A stretch of 64,000 nucleotides of DNA from Candidatus Latescibacterota bacterium (GTDB taxonomy: Bacteria; Latescibacterota; UBA2968), in contig OZ220741.1 in NCBI GenBank assembly GCA_965116885.1, positions 5,376,001 to 5,440,000 of the forward strand, written 5' to 3'. Positions within the stretch are counted from its first letter, which is position 1. Each line of letters begins with the position of its first letter. The notes beneath the pieces were generated by a model that saw nothing but the letters and a program-made list of their open reading frames with translations, ran no database searches and was not told the DNA's origin. This document shows positions 1-64,000 of this stretch, piece by piece. The translations under genes and the position numbers were made by a program.

Positions 1-1
1 G

Positions 2-754
2 GAAACCGATTAACGTACCGAATGCGAAAACAACAGCACCAAAAATAGAAAATATGCGGAGTGCTTTGTAGCGGGCGTAAGTGCGCAGACTGATCATGCC
101 CGACTTAAAGACAAATACACCCGGATTTTTGAAAAGACGCGATTCGCGCGTTTTGGGATTCGTGCGAATAGGTACAGTTTCGACAGCGAGACGGTCTTGA
201 CCCGCTTGCACAACATGCTCGGCAGTATGATCAAAATCCGTAAACATCGACAGACGCAGAACCGCTTCTCTTGAAAAGGCGCGAAAACCACTGGCGACAT
301 CGGGCACCTCAATATGGGCGAGGCGACTGATGATGCGACTACCCAAACCCTGTAGCCATCGCTTAAAAAAAGAAAAGTGGCCGATATCACCTGTCTGTCG
401 ATCTCCAATAACGATATGGGCGCGCTTCTCGAGAATGGGCTGAACAAGCGCTGCAATATCGGGACCATAGTACTGATTATCGCCATCGGTATTGACAATA
501 ATATCGGCACCGAGTTTGAGACAAGTGTCAAAACCCGCTTTGAATGCATGCCCCAGACCGCGGTTTTTGGGGAATCTGACAATATGATCCACGCCGAGAT
601 CGCGCGCGACCTCAGACGTGCGATCCGTAGAACCATCGTCAATGACCAGAATCTCGACTTTGTCAATACCGGGAACTTCGCGTGGAATATCGTTAACCGT
701 AGCGGGCAGGGTTTCTTCTTCGTTGAGGCAGGGGATTTGGACAATCAGTTTCAT
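2..754 (-). CDS. Glycosyltransferase family 2 (DPM1-like), truncated by the left window edge
   Basis: Not in the ORF track. Manual translation from ATG 754 gives MKLIVQIPCLNEEETL...VIDDGSTDRT...NRGLGHAF...VNTDGDNQY (GT2 motifs, DxD). Starts 2 nt after the herA stop. Confidence 0.9.
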   Translation of the reverse strand, partial: MKLIVQIPCLNEEETLPATVNDIPREVPGIDKVEILVIDDGSTDRTSEVARDLGVDHIVRFPKNRGLGHAFKAGFDTCLKLGADIIVNTDGDNQYYGPDIAALVQPILEKRAHIVIGDRQTGDIGHFSFFKRWLQGLGSRIISRLAHIEVPDVASGFRAFSREAVLRLSMFTDFDHTAEHVVQAGQDRLAVETVPIRTNPKTRESRLFKNPGVFVFKSGMISLRTYARYKALRIFSIFGAVVFAFGTLIGF

Positions 755-756
755 TT

Positions 757-2430
757 TTAATCGCCAAAAATAGCAGCCGATGCGGCCTCGGCCTTTTCCA
801 TTTTTTCTTCTTCGGATAAATCGCCCATCGCTTTGTAAAAAATTTCATCGTAATCGCGCGTTTTGATAACCACGGGCATAGGTACCGCATGCCCAAATAC
901 AAGGGCTTGCTGTTTGGAATCGAGACTGGCCAGAACACTTCGCAAGCCAGAGGCATTTGAAACACCTGTGAGTACCCCCTGGATGTCTTTTTCATCATTG
1001 AGCAAAGCCGTGATTTTTGTGCCGAGTTGTGAAAGCACTTCTTCGTCAATCCCCGAGGGACGCTGGTCAACCACGAGGAGCGAAACGTAGTATTTACGCA
1101 TTTCTCTGGCAATTGTACCAAAAATGGTTTGCCTTGCAGTCGCGGGATTGAGAAACTTGTGGGCTTCTTCAATGGTGATAACCAGGTGCCGCGGCTGATC
1201 TTCGGGATTTTGCGAGGCGTAAAATTTTTCGCTTTTTGTGACGTATTGTTCGTGAATGCGGCGAGAGAGAATATTCGCCACGAGCAAATACGCGAGCATG
1301 CCGGTCTGCCGACCAAACTCGAGCACAATGTGAATGCCGCGGTCGATGTAATCCATCATCGTATCGACGGCATCGGCTCCGTTGAGGCTATTGACCATAA
1401 AGGGAAAGGTTTCGAGGCGTTTGAGTTTGCGATGCAGCGCGGAAAGCGAACTTTTATTGGCACCAATATCCTCGGCAAATTGCTCGACATCGGGACCGTC
1501 AATAGAAAGCAATTGGCGCAGCCAGCGGTCTTTGTACATCGCGTAAACGAGATAGGCAGATTCAGAAGCCGTGGGATTGAGTTGCAGTTCGTCTTGCAAC
1601 GCGATAACATCTTCGACCGCGACCTGATCGTAGGTAATGTACACCTCGTGATCGGGTTGAATACCGCGCTGCCGAGACGATTCGGGATCGAGAGAAAATA
1701 GGGCCACCTGATTCCCAAAAAGCTGCTTGAGACCCTTGACAAAGCTATTTCCCTGTCCGCCCTCTTTCATAGCGCGAAAACCGTATTCGTTGTGCATATC
1801 AAAAATGAGATTGACGGCTTTCTTGTTTTTGATCAGACCGCACAAAACCAGACGCGTGAGAAAGGACTTACCCGTACCCGTTTTGCCAAAAATACCGTTA
1901 CTGCGTTCGACAAAGCGATTGAGATTGATGCACACCGGCGTATCCATATCCAATGGCGTACCCATGTTGAAAAACCGGTCGTCTTTTTCCTCGCTGCCAA
2001 AAACGCGCGATACATCCTCTTCTTCAGCTTCAACAACTTTGGAAAAATGACTGGGAATAGTTTTCACCGGACGCGGTTCATCAACGATTTCTTCGCCCTG
2101 TTCCAGCATGAGCATAGGACGCAGTGCAACGGTGACATAGGTACTGGACCCATTGAGAACGCTGTGCAACAACTGATCGCCCTCGCGCGGTGGATAAAGC
2201 AAAATTTCGGGATTGGTCGCATCCAGACTCAGGTCGGTGATCATGGAGAAAAACTGATTTTTATAGCCCTCAATAACCACAAATTTGCCAGCCTTGACGT
2301 CTTCTACACTGCGGTCGGGGTTGAGTTTCATCTCAACGCCCTCGGTCAAAGACCCTTGCGTGACAACGCCGATTTCGCCGCCATCTTGAATATTGGGCGA
2401 ACCGTTTAGATTATTCCAGAGATCGTTCAT
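757..2430 (-). CDS. herA: HerA-family (DUF87) ATPase/helicase with N-terminal HAS barrel
   Basis: Walker A GKTGTGKS, IFDMHNEY, Walker B ITIEEAHKF, IAREMRKY arginine finger, DQRPS motif; lies next to nurA. Confidence 0.9.
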   Translation of the reverse strand: MNDLWNNLNGSPNIQDGGEIGVVTQGSLTEGVEMKLNPDRSVEDVKAGKFVVIEGYKNQFFSMITDLSLDATNPEILLYPPREGDQLLHSVLNGSSTYVTVALRPMLMLEQGEEIVDEPRPVKTIPSHFSKVVEAEEEDVSRVFGSEEKDDRFFNMGTPLDMDTPVCINLNRFVERSNGIFGKTGTGKSFLTRLVLCGLIKNKKAVNLIFDMHNEYGFRAMKEGGQGNSFVKGLKQLFGNQVALFSLDPESSRQRGIQPDHEVYITYDQVAVEDVIALQDELQLNPTASESAYLVYAMYKDRWLRQLLSIDGPDVEQFAEDIGANKSSLSALHRKLKRLETFPFMVNSLNGADAVDTMMDYIDRGIHIVLEFGRQTGMLAYLLVANILSRRIHEQYVTKSEKFYASQNPEDQPRHLVITIEEAHKFLNPATARQTIFGTIAREMRKYYVSLLVVDQRPSGIDEEVLSQLGTKITALLNDEKDIQGVLTGVSNASGLRSVLASLDSKQQALVFGHAVPMPVVIKTRDYDEIFYKAMGDLSEEEKMEKAEAASAAIFGD

Positions 2431-2459
2431 AAAAGGTAGCTTCCATTCTTACTTCACAT

Positions 2460-3056
2460 TTACTGCGAAATCCGCCGCATAATAGAACTCAGGCGGTCGT
2501 AGTCGTCGCGGATAAGGCGACACAGGTCTTTGCCAATACTCACCAAATAGGGCATGTCCGAAGCACGAGCTGCCCACGCATTTCGCACCGAGGCAATGAT
2601 GAGATCGTCGGCGGGCAGGCGGTTGCCACATAAAATGCTGCGGAGAAAATCCCCACTATTGGTCAGGGCTTTAATTTCGGATTCGGTACATGGAAAAACA
2701 AAGCTGTGAATCCCGGGCGGTTGCGGTGGCAAGACCTGTTGCGGGCCCTGGTCGTCGCCATAGCCAATAATAACGGCTTCGAATTCAGTCTTGAGAAGTT
2801 CAAAAATTTGCGGCTGCTCTTCGCGCAATTCTTGTTCCGTAAGCCCATAAGCCGTGGCGCGTCGGTTGGGTTCAATAGAATGCGTACACACATTGAAAAC
2901 CAGGCCATATACAGGCAATGCACCAATAGTCTTGACAAAGGAGCCGAATGGCGGTGCGCCATTTAGCTCCCGGCTTTCAGAAGTAAATTGCGAAGTCGAG
3001 CTTTCGACAATTTCGCCAATATATTCAGTGCTGATATCAATAGAAGAAAGAGCCAT
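2460..3056 (-). CDS. Stand-alone HAS-barrel domain protein of bacterial nurA-herA loci
   Basis: IGEIVESSTSQF...PPFGSFV...EQPQIFELLKTEF...PPQPPGIHSFV pattern; sits between nurA and herA. Confidence 0.75.
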   Translation of the reverse strand: MALSSIDISTEYIGEIVESSTSQFTSESRELNGAPPFGSFVKTIGALPVYGLVFNVCTHSIEPNRRATAYGLTEQELREEQPQIFELLKTEFEAVIIGYGDDQGPQQVLPPQPPGIHSFVFPCTESEIKALTNSGDFLRSILCGNRLPADDLIIASVRNAWAARASDMPYLVSIGKDLCRLIRDDYDRLSSIMRRISQ

Positions 3057-3067
3057 AAAAAACCTCT

Positions 3068-4288
3068 CTATACAGCTGCAGCCATTTTTTTCAGTTGTTT
3101 GAGCGACTGTTCAGTTTTGATATTATTTTTTACAAAAGCGTCTTTTAAGAACTTAAAAAATATATCGCGGTCAGCCCCGCGCACAATGGCGCGTTCGTGG
3201 GATTCGGATAAGACGACGGGATATCCGCGCCCCTTATCGACCTGATCAATAACCGTGGCGTGTACGAGATCGAGCAACTCGCGGTCTTTGGCAACCCATT
3301 CGGGGATTTCGACGCGTCCAATTTCCCAACCCGTGTGTACGTAAAAAAAGCAGATGCGGTGGGGACCGTAGTCCTCGAGGATTTTAGACGCGCTGCGATA
3401 AACACCACTGCGCTCGCCGCGTTTGAGTCTCCGGGCATACAGCATATCGTCGGTAACGCCGGCAATGGGTTCACAGGGAATGGGCGCAGGCGGTTCGGAA
3501 TCCCCATCAAAATCGAGAAGATGCTGCGCTTCGGCTGCTTTCCACGGACACTTGTCGCAGTTGGGAGGCTGTTCGGGGCAAAGGCCCACGCGCAAGGCAT
3601 TGAGCACATCGGCACTGCCGGGATCTGAAATATACCCGGCAATGGGAACGCGGAGTTCGCGCAGACGCTCCAAACCAGCGAGTGTGGTCTGAAGCGTTTC
3701 GCGGCGAAAATCGTAGGGTTTGCCTTCGAGCATCCACAAAATCAGGGTGCCATCGGTCAGCCCAACACAGGTTCGGCCCTCTGCGTGCGCCAGAGCAGAG
3801 AGGGTAACTACCTTTTCGAGTTCCATCGCATTGCGCCGCACGCCAACGACTTCGCGGGTGATTGGACTGCGCTTGCCCGCCCATTCCTGATAGAGGTCGT
3901 CTTCATCGTAAAAAAGCGTTGGTTCGCTGTTTAACACCGGGCGTTCTCCCGTACCGTAATGAATGACGACATAGCCAATATTAATCAAAAAACAATTGGC
4001 GACTTCGTGCCGGTCGGGGAATATCTGAGACCCATCGGCGGCAATAACGGTGAGTTCTTTGGGGCGGTCGGGTCTTGGACACGCCTCGGCAATCGGCCCG
4101 CCGAGTTGGGCAACCAGCCAGGAAGTGCGGCTACGTGCAATTTTAATACCCAGGGTTTCCCAGGCACCTTCCCAGCGATCCATTTCGGAACATGCCAGAT
4201 CAATGCGGGCAAAAAAGTCGTCTTGCAAAGTACTGGCGTCAACCGCCATCTGGTCAATCTGGCGTTTGAGCAAACCGTAATCGAGCAT
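3068..4288 (-). CDS. nurA: NurA-family nuclease
   Basis: AADGSQI, LTDGTL, GRVEIP and GRGYPVVLSESHERA motifs. Start moved to ATG 4288 because GGAG lies upstream. Confidence 0.9.
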   Translation of the reverse strand: MLDYGLLKRQIDQMAVDASTLQDDFFARIDLACSEMDRWEGAWETLGIKIARSRTSWLVAQLGGPIAEACPRPDRPKELTVIAADGSQIFPDRHEVANCFLINIGYVVIHYGTGERPVLNSEPTLFYDEDDLYQEWAGKRSPITREVVGVRRNAMELEKVVTLSALAHAEGRTCVGLTDGTLILWMLEGKPYDFRRETLQTTLAGLERLRELRVPIAGYISDPGSADVLNALRVGLCPEQPPNCDKCPWKAAEAQHLLDFDGDSEPPAPIPCEPIAGVTDDMLYARRLKRGERSGVYRSASKILEDYGPHRICFFYVHTGWEIGRVEIPEWVAKDRELLDLVHATVIDQVDKGRGYPVVLSESHERAIVRGADRDIFFKFLKDAFVKNNIKTEQSLKQLKKMAAAV

Positions 4289-4308
4289 AAGAGGCTCCAG
4301 GGAGCGAA

Positions 4309-4866
4309 TCACACAATTGATTCATAAAAAAATTGCCGACCACCGCCGGGGACACTGCCATCGCGCACGCGGCACACGAGACCCATTTTTTGCAGGGCAT
4401 TGAGCCGATTACATGCGATATTGATATTTTTTCTCAACGCGTGGGCAAACTCGGAAGACGTACCTTTTTTTCGAGACAGAACAATGTCAAGGGCTTCTCG
4501 AATGGGCGTTTTGAGCACACCGAGCACATGAATATCGCCTTCGTCATCTTTGAAAAGCGCGGCCAGGTCGCGCAATTTGAGCACGGCCTCAAAGGTCTCG
4601 CGCACGGAATCATTGGCGTTTTGGATAAAGGTAAAGCGATTGCCAAGCTCCCCACTGCCAATACGCATAAGGAGTTTGCAAAGCAACTCGTCGGCGCATG
4701 AGATATCGATAAACGAGACATTGGCAAAGTCGAGGGGCGTAACCGCATCGTCATCGGCTGTCTGCATAAATGCCATAAGCTGATTGAGCAGGACTTCGCC
4801 TCGATCTCGCCCACTCAGAATACCCGTAGGCGTCTCAAAAACGAAAGGGGGGGTTTGTTCAGGCAT
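4309..4866 (-). CDS. STAS-like (DUF4325-type) domain fused to a C-terminal winged HTH; putative regulator
   Basis: LSGRDRG...LDFANVSFIDISCADELL resembles STAS with the D-x-S site; TSSEFAHALRKNINIACNRLNALQKMGLV...GGRQFFY resembles a wHTH. Confidence 0.7.
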   Translation of the reverse strand: MPEQTPPFVFETPTGILSGRDRGEVLLNQLMAFMQTADDDAVTPLDFANVSFIDISCADELLCKLLMRIGSGELGNRFTFIQNANDSVRETFEAVLKLRDLAALFKDDEGDIHVLGVLKTPIREALDIVLSRKKGTSSEFAHALRKNINIACNRLNALQKMGLVCRVRDGSVPGGGRQFFYESIV

Positions 4867-4934
4867 CTCATCGTCCCTTAAAATTCGGTTGAAATTCGAT
4901 TTGTGGGGATTGGGGGAACGATGGGGAAGATATT

Positions 4935-4956
4935 ACTTAATTGAATTCAGTTAAGT
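4935..4956. promoter_or_regulatory. 22-bp imperfect palindrome, candidate operator
   Basis: ACTTAATTGAATTCAGTTAAGT; 10 of 11 positions pair. Confidence 0.6.
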
Positions 4957-4962
4957 TATCGG

Positions 4963-4991
4963 AACTTAGGTGTTCTGAAATGATATGTCAA
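4963..4991 (-). promoter_or_regulatory. sigma70 promoter for the STAS-wHTH/nurA/herA operon
   Basis: TTGACA (4991-4986), 17-nt spacer, TAAGTT (4968-4963). Confidence 0.6.
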
Positions 4992-5018
4992 GTATTTTTT
5001 TGGGATTTGGTGCAGTGC

Positions 5019-5047
5019 TTGCAAATACGGCGCGTGTGAGATATATT
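5019..5047 (+). promoter_or_regulatory. sigma70-like promoter for queE
   Basis: TTGCAA-17 nt-TATATT. Confidence 0.45.
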
Positions 5048-5095
5048 TCTTTAAATACCACAGACGACTGCTAAAAAGCACAACTCTATAAAGGC

Positions 5096-5725
5096 TTGAA
5101 TGTGAACCCTCCGGCATCCAAAGATCAAATGCCCGTTTGGCGCGACACTGGTGCGATTTTGCAAGTTAATGAAATTTTCTATTCCATAGAAGGCGAGGGC
5201 CTGCGCGTGGGACAACCCACAACATTTGTCAGGCTTGCGCGTTGTAATTTGCGCTGTTTTTTTTGCGATACGGAATTTGATTCTTTTGAGGAAATGACCA
5301 TTGCTCAAATTGTCGATGAAGTCATGCATCATTCTGCAAAGTGGGTGTGTTTGACAGGGGGAGAGCCACTGGGGCAAAATATCACGCCACTGTGCAGGAA
5401 ACTCGTCAGCGCGGGTTTTCGATTGCATATCGAGACAAATGGAACGATTGATCCAGATCCAATTTTATGCGACCTGATTGAACACTGGACCGTATCGCCC
5501 AAACGGCGAAAAATTGCCGATGGCCTCACGCATATCACCGAACTCAAATACGTGGTGGGCAAAGCATTTTGCGAAACTATAGTCGATGAAAACCGAGCAA
5601 AATATATTTATTTACAACCCGAATCGAGCAAACCCCAATACATTCACAAAGCATTGGAAATTTTGTCGCGACATCCCAACTGGCGCTTATCGTGTCGCAT
5701 TCACAAAATGTTGCAATTACCATAG
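5096..5725 (+). CDS. queE: 7-carboxy-7-deazaguanine synthase (radical SAM)
   Basis: EIFYSIEGEG, FVRLARCNLRCFFCDT, LTGGEP, HIETNG, TVSPK, LQPE, WRLSCRIHK. Exact start uncertain. Confidence 0.9.
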   Translation: MNVNPPASKDQMPVWRDTGAILQVNEIFYSIEGEGLRVGQPTTFVRLARCNLRCFFCDTEFDSFEEMTIAQIVDEVMHHSAKWVCLTGGEPLGQNITPLCRKLVSAGFRLHIETNGTIDPDPILCDLIEHWTVSPKRRKIADGLTHITELKYVVGKAFCETIVDENRAKYIYLQPESSKPQYIHKALEILSRHPNWRLSCRIHKMLQLP

Positions 5726-5736
5726 GAGACAGATAC

Positions 5737-6738
5737 ATGATTAAACTGGGTATGATCGGATGTGGTGGCATGGGGGGTGCCCACATGCGGCGGTTTCACA
5801 CACTGAGTGATCGGGTCACATTGACCGCTGCTGTCGATGTTGTGCCAGAACGCGCAGAAGCAGTTGCCCAGCAATTTCCAGGAGCCTGTGTGGCAACAGA
5901 TTATCGCGAGATTTTAGACTCGGTAGATGCCGTATTGCTCGCACTACCCCACCATTTGCACTTCTCGGTAGGACATGCGTGTCTCAATGCTGGCGTTCAT
6001 GTCTTGCTCGAAAAACCCATGGCCAATTACGAAGTCGCCTGCAAAGAACTAATTGAGGCATCCGAAACCTCGGGCAAAGTGCTGATGATTGCGTATTGCA
6101 TGCGCTTTCATCCAATTGTACAGCGTTTAAAAGCATTGCTGGATGAAGGCGCGTACGGCGATGTATTTCAAGTGTCGATCTGGACCGAGCAACTCACCCG
6201 GTATCCCCCCGATCACTGGGCATCGAGCAAAGAGCGGTTGGGCGGGGGGCAGTTGTTTAGCCACGGCTGTCATTATATCGATTTATTACTCTGGTTTTTG
6301 GGACGCCCCGTGCAGGGCATGCACATGGGCACAAATTTTGGTACGCCGTGGATGGAGCGAGAAGGCACGAGCAATGTGACGATGGAATTTGAAGATGGTC
6401 GTCTGGGATATCACTTTGGCACCTGGGGCGCGCGGGGCACCCGATTGCGGTACTCGATCCACGCGCATTGCACAGAAGGTTTGCTCGATGCCGATCTCTC
6501 AGGTGGCAAACTCGTGCATATCCTGCGCGGTCAAGAGAAAGTTTTGTTCGAAGCAGAGCCGGGCAAACACACGGAAAACGAGATGGCCCATTTTCTCGAT
6601 TGCATTGAAACCGGACAAACACCGTTGACAGATGGCAGAAGCAGCTTGCAGGGATTGCGCGTGATCTGGCGGCTATATGAAGCCGAACAAGCAGGGCATA
6701 TTGCAGATTTGACGGGTTTGGGTTTAGAGGAAGTCTAA
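5737..6738 (+). CDS. Gfo/Idh/MocA oxidoreductase
   Basis: GMIGCGGMG, HVLLEKP, GGGQLFSHGCHYID; GGAG before ATG 5737. Confidence 0.9.
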   Translation: MIKLGMIGCGGMGGAHMRRFHTLSDRVTLTAAVDVVPERAEAVAQQFPGACVATDYREILDSVDAVLLALPHHLHFSVGHACLNAGVHVLLEKPMANYEVACKELIEASETSGKVLMIAYCMRFHPIVQRLKALLDEGAYGDVFQVSIWTEQLTRYPPDHWASSKERLGGGQLFSHGCHYIDLLLWFLGRPVQGMHMGTNFGTPWMEREGTSNVTMEFEDGRLGYHFGTWGARGTRLRYSIHAHCTEGLLDADLSGGKLVHILRGQEKVLFEAEPGKHTENEMAHFLDCIETGQTPLTDGRSSLQGLRVIWRLYEAEQAGHIADLTGLGLEEV

Positions 6739-6801
6739 TAAGTTTCGAAAATTCAATAAATTGAGATAGTGATTCTACCTCCACAATTGGGTAATTTCCG
6801 C

Positions 6802-6830
6802 TTGACACTCCGACACTCTTATTATAGATT
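6802..6830 (+). promoter_or_regulatory. sigma70 promoter upstream of thrS
   Basis: TTGACA-17 nt-TAGATT. Confidence 0.65.
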
Positions 6831-6958
6831 TATCAGACTTTGGCAGGTTTCTATCTTTTAATCTCATTGCTGAGGGATATCTGCGGGCGAAACTGCTCAC
6901 CGAACGGTATCACGATTTCACATTTCGCGCGCCGGCAATTCCCGAGCGCGATTTTTTT

Positions 6959-8893
6959 ATGCCCGAAAACCATTTCATAACCATTACGCTTCCCGACGGT
7001 TCGACCAAAGAAATTGAACGCGGCACAACCGTGCTACAAGTAGCCGAATCCATCGGTGCAGGCCTTGCCCGCGCAGCATTAGCCGGGCGAGTTGATGGTC
7101 AAGCGGTGGATTTGAGTTACCCGGTTGCTTCAGATGCCGCGGTTGAGATTTTGACTTTTTCCGACGATGGAGGCAAAGAGGTTTACTGGCATAGCACCGC
7201 ACATGTGATGGCACAGGCCGTGCAGGATTTGTTTCCCGATGCCAAAGTAACCATTGGTCCGCCCATTGAAAATGGATTCTACTACGATTTTGATATCGAT
7301 CGGCCGTTTACACCCGATGAACTAAAAAAAATTGAAGCGCGAATGCTGGAAATTGCCAAAGAAGACCAGCCCTTTTCTCGCGAGGAAATCTCGCGCGATG
7401 AGGCTTCTGCGCGTTTTCGTGATTTGGGTGAATCCTACAAAATCGAGCTTTTAGATGCCATTGCGCCCGAAGAGACCGTGAGCATCTACAAAAATGCCAG
7501 GTGGTTTGATCTGTGCCGGGGGCCACACCTGCCGTCAACAGGGCGCATTAAGGCCATCAAGTTGTTAAACGCATCCGGGGCTTATTGGCGGGGCGATGAA
7601 AACAACAAAATGCTACAACGCATCTACGGTATCTCATTTCCCGGCAAAAAAGAATTGCAGGCATATCTCGATAAACTCGAAGAGGCCAAACGCCGGGACC
7701 ACCGCACATTGGGCGTGCAGTTGGACCTGTATTCGATAAATGACAATGTGGGGCCAGGCCTGGTGCTCTGGCACCCTAAGGGAATGCGGATTCGTCACGA
7801 GATTGAATCATTCTGGCACAGTGCTCATTTCGACGGTGGATATGAACTGGTTGGCTCCCCTCATATTGGACGGTCCAGCCTGTGGAACACAAGCGGACAT
7901 CTGGATTTTTTTCGCGAAAATATGTACGCGCCGATGGATATCGATGGACAGGAATATTTTGCCAAACCCATGAACTGTCCATTTCACAGCATGATTTACA
8001 AAAGCCGTCGTCGGAGTTATCGCGAGTTGCCATTGCGCTGGGCAGAAATGGGAACGGTTTACCGGTATGAACCAGCGGGAGTACTGCACGGGCTTTTGAG
8101 AGCGCGCGGATTTACACAGGATGACGCGCATATCTTCTGCCGCCCAGATCAGGTCGAAAGTGAAATTAAACAGACCATAGATTTTACGCTGTTTATTCTG
8201 CGGTCATTTGGTCTCGAAGATTTTAAGATCGATATTTCCACGCGACCCGAAAAAGCCGTAGGTGACCCTCGCGATTGGGATATGGCGACAAATGCCTTGA
8301 AAGCCGCGATAGATGCACAGGGTTTAAAATATGGCATTGACGAAGGCGGCGGCGCATTTTACGGACCCAAAATTGACGTGCAAATTAGAGATGCACTGGG
8401 GCGTGAATGGCAGTGTTCGACAATTCAGTTTGACTTCAACCTGCCCGAGCGATTCGATTTGACTTTTGCCGGGCAAGATGGCAAGATGCACCGCCCTTAT
8501 ATGGTACATCGCGCGCTTTTGGGGTCAATGGAACGGTTCTTTGGCACACTCATCGAGCATTATGCCGGCAATTTCCCCGTGTGGCTGGCTCCCGTACAAG
8601 CTGTTATTTTACCTGTATCGGATCGTTTCATTGACTATGCACAGCAAGTTGCCAGACTGCTTCGAAATGACCAGGTGCGCGTTGAAGTAGATGACCAGGA
8701 TGCCAAATTGGGCTACAAAATTCGAGAGGCAGAAGTTCAAAAAGTACCCTATATGCTCATTGTTGGCGCGCGAGAAGTTGAGAATGGCACGGTGTCGGTT
8801 CGCCGTCATGGCCAGGGGGATTTGGGTACACTGAGCCTGGAAAATTTAATCGCGCGTATTCAGCAAGAGGTCGAATCCAAACAGTTTTCGTAA
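6959..8893 (+). CDS. thrS: Threonine-tRNA ligase
   Basis: TGS domain, HSTAH editing motif, DLCRGPH, KPMNCP, GAFYGPKID, anticodon-binding domain. Confidence 0.98.
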   Translation: MPENHFITITLPDGSTKEIERGTTVLQVAESIGAGLARAALAGRVDGQAVDLSYPVASDAAVEILTFSDDGGKEVYWHSTAHVMAQAVQDLFPDAKVTIGPPIENGFYYDFDIDRPFTPDELKKIEARMLEIAKEDQPFSREEISRDEASARFRDLGESYKIELLDAIAPEETVSIYKNARWFDLCRGPHLPSTGRIKAIKLLNASGAYWRGDENNKMLQRIYGISFPGKKELQAYLDKLEEAKRRDHRTLGVQLDLYSINDNVGPGLVLWHPKGMRIRHEIESFWHSAHFDGGYELVGSPHIGRSSLWNTSGHLDFFRENMYAPMDIDGQEYFAKPMNCPFHSMIYKSRRRSYRELPLRWAEMGTVYRYEPAGVLHGLLRARGFTQDDAHIFCRPDQVESEIKQTIDFTLFILRSFGLEDFKIDISTRPEKAVGDPRDWDMATNALKAAIDAQGLKYGIDEGGGAFYGPKIDVQIRDALGREWQCSTIQFDFNLPERFDLTFAGQDGKMHRPYMVHRALLGSMERFFGTLIEHYAGNFPVWLAPVQAVILPVSDRFIDYAQQVARLLRNDQVRVEVDDQDAKLGYKIREAEVQKVPYMLIVGAREVENGTVSVRRHGQGDLGTLSLENLIARIQQEVESKQFS

Positions 8894-8942
8894 TGCACCA
8901 TGCGTTTGTTAGATTCCTATATCCAACCTGGAGGTGATCGCA

Positions 8943-9485
8943 ATCAATAGAGGCTCAAGAAGTCGAGATACCAGACGAGAAATCGGACCACGCGTGAATC
9001 GGCAGATTCGCATTCCGCAAGTTCGCTTGATCGGTGAATCGGGAGCTCAAGTGGGCATTGTAGAAACGAGCAAAGCCCTGACAATGGCTCAGGGAGCCGG
9101 ACTTGATCTGGTCGAAGTTGCGCCAAATGCACGCCCACCTGTTTGCCGAATTATGGATTACGGTAAATACCGGTATGAGCGAGGGAAAAAAGCCAGAAAA
9201 AATCGTCAGAGTGCCTCGCAATTAAAAGAAATTCGGATGCGTGTTCGTATCAGCGATCACGATTATCAATTTAAGATCAGGCATGCTGAAAAATTTTTGA
9301 CCCAGCGCCATAAAGTGCGGATGGTTATTGAGTTTTTTGGACGAGAAAATGCACATCGCGATATGGGCCGCGACTTATTGCAGCGCATTGAAGACGATTT
9401 ACAACATATTGGACAGATCGAAACGCATCCCCGCGACGAAGGGCGAAAGCTCGTGATGATTGTCGCGCCAAAATCTCAGTCGTAG
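8943..9485 (+). CDS. infC: Translation initiation factor IF-3, probable ATC start
   Basis: VRLI...LDLVEVAPNARPPVCRIMDYGK; SD GGAGGTG at 8930-8936 is 6 nt before an in-frame ATC at 8943. Confidence 0.95.
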   Translation: MNRGSRSRDTRREIGPRVNRQIRIPQVRLIGESGAQVGIVETSKALTMAQGAGLDLVEVAPNARPPVCRIMDYGKYRYERGKKARKNRQSASQLKEIRMRVRISDHDYQFKIRHAEKFLTQRHKVRMVIEFFGRENAHRDMGRDLLQRIEDDLQHIGQIETHPRDEGRKLVMIVAPKSQS

Positions 9486-9530
9486 TCCGCTTCAACTGAT
9501 CTGTGAGGCTGTTCTCATAAGGAGTTTATC

Positions 9531-9725
9531 GTGCCTAAAATGAAAACTCATAGTGGTGCCAAAAAGCGTTTCAAAAAGCGCAGTTCTGGAAAAATCAGCC
9601 GTCGCCAGGCCACCGCAGCGCACAATTTGACAAAAAAGACGAGCAAGCGCAAAAGAGGCCTCCGTCAAACTGCTCATGTTCACGACTCTGACCAAAGCCG
9701 CGTCAATCGCCTGCTGGCGTCTTGA
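9531..9725 (+). CDS. rpmI: 50S ribosomal protein L35
   Basis: [15 protein letters not shown]; synteny with infC and rplT. Confidence 0.97.
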
Positions 9726-9759
9726 CAGGGGTTGGTGTCACTGTTCATTGGAGATTAAA

Positions 9760-10113
9760 ATGCCGAGAGTAACTAACAGTCCTGCATCGAGACGCAGGCG
9801 AAAAAAAATTTTGAAACAAGCCAAGGGCTATCGGGGAGGGCGCAGCAAACTGCTTCGCACAGCCAGCAATGCCGTGGATCGCGCATTGCAATACGCCTAT
9901 CGTGACCGCAGACAAAAGAAAAGAAACTTTAGAGCATTATGGATTGCGCGAATCAATGCTGCAGCCAGACAAAACGGATTGACTTACAGCCGATTTATGG
10001 CGGGTTTAAAGCGCGATGGTATCGATATCAACCGCAAAGTATTGGCTAACCTGGCCGTAACCGACGCCAATGCATTTGCCGCATTGGCCGAAAGAGTTAA
10101 GCAAAACGCCTGA
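9760..10113 (+). CDS. rplT: 50S ribosomal protein L20
   Basis: MPRV...AKGYRG...[27 protein letters not shown] 9760 after GGAG. Confidence 0.97.
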
Positions 10114-10129
10114 GTATCTCATTGAATCC

Positions 10130-10167
10130 AAAAAGCGAAATCCGGCACAGTGTGGATTTCGCTTTTT
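10130..10167 (+). terminator. Intrinsic terminator after rplT
   Basis: AAAAAGCGAAATCC-N10-GGATTTCGCTTTTT. Confidence 0.85.
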
Positions 10168-10269
10168 GCATGAGGGTCAAATCCTCTTGGGGCAAGCTTG
10201 ACTTTCGGATAAGATGATGTTAAATTGCCTCTATATTTAATAGCTTTCGGTTTTTTTTAAGGAGCGGAC

Positions 10270-10701
10270 ATGGATATTAACCCCTGGACAGTGAGAGACG
10301 CGAAAGAAGAAGAGGAAGTAGAAGAAGTGGATGGCAACGCCGAGACTGTAGAAGACACCGAAGAAGTAGAGGAAATTGGAGAAGAAGTAGATCTGATGGA
10401 TACTAACGCTGGAGCAGTGGCGGAGGGAGTGGACCGGCTCGTTGAAGCAATCAATAGCGCCATTGCAACCATTGAAGATTTGCGTCGTGAAAATGCCGAA
10501 TTGAGGCAACAGAATCAGGCATTGCAGTCAGATATATCGCGCCTTGAAGAAGAGCGAGTGGTTCTTTGTAGCGAGCGGGACCGACTGCAAGCCATTTACA
10601 ACGACAATGTGCTTCTGATAGACAATAAGGCGGAAATCCTGGATAAGGTCGAGGCGATGTTGCAGCGCCTCAATTCCTTAAACCCCGAAAAAAATGAGTG
10701 A
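10270..10701 (+). CDS. ZapB-like coiled-coil protein with an acidic N-terminus
   Basis: Heptad coiled coil ending ILDKVEAMLQRL; directly upstream of zapA. Confidence 0.6.
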   Translation: MDINPWTVRDAKEEEEVEEVDGNAETVEDTEEVEEIGEEVDLMDTNAGAVAEGVDRLVEAINSAIATIEDLRRENAELRQQNQALQSDISRLEEERVVLCSERDRLQAIYNDNVLLIDNKAEILDKVEAMLQRLNSLNPEKNE

Positions 10702-10979
10702 TGTCTGTTTTGTCCGACGTGCGCGTTCAGATATTTGGCTCAGAATATCGCATTGCCAGTGAAACTGATCCCGAACACATTCGCAAGGTGGCGAATTACA
10801 TCGATCAGAAAATGCGAGAAATAGCCAGTGCCCTTGCACTCCGCACCAGATCAACAGTAGCTGTATTGACGGCTGTGAATTTGGCTGATGAGCTTTTTAA
10901 GATTGAGGAAGAAGATCGCCGAATAGATCGGCTTTCACGCGAGAAAGCCGATCAACTCGCAGACTCGGTCAACCTTTAG
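10701..10979 (+). CDS. zapA: Cell division protein ZapA
   Basis: VQIFGSEYRI...VANYIDQKMREI...AVLTAVNLADEL. Confidence 0.93.
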   Translation: MSVLSDVRVQIFGSEYRIASETDPEHIRKVANYIDQKMREIASALALRTRSTVAVLTAVNLADELFKIEEEDRRIDRLSREKADQLADSVNL

Positions 10980-11000
10980 CTCACGAGCGGAAGTGAGTAA

Positions 11001-11100
11001 AGCGCACATTGCGAGTGTGAGACAAGCTATCTCATGGGATTGTGAACCCCGCCGCGTTTGTCCTTAATAGTGGGCACAAGCGCAGTGGGGATTTCTTTTA
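11001..11100 (+). ncRNA. Candidate compact 6S-like RNA or structured rny leader
   Basis: Syntenic zapA-rny position. Closing stem CATTGCG-AG-TGTG pairs with CACA-AG-CGCAGTG around a central bubble and a short apical stem. Confidence 0.45.
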
Positions 11101-11114
11101 CAATGGAGAAAGTC

Positions 11115-12677
11115 ATGGAAATCGTATCTGTGATTGCCCTATCTACCGGGCTGTTGGTGCTGGGATTTGTTGTGGGATGGCTGATGTGCAGTAAAATTGC
11201 TCACAAGAGATTTTATCGCACCGATGCCACAATCGAACAAATTTTGGAAGATGCTCGAAGAGAGGCAGAAACTGAAAAACGCACCGCGCTTTTAGAAGCT
11301 AAAGATCAGATTTATCACGAGCGCGTACAAGCTGAAAAAACACTGGAAGACCGCAACAGTGAAGTGGAACGCAAAGAAGAAGAGTTAGATCGCATGTCAA
11401 ACGAACTGAATCGGCGTGCAGATCTGCTCAACCACAAAGCTGGACAAATGGAAGAATTGGAACAAAAATTGGTACAACAGCAAGACGAACTATCCGTAAA
11501 AGAGCTGGAATTGGAAGCGATTTTAGAAGCTCAAAATACGCGATTAGAACGCATTGCAGCCCTGACGCGCCAGCAGGCCAAACGCGAATTGATGGAAAAT
11601 TTGGAGGCCGAAGCCCAGCGCGAAGTCGCCTGGCGCTTAAAAGAAATTCGGGAAGACGCACAAGCGCGGGCCAGTGATGAAGCGAGGGAGATTATCGCAA
11701 GCGCGATTCAGAGATTGGCAGTAGATTACACGGTAGAATCAACGGTAACAGTTGTCGAGTTGCCAGCCGATGAAATGAAAGGTCGAATAATCGGGCGAGA
11801 AGGACGTAATATTCGATCTTTTGAGATGTGTACTGGTGTAGATGTGATTGTTGACGATACCCCCAAAGCCGTGGTGCTGTCCGGATTTGATCCCATTCGC
11901 CGCGCAATTGCCAAGACAGCTTTGGAGGACCTTGTAATGGATGGACGCATTCATCCGGGCCGAATCGAAGAAGTGGTTAAAAAATCGCGAGAAAATATGC
12001 ACGAATTGATTCAACAAGCGGGTGAAGAGGCCATCTTTGACATGGGAGTGCCCGGCCTGCACGACCGTCTGATCGAATGTCTTGGGCGATTAAAATTCCG
12101 GACGAGCTATGGACAAAATATGTTAAACCACAGCAAAGAGGTCGCTTTTTTAGCCGGGATGATGGCCACTCACCTGGGGCTGGATGCACAACTTGCCAAA
12201 CGCGCCGGTTTGCTGCACGATATCGGCCAGGGAATCAGCCACGAATTTGAAGGTACTCCTGGACAAAATGGTGCTGATATGGCAAAAAAATACAACGAGG
12301 ATGATGAAGTGATCAACGCAATTGAAGCCCATCACGGCGAGGCGGACCCGATCTCGCCTATCGCAGTGCTGGTCGATGCCGCAGACGCCATTTCGAGAGT
12401 TCGTCCGGGCGCGAGGCGCGAGGTACTGGAAAACTATGTGCGCCGATTGGAACATCTGGAGCAAACCGCTCGAGAAATAGAGGGAGTAGATGCGGTTTAC
12501 GCTATTCAAGCAGGTCAGGAGATTCGAGTAGTCGCCAACTATGGATTAATCAGCGATGAAGACACCGAGCGACTATCTGCACAAATTGCCGAACGGCTGG
12601 AAAAAACGATGACGTATCCGGGACATATAAAGGTGACCGTGATTCGCGAGGTGCGCGCCGTTAATTTTGCGCGATAA
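11115..12677 (+). CDS. rny: Ribonuclease Y
   Basis: N-terminal TM and coiled coil, KH domain (KGRIIGREGRNIR), HD domain (LLHDIG), RPGARRE. Start could instead be 11103. Confidence 0.96.
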   Translation: MEIVSVIALSTGLLVLGFVVGWLMCSKIAHKRFYRTDATIEQILEDARREAETEKRTALLEAKDQIYHERVQAEKTLEDRNSEVERKEEELDRMSNELNRRADLLNHKAGQMEELEQKLVQQQDELSVKELELEAILEAQNTRLERIAALTRQQAKRELMENLEAEAQREVAWRLKEIREDAQARASDEAREIIASAIQRLAVDYTVESTVTVVELPADEMKGRIIGREGRNIRSFEMCTGVDVIVDDTPKAVVLSGFDPIRRAIAKTALEDLVMDGRIHPGRIEEVVKKSRENMHELIQQAGEEAIFDMGVPGLHDRLIECLGRLKFRTSYGQNMLNHSKEVAFLAGMMATHLGLDAQLAKRAGLLHDIGQGISHEFEGTPGQNGADMAKKYNEDDEVINAIEAHHGEADPISPIAVLVDAADAISRVRPGARREVLENYVRRLEHLEQTAREIEGVDAVYAIQAGQEIRVVANYGLISDEDTERLSAQIAERLEKTMTYPGHIKVTVIREVRAVNFAR

Positions 12678-12686
12678 AAATAGCGG

Positions 12687-13478
12687 ATGAAAATTTTATT
12701 TGTAGGCGATATTTATGGCAAGCCCGGGCGACGGGCCGCCGCACATTTGATTCCCCAACTGATCGCACAGCACGCCATTGATTTCTGCGTTGTCAATGGT
12801 GAAAATTCTGCTGGCGGTTTTGGTATTACCGCAAAAATTGGACAAAAATTTCACGCTTACGGTGCCGATGTAATTACCATGGGCGATCACGTCTGGGATC
12901 AGAAAGATTCGGTTGGCTATATTCAAACAGGCGACCGGATTTTACGTGCAGCCAACTTCCCCAAAGAGGTTGGAGGTGTTGGTGCAGCGGTTTTTTCAGC
13001 GCGCAATGGAACATCGGTTGCAGTGCTCAGTCTGCTTGGGCGAACATATATGAAAATGGCGTTGGACTGTCCCTTTAGAACAGGGCAATGCGCCGTGGAG
13101 CAACTGCAAAAGAAAACGCCTGTTATTCTCGTCGATTTCCACGCTGAAGCGACCTCCGAAAAAATCGCTTTTGGACACTATATGGACGGCAGAGTCAGCG
13201 CAGTTTTGGGCACACATACCCATGTTCAAACAGCCGATAATGAGATTTTGCCCGGCGGAACCGCATATATGACAGATGTCGGCATGACAGGGCCTCACGA
13301 TTCGGTTATTGGCGCAAAAAAAGACCCTGCGATTCACCGCTTCATAAACCAGATGCCCGTGCGTTTTGAGCCAGCCACAGGCGATATAAAACTCTGCGGT
13401 GCCCTCATCGATGTGGATGAACGCTCTGGGCGTGCGCAACACATCGAGCGACTGCGCCTCGATTTAGAGGAGGGATAA
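12687..13478 (+). CDS. ymdB: YmdB/TIGR00282 metallophosphoesterase
   Basis: GDIYGKPGR, NGENSAGG, DFHAEATSEK, GTHTHV, TDVGMTG. Confidence 0.93.
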   Translation: MKILFVGDIYGKPGRRAAAHLIPQLIAQHAIDFCVVNGENSAGGFGITAKIGQKFHAYGADVITMGDHVWDQKDSVGYIQTGDRILRAANFPKEVGGVGAAVFSARNGTSVAVLSLLGRTYMKMALDCPFRTGQCAVEQLQKKTPVILVDFHAEATSEKIAFGHYMDGRVSAVLGTHTHVQTADNEILPGGTAYMTDVGMTGPHDSVIGAKKDPAIHRFINQMPVRFEPATGDIKLCGALIDVDERSGRAQHIERLRLDLEEG

Positions 13479-13479
13479 G

Positions 13480-14670
13480 GTGGAACACCCGCTTTCGGTA
13501 TCGGACGTCACGCAGGCGGTCAAGCAAACCCTTGAAATGCAATTTCCGCCCATGTGGGTCGTCGGTGAGTTGACCTCCTTTTCTCAGCCTTCATCCGGAC
13601 ACCGGTATTTCACGCTCTCAGACCCTCACAGCCAATTGCGCTGTGTGATGTGGCGCTCGCGTCCCATAACCGGATTTCGTCCCACAACGGGAATGGCCGT
13701 GTTGGCACAGGGACAGTTGACGGTATATGAACGACGGGGGGAATATCAATTTAATGTGTCACAGTTGTTTCCCGCGGGGGTGGGACAACAACTAATCGCC
13801 TATGAAAAACTGAAAAAAAAATTATCAGAAGAGGGCCTTTTTGACGAAGATCGAAAACGATCTCTACCCCAATACCCCAGAGCCATTGGGGTTGTGACTT
13901 CGAAGACAGGTGCAGCTTTTCGAGATATTTTGGACGTATTAAAACGGCGATTTCCCGCTGTCCGCATTGTTTTGCGCCCCGCGCAGGTGCAGGGATTGGA
14001 CGCGCCAGAAGATATTGCACAAGGCATTGCCGATCTCAATGACTTTGGCAAAGTAGATGTATTGATTGTTGGACGCGGCGGTGGCTCCGCTGAAGATTTG
14101 GCCGCATTTAACGACGAGACAGTAGTGCGGGCAATTGCGGATTCTGAAATTCCAGTTATTTCAGCCGTAGGACACGAGATCGACATCTCCCTATCGGATA
14201 TAGCGGCTGACGTGCGCGCACCAACCCCTTCTGCTGCCGCAGAAATTGCCGTACGCGATATTTTAGAAGTGCGCGAACAAGTCGGGCGGCTCACACTTCG
14301 CACGCGGGAGTTTATGCAGCGATTGTTAGACGAGAATGAAGACCAGCTAAAAGCGTACGAAAGCAGTTATGGCATGCGGCGGTTGTCCGATTTGATCTTT
14401 CAAAATGCGCAACACGTCGATGAATTAAACCGCGATTTATACGCACTCCTGCGACGGCTATTTGAAAGCCGATTAGCCGACTATCACCGCGTGACCGGCA
14501 AATTGGGATCACTCAGTCCCCTGTCAGTGCTCGAGCGGGGATTTGGCCTCGTACAACGCGAAGACGGTTCGGTCGTATCTGACGCAGGGATTTTGACACC
14601 CCGTGAACATCTACACATTCGGTTTGCAAAAGGCGAAGCAACCTGTAGAGTAGAAAAAATAAAAAGGTAA
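13480..14670 (+). CDS. xseA: Exodeoxyribonuclease VII large subunit
   Basis: SGHRYFTL, GRGGGSAEDL, SAVGHEID, RAPTPSAAAE, LERGF. Confidence 0.96.
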   Translation: MEHPLSVSDVTQAVKQTLEMQFPPMWVVGELTSFSQPSSGHRYFTLSDPHSQLRCVMWRSRPITGFRPTTGMAVLAQGQLTVYERRGEYQFNVSQLFPAGVGQQLIAYEKLKKKLSEEGLFDEDRKRSLPQYPRAIGVVTSKTGAAFRDILDVLKRRFPAVRIVLRPAQVQGLDAPEDIAQGIADLNDFGKVDVLIVGRGGGSAEDLAAFNDETVVRAIADSEIPVISAVGHEIDISLSDIAADVRAPTPSAAAEIAVRDILEVREQVGRLTLRTREFMQRLLDENEDQLKAYESSYGMRRLSDLIFQNAQHVDELNRDLYALLRRLFESRLADYHRVTGKLGSLSPLSVLERGFGLVQREDGSVVSDAGILTPREHLHIRFAKGEATCRVEKIKR

Positions 14671-14676
14671 AATCCA

Positions 14677-14937
14677 ATGCCAAAAAATAAAACAGAAACA
14701 CCTGCATTTGAAACCGCTTTGAAGCAATTGGAGACGGCTGTAGATCGTTTAGAAGAAGGTGCACTGCCCTTGTCAGAGGCACTAAAAGTGTTTGAAGAAG
14801 GTCTAAAAGCATCCAATCAATGCCGCAGTTTATTAGAAGATGCGCGGCAACAGGTTGAAGTGTTGATACGCGATAGCGATGGTGAATTTGAATTGGTATC
14901 CATAGATTCCAATGGCGAAGGGTTTGCAGGCGAATGA
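14677..14937 (+). CDS. xseB: Exodeoxyribonuclease VII small subunit
   Basis: FETALKQLE...LEEGALPLSEALKVFEEG. Confidence 0.95.
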   Translation: MPKNKTETPAFETALKQLETAVDRLEEGALPLSEALKVFEEGLKASNQCRSLLEDARQQVEVLIRDSDGEFELVSIDSNGEGFAGE

Positions 14938-15794
14938 AGTCCATCGGTTTGTTTTCGAACCCGACCCAACCGGGCATGGGCGTTGCGGTCGATCAATTGG
15001 CCCAACGCATCCATCAAAGAGGTATTGGGGTGCTGATCGCCGATAACTTGCGGCAAATTTGTACATCTGATTCCAAATGGTTTTGTCCGGTTGATCAGTT
15101 GCCCACACGCGCCGACATCATTGTGGCAATGGGTGGTGATGGTACCTTATTGCGCGCAGCCGATGTGGTCTATCCGCATAGCACGCCGATTTTGGGCGTG
15201 AACCTGGGGCGATTGGGGTTTTTGTCAGGCGCGGAACCCCGCGAACTGGACGATGGGCTGGATCGGTTGTTATGTGGCGATTATACCGTTGAAGAACGGA
15301 TAGCACTGCACGCACAAACCCACACGCAAAAAGCATTTGCGCTCAATGAAGTTGTAATTGAACGCAGTGTCAAAGCGCGTCTGGTGCAGGTCGTAATGCT
15401 GGTTGAAGGTCGGCCCGTGAGTTCTTTTTACGGCAATGGATTAATTCTGGCAACGCCGACGGGATCCACGGGTTACAGCCTGTCTTCTGGCGGCCCAATA
15501 GTCCATCCAAATTTATCCGTGCTCGTCGCCACGCCTATATGTCCGCATTCGCTGTCTCAGCGTCCAATGGTAATGCCGGGCGATCAGTCGGTAACGATTA
15601 AGGTAATAGCTGATCAATCCGATGAAATTATGTTATCCACAGATGGACGCACTGTGTGTTCGCTTTCCCCTGAAGAACCCGTTACAGTACAACGAGCCTC
15701 CGAACCCGTGCGCTTTATCAATATGCAGGGGTTGACCTTTTACGATTTGTTGCAGCGCAAATTAGACTGGAGTCTGGATCGGCGAGACGAGTAA
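14934..15794 (+). CDS. nadK: NAD kinase
   Basis: GGDGT, NLGRLGFL, LNE, TPTGSTGYSLSSGGP. Confidence 0.95.
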   Translation: MKSIGLFSNPTQPGMGVAVDQLAQRIHQRGIGVLIADNLRQICTSDSKWFCPVDQLPTRADIIVAMGGDGTLLRAADVVYPHSTPILGVNLGRLGFLSGAEPRELDDGLDRLLCGDYTVEERIALHAQTHTQKAFALNEVVIERSVKARLVQVVMLVEGRPVSSFYGNGLILATPTGSTGYSLSSGGPIVHPNLSVLVATPICPHSLSQRPMVMPGDQSVTIKVIADQSDEIMLSTDGRTVCSLSPEEPVTVQRASEPVRFINMQGLTFYDLLQRKLDWSLDRRDE

Positions 15795-15806
15795 AGGAGT
15801 TGCCCC

Positions 15807-17510
15807 TTGTTGTCTCAATTGCATGTGATAAATTATGCCCTGATCGACGATATGGAAGTCGAGTTTGGTAAAGGGTTAAATATCATTACAGGCGAAACCG
15901 GCGCTGGTAAGTCCATTCTGGTCGGAGCATTGGGCCTGATACTGGGTATGCGAGCGAGCCCCGATGTGATCCGCACAGGCGCAAAAAAATGCACAGTAGA
16001 AACCATTTTTGAACTCTATCTTCAACACCCGGCACTCAAACTCCTGAATGACATGGGCATTGAAACAGAAAATGGTGAGCTAATTTTGCGGCGGGATGTA
16101 CTATTAGAAGGGCGCAGTCGGTGCTACGCCAATGGCCTGTCCATTCCCGTGCGTACACTGCGAGAATTGGGCCGCGCGCTGGTCGATTTGCACGGTCAAC
16201 ACGACCATCAATCGCTTCTAAATATCGATCAGCACCTGAACTTTTTGGACGGTTTTGGCGGCTTGCAAACAGCACGCGCACAGGTCGAAAAATCATATCA
16301 TCAAGTGGTGCAATTACAAAATCGGCTGATCGAAAAAACTGCCGTTGCCCAGCGCCAGCGAGAAAGGCGTGAACTACTGGACTTTCAGATCAAAGAAATC
16401 CATGCGGCAAAACCAGATCCCGGCGAAGACGAACGCCTACAACGCGAACAGTCCGTGCTTTTGCATGCAGAACGACTACTCGAGATCGCCTATCAGATAG
16501 AACAGGTGCTTTATGAAGGCGAACAATCCGTGGCCGATCAACTCGGCGAAGGCGCGCACCTCCTGAACGAGGCCGCACAAATGGATAGCGGCTTAGAGCC
16601 AATAGCTGAAGAACTCAATGGTCTGAGGTACGGTGCAGAGGAACTGGCCCGCGCCTTTGGCGATTATGCCAATCGCGTAGAACACAATCCCCAACGCCTA
16701 TCAGAAGTAACAGAGCGATTAGAAACGCTAAACGCGTTGAAAAAAAAATACGGCGGCGATCTGGAAAGTGTGCTATCCTATGAAAAAAAAGCCCAAAAAG
16801 AATTGGAACTCACCGACGAACTCGAAGAATCCATAAAAAAGATTCAGATCAAAATTGACGATGCAATACAGACATTCACACATTGTTGTGAGAAATTGTC
16901 AAAAGGAAGACACAAAGCCGCTGGCAAATTGTCAAAAGCGATATGCCGCGCCTTGCGCGAACTGGGCATGCCCGATGTGCAATTTGACGTCCAATTGGAT
17001 CGGCGGCCAGATCCCGAAGGCCTGATTGAATGCGATGGTCAGCGATTTGAAGCGGGACCACAAGGCATAGAACGCGGCGAATTTTTTATTTCGACCAACC
17101 CGGGCGAAGCCATCCGTCCGCTGGTAAAAGTAGCGTCCGGCGGTGAAATTTCGCGTATTATGCTCGCGATGAAAACCGTGCTGGCGCATACCGATTCGGT
17201 ACAAGTGCTAATTTTTGACGAAATCGACATCGGAATTTCCGGACGCATTGCAGAGGTTGTAGGCAAAAAATTGCGCGACCTGTCAGAAACGTATCAGACC
17301 ATTTCAATTACGCATTTGCCACAAATTGCAAAAATGGCTGATCGGCATTTTTCAGTCAGAAAAGAAGTGGTTGATCAGCGTGCGGTAACCCGAGTAATTC
17401 CGCTAAACGAAGAGACACGTGCCGACGAACTCGCTTTGATGATGGGCGGCGAAGAGATTTCGGAATTGACCCTGCAACACGCCCGCGAAATGCTGGCAGC
17501 AAAACCGTAA
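15807..17510 (+). CDS. recN: DNA repair protein RecN
   Basis: TGETGAGKS, HGQHDHQ, ASGGEISR, FDEID, ITHLPQ. Confidence 0.96.
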   Translation: MLSQLHVINYALIDDMEVEFGKGLNIITGETGAGKSILVGALGLILGMRASPDVIRTGAKKCTVETIFELYLQHPALKLLNDMGIETENGELILRRDVLLEGRSRCYANGLSIPVRTLRELGRALVDLHGQHDHQSLLNIDQHLNFLDGFGGLQTARAQVEKSYHQVVQLQNRLIEKTAVAQRQRERRELLDFQIKEIHAAKPDPGEDERLQREQSVLLHAERLLEIAYQIEQVLYEGEQSVADQLGEGAHLLNEAAQMDSGLEPIAEELNGLRYGAEELARAFGDYANRVEHNPQRLSEVTERLETLNALKKKYGGDLESVLSYEKKAQKELELTDELEESIKKIQIKIDDAIQTFTHCCEKLSKGRHKAAGKLSKAICRALRELGMPDVQFDVQLDRRPDPEGLIECDGQRFEAGPQGIERGEFFISTNPGEAIRPLVKVASGGEISRIMLAMKTVLAHTDSVQVLIFDEIDIGISGRIAEVVGKKLRDLSETYQTISITHLPQIAKMADRHFSVRKEVVDQRAVTRVIPLNEETRADELALMMGGEEISELTLQHAREMLAAKP

Positions 17511-17530
17511 AACAGTATAAGGAGCATAGA

Positions 17531-18679
17531 GTGAGACCGATAATTCCCGACGATCTCCGAGACATTGGAGAAAAAGTAAACCTGGGGCAACGGCTTTCTG
17601 CCGAAGATGGCATGCGGCTTTACGAGACGCCCGACCTCAATGCCGTGGGATACTTGGCCAATATCGCGCGCGAACGCCTGTGTGGCAATGTGGCGTGGTA
17701 CGTCCGAAATCAGCACATCAACTATACCAACGTCTGCAACAAACTGTGCCGGTTTTGTTCCTTCTATGTAAAACCAAAAGACGAGCGGGGCTATGTGTTA
17801 TCGCCCGAAGATATTCAAAAGCGCGTATTGGAATACATCGACCTGCCCATTTCTGAAATCCACATGGTCGCGGGCATCAATCCCAAACTCCCCTATTCGT
17901 ACTATCTCGACATCGTGCGCGCCGTCAAAGATGTGCGACCCGATGTGGCGGTAAAAGCATTTACCGCAATCGAATGGGTGCAAATTGCGCGTATTGCAAA
18001 AAAGCCACTAAAGGATGTCATGACCGAATTAAAAGCAGCCGGCGTATCGTCCATTCCCGGCGGGGGTGCAGAAGTATTTAGCGATCGCGTACAGGAAGAT
18101 TTATTCTGGACCAAAGCGGACTCCGAAGAATGGCTCGAAGTGGCGCGCACGGCGCATGAAGTCGGCCTGCCAACCAATGCGACAATGCTATATGGTCATA
18201 TCGAAAACCCACAAGAACGCATCGATCATCTCGTGCGATTGCGCGAATTACAGGACGAGACCGGCGGTTTTTTGACGTATATTCCCCTGTCATTTCATCC
18301 CGAACGCACAGAATTAGAGCATCTGCCTGGGCCGACAGGTATCGCTGATTTAAGAGAAATTGCCGTAGGGCGATTGATGCTGGACAATTTCTACCACATC
18401 AAAACGTTCTGGATTATGAATACCATTGAAATTTCACAGGTAGCTTTGTGGTATGGCGCAGACGATATCGACGGCACAATACAAGAATACGAAATTACGC
18501 GCCGTTCATATTCAGAGACGCGACAGGTACTCACCCGCAAACAACTGGTCGAACGCGTTATAGAAGCCGGACGCGATCCCGTTGAGCGGGATAATCTATA
18601 CAATATCTTATCGACCGACCGAGAGATTGTCGAAGAGACACCTATAGGAATTCCAGGTGAAATTCCAGTAATTTCGTAA
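17531..18679 (+). CDS. mqnE: Aminofutalosine synthase (radical SAM)
   Basis: HINYTNVCNKLCRFC, VKAFTA, PGGGAE, NATMLYGH, LDNFYHIK, GADDIDGT. Confidence 0.88.
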   Translation: MRPIIPDDLRDIGEKVNLGQRLSAEDGMRLYETPDLNAVGYLANIARERLCGNVAWYVRNQHINYTNVCNKLCRFCSFYVKPKDERGYVLSPEDIQKRVLEYIDLPISEIHMVAGINPKLPYSYYLDIVRAVKDVRPDVAVKAFTAIEWVQIARIAKKPLKDVMTELKAAGVSSIPGGGAEVFSDRVQEDLFWTKADSEEWLEVARTAHEVGLPTNATMLYGHIENPQERIDHLVRLRELQDETGGFLTYIPLSFHPERTELEHLPGPTGIADLREIAVGRLMLDNFYHIKTFWIMNTIEISQVALWYGADDIDGTIQEYEITRRSYSETRQVLTRKQLVERVIEAGRDPVERDNLYNILSTDREIVEETPIGIPGEIPVIS

Positions 18680-18706
18680 TCTCCCAGAATTCGAACGGAA
18701 AACAAC

Positions 18707-19807
18707 ATGATCGACGACATTGTTGAAAAAGTATATAACGACGAACGCATTTCCACAGATGACGCCATGCGCTTGTTCGCACATCCCAATATAACCGAAT
18801 TGGGCTTGTTGGCCGATGTGGTGCGGCGCCGCAAATGGCCCAAAGACACGGTAACTTATAATATCGGGCGAAATATCAATTACACCAATGTATGCTGGGT
18901 AAGATGCGATTTTTGTGCATTCTACCGCCCGCCGGGATCCGACGAAGGCTATACATTGCCCAGAGAGCAGATCTTTGAAAAAATTGACGAACTCATTGCC
19001 GTGGGCGGCGACGTGTCAAAAGGCAGCGAGATTTTGATGCAAGGGGGATTGAACCCAAAACTGCGCGTGGATTACTACGAAGACCTCTTTTCCTCAATAC
19101 GCAATCGCTACCCGCAAATCCATCAGCACTGTTTATCCGCCACAGAAATTATTTATATCGCGCACATCTCGCGTATGTCACTCGAAAAATGCATTCGCCG
19201 CTTGCGCGATGCCGGGCTGGATTCTATCCCGGGAGCTGGCGCAGAAATTTTGTCGGATGAGGTGCGCGACATCATCGGCTTTCGCAAAGACCGCGTCCAC
19301 GAATGGCTTGCTGTTCATCGCATTGCACACGAATTGGACATGCACACATCGGCGACCATGATGTATGGACATGTCGAAACCATTGAACAGCGAATAGAAC
19401 ATCTGGAACACATTCGCAATTTGCAGGATGAGACGGGCGGATTCACCGCATTTATCGCGTGGAATTTTCAGCCAGATTCCACCGCCCTTGCCAATGACCA
19501 GGGGCGATGGAATGGCATAAAAGCCACCGGATTTGACTATTTGCGAACCATCGCCATCGCGCGCCTGTTTTTGGACAACATCAAAAGTTTTCAAGCATCG
19601 TGGGTAACGCAGGGCGCCAAGGTCGCACAGGTCAGCTTAAAATACGGCGTGAACGATTTTGGCAGCACAATGATGGAAGAAAACGTAGTCAGCGCAGCAG
19701 GCACGAGCCATACGGATACCATGACACTTCAAGAGATGCAACGGCTCATTCGGGATGCGGGATACGAGCCTGTAAGGCGAAATACGCGATATGAGATTTT
19801 GAATTAG
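18707..19807 (+). CDS. mqnC: Cyclic dehypoxanthinyl futalosine synthase
   Basis: RNINYTNVCWVRCDFCAF, LMQGG, QASWVTQG, NDFGSTMMEENVV. Confidence 0.9.
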   Translation: MIDDIVEKVYNDERISTDDAMRLFAHPNITELGLLADVVRRRKWPKDTVTYNIGRNINYTNVCWVRCDFCAFYRPPGSDEGYTLPREQIFEKIDELIAVGGDVSKGSEILMQGGLNPKLRVDYYEDLFSSIRNRYPQIHQHCLSATEIIYIAHISRMSLEKCIRRLRDAGLDSIPGAGAEILSDEVRDIIGFRKDRVHEWLAVHRIAHELDMHTSATMMYGHVETIEQRIEHLEHIRNLQDETGGFTAFIAWNFQPDSTALANDQGRWNGIKATGFDYLRTIAIARLFLDNIKSFQASWVTQGAKVAQVSLKYGVNDFGSTMMEENVVSAAGTSHTDTMTLQEMQRLIRDAGYEPVRRNTRYEILN

Positions 19808-19819
19808 GGGTAAGTAGCA

Positions 19820-20617
19820 ATGCGTGTGCGTTTGGGCGTGGTGTCATACTTAAACACGCGGCCACTGGTTGAGGAGTTGCGCACGGGCGCGATCGATCGC
19901 GATTTCGAACTGATCTACGACGTGCCCTCGCGATGCGCCGAACGGCTGCACATAGGCGAAACCGACGTGGCCTTAATCCCCGCTGTAGAAATTGGACGCG
20001 GACGAGACCCTTATCGGATTGTACCCAATGTCGGCATTATTTCAAACGGGCCGGTTGGCAGTGTATTTATCGCACTAAACAAAGAACCCGAAGAAATTCA
20101 AACACTTGCCCTGGATCGCGGATCGCGCACATCAGTCGTGCTCGCGCAGATCATCCTGGCGCGACAATTTGGCTGCCGACCACAGGTATTTTTTCATCCC
20201 CCAGATATAGACGCAATGCTCAAACGAGCCGATGCTGCTCTGTTGATAGGCGACCCTGCGCTGGCATTGCCCCACAAACGCTACCGAATCCTGGACCTGG
20301 GCGAAATTTGGACACAGATGACGGGATTGCCCTTTGTCTATGCCTGCTGGACTGGACGCCCCGATGCATTGACGCCATATCACATTGACAAACTGATCGA
20401 AGCCAAAGAAAAAGGCAAGCCCCTCATCCCAAACATCGCAAAAGACTACGCCGCTGAAACCCGCACCTTATCGCCCGCGTTTTATACCAAATATCTAACC
20501 AAAAATATCCTCTACGATTTGGGCGATACCGAACTGGAAGGCTTGAGGCAATTCTATGCTTATGGTGTAGAACTCGGATTGATGGACGCATTGCCAGATA
20601 TTCGTTTTTATATTTAA
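19820..20617 (+). CDS. mqnA: Chorismate dehydratase
   Basis: VSYLNTRPL, SRTSV, LLIGD, TGLPFVYA; context with mqnEC. Confidence 0.9.
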   Translation: MRVRLGVVSYLNTRPLVEELRTGAIDRDFELIYDVPSRCAERLHIGETDVALIPAVEIGRGRDPYRIVPNVGIISNGPVGSVFIALNKEPEEIQTLALDRGSRTSVVLAQIILARQFGCRPQVFFHPPDIDAMLKRADAALLIGDPALALPHKRYRILDLGEIWTQMTGLPFVYACWTGRPDALTPYHIDKLIEAKEKGKPLIPNIAKDYAAETRTLSPAFYTKYLTKNILYDLGDTELEGLRQFYAYGVELGLMDALPDIRFYI

Positions 20618-20620
20618 ATG

Positions 20621-20651
20621 ATAAAAACTCGGAGATAAGCCGAGTTTTTAT
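20621..20651 (+). terminator. Intrinsic terminator after mqnA
   Basis: ATAAAAACTCGG-N7-CCGAGTTTTTAT. Confidence 0.75.
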
Positions 20652-20676
20652 TTTATTCAAAACTGGAGAACTTGTG

Positions 20677-21927
20677 ATGCCCGAAAAAAACAAACCAATT
20701 CGCGTGGGCGTCGTCGGCGTGGGACGCGGGCGATCATTTATGCGGGCAGCAGCACCAACGGGAATGGAACTGGTTGCAATTTGCGATACCTGGGAAGAGC
20801 GACTAAGACCCGAAGGCAAAGCACTCGGAGTATCGACATATGGAGATTACCAGGCATTTTTGGAACACGATATGGATGCCGTAGTACTCGCCAATTATTT
20901 TCACGAACACGCGCCCTTTGCCGTCGAAGCACTGAACGCCGGAAAACACGTCATGAGCGAAACCGCTGCCTGCCATACATTGGGCGAAGGCGTCGCACTT
21001 GCGCGGGCGGTAGAGCGCAGTGGTAAAATTTATATGTTTGCCGAAAATTACCCCTACACGGCGTACAATCAGGAAATGAGGCGGCTCTACCAGAAAGGAC
21101 ACGTAGGGGAATTTAAATACGGAGAAGGCGAGTACGTACATCCCGATCCACCAGAAGTAAAATTGGGGCGCAGTTGCGGGCGCAATCACTGGCGCAACTG
21201 GATTCCCTCGACCTATTATTGCACACACTCGATTGCCCCCGTAATGTACATCACAGATACGCGCCCTGTGAAAGTGAACGGATTTGTCATCCCCTACGAT
21301 TTTGGGGACATGACCAAAACCCTGCACATGAACCGCGCGGATATGGCAGGCGTGATCATCTGCAGGATGGACAATGACGCCGTCATGAAATCCCTTCACG
21401 GCTCGTTGCGCGGGCACGGCAATTACGTCAGAATCCACGGCAACAGGGGCGTAATGGAAAACTGTCGCAACGGCGATAAATATCGGCTGCGCGTATGGAA
21501 AGAGCCGTGGGAAAAGCCAAAAGGAGAACCCGTGGAAACCGTTTACAGACCGGATTTCCCTGTGCATCACGACCGCGCAACACAAGCCGGGCATGGCGGC
21601 GGCGATTTCTTCACCAGCTACCATTTCGCCGAAGCGATTCGCACGGGCGAGCAACCCTACCTCGACGTATATCGCGGCATCGACATGAGCATCGCAGGCA
21701 TTCAAGCGTGGCGATCAGTACTCAGCGATTCGGCACCGATGGAAGTGCCCGATTTTCGTGACGAATCCATAAGAAAAAAATACGAGAGCGACGATTGGTC
21801 GCCCGATCCCACGCGCAAAAAACCGGGACAACCACCGAGCAGTATTCTCGGCGAAATCGAACCGTCCGATGGCGCCAAAGCACTGGCAAAAAAAGTTTGG
21901 GCAAGCCGGGGATACTTTGGACAATGA
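20677..21927 (+). CDS. Gfo/Idh/MocA oxidoreductase
   Basis: GVVGVGRG, GKHVMSE, YCTHS, GHGGGD. Confidence 0.88.
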   Translation: MPEKNKPIRVGVVGVGRGRSFMRAAAPTGMELVAICDTWEERLRPEGKALGVSTYGDYQAFLEHDMDAVVLANYFHEHAPFAVEALNAGKHVMSETAACHTLGEGVALARAVERSGKIYMFAENYPYTAYNQEMRRLYQKGHVGEFKYGEGEYVHPDPPEVKLGRSCGRNHWRNWIPSTYYCTHSIAPVMYITDTRPVKVNGFVIPYDFGDMTKTLHMNRADMAGVIICRMDNDAVMKSLHGSLRGHGNYVRIHGNRGVMENCRNGDKYRLRVWKEPWEKPKGEPVETVYRPDFPVHHDRATQAGHGGGDFFTSYHFAEAIRTGEQPYLDVYRGIDMSIAGIQAWRSVLSDSAPMEVPDFRDESIRKKYESDDWSPDPTRKKPGQPPSSILGEIEPSDGAKALAKKVWASRGYFGQ

Positions 21928-21937
21928 GGGTTTAGCC

Positions 21938-22330
21938 ATGATTGAAATAGCACAAGTAGTACTGGCAATTTACGGCATATTGTTAATTGTCGGAGGGATT
22001 ATTGGGAAGGCAAAATCCGGGAGTTCTGCATCCCTATTCGCAGGCGCAATCTGCGGTATTGTTGCACTCGTTGGATACTGGCAAAGCCTGAGCGATCCCG
22101 CTGTTGGATTTTTGACCGGCGGATTGGTCGGATTGTTGCTCACCGGCATTTTTATGAGCCGATTTGTCCGCACGCGAAAATTTATGCCCGCGGGATTGGT
22201 ACTCCTGCTCAGTCTTCTGGTGGGTATTTTGACAATGATGGCGAGACAGGAATACCTGCTCAATCAGGACAAACCAGTGGAAGAACTAACAAAAAAGGGC
22301 CAGGAACAATGTCCCTGGCCCAACGTCTGA
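21938..22330 (+). CDS. TMEM14-family small membrane protein
   Basis: GGIIGKAKSGSSASLFAG...RFVRTRKFMPAG; about 4 TM segments. Confidence 0.8.
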   Translation: MIEIAQVVLAIYGILLIVGGIIGKAKSGSSASLFAGAICGIVALVGYWQSLSDPAVGFLTGGLVGLLLTGIFMSRFVRTRKFMPAGLVLLLSLLVGILTMMARQEYLLNQDKPVEELTKKGQEQCPWPNV

Positions 22331-22348
22331 AGGGTCACAGCCTGAAAA

Positions 22349-22381
22349 TCAGGCGTTCACCTCCGAGTTAAAATGTTTCAC
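22349..22381 (-). other. Micro-ORF MKHFNSEVNA with a strong SD (peptide or gene remnant)
   Basis: AAAGGAGGT (22394-22386), 4 nt, GTG, 10 codons, TGA. Confidence 0.35.
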
Positions 22382-22547
22382 ATTAACCTCCTTTCGATAT
22401 GCGCAACTTCGCTTCCGGAAGGCGTTTTGCGCGGTGGATGCCAATATATCGGCAAACCGCACCAACCCGTTGGCCCGGTTACATAAACACCTGAATGGAT
22501 GCAGTTTTTCAGAAACGCAGTGTACTTTTATCGCGTCTTTTCCAACC

Positions 22548-22582
22548 AAAAACGCCTGAGCTATGACGCCCAGGCGTTTTTT
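22548..22582 (-). terminator. Terminator after the sigma-region-4 gene
   Basis: AAAAACGCCTG-N12-CAGGCGTTTTT. Confidence 0.8.
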
Positions 22583-22955
22583 AATTTGTAATGGCAATGC
22601 CGTGTTTGCGGCAGAGTTTGCGAAGTTTTTTCACAGCACCGCCTATGGATTTTCCATTTCGCGTAATGCCGAACAGATGCTGGCTGACCACCCTGCGCGA
22701 AATGCCCATAATCTCGGATATTTCCCGCTGGGTCTTGCCGTATTTGAAATACAAAACAGCAGCTTCAAATTGTCTTTGCGTAAGCGATTGATTTAAGAGC
22801 GTATCGATCTGCGGGAAGAGACGCCCAACCCGATCTTCATGTTTATAGCGCAAATTCTGGTCTTCGGGCGACTCGTACCACAGGCCAACATCATCCGGCA
22901 TCATTTCCAGGTCTGATTGATCTAATTGAACTTCCCAAAAATCAGGATTATACAT
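22581..22955 (-). CDS. Small sigma70 region-4 HTH protein
   Basis: LTQRQFEAAVLYFKYGKTQREISEIMGISRRVVSQHL; GGAGGAG upstream; no recognisable region 2. Confidence 0.8.
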   Translation of the reverse strand: MYNPDFWEVQLDQSDLEMMPDDVGLWYESPEDQNLRYKHEDRVGRLFPQIDTLLNQSLTQRQFEAAVLYFKYGKTQREISEIMGISRRVVSQHLFGITRNGKSIGGAVKKLRKLCRKHGIAITN

Positions 22956-23076
22956 ATGTCCGTTCGTCTCCTCCAGGGAATGAATATGTCGGGCGAAAAA
23001 CCACCATACATACCAGACCCGCGGCTCCGGAGGGACGATAAAACTGCGACGGACAGATAGTGAATGACCGAAGCAG

Positions 23077-23139
23077 CTATCTCACCGGAGGCGAACCGGG
23101 TATGTTATTAGTCGTAACTGCGAAAATTAAAGCCATCAT
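23077..23139 (-). other. Putative 20-aa leader peptide MMALIFAVTTNNIPGSPPVR
   Basis: GAAAGGGGG SD-like sequence, then ATG ATG...TAG, inside the leader of the sigma-r4 gene. Confidence 0.4.
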
Positions 23140-23181
23140 GTTGCCCCCTTTCAAATAGACATACGTAAACGATCACCCGCA

Positions 23182-23210
23182 ACACTACGGGAATCTCACT
23201 GCATTGTCAA
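23182..23210 (-). promoter_or_regulatory. sigma70 promoter of the sigma-r4 locus
   Basis: TTGACA-17 nt-TAGTGT. Confidence 0.55.
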
Positions 23211-23261
23211 GACATACCTCTTCGCCCTTACACCGGCATGGATGCACTTTTGCGCGCTCTA

Positions 23262-24593
23262 TCAAAAAGATTTTTTCTTTCTCAATTCATCCCACCAATC
23301 CATAAGCGCGCGAATGTGTTTTTCATAACCGCGATCTGTGGGATGATAATAGGTGCGGCCTCTCAAATTATCGGGAAAATATTCCTGATCAATATAGCCA
23401 TCCGGATCGTCATGTGCATATTGATACCCCTTGCCGTAATCGAGATCTTTCATAAGCTTTGTCGGCGCATTGCGAATATGCAGGGGCACGGGCAAATTGG
23501 GATGTTTCTCAACATCGGAAAGCGCGCTATTATACGCGGCATAAACGGCATTGCTCTTGGGAGCTGTCGCGAGATAAACCACCGCCTGAGCAATGGATAG
23601 ATCGCCCTCGGGACTGCCCAGAAAATCGTACGCCTCGCGGGCATTGAGCGCAACTTGCAAAGCGCGCGGATCAGCAGCACCCACATCTTCAGAAGCAAAG
23701 CGAATCATACGCCTCAAAATATAATGCGGATGCTCACCCGACGCCATCATACGCGCGAGCCAATACAGTGAGGCCTGTGGATCACTGCCGCGGAGACTCT
23801 TGTGAAAAGCCGAAATAATATTGTAGTGCTCTTCCCCTGTCTTATCGTAAAGATGAGCCTTGCGACCGAGAATTTCGCGCACCGTTTCGGGCGTGGGTTC
23901 GCAACCTGTAGCCTCAACAGCCGCAGCAACGGTTTCAAGCGCGTTGAGAGATCTGCGGGCATCGCCCTCCGCAGTTTCGGCAATGAGATCCAAAGCCTGG
24001 TCATCAATCTGCAAATCGGGAAACCCGTGTTCCGAATCGGCAATTGCGCGGTCCAGCACCTGGCGAATATGGGACGTATCGAGCAAATTGAGCACAAAAA
24101 CGCGCGTGCGTGAAAGCAGGGCTGAATTGACCTCAAAAGAAGGGTTCTCAGTAGTAGCACCAATAAGCGTAATAACACCATTCTCCACATGGGGCAGAAA
24201 AGCATCTTGCTGCGCCTTGTTAAAACGGTGAATCTCATCCACAAAAAAGATAGTGCGCTTACCCAAACGTCGCTCTTCTCGCGCCCGCGCAATAATCTCC
24301 CGCGCCTCCCGGATACCCGCAGTAACCGCGCTAAAAGACACAAATCGGCTCTCCGTCGTACCGGCAATAACCCGAGCCAGCGTCGTCTTGCCCGAACCCG
24401 GCGGACCCCAGAAAATCATGGACGGCAAGCGGTCGCTCTCGATAAGCACGCGAAGGGGCGCACCCGGTCCAACGAGATGATCCTGCCCCACAATATCGTC
24501 CAGCACCTGGGGACGCAGGCGCTCAGCCAGAGGCGCGTCTGCCATCTCCTGCTCGGCTTGCAACACGGGTTTAATAAAAAGGTCTTCATTCAT
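23262..24593 (-). CDS. rarA: Replication-associated recombination protein A (MgsA/RarA)
   Basis: PLAERLRP, WGPPGSGKT, DEIHRFNKAQQD, ATTENPSF, SAFHKSLRGSD, ASEDVG. Confidence 0.95.
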   Translation of the reverse strand: MNEDLFIKPVLQAEQEMADAPLAERLRPQVLDDIVGQDHLVGPGAPLRVLIESDRLPSMIFWGPPGSGKTTLARVIAGTTESRFVSFSAVTAGIREAREIIARAREERRLGKRTIFFVDEIHRFNKAQQDAFLPHVENGVITLIGATTENPSFEVNSALLSRTRVFVLNLLDTSHIRQVLDRAIADSEHGFPDLQIDDQALDLIAETAEGDARRSLNALETVAAAVEATGCEPTPETVREILGRKAHLYDKTGEEHYNIISAFHKSLRGSDPQASLYWLARMMASGEHPHYILRRMIRFASEDVGAADPRALQVALNAREAYDFLGSPEGDLSIAQAVVYLATAPKSNAVYAAYNSALSDVEKHPNLPVPLHIRNAPTKLMKDLDYGKGYQYAHDDPDGYIDQEYFPDNLRGRTYYHPTDRGYEKHIRALMDWWDELRKKKSF

Positions 24594-24721
24594 GGGTCTC
24601 ACCTCTCGCAGAATATACTCAGATTCCCCTACTTTCGCCAATACTCGGAAAAGTGCTTGTAGATGCGACTGGATTCGCTATTTTGAAGCCTACTCTCCCA
24701 TCCCAATCATGAAAGGACCTT

Positions 24722-26929
24722 ATGATAGAAAAACCCGACATGACAGAGGAACAAATTCGCAGCTATTACGGCTGGGCAGAAATCGATCCAGACCGGGCGG
24801 TTATCGCCGGTGAAACGGGCACATGGCGCATTGTATATCACGCGGGCAAATACGGAATAGACGATGGCGGCGTAATCAAAATCGCCTGGCGCGACGTAAG
24901 CGACTGGCAGCGACCGCAATTTGACGACCCCGCCGCGCCTGCTTATGCATCGGTCTCGACCACGGGACCGGCGACCTTAAAAGCCGTATTTGACAGACAG
25001 CGCTATATTCGACCGTGGCGATATTGCGTGACCATTGATGTATTTGACGACTCATTGTCCGAAGGCGACACCATAACACTAATATTGGGGGACACATCCG
25101 GCGGAAGTCCGGGCAGCCGCGCCCAAACCTTTTGCAAAGATGCATTTGAATTTCGCGTATCGGTTGACTGGTGCGGCACATGGGTATATACAGAAGTACC
25201 ATCCCCCAAAGTACCAATCGTGAGCGGTGCGCCCAATAACCTCGTCGTACTGGGACCTTCTGAAACAACCCCGGGGAAAACCACCTGGATCGGAGTAAAA
25301 GCCGAAGATGTGTGGGGCAACCCGTGTGCAGAATACAGAGGCACGGTAAAAATCGATGCAGATGGACTGGACGGATTACCCGAAACTTATGCATTTCAGC
25401 CAGAGCATCACGGCGTCATGCGATTTGAAAATGTGGTAGCCCCCACAACGGGCATTTATCGCGTACAGGTTAGAGATGAAAACAGTGGCATTGAGGCAGA
25501 ATGCAATCCACTAATATGCATTGAAACGCGCAAAGGCGCGCAACCCTTTTGGGGAGACCTGCACGGACAAAGCGAAGAAACAGTGGGAACAAATCCGGTC
25601 TCATCCTACTTTCGCTTTGCACGAGAAAAAGCGTGGATGGATTTTGCGGGACATCAGGGAAATGACTTTCAAATTACAGAAGCAATCTGGAATGAAATCA
25701 AACACCAGGCCAACACACAAAATACTGCGGGCAAATTCGCGGCCTTTGTCGGTTGGGAATGGTCGGGCAACACGCCTTCAGGCGGCGATCACAACGTCTA
25801 TTATCCCGGTGACGATGGCCCATTGCACCGCTCCAGCCATGTCCTCATCGAAGACAAATCAGATATAGATACAGATTGCCAGCACATAACCGACCTCTAC
25901 CGCGCGCTCAAGGGAAAAGACGCGCTACTAATACCGCACGTGGGCGGGCGCTATGCCAACCTGACCTGGCACGACCCAAACCTGGAGACCGTAATCGAGG
26001 TTTTATCCGAATGGGGCGAATTTGAATGGTTCTTAAAAGAAGCCCTTGAAAAAGGCTATCGAGTGGGATTCACCTGTGGCAGTGACGACCACAAAGGCCG
26101 CCCGGGCGCCGCGCATCCGGGCAGTGGCGCATTCGGCATCTACGGCGGCATCACCTGCGTATATGCAAAAGAATTGACGCGAAAAGGCATCTGGGAAGCG
26201 ATAAAAACAAGGCGGTGTTACGGCACCAGTGGACAGCGCATCCTCATAGACGTCACCGTAGGTGGACAGCCCATGGGATCGGACCTCGCAACAAATACAC
26301 CTCCCGAAATCGCAGTCAATGTCTGGGGCACAGCACCAATAGAAAAAGTAGATATCTTCAGAGGCACGGAAATCATCTACACACACCCCCAAACCATTCC
26401 CCGACATCAAACAGACATACGCATTGCGTGGTCCGGGCAGCGCATTCGGGCGCGCAACCGACTCGTGCGCTGGGATGGCGAAGTAACAATAGACAAAGGG
26501 AGAATCACAGACGCCAGAGGCTTTGCCTTTGATTCCGCATCCGAAGGCATCCAATCAGCCAGCGACCAATCGGTAACCTGGACATCGGTGACAACCGGCG
26601 ATGCAGACGGCATCATATTAACCCTGGACGCTCCGCCCGATGCAACACTCAAATTTGGAACACCCGTCTTGTCGCAAGCGTTAAAACTTACAGAAATCGC
26701 ACAAAGACCAGTTGTAATCGACGCAGGTGGAATTGATATGCAAGTCGTATTTGAACAAATGCCCACAGGCATTGGACGAGACATCGCATTTACCCATACC
26801 GAAAACCAGTTGCATCCCGGCTGCCATCCCTATTGGGTGCGCGTAACGCAAATCGATGGCGGGAAAGCGTGGGTGAGTCCGGTATATGTGAAGTGTGATC
26901 CGCAGATGAACGCAGATGAACGCAGATGA
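24722..26929 (+). CDS. DUF3604-family protein (PHP-like metal hydrolase)
   Basis: WGDLHGQS, GHQGNDFQ, EWSG...GGDHNV, GSDDHKGRPG, RRCYGTSG, AWVSP. Confidence 0.8.
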   Translation: MIEKPDMTEEQIRSYYGWAEIDPDRAVIAGETGTWRIVYHAGKYGIDDGGVIKIAWRDVSDWQRPQFDDPAAPAYASVSTTGPATLKAVFDRQRYIRPWRYCVTIDVFDDSLSEGDTITLILGDTSGGSPGSRAQTFCKDAFEFRVSVDWCGTWVYTEVPSPKVPIVSGAPNNLVVLGPSETTPGKTTWIGVKAEDVWGNPCAEYRGTVKIDADGLDGLPETYAFQPEHHGVMRFENVVAPTTGIYRVQVRDENSGIEAECNPLICIETRKGAQPFWGDLHGQSEETVGTNPVSSYFRFAREKAWMDFAGHQGNDFQITEAIWNEIKHQANTQNTAGKFAAFVGWEWSGNTPSGGDHNVYYPGDDGPLHRSSHVLIEDKSDIDTDCQHITDLYRALKGKDALLIPHVGGRYANLTWHDPNLETVIEVLSEWGEFEWFLKEALEKGYRVGFTCGSDDHKGRPGAAHPGSGAFGIYGGITCVYAKELTRKGIWEAIKTRRCYGTSGQRILIDVTVGGQPMGSDLATNTPPEIAVNVWGTAPIEKVDIFRGTEIIYTHPQTIPRHQTDIRIAWSGQRIRARNRLVRWDGEVTIDKGRITDARGFAFDSASEGIQSASDQSVTWTSVTTGDADGIILTLDAPPDATLKFGTPVLSQALKLTEIAQRPVVIDAGGIDMQVVFEQMPTGIGRDIAFTHTENQLHPGCHPYWVRVTQIDGGKAWVSPVYVKCDPQMNADERR

Positions 26930-26940
26930 ACGCAGATGAA
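26901..26940. repeat. Tandem repeat (CGCAGATGAA)x4
   Basis: Four exact 10-mers overlapping the DUF3604 stop codon. Confidence 0.95.
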
Positions 26941-26967
26941 AAAGAAACATAAAAACAGGAGATATAA

Positions 26968-27939
26968 ATGAACGAATATGCAGTCACATTCACCGAACGC
27001 GAAACCGCAAAATTGTTACCAGTTGAAATCGACACAGACGCGATCGGTGCAGACGAAGTCGCGGGTCATACCCTTGCAACCCTCATCAGCGCGGGCACGG
27101 AATTAAACAGCGGGTATCTCGGCAACAATTTTCCCAGACAATCGGGGTACGCAGCGGCATTCAAAGTAGAAAAAGTGGGAGAAAATGTCGCGGACATTTC
27201 CCCGGGCGACCTCGTCTTCTGCCCGGGCAATCACGCATCCTACCAGCGAAAACCAGCCTCACAGGTCATTCGCCTGCCCGACAACCTCACGCCAGAAACA
27301 GCTGTATTTGCCCGCATGATGGGTGTCTCAATGACCACCCTCACAACCACCTCGGCGCGGCCACCTGCCAAAATTCTCATCACTGGACTCGGCCTCGTTG
27401 GCCATCTCGCAGCCAAAAACTTTCAAGCCTGTGGCTACGAAGTCTATGCCAGTGACCCGGTCACATCGCGGCGACAAATTGCCTCGGAGACGGGAATTCA
27501 CAATGTACTGGATGCCGTGCCATCGGAAAATTCCGACCTCTCGGGCCAATTCCACCTCGCCATTGAATGCTCGGGGCACGAACAGGCTCTGCTCGATGCG
27601 GCAGGCGCCGTGAGAAAACGCGCCGAAGTCGTCTGCATTGCCTCTCCCTGGCGCCGATACACGGACTTGCTCATACACGACTTGCACCGCCTCATCTTCT
27701 TTAACTACGTCACCATACGCAGCGGCTGGGAATGGGAACTCCCGCGCCAACCGGAAGACTTTCGCACCAACAGCGTCTTTGAAAACTTTGCCGGTGCCCT
27801 CAAATGGTTGGCCGAGGACCGCGTCAACGTCGATAACATCTACACAAAATACGATCCCGAAAGGTGCCAGCAAGCATATCAGGACCTTTTGCACAAAAAA
27901 ACCGAACGCCTCGCGGTCGTCTTCGACTGGACGACTTGA
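26968..27939 (+). CDS. MDR/zinc-binding alcohol dehydrogenase-like oxidoreductase
   Basis: ISAGTEL, GY, ITGLGLVG, IECSG. Confidence 0.82.
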   Translation: MNEYAVTFTERETAKLLPVEIDTDAIGADEVAGHTLATLISAGTELNSGYLGNNFPRQSGYAAAFKVEKVGENVADISPGDLVFCPGNHASYQRKPASQVIRLPDNLTPETAVFARMMGVSMTTLTTTSARPPAKILITGLGLVGHLAAKNFQACGYEVYASDPVTSRRQIASETGIHNVLDAVPSENSDLSGQFHLAIECSGHEQALLDAAGAVRKRAEVVCIASPWRRYTDLLIHDLHRLIFFNYVTIRSGWEWELPRQPEDFRTNSVFENFAGALKWLAEDRVNVDNIYTKYDPERCQQAYQDLLHKKTERLAVVFDWTT

Positions 27940-28053
27940 GATCCGCAGTTAGACACAACCTTAAAAATAAGGAGATGACAGCCAAATAGCTCCGAGTTTG
28001 TTTTCCACAGTTTCACTCTTAGAGCCGGGGGAACTCTTACAAGGAGGGTTGTC

Positions 28054-29760
28054 ATGTCGAGATGTATTCGCAGTATAGTCGCCGTCTCACTCGCCGCAGG
28101 CGTGATATTGAGCTGTGGTAGCGAGCGCGTGACCCAGTCGCAGGTGGCAAATGAACAGGTCGGACAGCCATTGAGCAAATTGGCTGCGGACCACCATACA
28201 TCATCTGCTATGGTGATGGCTACTTTGCGACAGGATGACGCGCCCGTAAGCGATGCCACAGTCGAATTTTCGCGTTCTATTGCGGGTCAGGTTCCGGATT
28301 ACGCATGGTCTGGGATCACCGATGACAATGGTCAGGCGCGCGTGGAAATTATGTCACAAAATGTGACGGGTTATTACCAGGCACGCGCCATAAAGGACGG
28401 GAATACAATCGGTTCCTGGTCGAGCATACCAATTAACGGAGGTTATGAAATAATGCTCGACTTGCCCGTTGGAGGAAAAGCACAGGTGATGGGTTCGACC
28501 CCAATAAGACCAGGGGAGCCACCAACCCAATTCACCGTGCGTATTGAGAACATCTCACCCACTTTTCCCTTTATAGGGAGCGGAGCCTTTGCCGTACCAT
28601 TGGGCGCAGATGGTCCCGGTCCACTCCCGCCAGGTCAGTCTTATGGATTCTCGTTTGAAGCACCGCCGGGAACCAAATTGTCCTTTGCCACGATGTTTGT
28701 GCAATCCAACGATCTATTCTATGCCCCCGATGAAGATGGCATCGCGCTTTGGGATGATGCGGGCAACAGAACATCGGGCGATGTAACGGATCAGATCATG
28801 TTGTGGGATTCGGGCACAGAAGTAAATCAACCCATCGGCACGGGTGCAGATCAGGCCCCGCGTCAAAGCGGTGCAAACACGGGCGCGGCTGACGAAGATA
28901 ACACCGTCCGCATCATCATGGGCGACGACATTCCCGCAGTTGACAGCGTAATCCGCGTAACAATCACGCCGTCAGAAGATTCCGCTACGGGTTTTGGCGT
29001 ACAAATTGAGAATGTGTGGACCGGAGAGCAGCCGCAACTACTGGCACCGGGTGTATTTGTTATCCATACGACGCCTGCGCCGCTATTCACATCGGGTTCC
29101 CCCGATACAGGCATGGGCCTCGAAGCACTCGCCGAAGATGGAAATCCGGGGGGCCTGGCAGAGGCTTTGAGCATACACACAGGCGTGACCGGGATACTGG
29201 CACCGGGTGTATTTGTCGTGCATAAGGAATCTGGCGTATTGTTCACATCGGGTTCGCCCGATACGGGCATGGGCCTCGAAGCACTCGCCGAAGATGGAAA
29301 CCCGGGCGGCCTCGCGGAGATGTTGAGCATGCACACTGGTATGATGGGAATACAGGCGTCGGGCGCGTTTGCCGTACCCGAAGGTGCAGATGGTCCCGGA
29401 CCTGTGCCCCCTGGCGGCGCGTATGTCTTTAGCTTCAGCGCATCATCAGGCGCACGTCTGTCCTTTGCCACGATGTTTGTCCACTCCAACGACCTGTTCT
29501 TTGCCCCCGACGAGGAAGGTATTCCCCTCTTTGGAGCGGATGGATCGGCAATGATGGGCGATATCACATCAATGATCCAATTGTGGTATGCCGGAACAGA
29601 GATCAACCAACCCCTCGGTGTTGGCCTCGACCAGGCACCGCGTCAGTCTGGCCCCAACACGGGCGCGCCAGATCCAGACAATACCGTGCGCCTTGCCACA
29701 GGCGACCACATCCCCGCGGTTGGCAACATCATCCGCGTGACGATCACGCCGGGCAATTAA
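28054..29760 (+). CDS. Lipoprotein with duplicated spondin_N-like domains
   Basis: Lipobox ILSC; two copies each of SFATMFV(Q/H)SNDLF, DQAPRQSG and APGVFV.H...LEALAEDG. Confidence 0.8.
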   Translation: MSRCIRSIVAVSLAAGVILSCGSERVTQSQVANEQVGQPLSKLAADHHTSSAMVMATLRQDDAPVSDATVEFSRSIAGQVPDYAWSGITDDNGQARVEIMSQNVTGYYQARAIKDGNTIGSWSSIPINGGYEIMLDLPVGGKAQVMGSTPIRPGEPPTQFTVRIENISPTFPFIGSGAFAVPLGADGPGPLPPGQSYGFSFEAPPGTKLSFATMFVQSNDLFYAPDEDGIALWDDAGNRTSGDVTDQIMLWDSGTEVNQPIGTGADQAPRQSGANTGAADEDNTVRIIMGDDIPAVDSVIRVTITPSEDSATGFGVQIENVWTGEQPQLLAPGVFVIHTTPAPLFTSGSPDTGMGLEALAEDGNPGGLAEALSIHTGVTGILAPGVFVVHKESGVLFTSGSPDTGMGLEALAEDGNPGGLAEMLSMHTGMMGIQASGAFAVPEGADGPGPVPPGGAYVFSFSASSGARLSFATMFVHSNDLFFAPDEEGIPLFGADGSAMMGDITSMIQLWYAGTEINQPLGVGLDQAPRQSGPNTGAPDPDNTVRLATGDHIPAVGNIIRVTITPGN

Positions 29761-29785
29761 CCAATCACGCAGCAAACATATCACA

Positions 29786-29813
29786 GGGCGGGTCTTAGGA
29801 CTCGCCCTTTTTT
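29786..29813 (+). terminator. Intrinsic terminator
   Basis: AGGGCGGGTC-TTAG-GACTCGCCCT followed by a T tract. Confidence 0.85.
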
Positions 29814-29819
29814 CATGTA

Positions 29820-30581
29820 TCAAATGTGCATACGCAACATAGGCCGACTAAATGAAACGGGCATGTACTCCCCGGTATTCTGACGCTTTGTGCCGGGGAT
29901 CATAAAATGGATGGCAAAAGCCCGACGCTGGCGATCTGTGTGATTGGGCGGGGTGTAGTGCAGGGTTTGGCAATGGTGAAACATCACACCACCGGCGGGC
30001 AACTCGATAATTTCGGCTCTGGATATCTCCACCTGATCTTCGATATCAAACAGGGCATCGGTTTGAGACGAACGCTCGTGAGTAAATGGCCGAAGATGAG
30101 AGCCGGGAATAACGTGCATAGCCCCGTTTTCGACATCGGCATCGTCCAGAGTGAGCCAGCATGAGACGAGATTCGCCGGCATACATTGCCAGTACCCATT
30201 GTCTTGATGCCAGAAAACTGCATCTCCGTTATGTGCGGGTTTGAAGAGCGCTTGATCGTGGAACAGTTGAATATTGGGACCGATGAGCGACTCGGCAATA
30301 TCGAGTATGGGATCGTAGTAGATCAGTTCCCGATAGTGCAGATTGCGCTCACACATTTGCATAATTTGCAGCATCTGTGTGGGCGCCTCGTTTTTTTCAC
30401 TGAGATCGTCGGTATTGCTAATGGCGAGATTGCGGAAGCGGTTATCCTTACGCGCGGCTGCAAATTCGCGGTCGTATTCCCGGCGCAATATCTCGATATG
30501 TTCATCCTCGAGAAGTTTGCCAATCGAGAGATAGCCGTTCTGAAAAAAAAATTCGACTTGCTCCGAAGATAACGCAGACAT
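29820..30581 (-). CDS. Phytanoyl-CoA dioxygenase (PhyH) family
   Basis: FHDQALFKP, WHQD, ENGAMHVIPGSH, LHYT...RRA. Confidence 0.9.
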   Translation of the reverse strand: MSALSSEQVEFFFQNGYLSIGKLLEDEHIEILRREYDREFAAARKDNRFRNLAISNTDDLSEKNEAPTQMLQIMQMCERNLHYRELIYYDPILDIAESLIGPNIQLFHDQALFKPAHNGDAVFWHQDNGYWQCMPANLVSCWLTLDDADVENGAMHVIPGSHLRPFTHERSSQTDALFDIEDQVEISRAEIIELPAGGVMFHHCQTLHYTPPNHTDRQRRAFAIHFMIPGTKRQNTGEYMPVSFSRPMLRMHI

Positions 30582-30600
30582 TGTGTGCTCCTGTCAAAGA

Positions 30601-31623
30601 CTAATCCAACAACTCTTCTGTATAAGCAAACAGCGCGGGCGTCCCTCCCGTATGCACCATCACCACTGTCTCATCCTTGCCAATCTCGCCGCGGTTCACC
30701 ATATCGATCAAACCCGCCAGCGTCTTGCCCGTATAAATCGGCTCCAGCAAAATCCCCTCTGTTCGCGCCAATAGCCGTATCGCGTCATTGCCCTCGGGTG
30801 AACAATACCCATATCCCTGCTCGCCGACATACCGATCCACATTTTCAATCATAGATTCATCAAACGCGACATCCACATCCAAAATCTCCGCCATTCGTCT
30901 CAATACACCCAAAAATGCGTCTTTGAGATCATAAGACCACAAAATGGGCCTCACGCCTACAATCCGCACATCCAGCCCCAAAACGGTCTTCCCAAAAATC
31001 AAACCCGGCTGTGTACAACTGCCCGAACACACAACAACAGTCGTAGGCGTTTCACCTATTGCATCAAACTGATCCATCATCTCGGCCATACACAGCGCGT
31101 AACCCATTGCGCCAAACGGGCGATTGGCCGGTTGCATCACCACAAAAGGCTTTCGCCCTTCGCGCTCAAATTTTTCTATCAACGCCTGCTTGGCATCGTC
31201 CAACAACTCCTGCGTTTCAACATCGATCAGTTCAACATAAGCACCCAATAAATTATCCAACAGCAAATTGCCCTGCGTACTGCCACTCTTGTGATCCTTC
31301 ACCAGAACCAGCGCACAATCCACACCTATCTTTGCGGATGCCGCCGCCAACTGCCGGCTGTGATTGGACTGAGACCCCGCCCCACCAATAAGCACATCCG
31401 CACCGCGAACCAAACCCTGTGCAATCGTAAACTCAAGCTGCCGCGTCTTATTGCCGCCAAACGCCAGACCCGTACAATCATCGCGTTTAATATAAATTTT
31501 TGGACCACCAACCGCTTCTGTCAACCGCTCGCAAAACTCGAGCGGCGTGGGCAAATGCCCCAGCGACACACGCGGCACCTTCTCAATACGTGCTCTCAGT
31601 TCGTCACGGGAAATAACAGCCAT
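30601..31623 (-). CDS. D-cysteine desulfhydrase / ACC deaminase family PLP enzyme
   Basis: PTPL, KRDDCTGLAFGGNKTRQL, QSNH, LEPIYTGK, HTGG; GAGGAGG before ATG 31623. Confidence 0.9.
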   Translation of the reverse strand: MAVISRDELRARIEKVPRVSLGHLPTPLEFCERLTEAVGGPKIYIKRDDCTGLAFGGNKTRQLEFTIAQGLVRGADVLIGGAGSQSNHSRQLAAASAKIGVDCALVLVKDHKSGSTQGNLLLDNLLGAYVELIDVETQELLDDAKQALIEKFEREGRKPFVVMQPANRPFGAMGYALCMAEMMDQFDAIGETPTTVVVCSGSCTQPGLIFGKTVLGLDVRIVGVRPILWSYDLKDAFLGVLRRMAEILDVDVAFDESMIENVDRYVGEQGYGYCSPEGNDAIRLLARTEGILLEPIYTGKTLAGLIDMVNRGEIGKDETVVMVHTGGTPALFAYTEELLD

Positions 31624-31644
31624 TATAACCTCCTCAGTCAGAAT

Positions 31645-31677
31645 CAGGATGTGCAGGATGGAAGGATGAACAGGATA
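31645..31677. repeat. Degenerate AGGAT short repeat (a similar tract is at 32880-32916)
   Basis: TCAGGATGTGCAGGATGGAAGGATGAACAGGAT. Confidence 0.7.
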
Positions 31678-31708
31678 AAAGCAAATGCAACCACAGATGA
31701 AGGCAAGC

Positions 31709-31736
31709 GTAGGGGCGGTGCCCCCGTGCCCGCCCG
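31709..31736 (+). repeat. GTAG-family REP element
   Basis: GTAGGGGCGGTGCCCCCGTGCCCGCCCG; one mismatch to the copy at 51619. Confidence 0.85.
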
Positions 31737-31903
31737 TCATGGGTGTATATCAGCACAATCGCAGCGTATGGAACGGAATATACACGCATGAAGCAAGCGA
31801 AAATGCCATTGACATTTCATAAGATAGCGAATTATTTGTTAAGGGCAGTACATACGGGGGTTACATCACCAAAAACCATCAATAAAAAGCCAGGGAGGAC
31901 CCC

Positions 31904-32881
31904 ATGAAAATACTCATCACCGGCATCACAGGGCGCATCGGCGGCAACCTGGCAGCGCAACTCGTTGAACAGGGGCATCAGGTACGCGGGCTTGTATGGC
32001 CCAAAGATCCGCGCGTAGAAAAATTTGAGGGCATTGACCTCGAACTCATCGAAGGCAGCCTCACCGAATACGAAGACGTGAAAAAAGTCACTGACGGCGT
32101 CGATGTAATCTATCACCTGGGCGCGGCCTTTCAGGGAGGCGGCCCATTTGAGGACAACGACTACTTTGAAATCAACCTGCGCGGCACCTTCCACATGCTC
32201 AAAGCCGCAACCGAACAGCGCAACCTCAAACAATTCATCTTCGCAAGCACAGACGCGCTCTACGCCAAATATCCCCCTGAAGGCATGGACAAACCCATCC
32301 GGGAAGACGCAATGCCCAGAGAACCGAGCGGTTGGTACGCCCTATCCAAATCCGTCGGTGAAGAAATGTGCTACGGATACTGGCGCGCCCACCAACTGCC
32401 CATCACCATCTTGCGCTTTTGCCTCGTCGTCGGCGCGGGCGAAATCCTCGACTTCCGCCAATTTTACCTGAGCAAACTCAAAGGACTTCCCGAACTCAAA
32501 GCACTCTGGCGCGGCGAAGAACGCCTCCTCCTGCTCAAAGACATGAAAGGTCGCTCCTACAAAAAACACATCGCCGACGTGCGCGACATTGTACACGGCT
32601 GCATCTGTGCCTTAAACAAAACACAAGCCGCCGGACACGCCATCCAACTCGGCGGACCGCGTCCATTCACCTGGGCCGAAGCCATCCCGTATTTATCCCA
32701 ACGCTTGAACATCCCCTATCAGGAAGCCATCTTACACGGCGCGCCCACACATTACGAATACGACCTGACCAAAGCGCGCGACCTGATCGGCTTTAACCCG
32801 CAATACGACATCATCCGCATGATCGAAGACGCCATCGCCTATCGAGAGGGCAAAACCATCAACGTCTTGCCCACGGAGTAG
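31904..32881 (+). CDS. NAD-dependent epimerase/dehydratase
   Basis: ITGITGRIG, YALSK (YxxxK). Confidence 0.9.
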   Translation: MKILITGITGRIGGNLAAQLVEQGHQVRGLVWPKDPRVEKFEGIDLELIEGSLTEYEDVKKVTDGVDVIYHLGAAFQGGGPFEDNDYFEINLRGTFHMLKAATEQRNLKQFIFASTDALYAKYPPEGMDKPIREDAMPREPSGWYALSKSVGEEMCYGYWRAHQLPITILRFCLVVGAGEILDFRQFYLSKLKGLPELKALWRGEERLLLLKDMKGRSYKKHIADVRDIVHGCICALNKTQAAGHAIQLGGPRPFTWAEAIPYLSQRLNIPYQEAILHGAPTHYEYDLTKARDLIGFNPQYDIIRMIEDAIAYREGKTINVLPTE

Positions 32882-32951
32882 GATCAGGATGGGCAGGATG
32901 ATAGGATGAGCAGGATACACCCCGCCTCCCCCCAAAACCAAGAGGAAACAG

Positions 32952-34457
32952 ATGTCTCAACCCAACATACTCATGATCATCTCAGACCAGATGACACCCT
33001 TTCTCACGGGTGCGTATGGCCATCCCGTCGTCCAAACGCCTGCGCTAAACGCGTTGGCAGAAAACGGCATTCGCTTTGATGCGGCCTATACGCCCTTCCC
33101 GCTCTGTTCACCTGCACGCGCCTGCTTCATGACGGGAAACAACGCCGCAAAAATTGGAGCCTATGACAACGGTGCTGAACTCCGCTCGGACATCCCCACA
33201 TTTGCCCACCACCTCACCCGCGCCGGATATGACACCGTCCTCTCCGGCAAAATGCACTTCATAGGTGCCGATCAACTCCACGGCTTCAGACGCCGCCTCA
33301 CCACGGACATCTACCCGGAAGATTTCCGGTGGGTCAAACCCGAATGGATACACATCAAAGAAACCAGAGGAGAAAATTATCAGGCCGTCATGGAACAGCG
33401 GGGCAGGTATAACGCCGCAAATTACGACGGACACAAGATCCAAATCGACACCTGGCACGGTCCCCTCAGCTACGACGAAGAAACGCACTTCCGATCACTG
33501 GAATACCTCCACGCCATCGGCGCACAGAAAAATCCCAAACCCTTCCTCCTCTGCGCGTCTTACCACCACCCCCACGAACCCTTTTGGCCGCCCCAATCCT
33601 ATTGGGACATGTACGAAAATGCGGACATCGAAATACCCACCTTGCCAGACAACCTGGACGACACATACTCCATGATGGACAACTGGCTCAACGCCTATCA
33701 CGGCACGCGCAAACACGACCTGCGCGACCCGGACGCGCTCTACAAACTCCGCCGAGCCTATTACGGACTCGTCACATACATGGACGACAAAGTTGGGGAA
33801 CTGCTCGCTTCGCTAAAAGAAAATGGCCTGGACGACAACACCATCGTCATCTTCTTTTCCGATCACGGCGACATGCTCTGCGAAAAAGAAATGGTCCAAA
33901 AACGAACCTTCTACGACTGGTCCAGCCGCGTACCCTTCTTTATCCGCTTTCCAGACCATTACAAAGCCGGCAGCACAATCGACCAGCCCGTCTCGCTCAT
34001 TGACCTGTTGCCCACCCTATGCGACATAGCGGGATTGGAAGACCACTACCCCTGCGACGGCTCCAGCCTGATGCCCCTCATCGAAGGCGCAGAAACAGAA
34101 GACCGAGAAATTATTGTCGAAGCCCACGAAGCAGTCGGCACCCCCTGCGTCATGATTCGCAAAAACAACTTCAAATACAACCACATCCACGAACACGAAC
34201 CGCAGCTATTTGACCTCGACGCCGACCCGGGCGAATGGAATAACCTCAGCGGCCAGCCAGACCATGCGGAAATCGAAACCCATCTTCGCACGCGCATCCT
34301 CGACAACTACGACCTCGACGCCATAGCCGCAGCCAATTTAGACAGCCTGTATCGCAGGCAACTCATCCACGAGGCAATGCAAGCCAATGGTACATCCTGG
34401 GCGTACAATCCCAGCTTTGACCCGACCAAAAACGCACAGGCACAGTACCTCCCATAA
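32952..34457 (+). CDS. Sulfatase, choline-sulfatase-like
   Basis: CSPAR, SGKMHFIGADQLHGF, SDHGDM, BetC-like C-terminus. Confidence 0.9.
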   Translation: MSQPNILMIISDQMTPFLTGAYGHPVVQTPALNALAENGIRFDAAYTPFPLCSPARACFMTGNNAAKIGAYDNGAELRSDIPTFAHHLTRAGYDTVLSGKMHFIGADQLHGFRRRLTTDIYPEDFRWVKPEWIHIKETRGENYQAVMEQRGRYNAANYDGHKIQIDTWHGPLSYDEETHFRSLEYLHAIGAQKNPKPFLLCASYHHPHEPFWPPQSYWDMYENADIEIPTLPDNLDDTYSMMDNWLNAYHGTRKHDLRDPDALYKLRRAYYGLVTYMDDKVGELLASLKENGLDDNTIVIFFSDHGDMLCEKEMVQKRTFYDWSSRVPFFIRFPDHYKAGSTIDQPVSLIDLLPTLCDIAGLEDHYPCDGSSLMPLIEGAETEDREIIVEAHEAVGTPCVMIRKNNFKYNHIHEHEPQLFDLDADPGEWNNLSGQPDHAEIETHLRTRILDNYDLDAIAAANLDSLYRRQLIHEAMQANGTSWAYNPSFDPTKNAQAQYLP

Positions 34458-34473
34458 CGAACAGGAGCAACCA

Positions 34474-35391
34474 ATGTCCAACAACACACCATTCATCGTC
34501 GATAAAAACCTCGGCGTCAACATGACCGTCGAACCAGAAGACCTCACGCAAACCAACGCCGATGGAGAAACCGCCATCGCGCCCACACAAGAGGAAAAAT
34601 ACCTCTTTGATGCGCGCGGCTGGTTGCTCTTTCCGGGCGTCCTTTCCGATGACGACATACGCGACATGCGCGAATATGCACTACAGGTCAAACACGATCC
34701 GCAATCGCTACCCGAACACGAACAATCCTACCTATCAGGTCCCCTGCAAAAACTCGCCGACCACCCCATAGTCGTCGGCTTTATGAACGAATTTGTCGCA
34801 CATCCCCATCTCGCCAGCCCCGATGGATATGGCTTTCGCATGGAAGCATCAAACATCCGGTTCCGCTCGACGCGCACCGGCGAAGTCGGCAGCTTTCGTC
34901 CGCACAATGGCAACGGCCTGTTTCGCTTTGCAATCGACTCGCACCACTATCAGTGCATCCCCGGCAAAGCCTATAGCGGTCTAACCCGCGTAGTCTGGGA
35001 ACTCGCCCCTGTACAAAAAGGCAAAGGCGGCACACTGGTGGTCAGCGGCAGCCACAAAGCAGTTTATGCCGCGCCAGAATCCATCCACGACCCAAACTCG
35101 CCCATCTGGGACACCTACGAATGCCCGGCTGGCTCACTACTCATTTTCACCGAAGCCATCACCCACAGCGCAACGCCCTGGACAGATGAAACAACCGACC
35201 GCGTCGCCATCTTCAATCTCTACAACACCATCGGCGCCAAATGGAGCAACTGGCATCCACACCCGGACCTGCTCGCCTCCATGCCACCCAAACGCCAGAG
35301 CCTGTTTCGTGATGTGCGCTGCGCCGCCAATCGCATTGGCGGCAACGGACGCTACCACGGCGGAAATCTCAAGGATATAAGAGTGAAATAA
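34474..35391 (+). CDS. PhyH-family Fe(II)/2OG enzyme with an HxG motif
   Basis: YLFDARGW, GGTLVVSGSHK, FTEAITHS, R in DRVA; the first metal motif reads HNG. Confidence 0.8.
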   Translation: MSNNTPFIVDKNLGVNMTVEPEDLTQTNADGETAIAPTQEEKYLFDARGWLLFPGVLSDDDIRDMREYALQVKHDPQSLPEHEQSYLSGPLQKLADHPIVVGFMNEFVAHPHLASPDGYGFRMEASNIRFRSTRTGEVGSFRPHNGNGLFRFAIDSHHYQCIPGKAYSGLTRVVWELAPVQKGKGGTLVVSGSHKAVYAAPESIHDPNSPIWDTYECPAGSLLIFTEAITHSATPWTDETTDRVAIFNLYNTIGAKWSNWHPHPDLLASMPPKRQSLFRDVRCAANRIGGNGRYHGGNLKDIRVK

Positions 35392-35424
35392 AACGCTCAC
35401 CTCTTTCTTTTTTCGGAGTTTTAT

Positions 35425-36741
35425 ATGCCAAACCTATCTAACCGTCCCAACATCCTCTTCTTCTTCCCCGACCAACTTCGCTTTGATTGGATCGGCAGCA
35501 ATCCCGACATTGCCGTACGCACGCCCAACCTGGATCGCCTGCAAAAAAACGGGGCGACATTCTCCAAAACCGTCTGTCCCGCACCCGTATGCGCGCCCAG
35601 CCGCGCCTGTATTGCAGCCGGCACGGAATACGACAACTGTCCGGTCAAAGGAAACAGCGACGACTATCCCACAGACCGAGCCACTCTTTACAGCATGCTC
35701 CGCGACAGCGGGTACCACACACTGGGGTGTGGCAAATTCGACCTCAACAAAGGCACCTGCACATCCAACCTGCCAGCCTGGGGACTGGACGGCAAACGCC
35801 ATTTGAACGAATGGGGATTCTCGGACGGCATCAACAACGAAGGCAAAATAGACGGCGCCAACAGCGGGCGCGAAAAACCGCAAGGACCCTATTTGCAATT
35901 CCTCGAAGAGCGCGGCCTGCGCCAGATGCACCTCAACGACTTTGCCAACCGCAAGGGCCAGCGCAGTACCTTTGCCACACCACTGCCCGATGACGCCTAT
36001 TGCGACAACTGGATCGGGCAAAATGGCCGGGACCTCATCCAATCCGTCCCCGAGGACAAACCCTGGTTCATACAGGTCAATTTCAACGGCCCCCACCTGC
36101 CCCTGGACATCACGGAAAGCATGGCAAAACTCTACGAAAACGTCGATTTTCCGCAACCGAACGGCAACGACCAATTGACGCCCGATGAACTCCTCGAAGC
36201 CAGGCGAAACTACTCCGCCATGGTCGAAAACATCGACCATCAGGTTGGTCTCTACCTGGACCTGCTCGAAGAACGGGGCGAATTGGACAATACCCTCATC
36301 GTCTTTTCCTCGGATCACGGTGAAATGCTCGGCGACCACAACGCCTGGGGCAAGGGCAAACCCCTGCACCCCTCCGCCAGCGTGCCCCTCGTCATATCGG
36401 GACCCGGAGTACAGCAGGACATAACCCATGACCTGCCCACAACCAACCTGGACCTCACCGCCACCTTCCTCGACTACGCGGGTCTGGGCATCCCCGACGA
36501 CATGGACAGCCGATCCCTCCGCAACCTCCTCGAAGGCAAGACCAGCACGCATCGGGACATCGTCCTATCCGGCCTGGGCAACTGGCGCATGGCTTATGAC
36601 GGCCGCTACAAATACATCGAAGGATTTGACGACACCCCTATGCTCTTTGACCTGGACACCGACCCCCTCGAAAACAACAACATCATCGACAATCCGGATG
36701 CCTCATCGCACGTTGAGCGCTTAAAAGCAGAGTTGATATAA
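35425..36741 (+). CDS. Sulfatase
   Basis: PNILFFFPDQ, CAPSR, SSDHGEM. Confidence 0.92.
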   Translation: MPNLSNRPNILFFFPDQLRFDWIGSNPDIAVRTPNLDRLQKNGATFSKTVCPAPVCAPSRACIAAGTEYDNCPVKGNSDDYPTDRATLYSMLRDSGYHTLGCGKFDLNKGTCTSNLPAWGLDGKRHLNEWGFSDGINNEGKIDGANSGREKPQGPYLQFLEERGLRQMHLNDFANRKGQRSTFATPLPDDAYCDNWIGQNGRDLIQSVPEDKPWFIQVNFNGPHLPLDITESMAKLYENVDFPQPNGNDQLTPDELLEARRNYSAMVENIDHQVGLYLDLLEERGELDNTLIVFSSDHGEMLGDHNAWGKGKPLHPSASVPLVISGPGVQQDITHDLPTTNLDLTATFLDYAGLGIPDDMDSRSLRNLLEGKTSTHRDIVLSGLGNWRMAYDGRYKYIEGFDDTPMLFDLDTDPLENNNIIDNPDASSHVERLKAELI

Positions 36742-38084
36742 TGACCAACCATCGCCCCAACATCCTCTTCTTCTGCTCTGACCAGCACCAGACCGCTGCG
36801 TCGGGATGTTATGGTCACGCAGAAGCACAAACCCCGAATATCGACCGCATCGCCGCATCTGGCATCCGCTTTAACAGAGCCTACTGCCAGTCTCCCGTCT
36901 GTGTACCCGCACGCGGCTCAATCATCACCGCGCAATATCCCCACACACACGGCGCGCGCATCTTACAAGACGCACTATCCCCCAACACGCGCACCATAGC
37001 CCATCACTTTGCCGAACACGGCTATCAAACCGGGGCAATAGGCAAAATGCACTTTGTGGATGAAACGCAAAAACACGGCTTTGACTACCGCCTCGAAATG
37101 GGAGACTTCAGAAAAACACTCACAGATAAAGAACGGCGGGAACTACAGCGAGACCAGGGCGGCGGAGGCGGCACATCGGGACGACCATCCAAATTATCCG
37201 CGCGCTATTTTCAAGACACGTATTACGCCGACGAAACCGTGCGGTATCTACGCGAAAAAAGGGACCCCAACAAACCCTTTATCCTCTGGTCGTCCTACTT
37301 CATGCCGCACACGCCCTTGGTCCCGATGCAACAATACTTCGACCTCTACAATCCCGAAACCCTCACCCTGCCCGAACGCAGCGACAATGCGCTTGAAACC
37401 GGTTTTGAAGGCCACCTCATCCGCGCCAAACAGCGGGGATGGTACGCCCAAACAGACCGAGAACTCGGCCGCGCACTCGCCGGATACTACGGCAACATCA
37501 GCCAGATGGATGCGTGCGTCGGCAAAGTACTCGACACACTCTACGACCTCGGCCTCGACGAAAACACCATCATCGTCTATACATCTGATCACGGCGAAAT
37601 GGCCGGCGCACATCGCATGTGGACCAAACACAACATGTATGAACAATCGGTCTGCGTACCGCTCATCATCCGCCTGCCCGGAGACATCCAGGCCAACACC
37701 TCGCACAATCACCTCGTCGAACACGTAGATATCTACCCCACACTCGCCGAATTGTGCAACTTGCCCATCCCGGAAAACATCCACGGGCGCAGTTTTGCCC
37801 CCTTATTTGACAACCGAACGTACCAGCCGCGCGAATACGCCTACTCCGAATACGATTTTTGTCACAGTGTCTTCACGCGAGACAATCGGTATGTGGGCAA
37901 CCCGCCGATTCTCATGATTCGCACGGACCGCTGGAAACTCAATTATCTGAGCTGGGCACGCTCTGAACTCTTTGACCTGGAGAACGACCCGAATGAATTT
38001 CGCAACGTCATTGACGACCCCGCAAATGCCAGCATCGCGCGCGAACTCACCGACATTGCGAAACGGATGTATAGGACGAATTAG
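36741..38084 (+). CDS. Sulfatase
   Basis: PNILFFCSDQ, CVPAR, GKMHF, TSDHGEM. Confidence 0.92.
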   Translation: MTNHRPNILFFCSDQHQTAASGCYGHAEAQTPNIDRIAASGIRFNRAYCQSPVCVPARGSIITAQYPHTHGARILQDALSPNTRTIAHHFAEHGYQTGAIGKMHFVDETQKHGFDYRLEMGDFRKTLTDKERRELQRDQGGGGGTSGRPSKLSARYFQDTYYADETVRYLREKRDPNKPFILWSSYFMPHTPLVPMQQYFDLYNPETLTLPERSDNALETGFEGHLIRAKQRGWYAQTDRELGRALAGYYGNISQMDACVGKVLDTLYDLGLDENTIIVYTSDHGEMAGAHRMWTKHNMYEQSVCVPLIIRLPGDIQANTSHNHLVEHVDIYPTLAELCNLPIPENIHGRSFAPLFDNRTYQPREYAYSEYDFCHSVFTRDNRYVGNPPILMIRTDRWKLNYLSWARSELFDLENDPNEFRNVIDDPANASIARELTDIAKRMYRTN

Positions 38085-38157
38085 GAATTAGAAATTAAAA
38101 ATTAAGAATTGGGGGCTGGGTGGCCAGGGGTTGGACTGACAACTGACAACTGACAAC
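38078..38157. repeat. Heptamer tandem repeats
   Basis: Degenerate (GAATTAG)n at 38078-38110 and (ACTGACA)x3 at 38135-38157. Confidence 0.75.
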
Positions 38158-38170
38158 AAAGGAGCACATC

Positions 38171-39097
38171 ATGTCTGCTTTTCAAACACCCGACGGCACA
38201 AAAGTCAGAATGAGCGGAAAAGAACTCGTATTTGGAGAAACCATCTTCTCGCCGAGGGAATCCAACGACATCCTCGCAGACACGGAAGCACTGAAACAGC
38301 GAATGGAAGAAGACGGGTATCTCATCATTCGCAACTTTCACAACCGCGAAGACATCATGAAAGCCCGAAAAGAAATTATCGATCACATGGAAAGTCAGGG
38401 TCTGCTCGCCGAGGGATCCACACTTGAAGACGCCATCATCGGCGATAGAAAACGCTCCATGCGCTTCAAAGACAACCTGGTCAAAACCTGGCCCGGCTTT
38501 CTCAATATTGTCGATGGCAAAAACACAATGGACTTCTTCGGCCGCTTTTTGGGCGGACCCGCCCTCTCGCTCGATCACAAATGGCTGCGCGCCATCAGAA
38601 CGGGGGGCAATGCGGGAATGCACTGCGACATTGTGTATATGGGCGCGGGCACCAACAATCTCTATACCATGTGGACAGCGCTGGGCGATATCTCCCTCGA
38701 CATGGGACCACTCGCCCTCTGCCTGGGATCGCACAAACTCGAACATCTCCGCAATACCTACGGCGCATCGGATGCACACGACGACTTGATCCAGGGCGCA
38801 TTCTCCAACGACCCCTACGATGTCATAGAAACCCTCGGCACCAAATGGGCCGCCACGCCATTTCAAGCCGGTGATGTCGTCATCTTCGGCATGTACTTCA
38901 TGCACGCCTCCCTCGAAAACACCACCAACCGCTTTCGCATCAGCAGCGACACGCGCTACCAACTCGCCACAGAAGCCACGGACCAGCGACACATGGGCAA
39001 AGACCCCGACGTAATACCCAAAGCAGATCTGTCCGAACGAAAATCCATCGAAGAATACCGCGCGGAATGGGGATTGGCGAAGGAGACCTCTGCTTGA
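38171..39097 (+). CDS. PhyH-family dioxygenase
   Basis: MHCD, WTALGD, GSH, GDVVIFGMYFMHAS, RISSDTRY. Confidence 0.88.
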   Translation: MSAFQTPDGTKVRMSGKELVFGETIFSPRESNDILADTEALKQRMEEDGYLIIRNFHNREDIMKARKEIIDHMESQGLLAEGSTLEDAIIGDRKRSMRFKDNLVKTWPGFLNIVDGKNTMDFFGRFLGGPALSLDHKWLRAIRTGGNAGMHCDIVYMGAGTNNLYTMWTALGDISLDMGPLALCLGSHKLEHLRNTYGASDAHDDLIQGAFSNDPYDVIETLGTKWAATPFQAGDVVIFGMYFMHASLENTTNRFRISSDTRYQLATEATDQRHMGKDPDVIPKADLSERKSIEEYRAEWGLAKETSA

Positions 39098-39152
39098 GAT
39101 ATTCACCTGAATACGTAGCCCCAATTCTATCTTGAAAGGAGTTTTTATACCT

Positions 39153-40865
39153 ATGTCTTCTCCCAACGTAGTCTTTGTAATTACCGATGATCAGGGCTAT
39201 GGCGACCTTGGATGCCACGGCAATGACATCATCCGGACGCCCAACCTCGACAAGCTCTACACCGAAAGCGTGCGATTTACCAATTACCACGTCGGTCCTA
39301 CCTGCGCGCCCACCCGGGCGGGCATCATGACGGGACGCTATTGCAACTGCACAGGCGTATGGCACACCATTGCGGGACGTTCGCTACTGCGCAAAGACGA
39401 AACCACCATCGCCGACTTCTTCAAAGCAGCGGGATATCGCACCGGCATGTTTGGCAAATGGCACCTCGGCGACAACTATCCATTTCACCCGCACAACCGG
39501 GGCTTTGACACGGTCGTTTACCACGGCGGTGGCGGCGTACACCAGACCCCTGACTACTGGGGCAATACCTATTTCAACGACACGTACTTCCGCAACGGCG
39601 TACCTGAAAAATTCAGAGGCTACTGCACCGACATCTGGTTTGACGAAGCCAAAAAATTCATCGAAGACTGTGGCGACACGCCCTTCTTCTGCTATATCCC
39701 CACCAACGCACCGCACGGTCCCTTCAACATAGCCGATCACTACCGCGAACTCTACAACGGCGACGGCTTACCCGGCCAGCGCGACCGCTTTTACGGCATG
39801 ATCACCAACATCGACGAAAACGTCGGTCTCATGCGCGACTTCCTCCGCGAAAAGGGATTGGAAGAAAACACCATCTTCATCTTCATGACCGACAATGGCA
39901 CCGCCAATGGCTGCACCCTCGACGGCAATGGCTATGTCACAGATGGTTTCAACGATGGTATGCGCGGCAAAAAAGGCTCAGAATACGAAGGCGGGCATCG
40001 CGTCCCCTTCTTATTTCACTGGCCCGCGGGGGGATACACCAATGGACGGGACATCGACACCCTCATTGCCAACATCGACTTCTTACCCACCCTTTGCGAC
40101 CTCTGTGATGTCCCCATCTCCGACGAAGCCCGCGAACGCATCAACGGCACCAGCGTCAAACCCCTCCTCGAAGGCACGGACAACTGGTCCGAACGCACAA
40201 TCGTCACGGACTCGCAGCGCGTGGAAAATCCCATCAAATGGCGCAAATGCGCGACCATGACACAGCGCTGGCGGCTCATCAACGGCGAAGAACTCTACGA
40301 CATGGACAACGACCACGGACAACGCCACAATGTCGCCGAGCAACATCCCGATATCGTCGCCGAACTGCGCCAGCACTACGAAGACTGGTGGGCACTTGTC
40401 TCCGAACGCTTTGGCGAAGACGTACCCATCATCGTCGGATCTGAAAGCGAACCCGTCTCTGTGATCACAACCCACGACTGGCACAACGAAAACAGCGATT
40501 CCGCCTGGAATCAGGGGGCGATCCGCCGCGGGGTGGAATGCAATGGTCGCTGGGCAATCGACGTAGCCGAATCGGGTAATTACACCTTTGAATTGCGCCG
40601 ATGGCCCCGCGAAGAAGACCGCGCCATCACCGAAGGCATCCCCGGCAAACTCACGCCCTATTACGGCGGCAATGCAATTCCCGTCAGCACCGCCCGCATC
40701 AAAGTCGCAGGGGAAGAACAATCGCAATCCATCGGTCTCGAAGACAAAGGCATCGCCTTTACCTGCACCCTCCAGGCCGGTGAAACGAGCCTCGAAACCG
40801 AACTCACCGATGGGAATGGTATCTCGCTGGGAGCGTATTACGTATATGTGGAAAGAGTGGGATAA
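39153..40865 (+). CDS. Arylsulfatase
   Basis: TDDQGYGD, CAPTR, GKWHLG, TDNG, GKKG...GGHRVP. Confidence 0.93.
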   Translation: MSSPNVVFVITDDQGYGDLGCHGNDIIRTPNLDKLYTESVRFTNYHVGPTCAPTRAGIMTGRYCNCTGVWHTIAGRSLLRKDETTIADFFKAAGYRTGMFGKWHLGDNYPFHPHNRGFDTVVYHGGGGVHQTPDYWGNTYFNDTYFRNGVPEKFRGYCTDIWFDEAKKFIEDCGDTPFFCYIPTNAPHGPFNIADHYRELYNGDGLPGQRDRFYGMITNIDENVGLMRDFLREKGLEENTIFIFMTDNGTANGCTLDGNGYVTDGFNDGMRGKKGSEYEGGHRVPFLFHWPAGGYTNGRDIDTLIANIDFLPTLCDLCDVPISDEARERINGTSVKPLLEGTDNWSERTIVTDSQRVENPIKWRKCATMTQRWRLINGEELYDMDNDHGQRHNVAEQHPDIVAELRQHYEDWWALVSERFGEDVPIIVGSESEPVSVITTHDWHNENSDSAWNQGAIRRGVECNGRWAIDVAESGNYTFELRRWPREEDRAITEGIPGKLTPYYGGNAIPVSTARIKVAGEEQSQSIGLEDKGIAFTCTLQAGETSLETELTDGNGISLGAYYVYVERVG

Positions 40866-40955
40866 AGCGAGGGGCTGGGGACTGGTTGAGAGGACGTCTC
40901 ACCTCTTATGTCTTTGTGTGAGGTCCTCTCACCATTCACCTATAAGAAAAACACA

Positions 40956-41369
40956 ATGGGCAAAGGGCTATTACTCATCCTCGCGCTTTTCTTCGCGAGT
41001 GTCCCTTCATGGAGTGCGGAATCTCAGCCTGATTCCCTCGCATCGGACCACCGCGTGCGCGGTGCGGTATTGCGGTCTATCGCGCTACCGGGCTGGGGAC
41101 AATTTTACAATGGCAAGCGCATAAAAGGCAGCGTGATTGCGACCGCAGAAGTAGCTTCGGCTATCGCCTGGGTCGTGCGTCGCAAACAGATCAAAGATCG
41201 GGGCACTCAGGAACGGAACCTGTACCTCTTCTCAACCATTGGAATCGTGCTCTACAGCGTGGGAGATGCTTATGTGGATGCCCATCTCAATCGGGTAGAT
41301 TGGGCGGAAGTAGAGGCGGGTATCGATGAAAACGGCACAGCAAAATTTCGACTAAAATTAAGGTTTTGA
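40956..41369 (+). CDS. DUF5683-like membrane protein
   Basis: Signal peptide; AVLRSIALPGWGQFYN, DAYVDAHL. Confidence 0.75.
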   Translation: MGKGLLLILALFFASVPSWSAESQPDSLASDHRVRGAVLRSIALPGWGQFYNGKRIKGSVIATAEVASAIAWVVRRKQIKDRGTQERNLYLFSTIGIVLYSVGDAYVDAHLNRVDWAEVEAGIDENGTAKFRLKLRF

Positions 41370-41376
41370 TGGTGTT

Positions 41377-42348
41377 TTAGACATACCTGATATTCTTCCC
41401 CAAAGTCGCCACCATCTCGCCACTCGATACCATCGGCAGCAAATTCTCCGACCAGAAAATCGACTCCTCTGGCGCGCGCAATGTCTCGAGCACAGTGCCA
41501 AACGGATCGGTAATATCTGCAACGGGATCGTCCTTTTGCAAATGATCGTAGTGCTGCGCGTGAAACTCTATAAATCCACCCCGATTGGCCAACACCGTCA
41601 AAAACCCATCCACCACCACTTGCTTTTTGGGTATAAACGGCTCGCCCGGTATAACCCCGTAATACTTCAACACATTCTCAACACCCGTAATACCCTTCTG
41701 AATACTCTCACTATCCCAGCCCATGCATCCACCGAGTTCGGGATCAATCGTCGGAATCCCCTCATCGGGAGCAGAACGCGCGAGTTGGCCTGCGGGACCG
41801 CGCTGATCGAGAATATAGCCAATGCCAAACACTTGAGCCATCTCCATACACACGCGGTGAATGCGCTTGCGCCGATCCACCCGCACGCGCACCTCGTCAA
41901 TCATCGGTCGGCGCCCCCCCTGGTGCAAATCAATACAATAATCGGACTGCAACACCGCATTGTGAAATAACCGATAGGCAATGCGCTCGCTCGACGTGCC
42001 ATCTTTGCGCCCGGGAAAACACCGATTCATCTTTTTTTCATCAACCGGACTAAATGCCTGATGCGCGTGAAACGCGTGAAAATTGACAATCAACACCGCA
42101 ATAACCCGCCCGCTCATCACCGTCGGATCCAGCCGCTTCAACACCTGTCGAATCACGCTGATGCCATTTAACTCATCCCCATCGCTAATCGCCTGCAAAT
42201 AAATCGTCGGTCCTTCCTCGGCACCATTAATCAGGGATACCGGAACGCGCGCAGGCGACCCATCCTGCATCTCAGCCACCTTCAAATAGCCATCTGTGCG
42301 CTGTCCAGACTCAGCCCGAAGATGTTCAACGCGAAGCAATTCACCCAT
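41377..42348 (-). CDS. Succinylglutamate desuccinylase/aspartoacylase (M14) family
   Basis: DGDELNG, MNRCFPG, IDLHQG, ELGG. Confidence 0.85.
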   Translation of the reverse strand: MGELLRVEHLRAESGQRTDGYLKVAEMQDGSPARVPVSLINGAEEGPTIYLQAISDGDELNGISVIRQVLKRLDPTVMSGRVIAVLIVNFHAFHAHQAFSPVDEKKMNRCFPGRKDGTSSERIAYRLFHNAVLQSDYCIDLHQGGRRPMIDEVRVRVDRRKRIHRVCMEMAQVFGIGYILDQRGPAGQLARSAPDEGIPTIDPELGGCMGWDSESIQKGITGVENVLKYYGVIPGEPFIPKKQVVVDGFLTVLANRGGFIEFHAQHYDHLQKDDPVADITDPFGTVLETLRAPEESIFWSENLLPMVSSGEMVATLGKNIRYV

Positions 42349-42385
42349 AGTATTTGTAGCTCCTAAAGAAAATGTTTATAGCGCA

Positions 42386-44623
42386 TCAAAACGCAAATCC
42401 GATTGCCGTATAAATCCGGATATCTTTTTTTTCTGTGCTCACAACATCAATGCGAATGGGACCAAAAATCTTTGTGTTGATATAACCACCAATACCAAAA
42501 CCGTGGATATGGGTATATGGCCGATCCGTATAGGCAGGAAAATGGTACCGCCCCCCCTGATAGAAAATTCCAACAGCACTGCGCGGTATGGAATCCCAAA
42601 ATATCAGGTGGCTCCAAATAGAAATACCCGCCGATACGAACCTGAAAGCTGACAGTTCATCTCGCCGGAGACCGACAACGCGCAATGCTGCGTTACTCAA
42701 GTGTCCTGCACCACCTAATGCGAAGTTTTCCTCAAACGGTGCAGGCTGTGTCACATAGCCTCCGTGCGACCAGAAGCCCACACTCAATTGCGGATGGGGG
42801 CTGGTGAAGTACGCGAGCCGTGTTTGCACTTGCTTATGTAAGAAGGTCCGATGAACCCATTTTCCCCGGGTATAAAAAAAGATGCCCCGCTTTGGCACAA
42901 ACACATCGTCTCGCGTATCAATACCTGCAGATAACCAGAAGGCGGGGAGATATTCAGATTCCAGGACCTGGATCGCATCGCGAATGAGCATATGTTCAAC
43001 TTGATACCCCACGTTGAAACCTCCCCAACTGTGGAACAAAGCCTGCATGCCCAATCGCGTGCGAAAACGCCTCTCATTATACACGCCCTGGGCTTGCTCT
43101 TTAAAATAAGCCACCCGCTCTTGTTTCCAGCCTCGAATCTCCCCGAGAAAACTCAGGCCCTTAAATGAGCGAAAAATTAAATTCATTTCGGCAAACTTCA
43201 TATTAGTGCCCAATAGGCCGCGCAAATAAAACTCTACTGCGCGGCCATAAACATTTTGATGTGCAAGCTCGGCCAGTGCCGAAACCCCAAAATCGTTGTC
43301 GTAACGAAGTCCCATTTTCAACTCACTTGGGGGATTTTCTATTACCTGAAAAACCAATTCGGTATAGTCTTCATGGTAGATAACCTGGTAATCCACTGTT
43401 TGAAACAATCCGGTCGCATACAACCGGCCAGATTCGTGTTCCAGTTCCCGAAACGATGTCGGCTTATTGATGAACTTTTCCAACTCTGCAATGGAAATGC
43501 CTCTTGTGTAACGCTCTAAACCCTCAATCCGCACCCGATCAATTACAATATCCGATGGTATATCCGCCCAGGTTCTGAAATCAAAATCATCTGGCAACAT
43601 CGACGGTCTCGACTTTTCAACGCGCTTTGAAACGCCGAACTTTTGCAGAGCCTTCCAGATCACATTTAGATGTTTTTCGGTTTCTTCTTCACCAATCGGG
43701 ATCACTGTATGTGAGCGATTAAAATCGCCACTATCAAATCCTTTTAAATCGGGCACTATCAACACATGGGCAAGTTTTCGATTTGCCATTTTTTTTTCTT
43801 CAATTCGAAAACTAACAGCCTGATCTATGACGTCGATAAAATCTTCAAATTCGTGTTTTTGACTGCGCAGTGGCGTGGCACAATCCACGGCAATAACAAA
43901 ATCAGCGCCGGCGTCTAATGCGACATCTACAGGCAAGTTATTGACAATGCCGCCATCTACGAGAAGCGTTTGTTCTGTACTCACCGGCACAAATATCCCT
44001 GGGATAGAAATACTCGCTCTGATTGCCGTGCCGAGCGAGCCATTTTTAAGCACGACCTGTTCGCCAGCTACAATATCTGTTGCAATTGCGCGAAAAGGTG
44101 TTGGAAGCCGATCAAAATCGTTTCGCGCCCGATAAGTTGCACCAATGGTCAATTGATAGAGAAAATGCTGGATTTTTTTCCCAGCAAAAATTCCATAGGG
44201 CAATTTTAGATCCAAATTATCGAGGCGCAATGCAAGCATCTGCCGATCAACTATTGGTTTGCGATGCAAATTCAACAGACGGCGGTCAGGGCTATTGCGG
44301 GTCATTTCCCACCAGTCTGTTTCCACAACAATGCGTTCGAGATCATCAACAGAATATCCAGCAGAGTACAATCCTCCCACCAGAGCGCCGTAACTCGCGC
44401 CCACGATCAAATCAATGGGGATGCCCTCGCGCTCGAGCACGCGCAAAACGCCGATATGTACCCCTCCACGTGCGCCTCCTCCACTGAGCACCAGTGCGAC
44501 TCGGGGGCTCTGTTTTGCAAAAGCAGGAAGCGTGCTAAACAGGGCAAAACCGAAACAAAAAACAAAAACAAATAGGCTTTGAACTATTCCGCATTTTGTT
44601 GCGTATAACTTTTTGCCTGTCAT
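42386..44623 (-). CDS. Patatin-like phospholipase with POTRA and outer-membrane barrel (PlpD-like)
   Basis: LSGGGARG, GASYG (GxSxG), DGG, POTRA-like LYATGLF, C-terminal GFAF. Start uncertain. Confidence 0.85.
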   Translation of the reverse strand: MTGKKLYATKCGIVQSLFVFVFCFGFALFSTLPAFAKQSPRVALVLSGGGARGGVHIGVLRVLEREGIPIDLIVGASYGALVGGLYSAGYSVDDLERIVVETDWWEMTRNSPDRRLLNLHRKPIVDRQMLALRLDNLDLKLPYGIFAGKKIQHFLYQLTIGATYRARNDFDRLPTPFRAIATDIVAGEQVVLKNGSLGTAIRASISIPGIFVPVSTEQTLLVDGGIVNNLPVDVALDAGADFVIAVDCATPLRSQKHEFEDFIDVIDQAVSFRIEEKKMANRKLAHVLIVPDLKGFDSGDFNRSHTVIPIGEEETEKHLNVIWKALQKFGVSKRVEKSRPSMLPDDFDFRTWADIPSDIVIDRVRIEGLERYTRGISIAELEKFINKPTSFRELEHESGRLYATGLFQTVDYQVIYHEDYTELVFQVIENPPSELKMGLRYDNDFGVSALAELAHQNVYGRAVEFYLRGLLGTNMKFAEMNLIFRSFKGLSFLGEIRGWKQERVAYFKEQAQGVYNERRFRTRLGMQALFHSWGGFNVGYQVEHMLIRDAIQVLESEYLPAFWLSAGIDTRDDVFVPKRGIFFYTRGKWVHRTFLHKQVQTRLAYFTSPHPQLSVGFWSHGGYVTQPAPFEENFALGGAGHLSNAALRVVGLRRDELSAFRFVSAGISIWSHLIFWDSIPRSAVGIFYQGGRYHFPAYTDRPYTHIHGFGIGGYINTKIFGPIRIDVVSTEKKDIRIYTAIGFAF

Positions 44624-44645
44624 CTGGCTTTCCCGGCTTTGAAAG

Positions 44646-44687
44646 ATTGAAAAGAGCCGATCCATTTCCGGACCGGCTCTTTTCAAT
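44646..44687 (-). terminator. Hairpin after the DUF1080 gene
   Basis: ATTGAAAAGAGCCG...CGGCTCTTTTCAAT. Confidence 0.7.
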
Positions 44688-44711
44688 TATGACCTCAATA
44701 ATAGGTCCTCT

Positions 44712-45458
44712 CTACCCCTCATCATAATCGGTCAACGGACGAATCCAGATATTCCGATAGCGCACTGGATCGCCGTGATCTTGCAGCATCAACGGCCCGG
44801 TAGGCCCGTGCGGCGTGTCGTAATTCGACACATTCCTGTGTCCGGTCGGTCCCATAGCCTCTTTGCGGTTGTGCAGCACAACACCGTTCAAAAACACCGT
44901 CAAATAAGCGGGCTTCACCAGCGTATCGCCATCGTATTCCGGTGTTTCAAAAACAATATCATAAGCCTGCCACTCACCCGGTGGGCGCGTCGCATTCACC
45001 AGCGGCGAAAACTGACTGTAAATCGCGCCCGTCGTACCATCGGAATACGTCGGATTATCATATCCATCCAGCACCTGCACCTCGTATTTCCCGATCAAAA
45101 ATACACCGCTATTTCCCCGCCCCTGACTGCTGCCACGCACTTCTGAAGGACAGGCAAACTCTATGTGCAACTGTGCACTTCCAAACTCATCTTTCGTCCG
45201 GATATTCCCCGTACGGGGATTCACCTCTACATACCCATTCTCCACTGTCCATGTCGGATCTCCACCATCGAGACTCTGCCAACTGGACAAATCCGTACCA
45301 TCAAACAGCACCACGGCATCCGATGGCGCATCACCTGCACTGGCTCCCGGCGTTACCACGCGCGGTGCTGGACGATTCTTATCGTGAACGCGCCACGGTT
45401 GATTGGGCAACATCGGCGTATCGTCATACCCCACCGGCGTGTGTTTTTCTGCTGCCAT
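44712..45458 (-). CDS. DUF1080 (3-keto-disaccharide hydrolase-like) protein
   Basis: LFDGTDL, GNSGVF, YEVQVLD, GEWQAYDI, LQDHG...YRNIW. Confidence 0.9.
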   Translation of the reverse strand: MAAEKHTPVGYDDTPMLPNQPWRVHDKNRPAPRVVTPGASAGDAPSDAVVLFDGTDLSSWQSLDGGDPTWTVENGYVEVNPRTGNIRTKDEFGSAQLHIEFACPSEVRGSSQGRGNSGVFLIGKYEVQVLDGYDNPTYSDGTTGAIYSQFSPLVNATRPPGEWQAYDIVFETPEYDGDTLVKPAYLTVFLNGVVLHNRKEAMGPTGHRNVSNYDTPHGPTGPLMLQDHGDPVRYRNIWIRPLTDYDEG

Positions 45459-45663
45459 TTTGTTTCCTTTCTAAAATGAAGTGAATATTTTATTTTCAAA
45501 CCATGATCATAAAAATACAAAGATGTGTCAAGCGGGATTCCGAACACGGATCGCGCTCGCAATTTATCACATTAAATGAATCATAAACCCGTAGTTACCT
45601 GTCCATATATTAAGACACCCAAAATGATTTAATTTATTGCCCAAACGCGCGTAAGGACAAATC

Positions 45664-46647
45664 ATGAAAATTCTCCGCAAAGAACAAAACGTTCCATCTC
45701 TGCCAAAACCCAACCAGTGTCGCGTTGTGTACTCCGATGAACTCCCACCCGTCGAACTAATTACCGCAACATTTGTATATGCATTCGACGGAGATCGCTT
45801 GCTCATGACACATCTCAAATCGCGCGGCTGGGACCTGCCCGGCGGCCATATTGAACCTGGCGAAACACCTGATCGTGCAGCCCGTCGAGAAGTCTATGAA
45901 GAAACAGGTGCCCGTCTAAATCAGATAGACATTTTTACCCACATCCACATACATATTGACGGACCTGAACCCGGTGATTATGCTTACCCTTATCCCGATT
46001 CCTATATGGTCTTTTACTGGGCACATATTGACACACTTGAAAATTTTAACGAAACCGACGAAGCACGCGAACGCGGTCTATTTGGCCCTGAACGAACGCG
46101 ACAAACCCATTATATCACGAACAACCGGGAACTCTATCGCGCTGCATTTGAATGCGCCGTTGACCTGATCCCCAAACCCGAAGCCCCCTGGAAACACAAA
46201 GCTTTTGCGCTCATCCTGCGTCCAGATAATTCGGGATACAAACTCCTCGCTCTTTTGGGGTATGCCCCTTGTATTGAAAACCCGCCACCACTGCGTTTTC
46301 CCGGCGGGAATTTGGACCCGGGCGAAACGCCAGAAGAAGCTATGTATCGCGAACTCTACGAAGAATCGGGCCTGGGACGCTTAAAAATCCTTCGCAAACT
46401 CGGCGTTCACCACTATTACAAATACTATATCCAATCCAATGTCGAACGGCATGACTATCTCCTCCTCGCCCCGCGCAACACCCCCGACCAATGGTCTCAT
46501 GTTGTCACAGGAGAGGACGCCGACGCCGATTACACCTTCAACTACCAGTGGATAGGAGCAGACGAAATCGATAGCCTCTCCGACGAACTCAACACATTTG
46601 TCACACCCGAACACATTCCCGAACTATTCAATAATAAATCCCACTGA
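45664..46647 (+). CDS. Tandem Nudix hydrolase (two Nudix boxes)
   Basis: [23 protein letters not shown] and [23 protein letters not shown]. Confidence 0.88.
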
Positions 46648-47416
46648 TATCCCACCCGAAGACAGACACATCTACCCATCCGTTACCGCCCCCTCCTGCA
46701 TTGATCTCAACACCCTCGCACGCCAGCAACGCCCGCTGATTACCCACATGCGGCGTCAAACACCCTTTTGAATCCAAAATGCGATGCATGGGATACGCCT
46801 GTCCTGTCATGCGCTTCATATAGGTGGGCAACACGCGGTAATACGAATGCGACACCCCCAGAGCATCCACAATCTGTTTATACGTCATCACCTTCCCAAA
46901 AGGAATCTGCTTTACAACCCACAAAAACCGATCAAAGGTGCGATCGGGCACAGGATCATAACACCTGGACAAAACCCTCACCGGATCGCCTTCGCGAACG
47001 ACACCACCCGTCAACACCACAGCCAAAAATCCCCTCTGATTCTCCAACGATTGGATCGGCTTTACGCCCAATGTCCCGATATACTTGCACACTTCACAGT
47101 GATACGTCAACCGAACTGTGGCAGAATCCCCGAGTTGCAAAACCGAACCCGATGGCAAATCGTTCAGCGGCAACCCGGAGACAACGACATTCTCTCGCAA
47201 ATCACCTGGCTGCAATTTGAACTCGCGCAGAGTCTCCAGAGCAACCAAAAGCACCTGCCGCGGACCAACACCACCTGCATTTGCATCGCCTTCAATGCCA
47301 AAACGAGCGCGCAGTAAAAATTTACCATCGCGCGGTCTGGACAAAGGCATCCCCTTCTCTATCTTCATAAACAGAGAAATGACGCGCCCCTGTATATCCA
47401 TCTGCACCCTTTCCAT
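46628..47416 (-). CDS. MOSC domain fused to an alkyltransferase-like (MGMT/ATL) DNA-binding domain
   Basis: GIEGD...RQVLL...PGDLREN...CEVC...RG (MOSC); [15 protein letters not shown]...PMHRI...[10 protein letters not shown] (ATL). TAATG coupling with the upstream gene. Confidence 0.8.
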
Positions 47417-48081
47417 TACCCCGACATCCATCCACCCGCGACCCGTGCCAATTCTTCCATCACGGGTTCATCGGTATTTCGCCGCTTCAAAATTTTAAAT
47501 CCGTGATCCGCTGTATCCACCACGTGAAGCGTCGCATTCTCCAGACCATTCACCACCGGTTGCAACAGTTCTAAATTCGCCATCCTATCCCGCTGACCCG
47601 ATAAAAACAGCATCGGCACGCGTACATCCTTCAAATGCTCGGCGCGCTCTGTATTCGGCTTACTCGAATACAGCGGAAAAGCGAAAAACACAACACCCTT
47701 CAACCCGTCAATGGGTTCTTCGGCACAAGCCATCGAAACCATCCGCCCGCTCATCGAATGCCCACCGGCAAAAACTGGCAACCCGCGCGCCTGCTTCATC
47801 CCCATTGCTATAGCCGCACGCACAGTAGCCAACCGCACCTTCTCCCCATCCATGCCACCACCGCCCCTCTCGGAATACGGATAATTAAAACGCAAAGTCG
47901 CAATTCCCACATCGTTCAACGCATCGCTCAGTTCCTGGATAAAAAGATGCCGCATATTCGTACCCGACCCGTGACCCAACACCAACAATGCCCTTGCTCC
48001 GCGCGGTCGCGCGTACAAAGCCGACACCTCCCCCTTTTCTTCAGTCGCAATAAATTTCAACTCTCTGGGTTCAACAGCCAT
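47416..48081 (-). CDS. Alpha/beta hydrolase
   Basis: HGSG, GGHSMSG, GQRD, ADHGF. Confidence 0.88.
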   Translation of the reverse strand: MAVEPRELKFIATEEKGEVSALYARPRGARALLVLGHGSGTNMRHLFIQELSDALNDVGIATLRFNYPYSERGGGGMDGEKVRLATVRAAIAMGMKQARGLPVFAGGHSMSGRMVSMACAEEPIDGLKGVVFFAFPLYSSKPNTERAEHLKDVRVPMLFLSGQRDRMANLELLQPVVNGLENATLHVVDTADHGFKILKRRNTDEPVMEELARVAGGWMSG

Positions 48082-48567
48082 TTATATTTCCTCTTTTATC
48101 CACATAATATGAGAATCCCGCGGCGTAGCGCAAAGCGGACCGCCGAGATCATCCGTCAACTTTAGCCTTACAACAATGGGATCGCCCGATTCAAGTACCC
48201 GATTAACCTGCGCCCAATCGAGATGCCCAAGGCGAATTTTGAGCCGCCGAAACATCTCAAAATCGCCCGAATCTCGCACCACCCCCCAGGACAAATAAAA
48301 AAAGCGGTCCGCGGGCCTGCCCTGTGCATAAGGACCCAGAAAATTGGGCGAGCCATCGGGTTTCTCGCCAACCCTGAACTCGGGATAAAATACAACCTCG
48401 CGACGATCAGCGGGAACCTGATCAACAACCTCTTTGCCGTACTGTATGCCGAGATAAACAGGTTCTTTAACCTCGGGATCGTGACCGTATGGATCTTCAA
48501 AACGCGTACCGGGCAATTCGGTACAAATCACTTTTAGTTTCAAGCATGTATTGGTTATTTTTCGCAT
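48082..48567 (-). CDS. DUF5990-like protein
   Basis: LGIQ, FLGPYAQG...RFFYLSW...MFRRLK...GGPLCA. Confidence 0.7.
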   Translation of the reverse strand: MRKITNTCLKLKVICTELPGTRFEDPYGHDPEVKEPVYLGIQYGKEVVDQVPADRREVVFYPEFRVGEKPDGSPNFLGPYAQGRPADRFFYLSWGVVRDSGDFEMFRRLKIRLGHLDWAQVNRVLESGDPIVVRLKLTDDLGGPLCATPRDSHIMWIKEEI

Positions 48568-48592
48568 ACATAGCTCCATTAATCTACTGGAA

Positions 48593-48919
48593 TTAGAAAA
48601 CAGCGACCTGGATATATCCATCTTTTTGATTTTTGGATTTCTGCTTTACGGTCAAGGTAACATTTTGATCGAGTTTGGTCAGCCAACCCATCAAACGATC
48701 AAAAGTAAACCGTCGAAGTTCACGCCCTCGTTTCAGTTTTGAGATGTACGACTGATCGGTGCCGAGAATTTGGGCTGCTTCAATTTGTGTCAGCCTTCGT
48801 TCCTCAATAAGCCTGAGAATGGCCACTGCGAGTTTGGCTTTTGCCTGCATACCATCTGAATCCTCGACGTTGAGATCGGCAAAAATATTACCACTACTTT
48901 TCTCAATTATATTTGCCAT
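48593..48919 (-). CDS. XRE-family HTH antitoxin (HigA-like)
   Basis: SSGNIFADL...LTQIEAAQILGTDQSYISKL...FTFDRL. Confidence 0.88.
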   Translation of the reverse strand: MANIIEKSSGNIFADLNVEDSDGMQAKAKLAVAILRLIEERRLTQIEAAQILGTDQSYISKLKRGRELRRFTFDRLMGWLTKLDQNVTLTVKQKSKNQKDGYIQVAVF

Positions 48920-48922
48920 CGT

Positions 48923-49276
48923 TTATACTCCTTTGTGATATACTCGTGCCTGACGCAGGCGTCGTCGGATTACATCCATATCTTCTTTCGATGTGCGAAT
49001 GCCACGTTTAGATTTTTTCTTAAAACAGTGCAAGACATAGATAGTATCTCCCAAATTCGCTACATAAACTGCGCGATAAGTGTCTTTATTATACCGCTCG
49101 ACAAGTTCCATAACACCCGATAGACCTGTAAGTGGTTTCGATGTTGTCGGGTTTAGGCCACATTGTACTTGATACAGGTCAAAGCCCACGTCATCTCGTA
49201 CTGGCTTTGGGAACTTTCGCAGGTCAGATCGAGCACTGCCGATAAAGTACACGGGTTTTAAGACTTCATTTTCCAT
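48923..49276 (-). CDS. RelE/Gp49-family toxin (HigB-like)
   Basis: FIGSARSDLRKFP...YRAVY...YVLHCFKKKSKRGIRT. Confidence 0.88.
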   Translation of the reverse strand: MENEVLKPVYFIGSARSDLRKFPKPVRDDVGFDLYQVQCGLNPTTSKPLTGLSGVMELVERYNKDTYRAVYVANLGDTIYVLHCFKKKSKRGIRTSKEDMDVIRRRLRQARVYHKGV

Positions 49277-49281
49277 ATTTA

Positions 49282-49310
49282 ATTATGGCCTAAAAACCAT
49301 AAAATTGCAA
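49282..49310 (-). promoter_or_regulatory. TA promoter with an overlapping palindrome
   Basis: TTGCAA-17 nt-CATAAT; TTATGG-N8-CCATAA at 49283-49302. Confidence 0.55.
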
Positions 49311-49426
49311 GTTATTTTCCTGTTTTCTGTAAACAAAAACCATACTTGCATCAGTTGATAGAACTGCGTATAGTGTGTATCTAAAAATTTCGGAGTAGGC
49401 TCAGTGCAATCATCGAAAGGAGACGC

Positions 49427-50785
49427 ATGCAACCCAACATCATCTTGATCAACTGCGACGACCTCGGCTACGGCGACCTCGGCAGTTACGGCTCTAAAAT
49501 CAACAAAACGCCAGCACTCGACAAAATGGCTGCAGAAGGCATCAAATTCACCGACTTCTACATGGCATCTCCCGTGTGTTCGCCCTCCCGGGGCGCCATG
49601 CTCACGGGCTGTTATCCCCCCCGCATAGGCTTTGGCTCTTTTGATGGACGCTGGGTCCTCTTTCCCGGCCAGGGTGTGGGCTTGAACCCCAGCGAAATCA
49701 CCATCGCCAAACTCCTCAAAAACAAAGGCTACGCCACCAAAATAGTCGGCAAATGGCACTGCGGAGACCAGCCAGAATTTTTGCCCACCCGCCACGGATT
49801 CGACAGCTACTACGGCATACCCTATAGCAACGACATGGGCATACAAAAAGAAGACGACAAAAATCCACCTCTGCCCTTATTGCGCGATGAGGAAGTCATC
49901 CAGGCACAACCCGACCAGCGCGGCATCACCGAACGCTACGTCGAAGAATGCGTCCGCTTCATGCGCGACAACAAAGACCAGCCCTTCTTCCTCTACCTCG
50001 CCCACATGCACGTCCACCTGCCCCACTATCCCCCCGAAGCCTTTGTCCGCGAATCTGAAAACGGCGTATATGGCGCGGCCGTCGCCTGCATTGACTGGGC
50101 AGCCGCCGTCATCTTCGACAAACTCAAAACCCTGGGACTCGACGACGACACCCTCGTCATCTTCACCAGCGACAACGGCTCGCGCGCCCGAGACGAAGGC
50201 GGCAGCAACAGCCCTTTGCGCGCCACCAAAGGCACCACCTGGGAAGGCGGACAGCGCGTACCATGCCTCATGCGATGGCCCGGCAAAATCCCCGCGGGCG
50301 AAGTATGCAGCGAACTGACGCTATCCATGGACTTTTACCCCACACTTGCAGCCCTCGGCGGAGCAGAAGTACCCACCGACCGCATCATCGACGGCAAAGA
50401 CATCCGCCCGTTCATGTTCGCAGAAAAAGGCGCAACATCGCAACACGAATCCTTCTTTTACTACAAACGCAACAGCATCGAAGCCGTGCGGAGCGGCAAA
50501 TGGAAACTCCACATCCGCAAAGACGACCAGGAAATCCAGGAACTCTACGACCTCGAAGCCGACATCGGCGAGACCAATGACATCAGTGATCAACACCCCG
50601 ACATCGTGCGGGATCTCAGAGCGCAAATTGACGCCTGCCGCAAAGACCTCGGCGACGATGCCGCGGGCATAACAGGCGAAAACATCCGCCCCGCTGGACG
50701 CGTTGAAAACCCCGACACCCTCACGCATCTCGACCGCGACCACCCCTATATGATCGCCATTTACGACCTCAAAGAACGGGGGTAA
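49427..50785 (+). CDS. Arylsulfatase A-like sulfatase
   Basis: DDLGYGD, CSPSR, GKWH, PYSNDM, TSDNG, EGGQRVP. Confidence 0.93.
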   Translation: MQPNIILINCDDLGYGDLGSYGSKINKTPALDKMAAEGIKFTDFYMASPVCSPSRGAMLTGCYPPRIGFGSFDGRWVLFPGQGVGLNPSEITIAKLLKNKGYATKIVGKWHCGDQPEFLPTRHGFDSYYGIPYSNDMGIQKEDDKNPPLPLLRDEEVIQAQPDQRGITERYVEECVRFMRDNKDQPFFLYLAHMHVHLPHYPPEAFVRESENGVYGAAVACIDWAAAVIFDKLKTLGLDDDTLVIFTSDNGSRARDEGGSNSPLRATKGTTWEGGQRVPCLMRWPGKIPAGEVCSELTLSMDFYPTLAALGGAEVPTDRIIDGKDIRPFMFAEKGATSQHESFFYYKRNSIEAVRSGKWKLHIRKDDQEIQELYDLEADIGETNDISDQHPDIVRDLRAQIDACRKDLGDDAAGITGENIRPAGRVENPDTLTHLDRDHPYMIAIYDLKERG

Positions 50786-50786
50786 C

Positions 50787-51539
50787 ATGGCCCTTACACC
50801 CGAACAAATCGCCGAGTTCAAAGCATTGGGATATGTCCTCGTACCCAATCTAATCGATCCGTCAATGTTGGACAACTGGCGCGCGCAAATTCGCGCCCAA
50901 TTCGGCGATCTCTCTGACCCCGCCCAACAAAACGCCGCAGGACCGCCCCAACAACACCGCGAAGACATCACCATATTGCGGGGCTTTCGCTTTTCGCCAG
51001 AAGAAACACAACTCGTCAACCAGCCCAAAGTCAAAGCCATAGTCGATCACATGGGGGACGATGGACAATTTTGCGGAGAAGACGGCAACCTGCGCCTGCT
51101 CTTGCCCGAACCCAAAAGCGAATGGCGCTTGCCAGAGCGCGGGCACATCGACGGTTATCTCGGCAGACGGCGCACCATGCCTTTTCTCCTCGGACTGGCA
51201 ACCTACATCTACGACGTGGAACCACGCGGCGGTGGCACCGTCTTCTGGCCGCGCAGCCATATCAAATCATGGGAATTTCTTCGCAAACACCCCGATCACC
51301 TCAACCACAGCTTTAGAGAACACCCCGAATATCTCAACCTGGTCAAAGATATTCAACCCGTTGAACTGCATGCAAAAGCGGGCGACGTCATCTTCTGGCA
51401 CTGCAACATCCTGCACGAAACCTCTCAAAACACCAGCAACAACATCCGCTATGGCCTGTTCGCCCGCCTGCCTCACAAAGACCAGGAGATATTCCGAGAC
51501 GAAATACCCGATGACCTCTGGAAACGCTGGCGGATATAG
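50787..51539 (+). CDS. PhyH-family dioxygenase
   Basis: FKALGY, GHID, GGGTVFWPRSH, GDVIFWH..LH, IRY. Confidence 0.87.
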   Translation: MALTPEQIAEFKALGYVLVPNLIDPSMLDNWRAQIRAQFGDLSDPAQQNAAGPPQQHREDITILRGFRFSPEETQLVNQPKVKAIVDHMGDDGQFCGEDGNLRLLLPEPKSEWRLPERGHIDGYLGRRRTMPFLLGLATYIYDVEPRGGGTVFWPRSHIKSWEFLRKHPDHLNHSFREHPEYLNLVKDIQPVELHAKAGDVIFWHCNILHETSQNTSNNIRYGLFARLPHKDQEIFRDEIPDDLWKRWRI

Positions 51540-51618
51540 GTAAGCGGTGAGAAGTGAGATACAAGATGTAAGATGTAATAGCCATAAAATGCACAGAAGA
51601 CACAAAAGAAAGGCGCGT

Positions 51619-51646
51619 GTAGGGGCGGTGCCCCTGTGCCCGCCCG
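51619..51646 (+). repeat. GTAG-family REP element
   Basis: GTAGGGGCGGTGCCCCTGTGCCCGCCCG. Confidence 0.85.
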
Positions 51647-52033
51647 AAGATACAAGACGTAAGAGACCAGGCCAAAGCCACCTACCCCAGAGACGAAAAA
51701 ACAAACCGCCATTACCGTTCGTCTCTTTCTTCACTCACGATTTTTGCCATAGACCCTTTGAACTTAGAAGTAATTCTGAGTACTTCCCGCATTGAGGCCG
51801 CGGCAGCCACCTGATCAAGCGGTACATATCTTTCACCTGACTGCCCATTCATGGCTCAAAATGTACCCTCTCGCCTTTCATCTGTGCCCTTCCCTGTTTT
51901 CACAAGGACATGCCTGCGGATTAAATTCAGGTTGTGAACAAGTGTGCAATACAGCATATTTAAAGCACAATGTAGTGTTCAGGCGTCTTGCCAGGCCAAT
52001 GCAACATCGCTCAATTCTGTGATAATTTCATTT

Positions 52034-52050
52034 TTGGCCTGATATTTGCT
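52034..52050 (+). promoter_or_regulatory. sigma54-like promoter (-24/-12)
   Basis: TTGGCCTGATATTTGCT fits GG-N10-GC. Confidence 0.45.
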
Positions 52051-52067
52051 TTGTCTCTGAGTGTCCC

Positions 52068-52175
52068 ACGCATCGCATTGCCGCCATTGACGATTTACAA
52101 CGCCTCAAGCAATTGCTCCGTACGGCGGTACAGATGCCCAATCTCGAAGCATTTCAGCGCGTATTAGATGCGTAA
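52068..52175 (+). pseudogene. Start-less C-terminal fragment resembling Rpn/DUF4351-type tails
   Basis: THRIAAIDDLQRLKQLLRTAVQMPNLEAFQRVLDA*; no ATG between it and the upstream in-frame stop. Confidence 0.5.
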
Positions 52176-52222
52176 CATGATTTCCATAAGCCTGACGAGA
52201 TACAGGGACACCGCGTAACATC

Positions 52223-52270
52223 TTACCTCTTGACCCCAAAAATTCAGATATTTATACTTTCTGTGAGACG
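52223..52270 (+). repeat. Duplicated promoter cassette, copy 1
   Basis: First 23 nt identical to 54197; contains TTGACC-17 nt-TATACT. Confidence 0.85.
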
Positions 52271-52330
52271 CTCACCTTTGAAAGATGTTATATTATTTTT
52301 TCCAGGCAGATATAAAAATAGGAGGTGGTC

Positions 52331-52630
52331 ATGGCCGTGAGTATAGAAGACCTGGACAAAGAACAAGCTAATTTACGAGGGGAGTTCAATCAATTTGATA
52401 AGCGATTCGAGCGGTCACAAGTAGAATCTGACAATACCCGGCGGGAATTGCTGGATGCAATCAACGGGTTGCGGCAAGACAACAAGGGGTTGTCTGACCG
52501 TATGGATGCGGGGTTTTTAACAATGCGCCAGGAGTTTGGCACCGTTCATAAATGGATGTGGTCTTTCTTTATCGCTGTGATCATAGCGTCGTGTGCTGTG
52601 GTCGGTCTGGTGACCAATTTGTTTGGGTAG
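52331..52630 (+). CDS. Small coiled-coil protein with a C-terminal TM helix
   Basis: AGGAGGT SD; heptad repeats followed by KWMWSFFIAVIIAS... Confidence 0.75.
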   Translation: MAVSIEDLDKEQANLRGEFNQFDKRFERSQVESDNTRRELLDAINGLRQDNKGLSDRMDAGFLTMRQEFGTVHKWMWSFFIAVIIASCAVVGLVTNLFG

Positions 52631-52641
52631 CAGAAGAAGAC

Positions 52642-54082
52642 TTGACGTACTCCCAGGTCTGAAGCCTGTGGGATTCTGAAATCAGAACCTCAGGTTCAGC
52701 AGGGATTGTGCGATCATCAGCCGTTGCTGGCTATACAAGCCCAGTCTTACGCGGCCTCCTGCATAGGTGGACGTCCCCACCTGTGAATGTTTATCGCCGC
52801 GTTGAGGTCCCTGTCTATTTCAAGACCGCAATGGTCGCAGCAGAATGTTCTTTCTCGCAACTCGAGATCGTCTTTCACGGTATCACAACCCGAGCAGGTC
52901 TTAGACGTTTTTTCCCACATATCAAGTTTTTTGAAACCTGTATCCGTCTTTTTGGCAACATACGCAACGATCGTGAGAAAATCAGAGAAACCGAGGTCGC
53001 TAATCTTTTTGCCCCACACCTGTTGCATGGCTTTGATATTTAACGTCTCAAAGCACAAGAAATCATACGCCGCGCATAGTTGATACGCAAGACGCCAATG
53101 ATAGTCCCTGCGCTGATTGGCTATGCGCCTATGCACTCTGGCAAGATTTACCCTTGCTCTGTGACGGTTGTTGCTACCCTTCTGTTTGCGAGAAAAATTG
53201 CGATTGGCCTTCTTGACCTTTCTGATGTTATGAGAAAAGAACAAAGGCGATTGTATTCTTGTGCTGTCTGAGGCTGTCAGGTATGTTTTCAAGCCGAAGT
53301 CAAAGCCTGCGGTTTTACCCGTCTTGACAATGCTTTGCTTGAACCTTTCAGCCTTTGCGACAACACAGAGCCACAAGTCGCCTACACGGTCACGCTTGAT
53401 TGTGACAGTCTTGATACTTTCTACATCGAAACACCTGCTTTTGTGATAGCGAAATACACGCTTGCCGATACGCACTTTGTTAGGCTCAAGAAATTTGTAG
53501 CCTGCCTGTTTCAGCGTATAGGACTTGTATTTGAACTTGCTACGGAATTGTGGCGGTCGCTTGTTGTCTCTGGCAAAGAATCTCTTATAGCCAAAGTCTA
53601 TGCGCTCAACCACATTTTGCAATGCCTGCGACGGTAGCAGACGCCAGTGGGCAAAGCGTGTTGTGTCCTTCAGCTTCTTGAGGTGATTGATCAGTGTGAA
53701 CTTACTCGGATACTTGCCAAATCTGCGGTGGTATCGCTTGTGCAAGGCAATGAAATGATTATACACCTGAGCGAAAGCGTCTATCTCTTGATGGAGATAC
53801 TTGTTTCGGTGGCACTTAGAATACAACTTGAATTTGTAGGTTAGATAGCCCATTATACTCTTGTTTTTTGGTTGGTCTCATCTGTATTTGAATGACTTAA
53901 ACATAAGTAAAATATACACTTAGGTATCGATTTTGTCAAACAAAAAGAGCACTTATGCTAAGCATGTTCCGTGACGATTCTACACGGAAGCAGAACCAAA
54001 ACCATAAGCCCTTGCAAAACAACGCTCGCCAACTCGCGTCTGCTTCCCACGCCTAAAGGCTGTGGGTTTTACGGGCTATTCG
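52642..54082 (-). mobile_element. Non-autonomous IS200/IS605-family element (tnpB only, IS1341-like)
   Basis: Left-end hairpin CCCACAGCCTTTAGGCGTGGG preceded by TTTAT; right end GAATCCCACAGGCTTCAGACCTGGGAGTACGTCAA; no tnpA. Confidence 0.8.
52747..53853 (-). CDS. tnpB: RNA-guided endonuclease TnpB
   Basis: RuvC motifs GFDFG, FETLN and DRDLNAAINI; zinc finger CSGC...CDHC. Confidence 0.95.
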   Translation of the reverse strand: MGYLTYKFKLYSKCHRNKYLHQEIDAFAQVYNHFIALHKRYHRRFGKYPSKFTLINHLKKLKDTTRFAHWRLLPSQALQNVVERIDFGYKRFFARDNKRPPQFRSKFKYKSYTLKQAGYKFLEPNKVRIGKRVFRYHKSRCFDVESIKTVTIKRDRVGDLWLCVVAKAERFKQSIVKTGKTAGFDFGLKTYLTASDSTRIQSPLFFSHNIRKVKKANRNFSRKQKGSNNRHRARVNLARVHRRIANQRRDYHWRLAYQLCAAYDFLCFETLNIKAMQQVWGKKISDLGFSDFLTIVAYVAKKTDTGFKKLDMWEKTSKTCSGCDTVKDDLELRERTFCCDHCGLEIDRDLNAAINIHRWGRPPMQEAA

Positions 54083-54131
54083 ATAAAAATTGTGTGATAT
54101 TCCGTATCACCTCACGGGAACTGGAAAAGCG

Positions 54132-54164
54132 AAATGCCCTGTGTCCGTTACGCAGGGTATTTTT
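54132..54164 (+). terminator. Terminator, probably that of the 52331 gene before the IS inserted
   Basis: AAATGCCCTG...CAGGGTATTTTT. Confidence 0.65.
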
Positions 54165-54196
54165 GTATGTGGTAATCTTATTGATATCCCAACCAT

Positions 54197-54247
54197 TTAC
54201 CTCTTGACCCCAAAAATTCTGACATTTATACTCTCTATTGAGATGCC
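54197..54247 (+). repeat. Duplicated promoter cassette, copy 2 (arsC-family promoter)
   Basis: TTGACC (54204), 17 nt, TATACT (54227). Confidence 0.85.
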
Positions 54248-54271
54248 CTTCACCGCAAAAGGAGATTTAAC

Positions 54272-54622
54272 ATGTCAAAAATCACCATCTATCACAACTC
54301 CAACTGAAGCAAATCCAATGGCGCAATGGATATATTGCGCGCTGGCAACGTCGAGTTCGACGTCATTGAATATTTGAAAACACCGCTGAGCGAACAGGAC
54401 TTGAGAAAATTTCTTGCGCTCCTGCCCGGTGAACCCAAAGACATGATTCACCCCAGTTCCTTCGAAAAACTGGGACGCGACATAGATGACTACAACACCC
54501 CCGATGCACTCGTCGGCTTGCTTTTGGAACATCCCGAAGTCATGAATCGCCCCGTGTGCATTCGCGGAGACCGCGCAGTCATTGCCCGTCCCTCAGAAGC
54601 CATACATGAACTTATAGATTAA
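54272..54622 (+). CDS. ArsC/Spx/MgsR-family protein, probable selenoprotein (Sec12)
   Basis: AAGGAG SD, MSKITIYHNSN-TGA-SKS... in frame with the tracked ORF (EYLKTP, MNRPV, IARP); the TGA aligns to the catalytic Cys. Confidence 0.82.
54321..54340 (+). promoter_or_regulatory. Putative bacterial SECIS hairpin
   Basis: GCGCAAT-GGATAT-ATTGCGC; the loop begins 20 nt after the UGA and starts with G. Confidence 0.7.
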
Positions 54623-54665
54623 AAAAACAGCCGCCGAGACCTGAACCTCGGCGGCTGTTTTTTTT
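54621..54665. terminator. Bidirectional terminator
   Basis: AAAAAAAACAGCCGCCGAG...CTCGGCGGCTGTTTTTTTT between convergent genes. Confidence 0.9.
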
Positions 54666-54677
54666 CATCTTAATAAC

Positions 54678-55466
54678 TCACGCCCCCTCCACCGCTTTTC
54701 TCAACTCATCACCGTTGCTTCGCCACCACGAATGCAGAACTGAGATATCCACCCCGATATTGAAATGCCGCACACCCATATCGAGATATTCCTTTGCCTC
54801 ATCGGGCGACATGATCTCTGCGCGGGGGTGAACACCCATACTCAGCGCAGTCTTAAACACCTCATTCCTCGCATCTGCCACTGCGGGATCACCGCGCTGT
54901 CCCGCCTTGCCAACACTCATCGAATAATCCGAAGGGCCCCATTGCACCATATCCACACCTGGAACCGAAAGAATCGCCTCCAGATTTTCCACCGCCTCCT
55001 TCTTTTCGATCATCAAAGCCACAACCGTCTCCCGCATCGCCTTCACATACTCAGGCCCCCCGCCATATCCCATATACGTATTGCGCCGCGTGTACACACT
55101 GTACAAACCGCCATCCTCCGGCGTATCTGGAAGCGTCACACGCACGCACTCTTTGGCGTCTTCTTCCGTGCGACAATCCGTAAACAAAATACTCCCAAAA
55201 CCAGACCCAATCGCCCGTTGCGACAAATAGTACTGATGGCTGCGATCAATTTTGAACATCATACCCATATTGTACAACTCGGCTGCGCGGCACAAATTGT
55301 CGAGATCGTAGAGATCAAACGTACCGTATTCACCAACGTATTCGACATAGTCGTAAAGTCCCGTATGTCCAATCGCCTCAACAATCGCCGGCCAACTCGA
55401 ATGAATGCGCGTGCCAATGGTAGGTTCGCCCGCATCCAACTTTTCTCTAATCCTGTTGGGTTTCAA
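54678..55466 (-). CDS. HpcH/HpaI aldolase family
   Basis: LMIEKKEAVENLEAILSVPGVDMVQWGPSDYS. Confidence 0.88.
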   Translation of the reverse strand: MKPNRIREKLDAGEPTIGTRIHSSWPAIVEAIGHTGLYDYVEYVGEYGTFDLYDLDNLCRAAELYNMGMMFKIDRSHQYYLSQRAIGSGFGSILFTDCRTEEDAKECVRVTLPDTPEDGGLYSVYTRRNTYMGYGGGPEYVKAMRETVVALMIEKKEAVENLEAILSVPGVDMVQWGPSDYSMSVGKAGQRGDPAVADARNEVFKTALSMGVHPRAEIMSPDEAKEYLDMGVRHFNIGVDISVLHSWWRSNGDELRKAVEGA

Positions 55467-55491
55467 AATAAACTCCTTTGTGAGTGGTTAA

Positions 55492-56382
55492 TCACCCAAA
55501 CAACGACTTAAAAACTCGCTTTGTCTTCTCCAACACATCTTTGGATAACACTTCTCCATCTGAAATTTTCACATTCTCCGCGAGATGATCCACCTTGGTC
55601 GATCCCACAATAGCAGTACACACATCTTTGTGAGAAAGCGTAAACCGCAACGCAAATTCAATCAGCGGCATATCGCCCGCCAATTCTCGCAACGGCATCT
55701 GCTGTGCCCGATCCCACGGATCGCCCATATACGAACCATCTGGCCGGTCGGACATGAGATACACCCCATTGGCAATCGGACGCTTGATAATCGTCCCCAT
55801 ATCCCGGTCGCGCAAAGTCGGCATCAAATTTTCAGCGGACTCCTGGAACAACACATTGTACGTAAACTCCTGTGTATCTAAATCCCACCTCTGCGCCGCA
55901 GCAGCCGCAGCCGATCCATCAGCCGATACACCGACAAACTTCGTCCATCCTCTATCCTTAGCTTCCAACAGCGCGTCAAACGCCGCATCCCAATCGTCCG
56001 CTTCTCCCGGCAACCCGTGAAATTGCACAATATCGATCACATCCATCCTCAACTTGGATCGACTCGTATCGATCGTCCTCAAAATACCCTCGGGCGAATA
56101 ATCCTTTACAATCTCGCGCTTGCCGCCATTGATCACCTGATAATCGCCGCACTTCGTCGCCAAAACAAACTCATCCTGCCGACGGGCGATAAACTTTCCG
56201 ATCCGCTCTTCGCTATCGCCATACATCGCAGCCGTATCGATAAACGCGATACCCAAATCGAGCACCGTATTCAGCACCGCTTCGACCTGCGATTCCGGCA
56301 GCGATGGATTCCCAATCTGCGCCGCGCCAAAACCGATCTCCGAAACTTGCAAACCCGTCTTTCCCAGCGTCCGAAATTTCAT
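55492..56382 (-). CDS. Aldo/keto reductase
   Basis: LGKTGLQVSEIGFG, IDTAAMYG, ATKCG. Confidence 0.92.
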   Translation of the reverse strand: MKFRTLGKTGLQVSEIGFGAAQIGNPSLPESQVEAVLNTVLDLGIAFIDTAAMYGDSEERIGKFIARRQDEFVLATKCGDYQVINGGKREIVKDYSPEGILRTIDTSRSKLRMDVIDIVQFHGLPGEADDWDAAFDALLEAKDRGWTKFVGVSADGSAAAAAAQRWDLDTQEFTYNVLFQESAENLMPTLRDRDMGTIIKRPIANGVYLMSDRPDGSYMGDPWDRAQQMPLRELAGDMPLIEFALRFTLSHKDVCTAIVGSTKVDHLAENVKISDGEVLSKDVLEKTKRVFKSLFG

Positions 56383-56517
56383 TACAACACTCTCACTTTA
56401 CTTTCACGCATTCCGATATTTGCACAAGCCTCTAAAATGTCGTATATAATACAACCAAAATCCACTAAAACCACCAAAAAATCTCAACGGACATAAACTC
56501 GCTTGAGGAGAATTGAT

Positions 56518-57300
56518 ATGGACCTTGGATTGGAAGGAAAAGTTGCGGTTATTACAGGCGGCAGCGAGGGAATCGGCAGAGGAATTGCATCGCGGTTCCT
56601 CGAAGAGGGAGCGAAGGTCGCGATATGTGCGCGACGCGATGATGTCTTGCAGCAAGCAGCGGAGGAACTCCGTGCCTCAACTGGTGGTGATATCCTTGCA
56701 GTTCCTGCTGACGTGACCAAACCGGAAACACTAACGAACTTCATCAACAGAGCGGCCCAGCATTTTGGACGGATTGACATCCTGGTCAACAACGCCGGCC
56801 GGTCTGCCGCGAGCGCCTTTGATGATCTGGACGACGATGATTGGCATGCCGATTTAGACCTGAAACTAATGGGGGCTGTGCGTTGTGTGCGTCTGGTCAT
56901 TCCTCAGATGAAACTCGTCGGCGGAGGACGGATTATCAACGTCACGCATCCGGGGGGCAAACAGCCTGGCGCAGCTTCTTATCCAACCTCCGTGAGCCGC
57001 GCAGCGGGAATAGCGATGACCAAAGCACTATCCAAGGAACTATTACCTCACAATATCCTCGTAAACACCGTGTGCTTGACCTCTATCAAGAGCGCGCAGG
57101 GAGAACGCGCCTGGAAAGCGGAAGGTTCCCCTGGCACGTTAGAGGCGTATTGGAATGAGCGGGCTGAAGAGCATCCGCTGGGACGTTTAGGCGAACCCTC
57201 TGATGCCGGCGCTCTTGTCGCCTTTCTCGCTTCGGAATGCGCTTCTTTCATCACGGGCACGGCGATTAACCTCGATGGCGGATTGTCCAACGTCGTATAG
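56518..57300 (+). CDS. SDR-family oxidoreductase
   Basis: TGGSEGIG, LVNNAG, ITGTAINLDGG; lacks the canonical YxxxK. Confidence 0.9.
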   Translation: MDLGLEGKVAVITGGSEGIGRGIASRFLEEGAKVAICARRDDVLQQAAEELRASTGGDILAVPADVTKPETLTNFINRAAQHFGRIDILVNNAGRSAASAFDDLDDDDWHADLDLKLMGAVRCVRLVIPQMKLVGGGRIINVTHPGGKQPGAASYPTSVSRAAGIAMTKALSKELLPHNILVNTVCLTSIKSAQGERAWKAEGSPGTLEAYWNERAEEHPLGRLGEPSDAGALVAFLASECASFITGTAINLDGGLSNVV

Positions 57301-57345
57301 CAATCGCGTTCAAAATCACCCAAAAATCTCACGGAGCAAATCTGC

Positions 57346-58815
57346 ATGACACAACGCCCAAACATCCTCTTCTGCATTGCCGATGATCAATCCTGGCCCC
57401 ACGCCAGTGCTTATGGTTGCCCCTGGGTCAACACCCCGGCCTTTGACCGCGTCGCACGCGAAGGCATCCTCTTCAACAACGCCTTCACACCCAATGCCAA
57501 ATGCGCCCCATCCAGAGCCGCCATCCTCACCGGTCGCTATTCCTGGCAACTTCAAGAAGCCTGCAACCACCTCTGCTTTTTCCCATCGGACTACGCCACC
57601 TATCCCGAACTTTTCAAAGACGCCGGATACGCCACGGGATTCACCGGCAAAGGCTGGGGCCCGGGCGAACCGGGAACTTATTCAGATGGCTCACCGCGCA
57701 AACTCGTCGGTCCCGAACACAACGACCTCAAACTCGATCCCCCCACAAAAAGCATCGCCAATATAGACTACGCCGCCAATTTCGCGGCTTTTCTCAATGC
57801 CAAACCCGACGACCAGCCCTTCTGCTTCTGGTATGGCGGCAGAGAACCCCACCGCGGCTACGAATACGGCTCTGGCGTGCGCCTCGGGGGAAAATCCCTC
57901 TCTGACATCGACAAAGTACCCCCCTGCTGGCCGGCAACCGAAGACGTCAAAAACGACATGCTCGACTACGCCTTTGAAATCGAATGGTTCGACAAACACC
58001 TAAGGCAAATCCTCGACACCCTCGAAGAACGCGGCGAACTCGACAACACCCTCATCATGGTCACCTCGGACAATGGCATGCCCTTTCCGCGCATGAAAGG
58101 CCAACTCTACGAAATAGCCTATCACATGCCATTGGCCGCCATGTGGAAAGGTGTAATCGAATCGGACCGAATAGTTGACGACCTCGTCAATTTCGTTGAC
58201 TTTGCCCCCACCTTCCTCGAAGCCGCGGGGATTGACATCCATCCCCAAATCACCGGCAAAAGCCTCATGCCCATCTTCGAATCCAGCCAATCAGGCATCA
58301 TTGACCCGGAGCGCACCGCCCTCATCTCGGGCAAAGAACGCCACGACATCTGCCGTCCCGGCACCGTCGGATATCCCATCCGCGGCATTCGCGACCACCA
58401 TCACCTCTACCTGCGAAACTTTGAACCCGATCGCTGGCCGGCTGGCGACCCAGAAGTCTATTATCGCAACATCGACGACTCACCCACCAAAACGCGCGTC
58501 GTCGAAGAAAAAGAACAGGGGAATGAGACCTACTGGCAACTCTGCATGGGCAAACGCCCCAAAGAAGAACTCTACGATATCCAGACCGATCCCCACTGCA
58601 TCACCAACCTCGCCGAAAGCGCCGACCACCAGACCATCAAACGCGCACTCTGGCAAAAACTTCGCAAAACCCTCAAACAACACGGCGACCCCCGAATGGA
58701 AGGCCGCGGCCACATCTTTGACGAATACCCCGTCACCAACCCAGAACAAGAACAAAGAGTCAAAGAACGGTTCCGCATCGCCAACGAAACGGGTGTCTTC
58801 TTCAAAAACTTTTAA
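57346..58815 (+). CDS. Sulfatase (sulfamidase-like)
   Basis: PNILFCIADD, CAPSR, GKGWGPG, TSDNGMPFPR. Confidence 0.9.
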   Translation: MTQRPNILFCIADDQSWPHASAYGCPWVNTPAFDRVAREGILFNNAFTPNAKCAPSRAAILTGRYSWQLQEACNHLCFFPSDYATYPELFKDAGYATGFTGKGWGPGEPGTYSDGSPRKLVGPEHNDLKLDPPTKSIANIDYAANFAAFLNAKPDDQPFCFWYGGREPHRGYEYGSGVRLGGKSLSDIDKVPPCWPATEDVKNDMLDYAFEIEWFDKHLRQILDTLEERGELDNTLIMVTSDNGMPFPRMKGQLYEIAYHMPLAAMWKGVIESDRIVDDLVNFVDFAPTFLEAAGIDIHPQITGKSLMPIFESSQSGIIDPERTALISGKERHDICRPGTVGYPIRGIRDHHHLYLRNFEPDRWPAGDPEVYYRNIDDSPTKTRVVEEKEQGNETYWQLCMGKRPKEELYDIQTDPHCITNLAESADHQTIKRALWQKLRKTLKQHGDPRMEGRGHIFDEYPVTNPEQEQRVKERFRIANETGVFFKNF

Positions 58816-58828
58816 ATGAGGGGTGTAA

Positions 58829-59089
58829 ATGAATTGGCCAAGTTGGTGGGAATGGGATCTGGGTTTTACGGCACATGTGGAAGTCCGAATGGAGGAAAGA
58901 GGTTTCTCCGAGATCGAACTGCGAACAATGCTTGATAGTGCTTCAAAATTGACCCCTGCACGTCACCCCAATCGTTGGCTTATTCATACTCGCCATGCTG
59001 GACATCCCTGGGTTGTCGTCGTTGAGCCAGATTTGGACGACAAAATTCTTATGATCGTAACCGCATATCTTGAAGAGGTACAGCCATGA
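58829..59089 (+). CDS. DUF4258-like putative toxin
   Basis: FTAHVEVRMEERG...VVVEP...IVTAY. Confidence 0.75.
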   Translation: MNWPSWWEWDLGFTAHVEVRMEERGFSEIELRTMLDSASKLTPARHPNRWLIHTRHAGHPWVVVVEPDLDDKILMIVTAYLEEVQP

Positions 59090-59355
59090 AAACATTCTCC
59101 CTACAAATTACATATCGCAAGGGCAAACCATTTGCTGCCTATATTTATCTTTCTCATCGGTGCGGACAGAAAAGTGTACGCACCGAAGCGATAACAGAAG
59201 ACCTGCTCATAGACTATGCTCAAGACGGTACACCTCTTGGAATTGAGATCGTCTCGCCCGGAATAGTGAGTATAGAAGAGATACAGGCCGTTTTTGATCG
59301 TTTAGGACTTGGCAGACCGGAACCCGTAGAGTTGGAACCGCTCAATGCAGCGTAA
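59086..59355 (+). CDS. DUF2283-like putative antitoxin
   Basis: AAYIYL...LLIDYAQDGTPLGIEI; overlaps the partner gene (ATGA). Confidence 0.75.
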   Translation: MKTFSLQITYRKGKPFAAYIYLSHRCGQKSVRTEAITEDLLIDYAQDGTPLGIEIVSPGIVSIEEIQAVFDRLGLGRPEPVELEPLNAA

Positions 59356-59373
59356 CTTTAATTGGGGATATTA

Positions 59374-60174
59374 TCAATACCCAATCCCCCGCAAATACTC
59401 GCGGTTGGACTTTGCCGCTTCTGCGGCGGGTTTGGGCGGATACGGGCGGTCGAGTTCTACGGACACCCACCCATCGTAGCCCACGTCTTCCAACTTCTCC
59501 AGTGCCGCCCGTGCGTCAAACCCCATATTTCCCGCGCCGAGTTCTGCGAATCGCGCCTCCTCATTAAACTGCCCCGTGCGGTGATTCCAGGACGCGGGAT
59601 CATTGGCGTGCACATCCTTCAAATGCACATGCCCGATCCGATCTCGCAACACATCGCGCTCAAAAACCTGCATCGGATCGCTACCTGCCGCCAGCATGTG
59701 TCCCGTATCGTAGAGCAACCACAAATCGGGCGCTGCCGTCATCAATCTCTCGGCATCCTCAACCGTCTCAATCAACGTCCGCATATGCGCGTGGTGGAAA
59801 CCCTTCACATTGTGTGCCCTGCAATACGCCAGCACATCATCGAGCGAACGAGCCGCATTTTCAACATCTTCATCACTCGGATCATCGCCCCCCCACATCG
59901 CGCGACGACACGACGGCACCTCTGCCGCATCATTACCCAACGCGATATTGTACCGAACCCGATCAAGCGGACTCGGTCCCCCCACATTGACCAGATGCAA
60001 ACCATTCTTCCTCGCCAGATTGGCTTTAGCAACCAGATCATCGCCACTGTCGATCTTCAACCCCTCCACCCCATCCCATCCGGCCTCAGCCACCTCTGCC
60101 AGCACCTTCTCGGGATTTTCGTGCTGCTCGCCCCGAAACTGAATCAAATGACAAGCCAGTCTAAATTTGCCCAT
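59374..60174 (-). CDS. Sugar phosphate isomerase/epimerase TIM barrel (IolE-like)
   Basis: GWDGVE, HHAH, DTGH, HVHLKD, ELGAG, GWVSVELD. Confidence 0.88.
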   Translation of the reverse strand: MGKFRLACHLIQFRGEQHENPEKVLAEVAEAGWDGVEGLKIDSGDDLVAKANLARKNGLHLVNVGGPSPLDRVRYNIALGNDAAEVPSCRRAMWGGDDPSDEDVENAARSLDDVLAYCRAHNVKGFHHAHMRTLIETVEDAERLMTAAPDLWLLYDTGHMLAAGSDPMQVFERDVLRDRIGHVHLKDVHANDPASWNHRTGQFNEEARFAELGAGNMGFDARAALEKLEDVGYDGWVSVELDRPYPPKPAAEAAKSNREYLRGIGY

Positions 60175-60193
60175 ATTTATGTCCTTTCTGAAA

Positions 60194-60224
60194 GCGGGCG
60201 ACCACAGGGGGTCGCCCCTACAAT
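60194..60224 (-). repeat. GTAG-family REP element
   Basis: GCGGGCGACCACAGGGGGTCGCCCCTACAAT, identical to 60966-60996. Confidence 0.85.
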
Positions 60225-60862
60225 TACACTTCATCCACCGTCCGATGCGCGAAGGCATTCCACACACCGGCCAGATCGTGAACGGCCTTAAACATCGGAT
60301 AAAGCGCGTCCCACATCGCATCTCGCGCTTTGAATGCGGCTTCCCTATCGCCCTCTGCGAATGCCTTCTTAAAAGCCGCCACTTGTGCGCGCTGCGTCTC
60401 TGCTGTCTGTTCTACACGCGCGACAAAATCCTCCACAGACTGCAGATGTTCATCTGCTCTCGCATCTGCATCAACGCTCAAATCCATCTCCTGATCATAA
60501 GAAAAAGAGTTCGCAAATCGCGGCGGCTCCTTCTCCCCCTCTGCCGTCCAATACGTATGCGTAGGCAAAATATGCGGCGTCACCGACAAATACATAATCA
60601 CCTCATCATCGCCCACATTGCGCACCGTATGCGCCTCATCCGTCAGAGCAATACACATCTGTCCGGGACCCAACACCTCCTTGTGCCCTTCGATATCAAA
60701 CTCTGCCTGCCCTTGCAAAATCAGAAAAATCTCGTGCCCCAAATCGTGCGTATGGCTCTGATTGAACTGCCCCACCTCCATCTTCAAAAACCGCGAACGA
60801 ATCTGGGACGTCACCAGCATATTGGTAATATCCTTGCGATAGTCAAAAACTTGAAATGGCAT
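60224..60862 (-). CDS. Cupin domain protein with a helical C-terminus
   Basis: HTHDLGHEIFLILQG...PGQ...H.VRN. Confidence 0.8.
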   Translation of the reverse strand: MPFQVFDYRKDITNMLVTSQIRSRFLKMEVGQFNQSHTHDLGHEIFLILQGQAEFDIEGHKEVLGPGQMCIALTDEAHTVRNVGDDEVIMYLSVTPHILPTHTYWTAEGEKEPPRFANSFSYDQEMDLSVDADARADEHLQSVEDFVARVEQTAETQRAQVAAFKKAFAEGDREAAFKARDAMWDALYPMFKAVHDLAGVWNAFAHRTVDEV

Positions 60863-60965
60863 GATATACTCCTTTTAACATAAACAACAAATCCCTCTGC
60901 TTCTTCATCCCCGCACGCCAATGATTCTTGCTTCAAAATCCCAAACACAGCATATTACGCCCTGC

Positions 60966-60996
60966 GCGGGCGACCACAGGGGGTCGCCCCTACAAT
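60966..60996 (-). repeat. GTAG-family REP element
   Basis: Identical to 60194-60224. Confidence 0.85.
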
Positions 60997-61017
60997 CACA
61001 CCAACCGAAAGAAATGC

Positions 61018-62964
61018 ATGAGCCTGCCCAATCCCGCGCCACAGCCTGACCCCGCGTCACACATCACCACCCGCGCCATCATCGTTGGCCTGATCCTGAC
61101 CCTTGTCATCTGCTATTTTGCCACCGACACCACCTATCGCCTTCGCGCATCCCGCGTATCTCTGGGCCACATGCCCATGTCATTGTGGCTGCCATTTCTT
61201 CTCATCTTCCTGATCAATCCCTTGCTCAAAAAAATCCGGGAGAACTGGATGCTTCGCCCGCATGAATTGGGCCTCATCCTCTGTATGGGATTTATAGGCA
61301 GCGTTTTTCCCACCAAAAACGTCGCCGGGCGCCTGATCGCCGTCCTCGCCAGCCCCTATTACAAAGCCACGCCGGAAAACCGATGGGCGGAATTTACCCA
61401 CGAACACATCCAACCCTGGGCAGTACCCAGCAATCGCGCAGGCGACATCACCAATTTGTGGGAGGGATTGCCAGCACATCTCTCCACCCCCTATCACGTC
61501 TGGGCCGTGCCGCTCTTCTGGTGGTTCACATTTTTCTTCGCGCTATTCATCGCCTGTTTGTGCATCACCGTCATCTTACGCAAACAATGGGTCGAACACG
61601 AACGCATCACCTTTCCCCTCGCACAATTGCCCATCCTGATGATTCGGGATACAGCATCGGGACAAATTGGCTTCACAAAAAACAAATTATTCTGGACGGG
61701 ATTTGGCATCGGCTTATTCATCTTATCCTGGAATATTCTGCCCCTCTTCTGGCACAACCTCCCAATCATACCCATTGGTCCCACCTACCGCACCGCCATC
61801 TCATTTGGACACGACTTTCCCCCGCTACAAGTCAAATTCAACTTTGTCATGGCGGCCTTTGGATATCTCACCAACCTCGAAGTTCTCCTCTCCATCTGGC
61901 TATTCCACATCCTCTCACTCATTGAAATCGGCGCATTAAACCGCTTTGGCATCACAGTGGGCAGAGACTTTGGCAGCGGCCTATTGCTACAGCAAGTCGG
62001 AGGCTTCATCGCATTCGCCCTGTTTGGCCTCTTCATGGCGCGGCAACATATTGGAACCGTCATCCGCGCACTCTGGCAACCCGAGGCCCAGGACAAAACC
62101 GAACTCCTTTCTTACCGCACGGCAGTGATCGGCCTGATCATCTCACTCATCTATGCCAGTGCCTATATGTACGCGCTGGGCATTTCCTTGCTCGGCATTA
62201 CAATACAACTCGGCCTGCTCTTGATCTACTTCATCGGCCTGGCTAAAATCGTCGCAGAAACTGGCCTCGTATATGTCGAAACCCCACTGCGAACCCAGGA
62301 ACTCGCCGCTGCTGCACTCGGCACAAACGTGCAAACCCCCGACCACGTCGGCATGGCACTATCGGCCAACAGCGTGGAAAGCCACCGCGAATACATCCTC
62401 CCGTCTCTCACTCACACCGCCAAAATCCACGACGTATTTCGCTGGCCGCGCAATCGTATGGTCGCCGCCTTAATGCTCGCCTTCATCATCGGCTTTGCCG
62501 TCTCAATTATCTATACCCTCAACCTCTGTTACGGCGCAACCGGCGCCGCCAACATCCGTCACGTCTTTGTATTTGGCGGATACAGCCAGCGCATGTTTGA
62601 CCGCGTCGTCTCCTGGGCATCGGAGCCGACCTCTTTTGGCCGCGTTGAATGGCAATTCATAGCTGCGGGCGCGCTCGGCACCCTGTTTTTGAGCCTCATG
62701 CGCTTGCGCTTTGCGTGGTGGCCCCTCCATCCGGTGGGATTCACAGTGGGATATGTCTATCCCGTCAGAGTCACCGCCTTCACCGTCTTTCTCGTATGGG
62801 CATTCAAATCCATCGTATTGCGCATCGGCGGCATTCGGCTCTACCGCAATTTGCAACCCTTCTTCATCGGCCTCTTAATCGGATACACCCTCGGTGTCGG
62901 CCTCTCCACACTCGTAGATCACATCTACTTCCCCGGCAACGGCCACATGGTGCATTCGTGGTAA
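61018..62964 (+). CDS. DUF6785/DUF6784-type polytopic membrane protein (OPT-like transporter)
   Basis: TTRAIIVG, LRKQWVEHERITFPLAQLP, AETG, WWPLHPVG, LRIGGIRLY...PFFIG. Confidence 0.75.
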   Translation: MSLPNPAPQPDPASHITTRAIIVGLILTLVICYFATDTTYRLRASRVSLGHMPMSLWLPFLLIFLINPLLKKIRENWMLRPHELGLILCMGFIGSVFPTKNVAGRLIAVLASPYYKATPENRWAEFTHEHIQPWAVPSNRAGDITNLWEGLPAHLSTPYHVWAVPLFWWFTFFFALFIACLCITVILRKQWVEHERITFPLAQLPILMIRDTASGQIGFTKNKLFWTGFGIGLFILSWNILPLFWHNLPIIPIGPTYRTAISFGHDFPPLQVKFNFVMAAFGYLTNLEVLLSIWLFHILSLIEIGALNRFGITVGRDFGSGLLLQQVGGFIAFALFGLFMARQHIGTVIRALWQPEAQDKTELLSYRTAVIGLIISLIYASAYMYALGISLLGITIQLGLLLIYFIGLAKIVAETGLVYVETPLRTQELAAAALGTNVQTPDHVGMALSANSVESHREYILPSLTHTAKIHDVFRWPRNRMVAALMLAFIIGFAVSIIYTLNLCYGATGAANIRHVFVFGGYSQRMFDRVVSWASEPTSFGRVEWQFIAAGALGTLFLSLMRLRFAWWPLHPVGFTVGYVYPVRVTAFTVFLVWAFKSIVLRIGGIRLYRNLQPFFIGLLIGYTLGVGLSTLVDHIYFPGNGHMVHSW

Positions 62965-62967
62965 GTA

Positions 62968-63002
62968 AAAAAGGGGTGCCATCGCGCGATGACAACCCCT
63001 TT
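62968..63002. terminator. Hairpin between convergent genes
   Basis: AAAAAGGGGTG-CATCGCGCGATG-ACAACCCCTTT-like stem. Confidence 0.65.
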
Positions 63003-63006
63003 CAAT

Positions 63007-63999
63007 TCAAGATGGTTCTCGAAATGCCTGTTCCCGGATGGTATTTACATACGGATGCCCCGTCTCCTCCATCCAGCTCAAAATGCGGTCTCGCATCGAT
63101 GCGGCGCGCACGCGGTCTCGATACGCCAGATTGTGTTCCTCATGGGGATCATCCGCCAGATTGTAAAGCTCGTCCAAATCGCGCACGTCACCACCTAACG
63201 GCTTCCAATTCAGCACAAACTTCCACGCTCCCTGCCTGAGCATCACACCGCGGTTCATCAAATCCGTAAAAATCTCTTCCCGCGCGACATTGTGCTCACC
63301 CTTCAAAACACCGCCTATACTCTCGCCATCCACCCCATCGGGAATATCCATACCCGCCAGATCCAGCAGCGTGGGCATCACATCAACACTGCTATTCAAA
63401 GAAGTATTCACAGACCCCGCTTCAATTCGCCCGGGCCACCGCACCAAACACGGCACCTTCATCAACGTATCATACCCACAATACGTCAACTTATACACCA
63501 TCCCAAACTGCCCCACCATATCGCCGTGATCCGACACAAACATCACAATCGTATTCTCTGCCTGACCATTGGCATCCAGCGCGTTGAGCACCTGCTCAAT
63601 TTGTGCGTCGATATAACTCACATACCCCCAATAACGCCGAACATAATCCCGCACCTCATCTCTCGACCAGACATCGCGCACATAAGTACGGGCATTATCC
63701 CATTGAAAACGCGGCTTATCCTCCAATGGCGCATCGTAATTATCGGGCAGGGGCACATCGTCCAAATCGTACATCGAATCCCAGGGTTCAGGCGGACAGA
63801 CGGGCAAATGCGGTCCGTAAAAAGACAACACCGCACAAAATGGATTGTCCCGATTAGCATTGAGAAACGACACCATCTCATCGGCAAAAAAGTGCGCCAT
63901 GTGGTGATCTTCCCCCAACAAACTCACACTGTGCTCCCGGTCTGGCGCACTCGGTGCTGCCTGATGATTGCCCACGCGAGGCGCATTTTTAACCTCATC
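63007..63999 (-). CDS. Sulfatase, truncated by the right window edge
   Basis: SFYGPH, YWGYVSYID, VSDHGDM, ELYNLADDPHE; the frame stays open to the window end. Confidence 0.9.
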   Translation of the reverse strand, partial: DEVKNAPRVGNHQAAPSAPDREHSVSLLGEDHHMAHFFADEMVSFLNANRDNPFCAVLSFYGPHLPVCPPEPWDSMYDLDDVPLPDNYDAPLEDKPRFQWDNARTYVRDVWSRDEVRDYVRRYWGYVSYIDAQIEQVLNALDANGQAENTIVMFVSDHGDMVGQFGMVYKLTYCGYDTLMKVPCLVRWPGRIEAGSVNTSLNSSVDVMPTLLDLAGMDIPDGVDGESIGGVLKGEHNVAREEIFTDLMNRGVMLRQGAWKFVLNWKPLGGDVRDLDELYNLADDPHEEHNLAYRDRVRAASMRDRILSWMEETGHPYVNTIREQAFREPS

Positions 64000-64000
64000 G

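Follow-up and report, generated by a model that had tools for sequence, protein, structure and literature searches.

The operon in Candidatus Latescibacterota bacterium that encodes the DNA-end-processing proteins NurA and HerA is headed by a gene whose 185-aa product is related in sequence to the CapS repressors of solved structure. Taken as a whole, our observations are best explained by a CapS-like repressor and a kinase encoded in trans that together control this NurA-HerA operon, a reading to which we give a probability of about 0.7; the circuit would be a variant of CapK/CapS, the "controller of adjacent pathways" (Chambers, Rani, Min, Villa, Corbett, EMBO J 2026, PMC13373217; structures 9z71-9z73). 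In the available part of that paper CapK/CapS is described as controlling immune operons that are mobile, whereas here its relative sits on a conserved single-copy operon for DNA-end processing in an uncultured phylum. Although the kinase has moved away in the source lineage, no complete genome with the regulator is without it. The fold, the CapS homology, the conserved promoter and operator, the gene order and the co-occurrence of kinase and regulator were all established computationally.

A CapS-like protein heads the nurA-herA operon

The window (the whole 64-kb stretch of DNA analysed) carries the regulator gene at 4309-4866 on the minus strand. A preliminary description had assigned a STAS domain and a winged helix-turn-helix (wHTH) to its product. 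A Pfam search of the protein gave no match, but its AlphaFold2 model (pLDDT 92.6) bears the assignment out, with a STAS domain at residues 1-112 (structure matches at Z 9.2-10.5, including SLC26A11 at 10.5, TM1442 at 9.6 and YchM at 9.4) and a wHTH at residues 118-185 (MarR/ArsR matches, Z about 10.8). A profile of 29 homologues matched the solved CapS proteins 9z72/9z73 (185 aa) at E 4.1e-08 and 9z71 (184 aa) at E 2.3e-04; because these alignments span residues 99-184 and 75-180, the STAS half is only partly aligned to CapS by sequence.

Residues S56, D59, E60 and G174-176 are invariant in 29/29 regulator sequences, and Ser56 is at least 90% conserved across 37 wider relatives. In the model S56 stands at the N-terminus of STAS helix 2 (residues 55-71), where by position rather than by direct alignment it would be the counterpart of S54, the phospho-acceptor of E. 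roggenkampii CapS, and a candidate phosphorylation site. The DNA-contact residues given for CapS in the part of the paper available are N145, K151 and the wing glycines G169-G170 (PMC13373217). In the 9z71 HMM alignment the positions of N145 and K151 correspond to I150 and N156 of our protein, with N149 and N153 nearby and the helix register uncertain; at the wing tip, the invariant glycines G174-G176 are present.

Four genes follow on the minus strand: nurA (3068-4288; 406 aa from the ATG at 4288; Pfam NurA 1.1e-27), a stand-alone HAS-barrel gene (2460-3056; 198 aa; Pfam HAS-barrel 1e-06, 29.1 bits against a cut-off of 25.2), herA (757-2430; 557 aa, with a HAS barrel and an FtsK/HerA-type ATPase; Pfam DUF87/HerA 1.4e-31 and HAS-barrel 1.9e-07) and a GT2 glycosyltransferase gene that runs off the window (2-754; Pfam Glycos_transf_2 6e-24). 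The minus-strand reading frames have the order described before and the same gaps of 20, 11, 29 and 2 nt. The nurA frame has a further in-frame GTG open at 4312; a GGAG lies 7 nt 5' of the ATG, and the aligned MLDYGLL is the start in relatives. HerA has PDB relatives in 8wiv (3.1e-21) and 4d2i (3.8e-18), and we take its GKTGTGKS and ITIEEAH to be Walker A and Walker B. In archaea these genes are linked to mre11 and rad50; no Mre11/Rad50 or SbcCD was found among the open reading frames at window 1-9000.

That regulator homologues would co-occur with nurA, as the preliminary description expected, held at every related locus: nurA is directly 3' of the homologue in 79/79. nurA and herA share a strand in 70 of these loci, the remaining ones stopping before herA, and the HAS-barrel gene lies between them in 74, the other five being loci that run to a contig end or stop no more than about 730 nt short of it. 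The HAS-barrel protein has 326 homologues, all at least 53% identical among the 120 matches listed, and a helical C-terminal half, although its predicted structure is poor (pLDDT 64.5). The GT2 gene, found 3' of herA in only 20/79 loci, is a clade-specific passenger. Upstream, the neighbour of the regulator in the window is a divergent queE.

Promoter, RNA evidence and candidate operator

The promoter previously proposed for the operon consists of a -35 hexamer TTGACA (4986-4991, minus strand) and, after a 17-nt spacer, a -10 hexamer TAAGTT (4963-4968, minus strand). The string is present as read. A consensus scan of 1-5400 left it uncalled because its -10 fits TATAAT at only 3/6 positions, and returned 4 promoter-like sites against 5.9 expected. 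By itself the string is no better than chance, and it is conservation in relatives that makes it a credible promoter: TTGACN-16..18-TAnnnT stands just upstream in 76 of the 77 related loci having the operator (the exception, L062, has merely 41 nt of upstream DNA), with TTGACA exact in 70 of the 76 and the -10 reading TAAGTT in 36 and TAATTT in 19.

RNA-library contigs from 4 runs in 2 studies span 700-4946, with upstream ends at 4930-4946 and none over 4963-5100. The junction between the capS-like gene and nurA is spanned by contigs from 2 runs, and that between herA and GT2 by one contig, although such contigs prove neither a single transcript nor a start site, and DNA carry-over in the libraries is possible. 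The earlier view that nurA has no promoter of its own agrees with this bridging and with the 20-nt gap, which is too short for one.

Eight nt after the -10 lies a candidate operator, TTAACTGAATTCAATTAA, of the form TTAA-N10-TTAA (4937-4954, extended palindrome 4935-4956). It is the sole copy in the window, which is not significant by itself because 0.68 are expected by chance, and 46 of 100 shuffles contain at least one. The same form occurs upstream of the regulator homologue in 77/79 loci; the two exceptions are L072, which carries the narrow form TTAAATTAA, and L079, for which there is no DNA upstream. Within 1.0 Mb of locus DNA there are 86 instances, of which 77 are those upstream of the regulator, and the window operator is the top match (36.0 bits) of a whole-genome matrix scan. 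It was missing from 8/8 fetched herA loci of genomes that lack the regulator. The CapS "wide palindrome", for which binding in vitro has been shown, has the same half-site and spacing, according to the available text of PMC13373217.

A second conserved palindrome lies elsewhere in the genome, upstream of an unrelated gene pair, and suggests a small regulon. The preliminary description had suggested a possibly dedicated circuit for end resection; given this second conserved operator the circuit may not be dedicated.

A probable partner kinase encoded at a distance

The preliminary description expected the signal to come in trans, and a candidate kinase is indeed encoded away from the operon. 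No kinase homologue is present in the window (best tblastn E 0.11), and the genome has a single orthologue of the STAS-GHKL kinase (E 1.6e-75, G000:C1:2422863-2423735), 2.96 Mb from the operon. In 41/79 loci, the gene for this kinase is directly upstream of the regulator on the same strand. Among 168 genomes of the phylum, 84 have both, one has the regulator only, none has the kinase only and 83 have neither; the single exception among the 85 regulator genomes is 81% complete, with the gene cut at a contig end.

The kinase is 291 aa long (289-311 aa in the family), with its STAS domain starting at about residue 10 and without the N-terminal HTH of CapK. Pfam finds HATPase_c (1.1e-08) and STAS_2 (8.2e-04) in the kinase of locus L034. 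The N, G1 and G2 boxes of the GHKL domain are intact, with E161, N165, D197xGxG and G236xG238 unvaried across 21/21 sequences. In a model of the complex, S56 contacts the N-box helix of the kinase, pointing to a predicted kinase-regulator contact. A conserved aromatic residue, Y50 (in FIDPYG), is a candidate for contact with single-stranded DNA (ssDNA).

In 24/34 metagenome loci a member of this kinase family is encoded just ahead of the regulator homologue, and the genes downstream include CBASS, ubiquitin-like E1/E2/JAB, DUF2188 and MBL genes. Kinase relatives at the head of CBASS or ubiquitin-like operons are 291-300 aa by ATG starts and have the same architecture; related pairs outside Latescibacterota head operons of these two kinds, not NurA-HerA.

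Proposed mechanism

We infer repression, phosphorylation of Ser56 and an ssDNA signal by analogy with CapK/CapS. A dimer of the CapS-like protein would bind TTAA-N10-TTAA, overlapping the transcription start of its own promoter, and would keep down one transcript for the capS-like gene, nurA, the HAS-barrel gene, herA and, in this genome, GT2. The CapK-like STAS-GHKL serine kinase would phosphorylate Ser56, whereupon, if the protein behaves as CapS does, the dimer would be broken, the DNA released and the operon derepressed. The preliminary description had guessed at a phospho-switch driven by a GHKL kinase, and by this analogy its guess agrees with the published mechanism. CapK is activated by ssDNA, with W68, K237 and K239 in the groove, in the available account (PMC13373217), and the Latescibacterota kinase may likewise be switched on by ssDNA formed in DNA damage or repair. 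Since LexA is also encoded in the source genome, a damage response does not need the CapS-like circuit, and the two would run in parallel.

If true, this would be a second example, beside LexA, of coupling DNA damage to the expression of a resection enzyme, and a natural case of a CapK-type kinase acting in trans on an apparent small regulon, with a defined operator, promoter and phospho-site open to testing. The stand-alone HAS barrel would then stand out as a third subunit, so far uncharacterised, of a bacterial NurA-HerA system.

Alternative readings

A possible objection concerns the output rather than the regulatory mechanism: NurA, the HAS-barrel protein and HerA might be an anti-phage nuclease-translocase system, not a repair system, with the CapK/CapS-like pair inducing an immune operon. 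Published precedent speaks for this, since 348 of the 443 pairs of capK and capS stand ahead of immune operons, known or predicted (PMC13373217, in the part available), HerA ATPases serve several defence systems, some of them among our PDB and PADLOC matches to HerA, and a 2026 review says, in its accessible text, that bacterial NurA-HerA mainly degrades foreign DNA (PMC13748450). The genomic setting speaks otherwise. The NurA-HAS-barrel-HerA module is single-copy in 99 of 168 genomes of Latescibacterota, and its identity drops with taxonomic distance, from 99% among members of the genus to about 70% at class level; everywhere in the genus it adjoins queE, thrS and an oxidoreductase gene, and its GC of 0.48-0.55 is like that of the flanks. 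The HerA partner here is NurA, and the anti-phage systems SIR2-HerA and DUF4297-HerA were not matched. PADLOC gave generic HerA hits only and none for NurA or the other two proteins, and HerA scored 90.2 bits against the 800-bit cut-off of NCBIfam HerA_antiphage. We consider an anti-phage output possible rather than probable.

A more elaborate form of our own proposal would have a phage-defence CapK/CapS-like pair domesticated into a chromosomal, LexA-independent DNA-damage regulon, the kinase acting in trans on at least two operators. The main output would be a three-part resection machine of NurA, the HAS-barrel protein and HerA, and the ssDNA loop would be self-amplifying, in that resection makes ssDNA, which would activate the kinase and so yield more resection enzyme. 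We put this forward tentatively, and as a whole it is doubtful.

The circuit might also work as we describe while the kinase, re-wired after leaving the operon, senses a cue other than DNA damage, for example an envelope or nutritional one. The setting of the kinase gene would fit such a cue, as it lies 8 nt after a gene for a protein with TPR and GWxTD domains in the source genome, and a TPR protein gene is likewise upstream of the kinase in L034; moreover the kinase is without the CapK HTH, and the operon of one large family includes a predicted exported SH3 protein. However, its homologues at the head of CBASS and ubiquitin-like operons equal it in size and architecture, deletion of the CapK HTH left induction and phosphorylation unaffected (PMC13373217, available part), and a DNA signal would suit an operon whose products act on DNA ends. 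We regard another cue as distinctly unlikely.

Very improbable, finally, is that the 185-aa protein is mainly a DNA-binding subunit or loader of NurA-HerA whose phosphorylation controls the enzyme and not transcription, as with VapS, a CapS-like STAS protein that inhibits the VapC enzyme by direct binding (PMC13373217, same part): its identity among loci (55-98%, against 43-98% for NurA) is unusually high for a repressor and it always accompanies nurA, but the promoter palindrome in 77/79 loci has the geometry of the proven CapS operator, the second palindrome is at an unrelated gene pair, homologues head unrelated operons and 17 genomes have the operon without the protein.

Comparison with known systems

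Our preferred reading, a CapS-like repressor with a kinase in trans, stands closest to CapK/CapS as described in the available part of the 2026 paper. The regulator equals CapS in size and shares its STAS-wHTH architecture, the Ser that opens STAS helix 2 and the wing-tip glycines. The published CapS operators overlap the promoter, and their TTAA half-sites are separated by 10 bp or by 1 bp; our putative operator has the 10-bp form, at a promoter that would likewise be autoregulatory. A STAS-GHKL kinase is the partner, directly upstream in about half of the relatives, and the closest relatives beyond Latescibacterota stand at the head of CBASS, ubiquitin-like, DUF2188 and MBL operons, all of them classes listed for CapK/CapS. 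The preliminary description knew of no account of the arrangement; the regulator family is in fact already in print, though not with NurA-HerA. The Latescibacterota targets are nurA, the HAS-barrel gene and herA, which are chromosomal and single-copy and do not form an immune operon of the mobile kind; the regulator opens the operon, which has a single promoter instead of two; the kinase is without the N-terminal HTH; and it is unlinked in the source genome, whereas in 443/443 published cases capK is immediately followed by capS. The second operator suggests a regulon, a further difference.

The NurA-HerA systems of Deinococcus radiodurans and Thermus thermophilus, the only two bacterial ones studied so far according to the accessible literature, likewise have nurA beside herA and a HerA with an N-terminal HAS barrel (PMC9960219, PMC13748450). 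The Latescibacterota operon differs from them in the extra stand-alone HAS-barrel gene between the two and in the attached regulator and kinase. Its gene order is stable across the phylum, whereas the review, in the part available, calls bacterial nurA neighbourhoods not conserved (PMC13748450).

In the partner-switching pairs SpoIIAB-SpoIIAA and RsbW-RsbV, each an anti-sigma kinase with its STAS antagonist, a GHKL serine kinase has as its target a Ser at the N-terminal end of STAS helix 2, as we propose here; the interface that we predict has the same layout. Here, in contrast, there is no sigma factor, the STAS protein has a DNA-binding domain and the kinase has a STAS domain of its own. With LexA/SOS and with CapW/BrxR and CapH+CapP, ssDNA-sensing regulators of neighbouring operons, our circuit would share the release of a repressor upon ssDNA from DNA damage, but it would do so by phosphorylation rather than by self-cleavage or by a repressor that binds ssDNA directly.

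Gene order of the regulator-headed operon

Five tightly packed minus-strand ORFs lie within window 1-4991. The first, of 185 aa (4309-4866), is followed by nurA (3068-4288; Pfam NurA, 1.1e-27; its ATG start is common to relatives), a stand-alone HAS-barrel gene (2460-3056; 198 aa, with HAS barrel at 1e-06, above the cut-off, as its sole family match), herA (757-2430; Pfam DUF87 at 1.4e-31 plus a HAS barrel of its own) and a GT2 glycosyltransferase gene (2-754) whose ORF continues past the window edge. The upstream neighbor of the operon, queE, is divergent, from 5096. These coordinates bear out the intergenic gaps of 20, 11, 29 and 2 nt given in the preliminary description. The 20-nt gap between the regulator gene and nurA holds GGAG 7 nt ahead of the nurA ATG and is too short for a promoter, in agreement with the earlier view that nurA has none of its own.

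Our comparison set was 79 loci from species-representative genomes, with regulator identities of 55-98%. The expectation that homologues directly precede nurA held in all 79, with both genes on the same strand. The HAS-barrel gene is present in 74 and herA in 70 of these loci; each missing case coincides with a contig end, L029 keeping ~730 nt beyond nurA. Only 20 of the 79 have GT2 behind herA, and we therefore regard this gene as a clade-specific passenger.

Several close relatives carry a ~500-nt insert at the nurA/HAS-barrel junction, encoding a HicB-like (UPF0150, 4.6e-24) and HicA-like (5.6e-04) pair (L001:8818-9307), and an RNA-library contig (X1 record 3) has 515 extra letters at that junction (window 3040/3058). 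The operon is thus polymorphic for a toxin-antitoxin cassette absent from the window. Larger insertions of ~1.1-3.8 kb split nurA from the HAS-barrel gene in L015, L016, L017, L027, L030, L031 and L074. In one large family the gene directly ahead of nurA encodes ~220 aa, hydrophobic at the N-terminus and with a match to a bacterial SH3 domain (9.2e-05) (examples at L034:7536-8204 and L082:7008-7685, with others among the fetched regulator-less herA loci); this gene opens the operon in genomes that lack the regulator and is missing from the window's clade. From its sequence, this SH3 protein of a DNA-processing operon is apparently exported. At L085 (G007:C18:4500-15900) the HAS-barrel gene and herA are present, with no nurA or SH3 match ahead of them at E 1e-3; the nurA of this genome may be divergent, replaced or elsewhere.

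A predicted CapS-like repressor

The 185-aa protein hit no Pfam family and yielded only weak Sta1/Lrs14 wHTH matches in NCBIfam. Its AlphaFold2 model, made from an alignment of 29 homologues, reached pLDDT 92.6 and pTM 0.87. Foldseek against the PDB gave wHTH matches, with STAS at weak ranks only. The domains emerged more clearly from a VIA-align wide structure search, all against representatives: residues 1-112 resemble STAS (SLC26A11, Z 10.5 over 100 residues; anti-sigma antagonist TM1442, Z 9.6; YchM, Z 9.4; a stressosome chain, Z 9.4) and residues 118-185 resemble MarR/ArsR winged helices (Z about 10.8). The modeled fold thus supports the STAS plus winged-HTH architecture first proposed.

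The family profile, run against PDB sequences, hit 9z72 and 9z73 (185 aa, E 4.1e-08) and 9z71 (184 aa, E 2.3e-04), which are CapS structures (Chambers et al., EMBO J 2026, PMC13373217). That paper describes CapS as a dimeric STAS-wHTH repressor and CapK as an ssDNA-activated HTH-STAS-GHKL kinase; its target is CapS Ser54, on the second STAS helix, and phosphorylation there dissociates the CapS dimer and derepresses the downstream operon. The window regulator has Ser56 at the start of helix 55-71, within D-I-S-C-A-D-E; this residue is invariant in the 29 homologues and nearly so among 37 relatives of 24-48% identity. The wing tip carries a GGG (174-176) that is invariant too. The clusters holding 10 distant homologues bear one name, 'ArsR family regulator', and otherwise none. 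Profile and model together identify the 185-aa protein as CapS-like.

Promoter and candidate operator

The promoter previously pointed out, TTGACA (4991-4986), a 17-nt spacer and TAAGTT (4968-4963), is present. Its -10 is weak (3/6 consensus) and uncalled by a consensus scan of 1-5400, which gave 4 promoter-like sites against 5.9 in shuffles, fewer than chance. The call therefore rests on conservation: TTGACN-16..18-TAnnnT is kept in 76 of the 77 operator-bearing loci, and in the one that departs, L062, the upstream DNA ends after 41 nt.

Eight bases beyond the -10 lies TTAACTGAATTCAATTAA (4954-4937), with TTAA half-sites 10 bp apart, embedded in a longer palindrome ACTTAA...TTAAGT. CapS operators are described in the same source as TTAA half-sites at its promoters, with a spacing of 10 bp in the "wide" form and 1 bp in the "narrow" form (PMC13373217). 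The 64-kb window has 1 match to TTAA-N10-TTAA versus 0.68 expected, which is chance level. Across relatives its placement is far beyond chance: 77 of 79 loci have the motif upstream of the regulator gene, and these sites account for most of its 86 occurrences in 1.0 Mb of locus sequence. As for the other two loci, L072 has the narrow form, TTAAATTAA, in place of the wide palindrome and L079 is without upstream DNA. The consensus over loci is TTAAtTGAATTCAgTTAA, and the palindrome lies 3-10 nt past the -10. Neither wide nor narrow palindrome was found in the eight fetched herA loci from genomes without the regulator, six of which carry the SH3 protein gene, nurA, the HAS-barrel gene and herA; these loci form a natural control that agrees with the link between operator and regulator.

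A terminator scan gave 11 sites against 7.9 expected, one of them a hairpin with T-run (4349-4336) within the 3'-terminal part of the regulator gene. This hairpin could attenuate read-through into nurA; we take it as probably a chance occurrence because the stretch encodes an invariant GGGRQF motif.

Contigs of four metatranscriptome libraries (X1-X3 and X5, from two studies, the runs labeled sponge metagenome or metagenome) cover 700-4946, and none of the four runs covers 4963-5100. Their upstream ends, at 4946, 4938, 4937 and 4930, fall 17-33 nt downstream of the -10. The junctions spanned by contigs are those of regulator with nurA (X2 record 14, X3 record 20), HAS-barrel gene with herA (X1 record 2, X3 record 19) and herA with GT2 (X1 record 1). 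These RNA contigs give a weak hint of one promoter, with which they fit, as contigs prove neither a single transcript nor its start. The 700-4946 sequence occurs in these and other runs labeled sponge or coral metagenome, which suggests a sponge-associated organism with some expression of the operon even when DNA damage is not deliberately inflicted.

A predicted partner kinase encoded elsewhere in the genome

As had been stated, no kinase homologue was found in the window (best E 0.11). The more distant loci have a 289-311-aa gene immediately ahead of the regulator gene, on the same strand, with Pfam matches to HATPase_c (1.1e-08) and STAS_2 (8.2e-04). This kinase adjoins the regulator in 41 of the 79 loci, and none occurs within 7 kb of it in the window's own clade. 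The window genome, one 5.56-Mb contig (C1), has exactly one kinase orthologue, at C1:2422863-2423735 (51% identity to the L034 kinase, E 1.6e-75), 2.96 Mb from the regulator at C1:5380312-5380866. Among 168 phylum genomes, the regulator was found in 85 and the kinase in 84, with no genome having the kinase alone; the single mismatch (G094) is 81% complete and its regulator gene is cut by a contig end. Of the 99 genomes with a herA orthologue, 82 have the regulator-kinase pair and 17 do not; completeness is 82-91% for the three genomes with the regulator and no herA match. Intermediate lineages have the kinase 15-34 kb (G041, G042, G067) or 0.6-1.2 Mb (G061, G037) from the regulator. The two genes have drifted apart, and both have been retained.

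No variation was seen among 21 kinases in the motifs that we take to be the GHKL N, G1 and G2 boxes, and the kinase profile found only weak STAS and kinase matches in the PDB (E 0.02-0.9). A complex model of kinase, ATP and regulator scored 0.83 versus 0.00 for the best control, a mark that solved complexes reach in 116 of 157 cases and mismatched pairs in 2 of 215, counts to be read as rough given custom alignments and riding ATP. The runs share at least 97% of contacts, with partner pLDDT of at least 89, and both regulator residues 51-56 and the N-box helix of the kinase take part in the predicted interface. Because solved SpoIIAB-SpoIIAA complexes exist, this pass may reflect likeness to them rather than this particular pair.

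A second candidate operator in the genome

A matrix built from 46 distinct operator sites was run across the whole genome. The window operator scored 36.0 bits; a second site outside the window, AGTTTAATTGTTTTCCATTAAACT (C1:5156330-5156353, equal to L090:5330-5353), scored 26.0 bits, a value that falls among those of the training sites, and the third-best reached 15.2 bits. The second site is ~105 nt upstream of genes for 98-aa and 245-aa proteins and just ahead of a TTGACA-17-TATTTT promoter, its palindrome upstream of the -35. The 245-aa protein gene occurs in 29 of the 168 genomes, all 29 of which have the regulator-kinase pair, and TTAA-N10-TTAA lies upstream of it in 27 of the 29 loci, including some with protein identity as low as 61%. 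This protein hit no Pfam or PADLOC family and had two weak PHROGs matches, to unassigned families; its Atlas look-alikes are viral hypothetical proteins (score 0.95), and a homologue search returned Latescibacterota proteins only, none with a name.

Because of this second conserved operator at the gene pair, the regulator probably controls a small regulon extending beyond nurA-herA. As to the possible dedicated circuit suggested earlier, the regulator heads the nurA operon in every one of the 79 loci, and its control may not be exclusive to nurA-herA.

A large TPR plus GWxTD-domain protein is encoded after the second-operator gene pair (L090:6647-9124), and another 8 nt ahead of the unlinked kinase gene (L081:8745-11273), a placement that may be coincidental; a TPR protein is encoded upstream of the kinase in L034 too.

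Relatives outside Latescibacterota

A metagenome scan for distant regulator homologues, using a 10-sequence alignment, gave 34 loci. The same kinase family is directly upstream in 24, at 28-53% identity to two Latescibacterota kinases; of the other 10, nine have <800 nt of upstream DNA and L157 alone has 6 kb without a kinase. NurA, HAS-barrel, HerA and SH3 matches were found in none of the 34. A Pfam scan of 44 downstream ORFs found CBASS genes (SMODS with SAVED-HNH; SMODS with HORMA and an AAA ATPase), ubiquitin-like sets (multi-ubiquitin, E2, ThiF (E1), JAB), DUF2188 (presumably the YegP family) with metallo-beta-lactamase, MoxR-VWA and integrases. These downstream genes correspond to the operon classes listed for CapK/CapS, namely CBASS, Bub/Bil, YegP and MBL (PMC13373217). 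Since related pairs head those classes, the Latescibacterota pair belongs to the CapK/CapS family by descent.

Discussion

The window genome has LexA (231.6 bits, above cut-off) and a 1075-aa AddA-like gene scoring below its family cut-off, and RecC was not found in it; on these grounds NurA-HerA is an accessory end-processing system, whose circuit would run beside SOS. As the output of the operon, we consider repair-type end processing somewhat more likely than defence. First, the module is single-copy, and its identities fall with taxonomic distance. Second, it keeps the same neighbors (queE, an oxidoreductase gene, thrS) throughout the genus and has a base composition like that of its flanks. 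A defence output, which we rate somewhat less likely, would follow by analogy from the usual role of CapK/CapS (PMC13373217) and is favored by a review's statement on bacterial NurA-HerA (PMC13748450).

The stand-alone HAS-barrel gene sits between nurA and herA in 74 of the 79 regulator-headed loci and also in the fetched regulator-less loci. Its protein gave a poor AlphaFold2 model (pLDDT 64.5, with residues 1-28 and 105-118 below 50), its profile hit nothing in the PDB (best E 0.097), and hhalign gave no match to HerA (probability 0.3); NurA likewise had no match among PDB sequences. Because NurA is described as docking on the HAS-barrel face of HerA, the stand-alone protein may be an adaptor or ring subunit.

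The preliminary description knew of no earlier account of the arrangement. Its kind of regulator has been known since 2026 (PMC13373217), while the attachment to NurA-HerA was not found in print: a literature search gave no paper joining NurA, HerA and STAS in a relevant sense, and CapK/CapS terms returned only the CapK/CapS paper and its preprint. As far as these searches reach, a CapS-like regulator attached to NurA-HerA, a kinase unlinked from such a regulator and a second operator for it are each absent from print.

Comparison with the published system gives both differences and likenesses. Published CapK has an N-terminal HTH, whereas the kinases of the metagenome loci, at 291-300 aa similar in length to those of Latescibacterota, are too short to have room for it; deletion of the CapK HTH is reported to give no phenotype (PMC13373217). 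HerA, NurA and Latescibacter are absent from the main text and 12 of the 14 supplementary files of that paper; the window regulator heads a NurA-HerA operon. It does so as a protein of the same length class as CapS (185 aa against 184-185 aa) and the same predicted STAS-wHTH architecture, with a serine at the start of helix 55-71 that is, by position, the counterpart of Ser54 on the second STAS helix of CapS, and with a candidate operator of the same half-site and the same 10-bp spacing as the CapS wide palindrome.

Follow-up and report, generated by a model that had tools for sequence, protein, structure and literature searches.

A UGA-containing ArsC-family gene of a Latescibacterota bacterium and the two hairpins that follow its UGA codon

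A short ArsC-like open reading frame in a Candidatus Latescibacterota genome is preceded, in the same frame, by a TGA codon, and the locus raises the question of whether this codon is read as selenocysteine (Sec), by what signal, and to what chemical end. A first-pass annotation of the 64,000-nucleotide window that contains it (positions 5,376,001-5,440,000 of a genome that is assembled as one contig of 5.56 Mb and is 98.4% complete) had proposed a hidden selenoprotein followed by a SECIS-like hairpin. We consider it highly probable that the product is a selenoprotein of 116 residues with the ArsC (thioredoxin-like) fold, a member of the known UxxS family whose UGA would be decoded by the genome's own SelA, SelB, SelD and tRNA-Sec, and we propose that a two-hairpin signal directs this decoding and that the protein acts as a single-selenol reductase.

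The reading frame and its TGA codon

The coding sequence occupies positions 54272-54622 of the forward strand, stop codon included, with ATG at 54272-54274 and TAA at 54620-54622, both read from the sequence, as is the Shine-Dalgarno element AAGGAG on the same strand at 54259-54264, 7 nt before the ATG. Eleven sense codons, MSKITIYHNSN, precede the TGA at 54305-54307, and the 98-residue open reading frame at 54326-54622 shares its frame with both the ATG and the TGA. With TGA taken as U the product reads MSKITIYHNSNUSKSNGAM... and is 116 residues long, Sec being residue 12 in the motif U-S-K-S; ribosome binding site, start, in-frame UGA and total length are all as the first-pass annotation had described them. 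The family assignment draws on Pfam ArsC (PF03960), against which the protein scores 38.5 bits with a gathering cut-off of 24, on the TIGR00014 score discussed below and on an alignment with R773 ArsC in which U12 falls on Cys12, the very match that had been suggested. Orthologues are colinear with the window gene from the start codon onward.

The flanks of the gene hold further candidate signals. A consensus scan finds a sigma-70-like promoter, TTGACC-17-TATACT, on the forward strand at 54204-54232 (10/12 matches), in keeping with the promoter that had been noted, although it is weak evidence because three such sites occur in the 1-kb region where 1.5 are expected. Downstream, at 54628-54665, an 11-bp G+C-rich stem with an 8-nt loop, an A-run before it and a T-run after it can be read from the sequence as a terminator usable on both strands. 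A simple terminator scan missed this element and listed the first hairpin after the UGA, on the minus strand, instead, and an Rfam scan of 54200-54700 (E up to 10) returned no SECIS family and only generic hairpin matches on the terminator. Contigs of 333-424 nt from metatranscriptome libraries (four runs of two studies) span about 54256-54660 with 95-99% likeness and leave the TGA unchanged; they start at 54256-54288, downstream of the promoter-like site, and end at 54612-54660. They bracket the long reading frame and cannot prove transcription, nor is the lack of any such contig over 54100-54255 evidence of a transcript start. Directly upstream lies a TnpB/IS605 OrfB-type gene on the minus strand (52747-53853), with OrfB_IS605 and Cas12f1-like TNB domains and a strong promoter-like TTGACA-17-TATATT of its own at 53939-53911.

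The TGA is retained in the orthologues recovered from each of three genome sets. In a set of 61 related genomes, every one of the 31 matches with 63-99% identity contains a single in-frame TGA, and none of the matches at 30-42% identity (E <=1e-10) has one. In 168 genomes of the phylum the TGA is present in 51/51 orthologues at 57-99% identity, in each case as codon 12 within the motif YHNxxU(S/G)KS. A species-level genome collection scanned with a 17-member alignment yielded 176 confirmed relatives, and the best 80 of these, which were kept, have TGA at the same codon without exception. The phylum set and the best-80 set, whose genomes overlap, together amount to 131 loci, among which 83 nucleotide sequences are distinct, with TGA in 83/83; a single Binatia order has 56 matches, 55 of them with TGA. 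By their titles the members of the window's lineage are mostly Candidatus Latescibacterota MAGs, and a group at 52-58% identity includes Binatia, Pseudomonadales, Myxococcota, Entotheonella and others; some of the taxon labels attached to near-identical sequences are probably binning errors.

The codons on the 5' side of the TGA behave as coding sequence. Tyr7, His8 and Asn9 are invariant in all 83 distinct sequences, with synonymous codon change (TAT in 35 versus TAC in 48, AAC in 67 versus AAT in 16), and translation must therefore start upstream of the TGA. The His8 codon (54293-54295), 10-12 nt upstream of the UGA, is CAC in 83/83 and never CAT, which may point to a further RNA-level or context constraint. 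Residue 12 itself pairs not only with Cys12 of the solved ArsC but also with the Cys of 30 Cys homologues, the Cys/UGA pairing that had been put forward as a check. The converse outcome, close relatives with TGC or TGT at this position, is contradicted by the TGA counts given above. Judged by the sequences, the ArsC-like TGA gene is a real selenoprotein gene.

The genome is equipped for Sec incorporation. Profile searches recover selA (580 bits), the adjoining selB (385 bits) and selD (369 bits), each above its curated cut-off, and a tRNA-Sec with anticodon TCA lies beside selD; all four genes whose presence had been called for are found, and the proposed objection that the machinery might be missing falls away. 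The selD gene (C1:607506-608627) has an in-frame TGA of its own and is itself a selenoprotein gene, SCGG-U-ASK, with tRNA-Sec about 100 nt downstream; 58 of the 61 related genomes have a TGA in selD. One genome of the same genus (G008, 98% complete) retains selA and an ArsC-like gene with the TGA (97% identity), but selD was not found there above cut-off (best 68.6 bits), which reflects either an assembly gap or a very recent loss of selenophosphate synthesis in that lineage.

Other TGA genes accompany the one in the window. A second ArsC-family gene, outside the window on the minus strand (C1:4004977-4005336), reads MSKINFYTWNR-U-STC..., scores 78.4 bits on the Spx/MgsR model TIGR01617 (cut-off 75.05) and has its TGA in 16 genomes of the genus. 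It and the window gene are the only ArsC-family genes of the genome, and since both contain TGA both are selenoprotein candidates. Five AhpC/TSA-family matches contain one in-frame TGA each (C1:1884269-1884640, 4348221-4348595, 3155338-3155832, 609008-609355 and 464764-465039), with the redox-type motifs GGUT, WUPHC, WUKRS, WUGC and SUTRC, and one of the five is directly beside selD and tRNA-Sec. A search of three genomes with PF02627 (AhpD-like) gave no TGA gene, and a codon-usage screen of read-through frames did not separate the three known TGA genes, whose scores on the 5' side of the UGA were low, from 8255 candidates.

With these data in hand the readings that dispense with Sec can be weighed together. 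For a nonsense mutation, a sequencing error or a pseudogene there is the stop codon itself and nothing beyond it; the same codon is TGA at all 131 loci and in the RNA-library contigs of four runs, and the sequence on both sides of it is under purifying selection, so that conservation of the TGA refutes this reading and we assign it a negligible probability. Reassignment of TGA genome-wide to Trp or Gly, with no selenium involved, finds an echo in one public entry (P0009) in which the site is translated as W, the mark of a table-4 gene call. That entry runs past the true gene end because it was translated with TGA as W, and TGA is not reassigned, because 12 of 30 orthologues end the ArsC-like gene with TGA; the complete Sec machinery and the restriction of in-frame TGA to specific redox-site codons also stand against reassignment, which we regard as almost inconceivable. 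A product of 98 residues starting at Met19 (54326-54622), the eleven upstream codons being a leader peptide or non-coding, is what most databases imply, since an ATG is present at 54326 and, among the best 120 of 587 public proteins, most are 95-99 residues long and start at this internal Met. Yet many orthologues have Leu, Ile, Val, Thr or Gln in place of Met19, a Shine-Dalgarno element and an ATG precede codon 1, and the upstream codons, which share the frame and over 83 sequences preserve the protein motif TxYHN while changing synonymously, provide the ArsC fold with its first beta-strand and its catalytic residue, so that the shorter product is hardly credible. Conservation of the TGA, upstream coding, use of TGA as a stop and the contigs together therefore make nonsense mutation, error, reassignment and a 98-residue product very unlikely, and leave a Sec-containing protein of 116 residues as the preferred reading.

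Two hairpins downstream of the UGA

The hairpin that the first-pass annotation had singled out, GCGCAAT-GGATAT-ATTGCGC, lies on the forward strand at 54321-54340 and starts 13 nt after the UGA; its arms (54321-54327 and 54334-54340) form a perfect 7-bp stem with the G-initial loop GGAUAU, exactly as described. A 61-nt stretch folds at -20.7 kcal/mol with z = -2.1, and 7 of 200 shuffles fold as well, which alone is only mildly unusual. As quoted in PMC13188914, the bSECIS model has a loop of 3-9 nt with G in the first two loop positions, a stem of 4-16 bp, a spacing of 16-37 nt and an energy of <= -7.5 kcal/mol; in the window genome this proximal hairpin lies within every one of these bounds (loop GG..., spacing 20-21 nt, 7-8 bp, -11.3 kcal/mol). 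The label SECIS-like thus stands for the window genome but not for the family as a whole, across which the hairpin drifts: the model fits only 38 of the 83 distinct members, and the count falls to 23 of 83 when a stem of 4 contiguous base pairs is demanded. There are 33 different apical loops among the 83 sequences, and two pairing registers with almost no covariation. The mean energy is -12.2 kcal/mol versus -6.7 for synonymous recodings, and some structure is selected here.

Hairpins at comparable positions follow the UGA codons of other genes in this genome. That of selD, AUCCAGC-GGU-GCUGGAU, also begins 13 nt after the UGA and has the geometry of the window's proximal hairpin, with a loop, GGU or AGU, kept in the 25 parsable of 30 related loci. 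The Spx-like paralogue has a loop GUG and a stem that starts 15 nt after the UGA, and each of the five Prx-like TGA genes has a proximal hairpin, with loops such as GGUC, GGA and UGGAU. Over selD, the paralogue and these five genes the hairpins begin 7-19 nt after the UGA and have G-rich loops.

A further hairpin, absent from the first-pass annotation, lies at 54348-54363 on the forward strand. This distal element, ACGUCG-AGUU-CGACGU, starts 40 nt after the UGA and encodes (N)VEFDV. Its core, GUCGAGUUCG, is invariant in 83/83 distinct sequences, and the invariance extends to synonymous positions: Val27 is GTC throughout, against four different codons for the neighboring, equally invariant Val31; Glu28 is GAG throughout, against a mixture of GAA (52) and GAG (25) for Glu33; and Phe29 is TTC throughout (all three fixed codons in 83/83). 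Asp30 is GAC in 71 and GAT in 11, the latter retaining a G-U pair, and in the first 30 sequences two amino-acid substitutions fall within the stem, replacing Asn26 and Asp30 by Gly; both stem from A-to-G changes and keep the pairing as G-U. An RNAalifold consensus of all 83 sequences consists of the distal helix alone, the proximal hairpin being dropped, and the distal hairpin folds at -8.1 kcal/mol versus -3.4 for synonymous recodings. Covariation, weak in the proximal hairpin, is by nature almost nil in an invariant distal one. RNA-level constraint on the two downstream hairpins is nevertheless shown by these comparisons. The exact 16-mer occurs once in the genome; its standing as a repeated genomic motif was considered and rejected, in that the inspected ones among 11 near-matches with at most two mismatches (5049997 and 369095) do not preserve the stem and the near-matches form no series after in-frame TGAs.

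The distal motif also tracks the presence of Sec. VEFDV is found in 67 of the 68 Sec-type database entries (95-99-residue forms) that reach the motif, and in none of the 30 Cys homologues, where VEHEV, VPCDV, ADFEV, VEFEV and the like take its place even at 72-75% identity to Sec forms. The single TGC gene of the Binatia order (L225) has GTC changed to ATC, which breaks a G-C pair and is the only core change seen, while the distal core is unchanged in the 30 TGA loci that were parsed alongside. P0019, a Cys form that falls inside the clade of the window gene, has VDYDV at this site, and a public entry with Ser at residue 12 (P0006) has VEFDV intact; the three may be snapshots of Sec loss. The argument from Cys revertants rests on one locus with DNA (L225) and on protein-level motifs. 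In addition, the distal loop shares its GU with the selD hairpin, whose loop is (G/A)GU in 25 related genomes. Synonymous invariance, tracking of Sec and the GU loop are our reasons for proposing that the distal hairpin is needed for Sec insertion.

It must be asked whether the proximal hairpin alone (54321-54340) could be the SECIS, the protein still being a selenoprotein and the distal hairpin serving ribosome pausing, mRNA stability or the binding of another factor. The proximal hairpin could play this role because the distal one falls outside the bSECIS spacing quoted in PMC13188914, and because all other TGA genes examined in the genome have a proximal hairpin; the agreement of the window's own hairpin with every bound of the model points the same way. 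Against this stand the unconserved proximal loop, with its 33 sequences, the fit of the proximal hairpin to the model in only 38 of 83, the loss of the proximal hairpin from the RNAalifold consensus and the close association of the distal motif with Sec rather than Cys forms. On balance we think a proximal SECIS acting by itself rather unlikely, though well short of negligible.

In the two-hairpin reading that we prefer, the UGA at 54305-54307 would be decoded as Sec by the genome's SelA, SelB, SelD and tRNA-Sec, placing Sec at the catalytic Cys12 position of a glutaredoxin-type arsenate reductase fold. Both hairpins would direct the recoding: the distal one, with its invariant AGUU loop, probably carries the sequence-specific SelB determinant, and the variable proximal one, at canonical distance, is probably a folded spacer with a structural role, positioning the distal hairpin at the mRNA entrance. 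A bolder and more tentative proposal, which we rate at slightly worse than an even chance, is that the recoding signal of the whole family is the invariant distal hairpin 40 nt after the UGA, outside the accepted spacing and brought to the ribosome by the variable proximal one; that this arrangement is conserved across several phylum-level groups and freezes a VEFDV motif that decays once Sec gives way to Cys; and that, in parallel, the clade to which the window protein belongs has exchanged arsenate chemistry for a different substrate.

Active site and likely substrate

Alignment with R773 ArsC pairs U12 with Cys12, S15-N16 with S15-R16, H60 with Arg60, R93 with Arg94 and R106 with Arg107. 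The first-pass annotation had remarked that the NRP and ARP arginines are kept, that SN replaces the usual SR and that the LLR region reads MIH, and these statements correspond to R93 and R106, N16 and H60, respectively. Arg60, Arg94 and Arg107 form what we take to be the arginine triad of glutaredoxin arsenate reductases; with His60, Arg93 and Arg106 the window protein retains two of the three. The His60 codon is at 54449-54451 on the forward strand, at the Arg60 position of the R773 alignment, and His60 is invariant in the 17-member alignment (A2). Asn16, peculiar to the window's genus, carries little weight against arsenate since the other genera of the clade keep Arg16 and hence SR.

The best 80 of 176 relatives divide into two Sec subclades, with His60 in 48 and Arg60 in 32. 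The His60 subclade is a supported branch of a quick tree (SH-aLRT 97) and scores 80-101 bits on TIGR00014, three other members giving 90.7, 91.6 and 100.7 bits and the window protein the lowest value, 80.4, all short of the 106.05 cut-off; the Arg60 subclade, which reads LVRKDK, scores 96-112 bits, that is, around the cut-off.

Genomic context offers no link to arsenic resistance. The neighbors of the window gene are the TnpB/IS605 OrfB gene, an HpcH aldolase, an aldo-keto reductase and sulfatases, with no ars gene among them, as had been stated, and neighborhood clustering found no ars neighbor at 80 other family loci either. The same clustering of 80 loci gave no partner gene common across lineages, with synteny within lineages only, and in every lineage the gene is monocistronic between divergent or convergent neighbors. 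Neither ACR3 nor ArsB was found in the 98%-complete genome with the models used. His60, the sub-cut-off TIGR00014 score, the lack of ars neighbors and the failure to find ACR3 or ArsB thus disfavor arsenate reduction, which for the His60 clade appears possible but unproven and somewhat disfavored. The two sulfatase genes, at 49427-50785 and 57346-58815, lie on either side of the region and, together with sponge, coral and marine metatranscriptome holders of the gene, fit a sulfated-glycan-degrading Latescibacterota symbiont.

In R773 ArsC the adduct formed during catalysis is resolved by an external thiol. The only other Cys of the window protein, Cys96, is not conserved, so single-selenol chemistry with an external thiol is expected here as well: Arg93, Arg106 and His60 would hold the substrate, an oxyanion or a mixed disulfide, for attack by the Sec12 selenolate, and the external thiol would then resolve the Se-adduct. 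The 98%-complete genome yielded no gshB with TIGR01380 and, the paralogue aside, a single glutaredoxin-domain gene. We speak of a putative Sec-dependent oxyanion or mixed-disulfide reductase.

Relation to known families and systems

The gene itself is of modest interest; it is the distal hairpin and the His60 clade that merit specialist attention. Most of the best 120 database members of this family are mis-annotated with an internal Met start that costs them the catalytic residue, and automated inventories of gene function and selenium use therefore under-count the family in Latescibacterota, Binatia and marine Gammaproteobacteria. For such genes the invariant distal hairpin offers a simple nucleotide marker. 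Should it prove to be the SelB-binding site, it would constitute a natural bacterial SECIS at non-canonical distance, with a bearing on SECIS prediction rules and on engineered Sec insertion. With both ArsC-family genes of the genome being selenoprotein genes and no common arsenite pump found, the label 'arsenate reductase' is itself open to question. Public names among the best 120 of 587 proteins are mostly 'ArsC/Spx/MgsR family protein' or 'arsenate reductase', and in that set one entry reads W at the Sec site and one reads S.

The idea that Sec-containing ArsC-like proteins had been reported from environmental data is well founded. In the 2005 Sargasso Sea study (PMC1088965) an 'arsenate reductase' (COG1393, UxxS, 14 sequences) is among the new selenoprotein families; the GOS survey (PMC2398784) has 'ArsC 1, pfam03960, UxxS'; and a 2026 review (PMC13188914) places the UxxS 'arsenate reductase' family under TIGR00014. 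The window's U-S-K-S corresponds to the family definition given by PMC1088965 and PMC2398784 (ArsC/COG1393 homology plus Sec in U-x-x-S), fitting the UxxS family, and the paralogue's U-S-T-C fits a second family. On sequence grounds the window gene belongs to this 'arsenate reductase UxxS' family, and the family is not new. A literature search for Latescibacter* with selenocysteine gave no title that addresses the window gene, and Figures 3 and 4 of PMC1088965 may already show one or the other hairpin.

Comparison with each of the known systems defines the position of the gene. With the UxxS family it has in common the ArsC fold, Sec at the Cys12 position, a small stand-alone gene and an origin in marine or environmental bacteria, and it differs in belonging to a His60 subclade composed mostly of Latescibacterota MAGs. 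The Spx/MgsR model TIGR01617 gives the window protein 37 bits against the 75.05 required. R773 ArsC (PDB 1I9D, 1JZW) is colinear with it over 114 residues (E 2.5e-14), and the H-N-x-x-(C/U) loop, Ser15 and the equivalents of Arg94 and Arg107 are kept. R773 ArsC, however, has Cys12, Arg60 and Arg16 where the window protein has Sec12, His60 and Asn16 (the last in the window's genus only), and it is 141 residues long, whereas the window protein, at 116 residues, lacks both the C-terminal extension and an ars operon. The YfgD-like Cys homologues of the same phylum, of the CSKSR type, have the same length and the same C/U-S-K-S(R) loop and sit beside the Sec gene in many of the same genomes, but they are only 30-42% identical, have Cys, keep Arg60, lack VEFDV and the hairpin, and form a separate, fully supported branch of the quick tree (SH-aLRT). 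As for the bSECIS model quoted in PMC13188914, the distal hairpin departs from it in spacing only, with 46 nt from UGA to loop against 16-37 nt, while the proximal hairpin of the window, unlike the distal one, has the right spacing as well.
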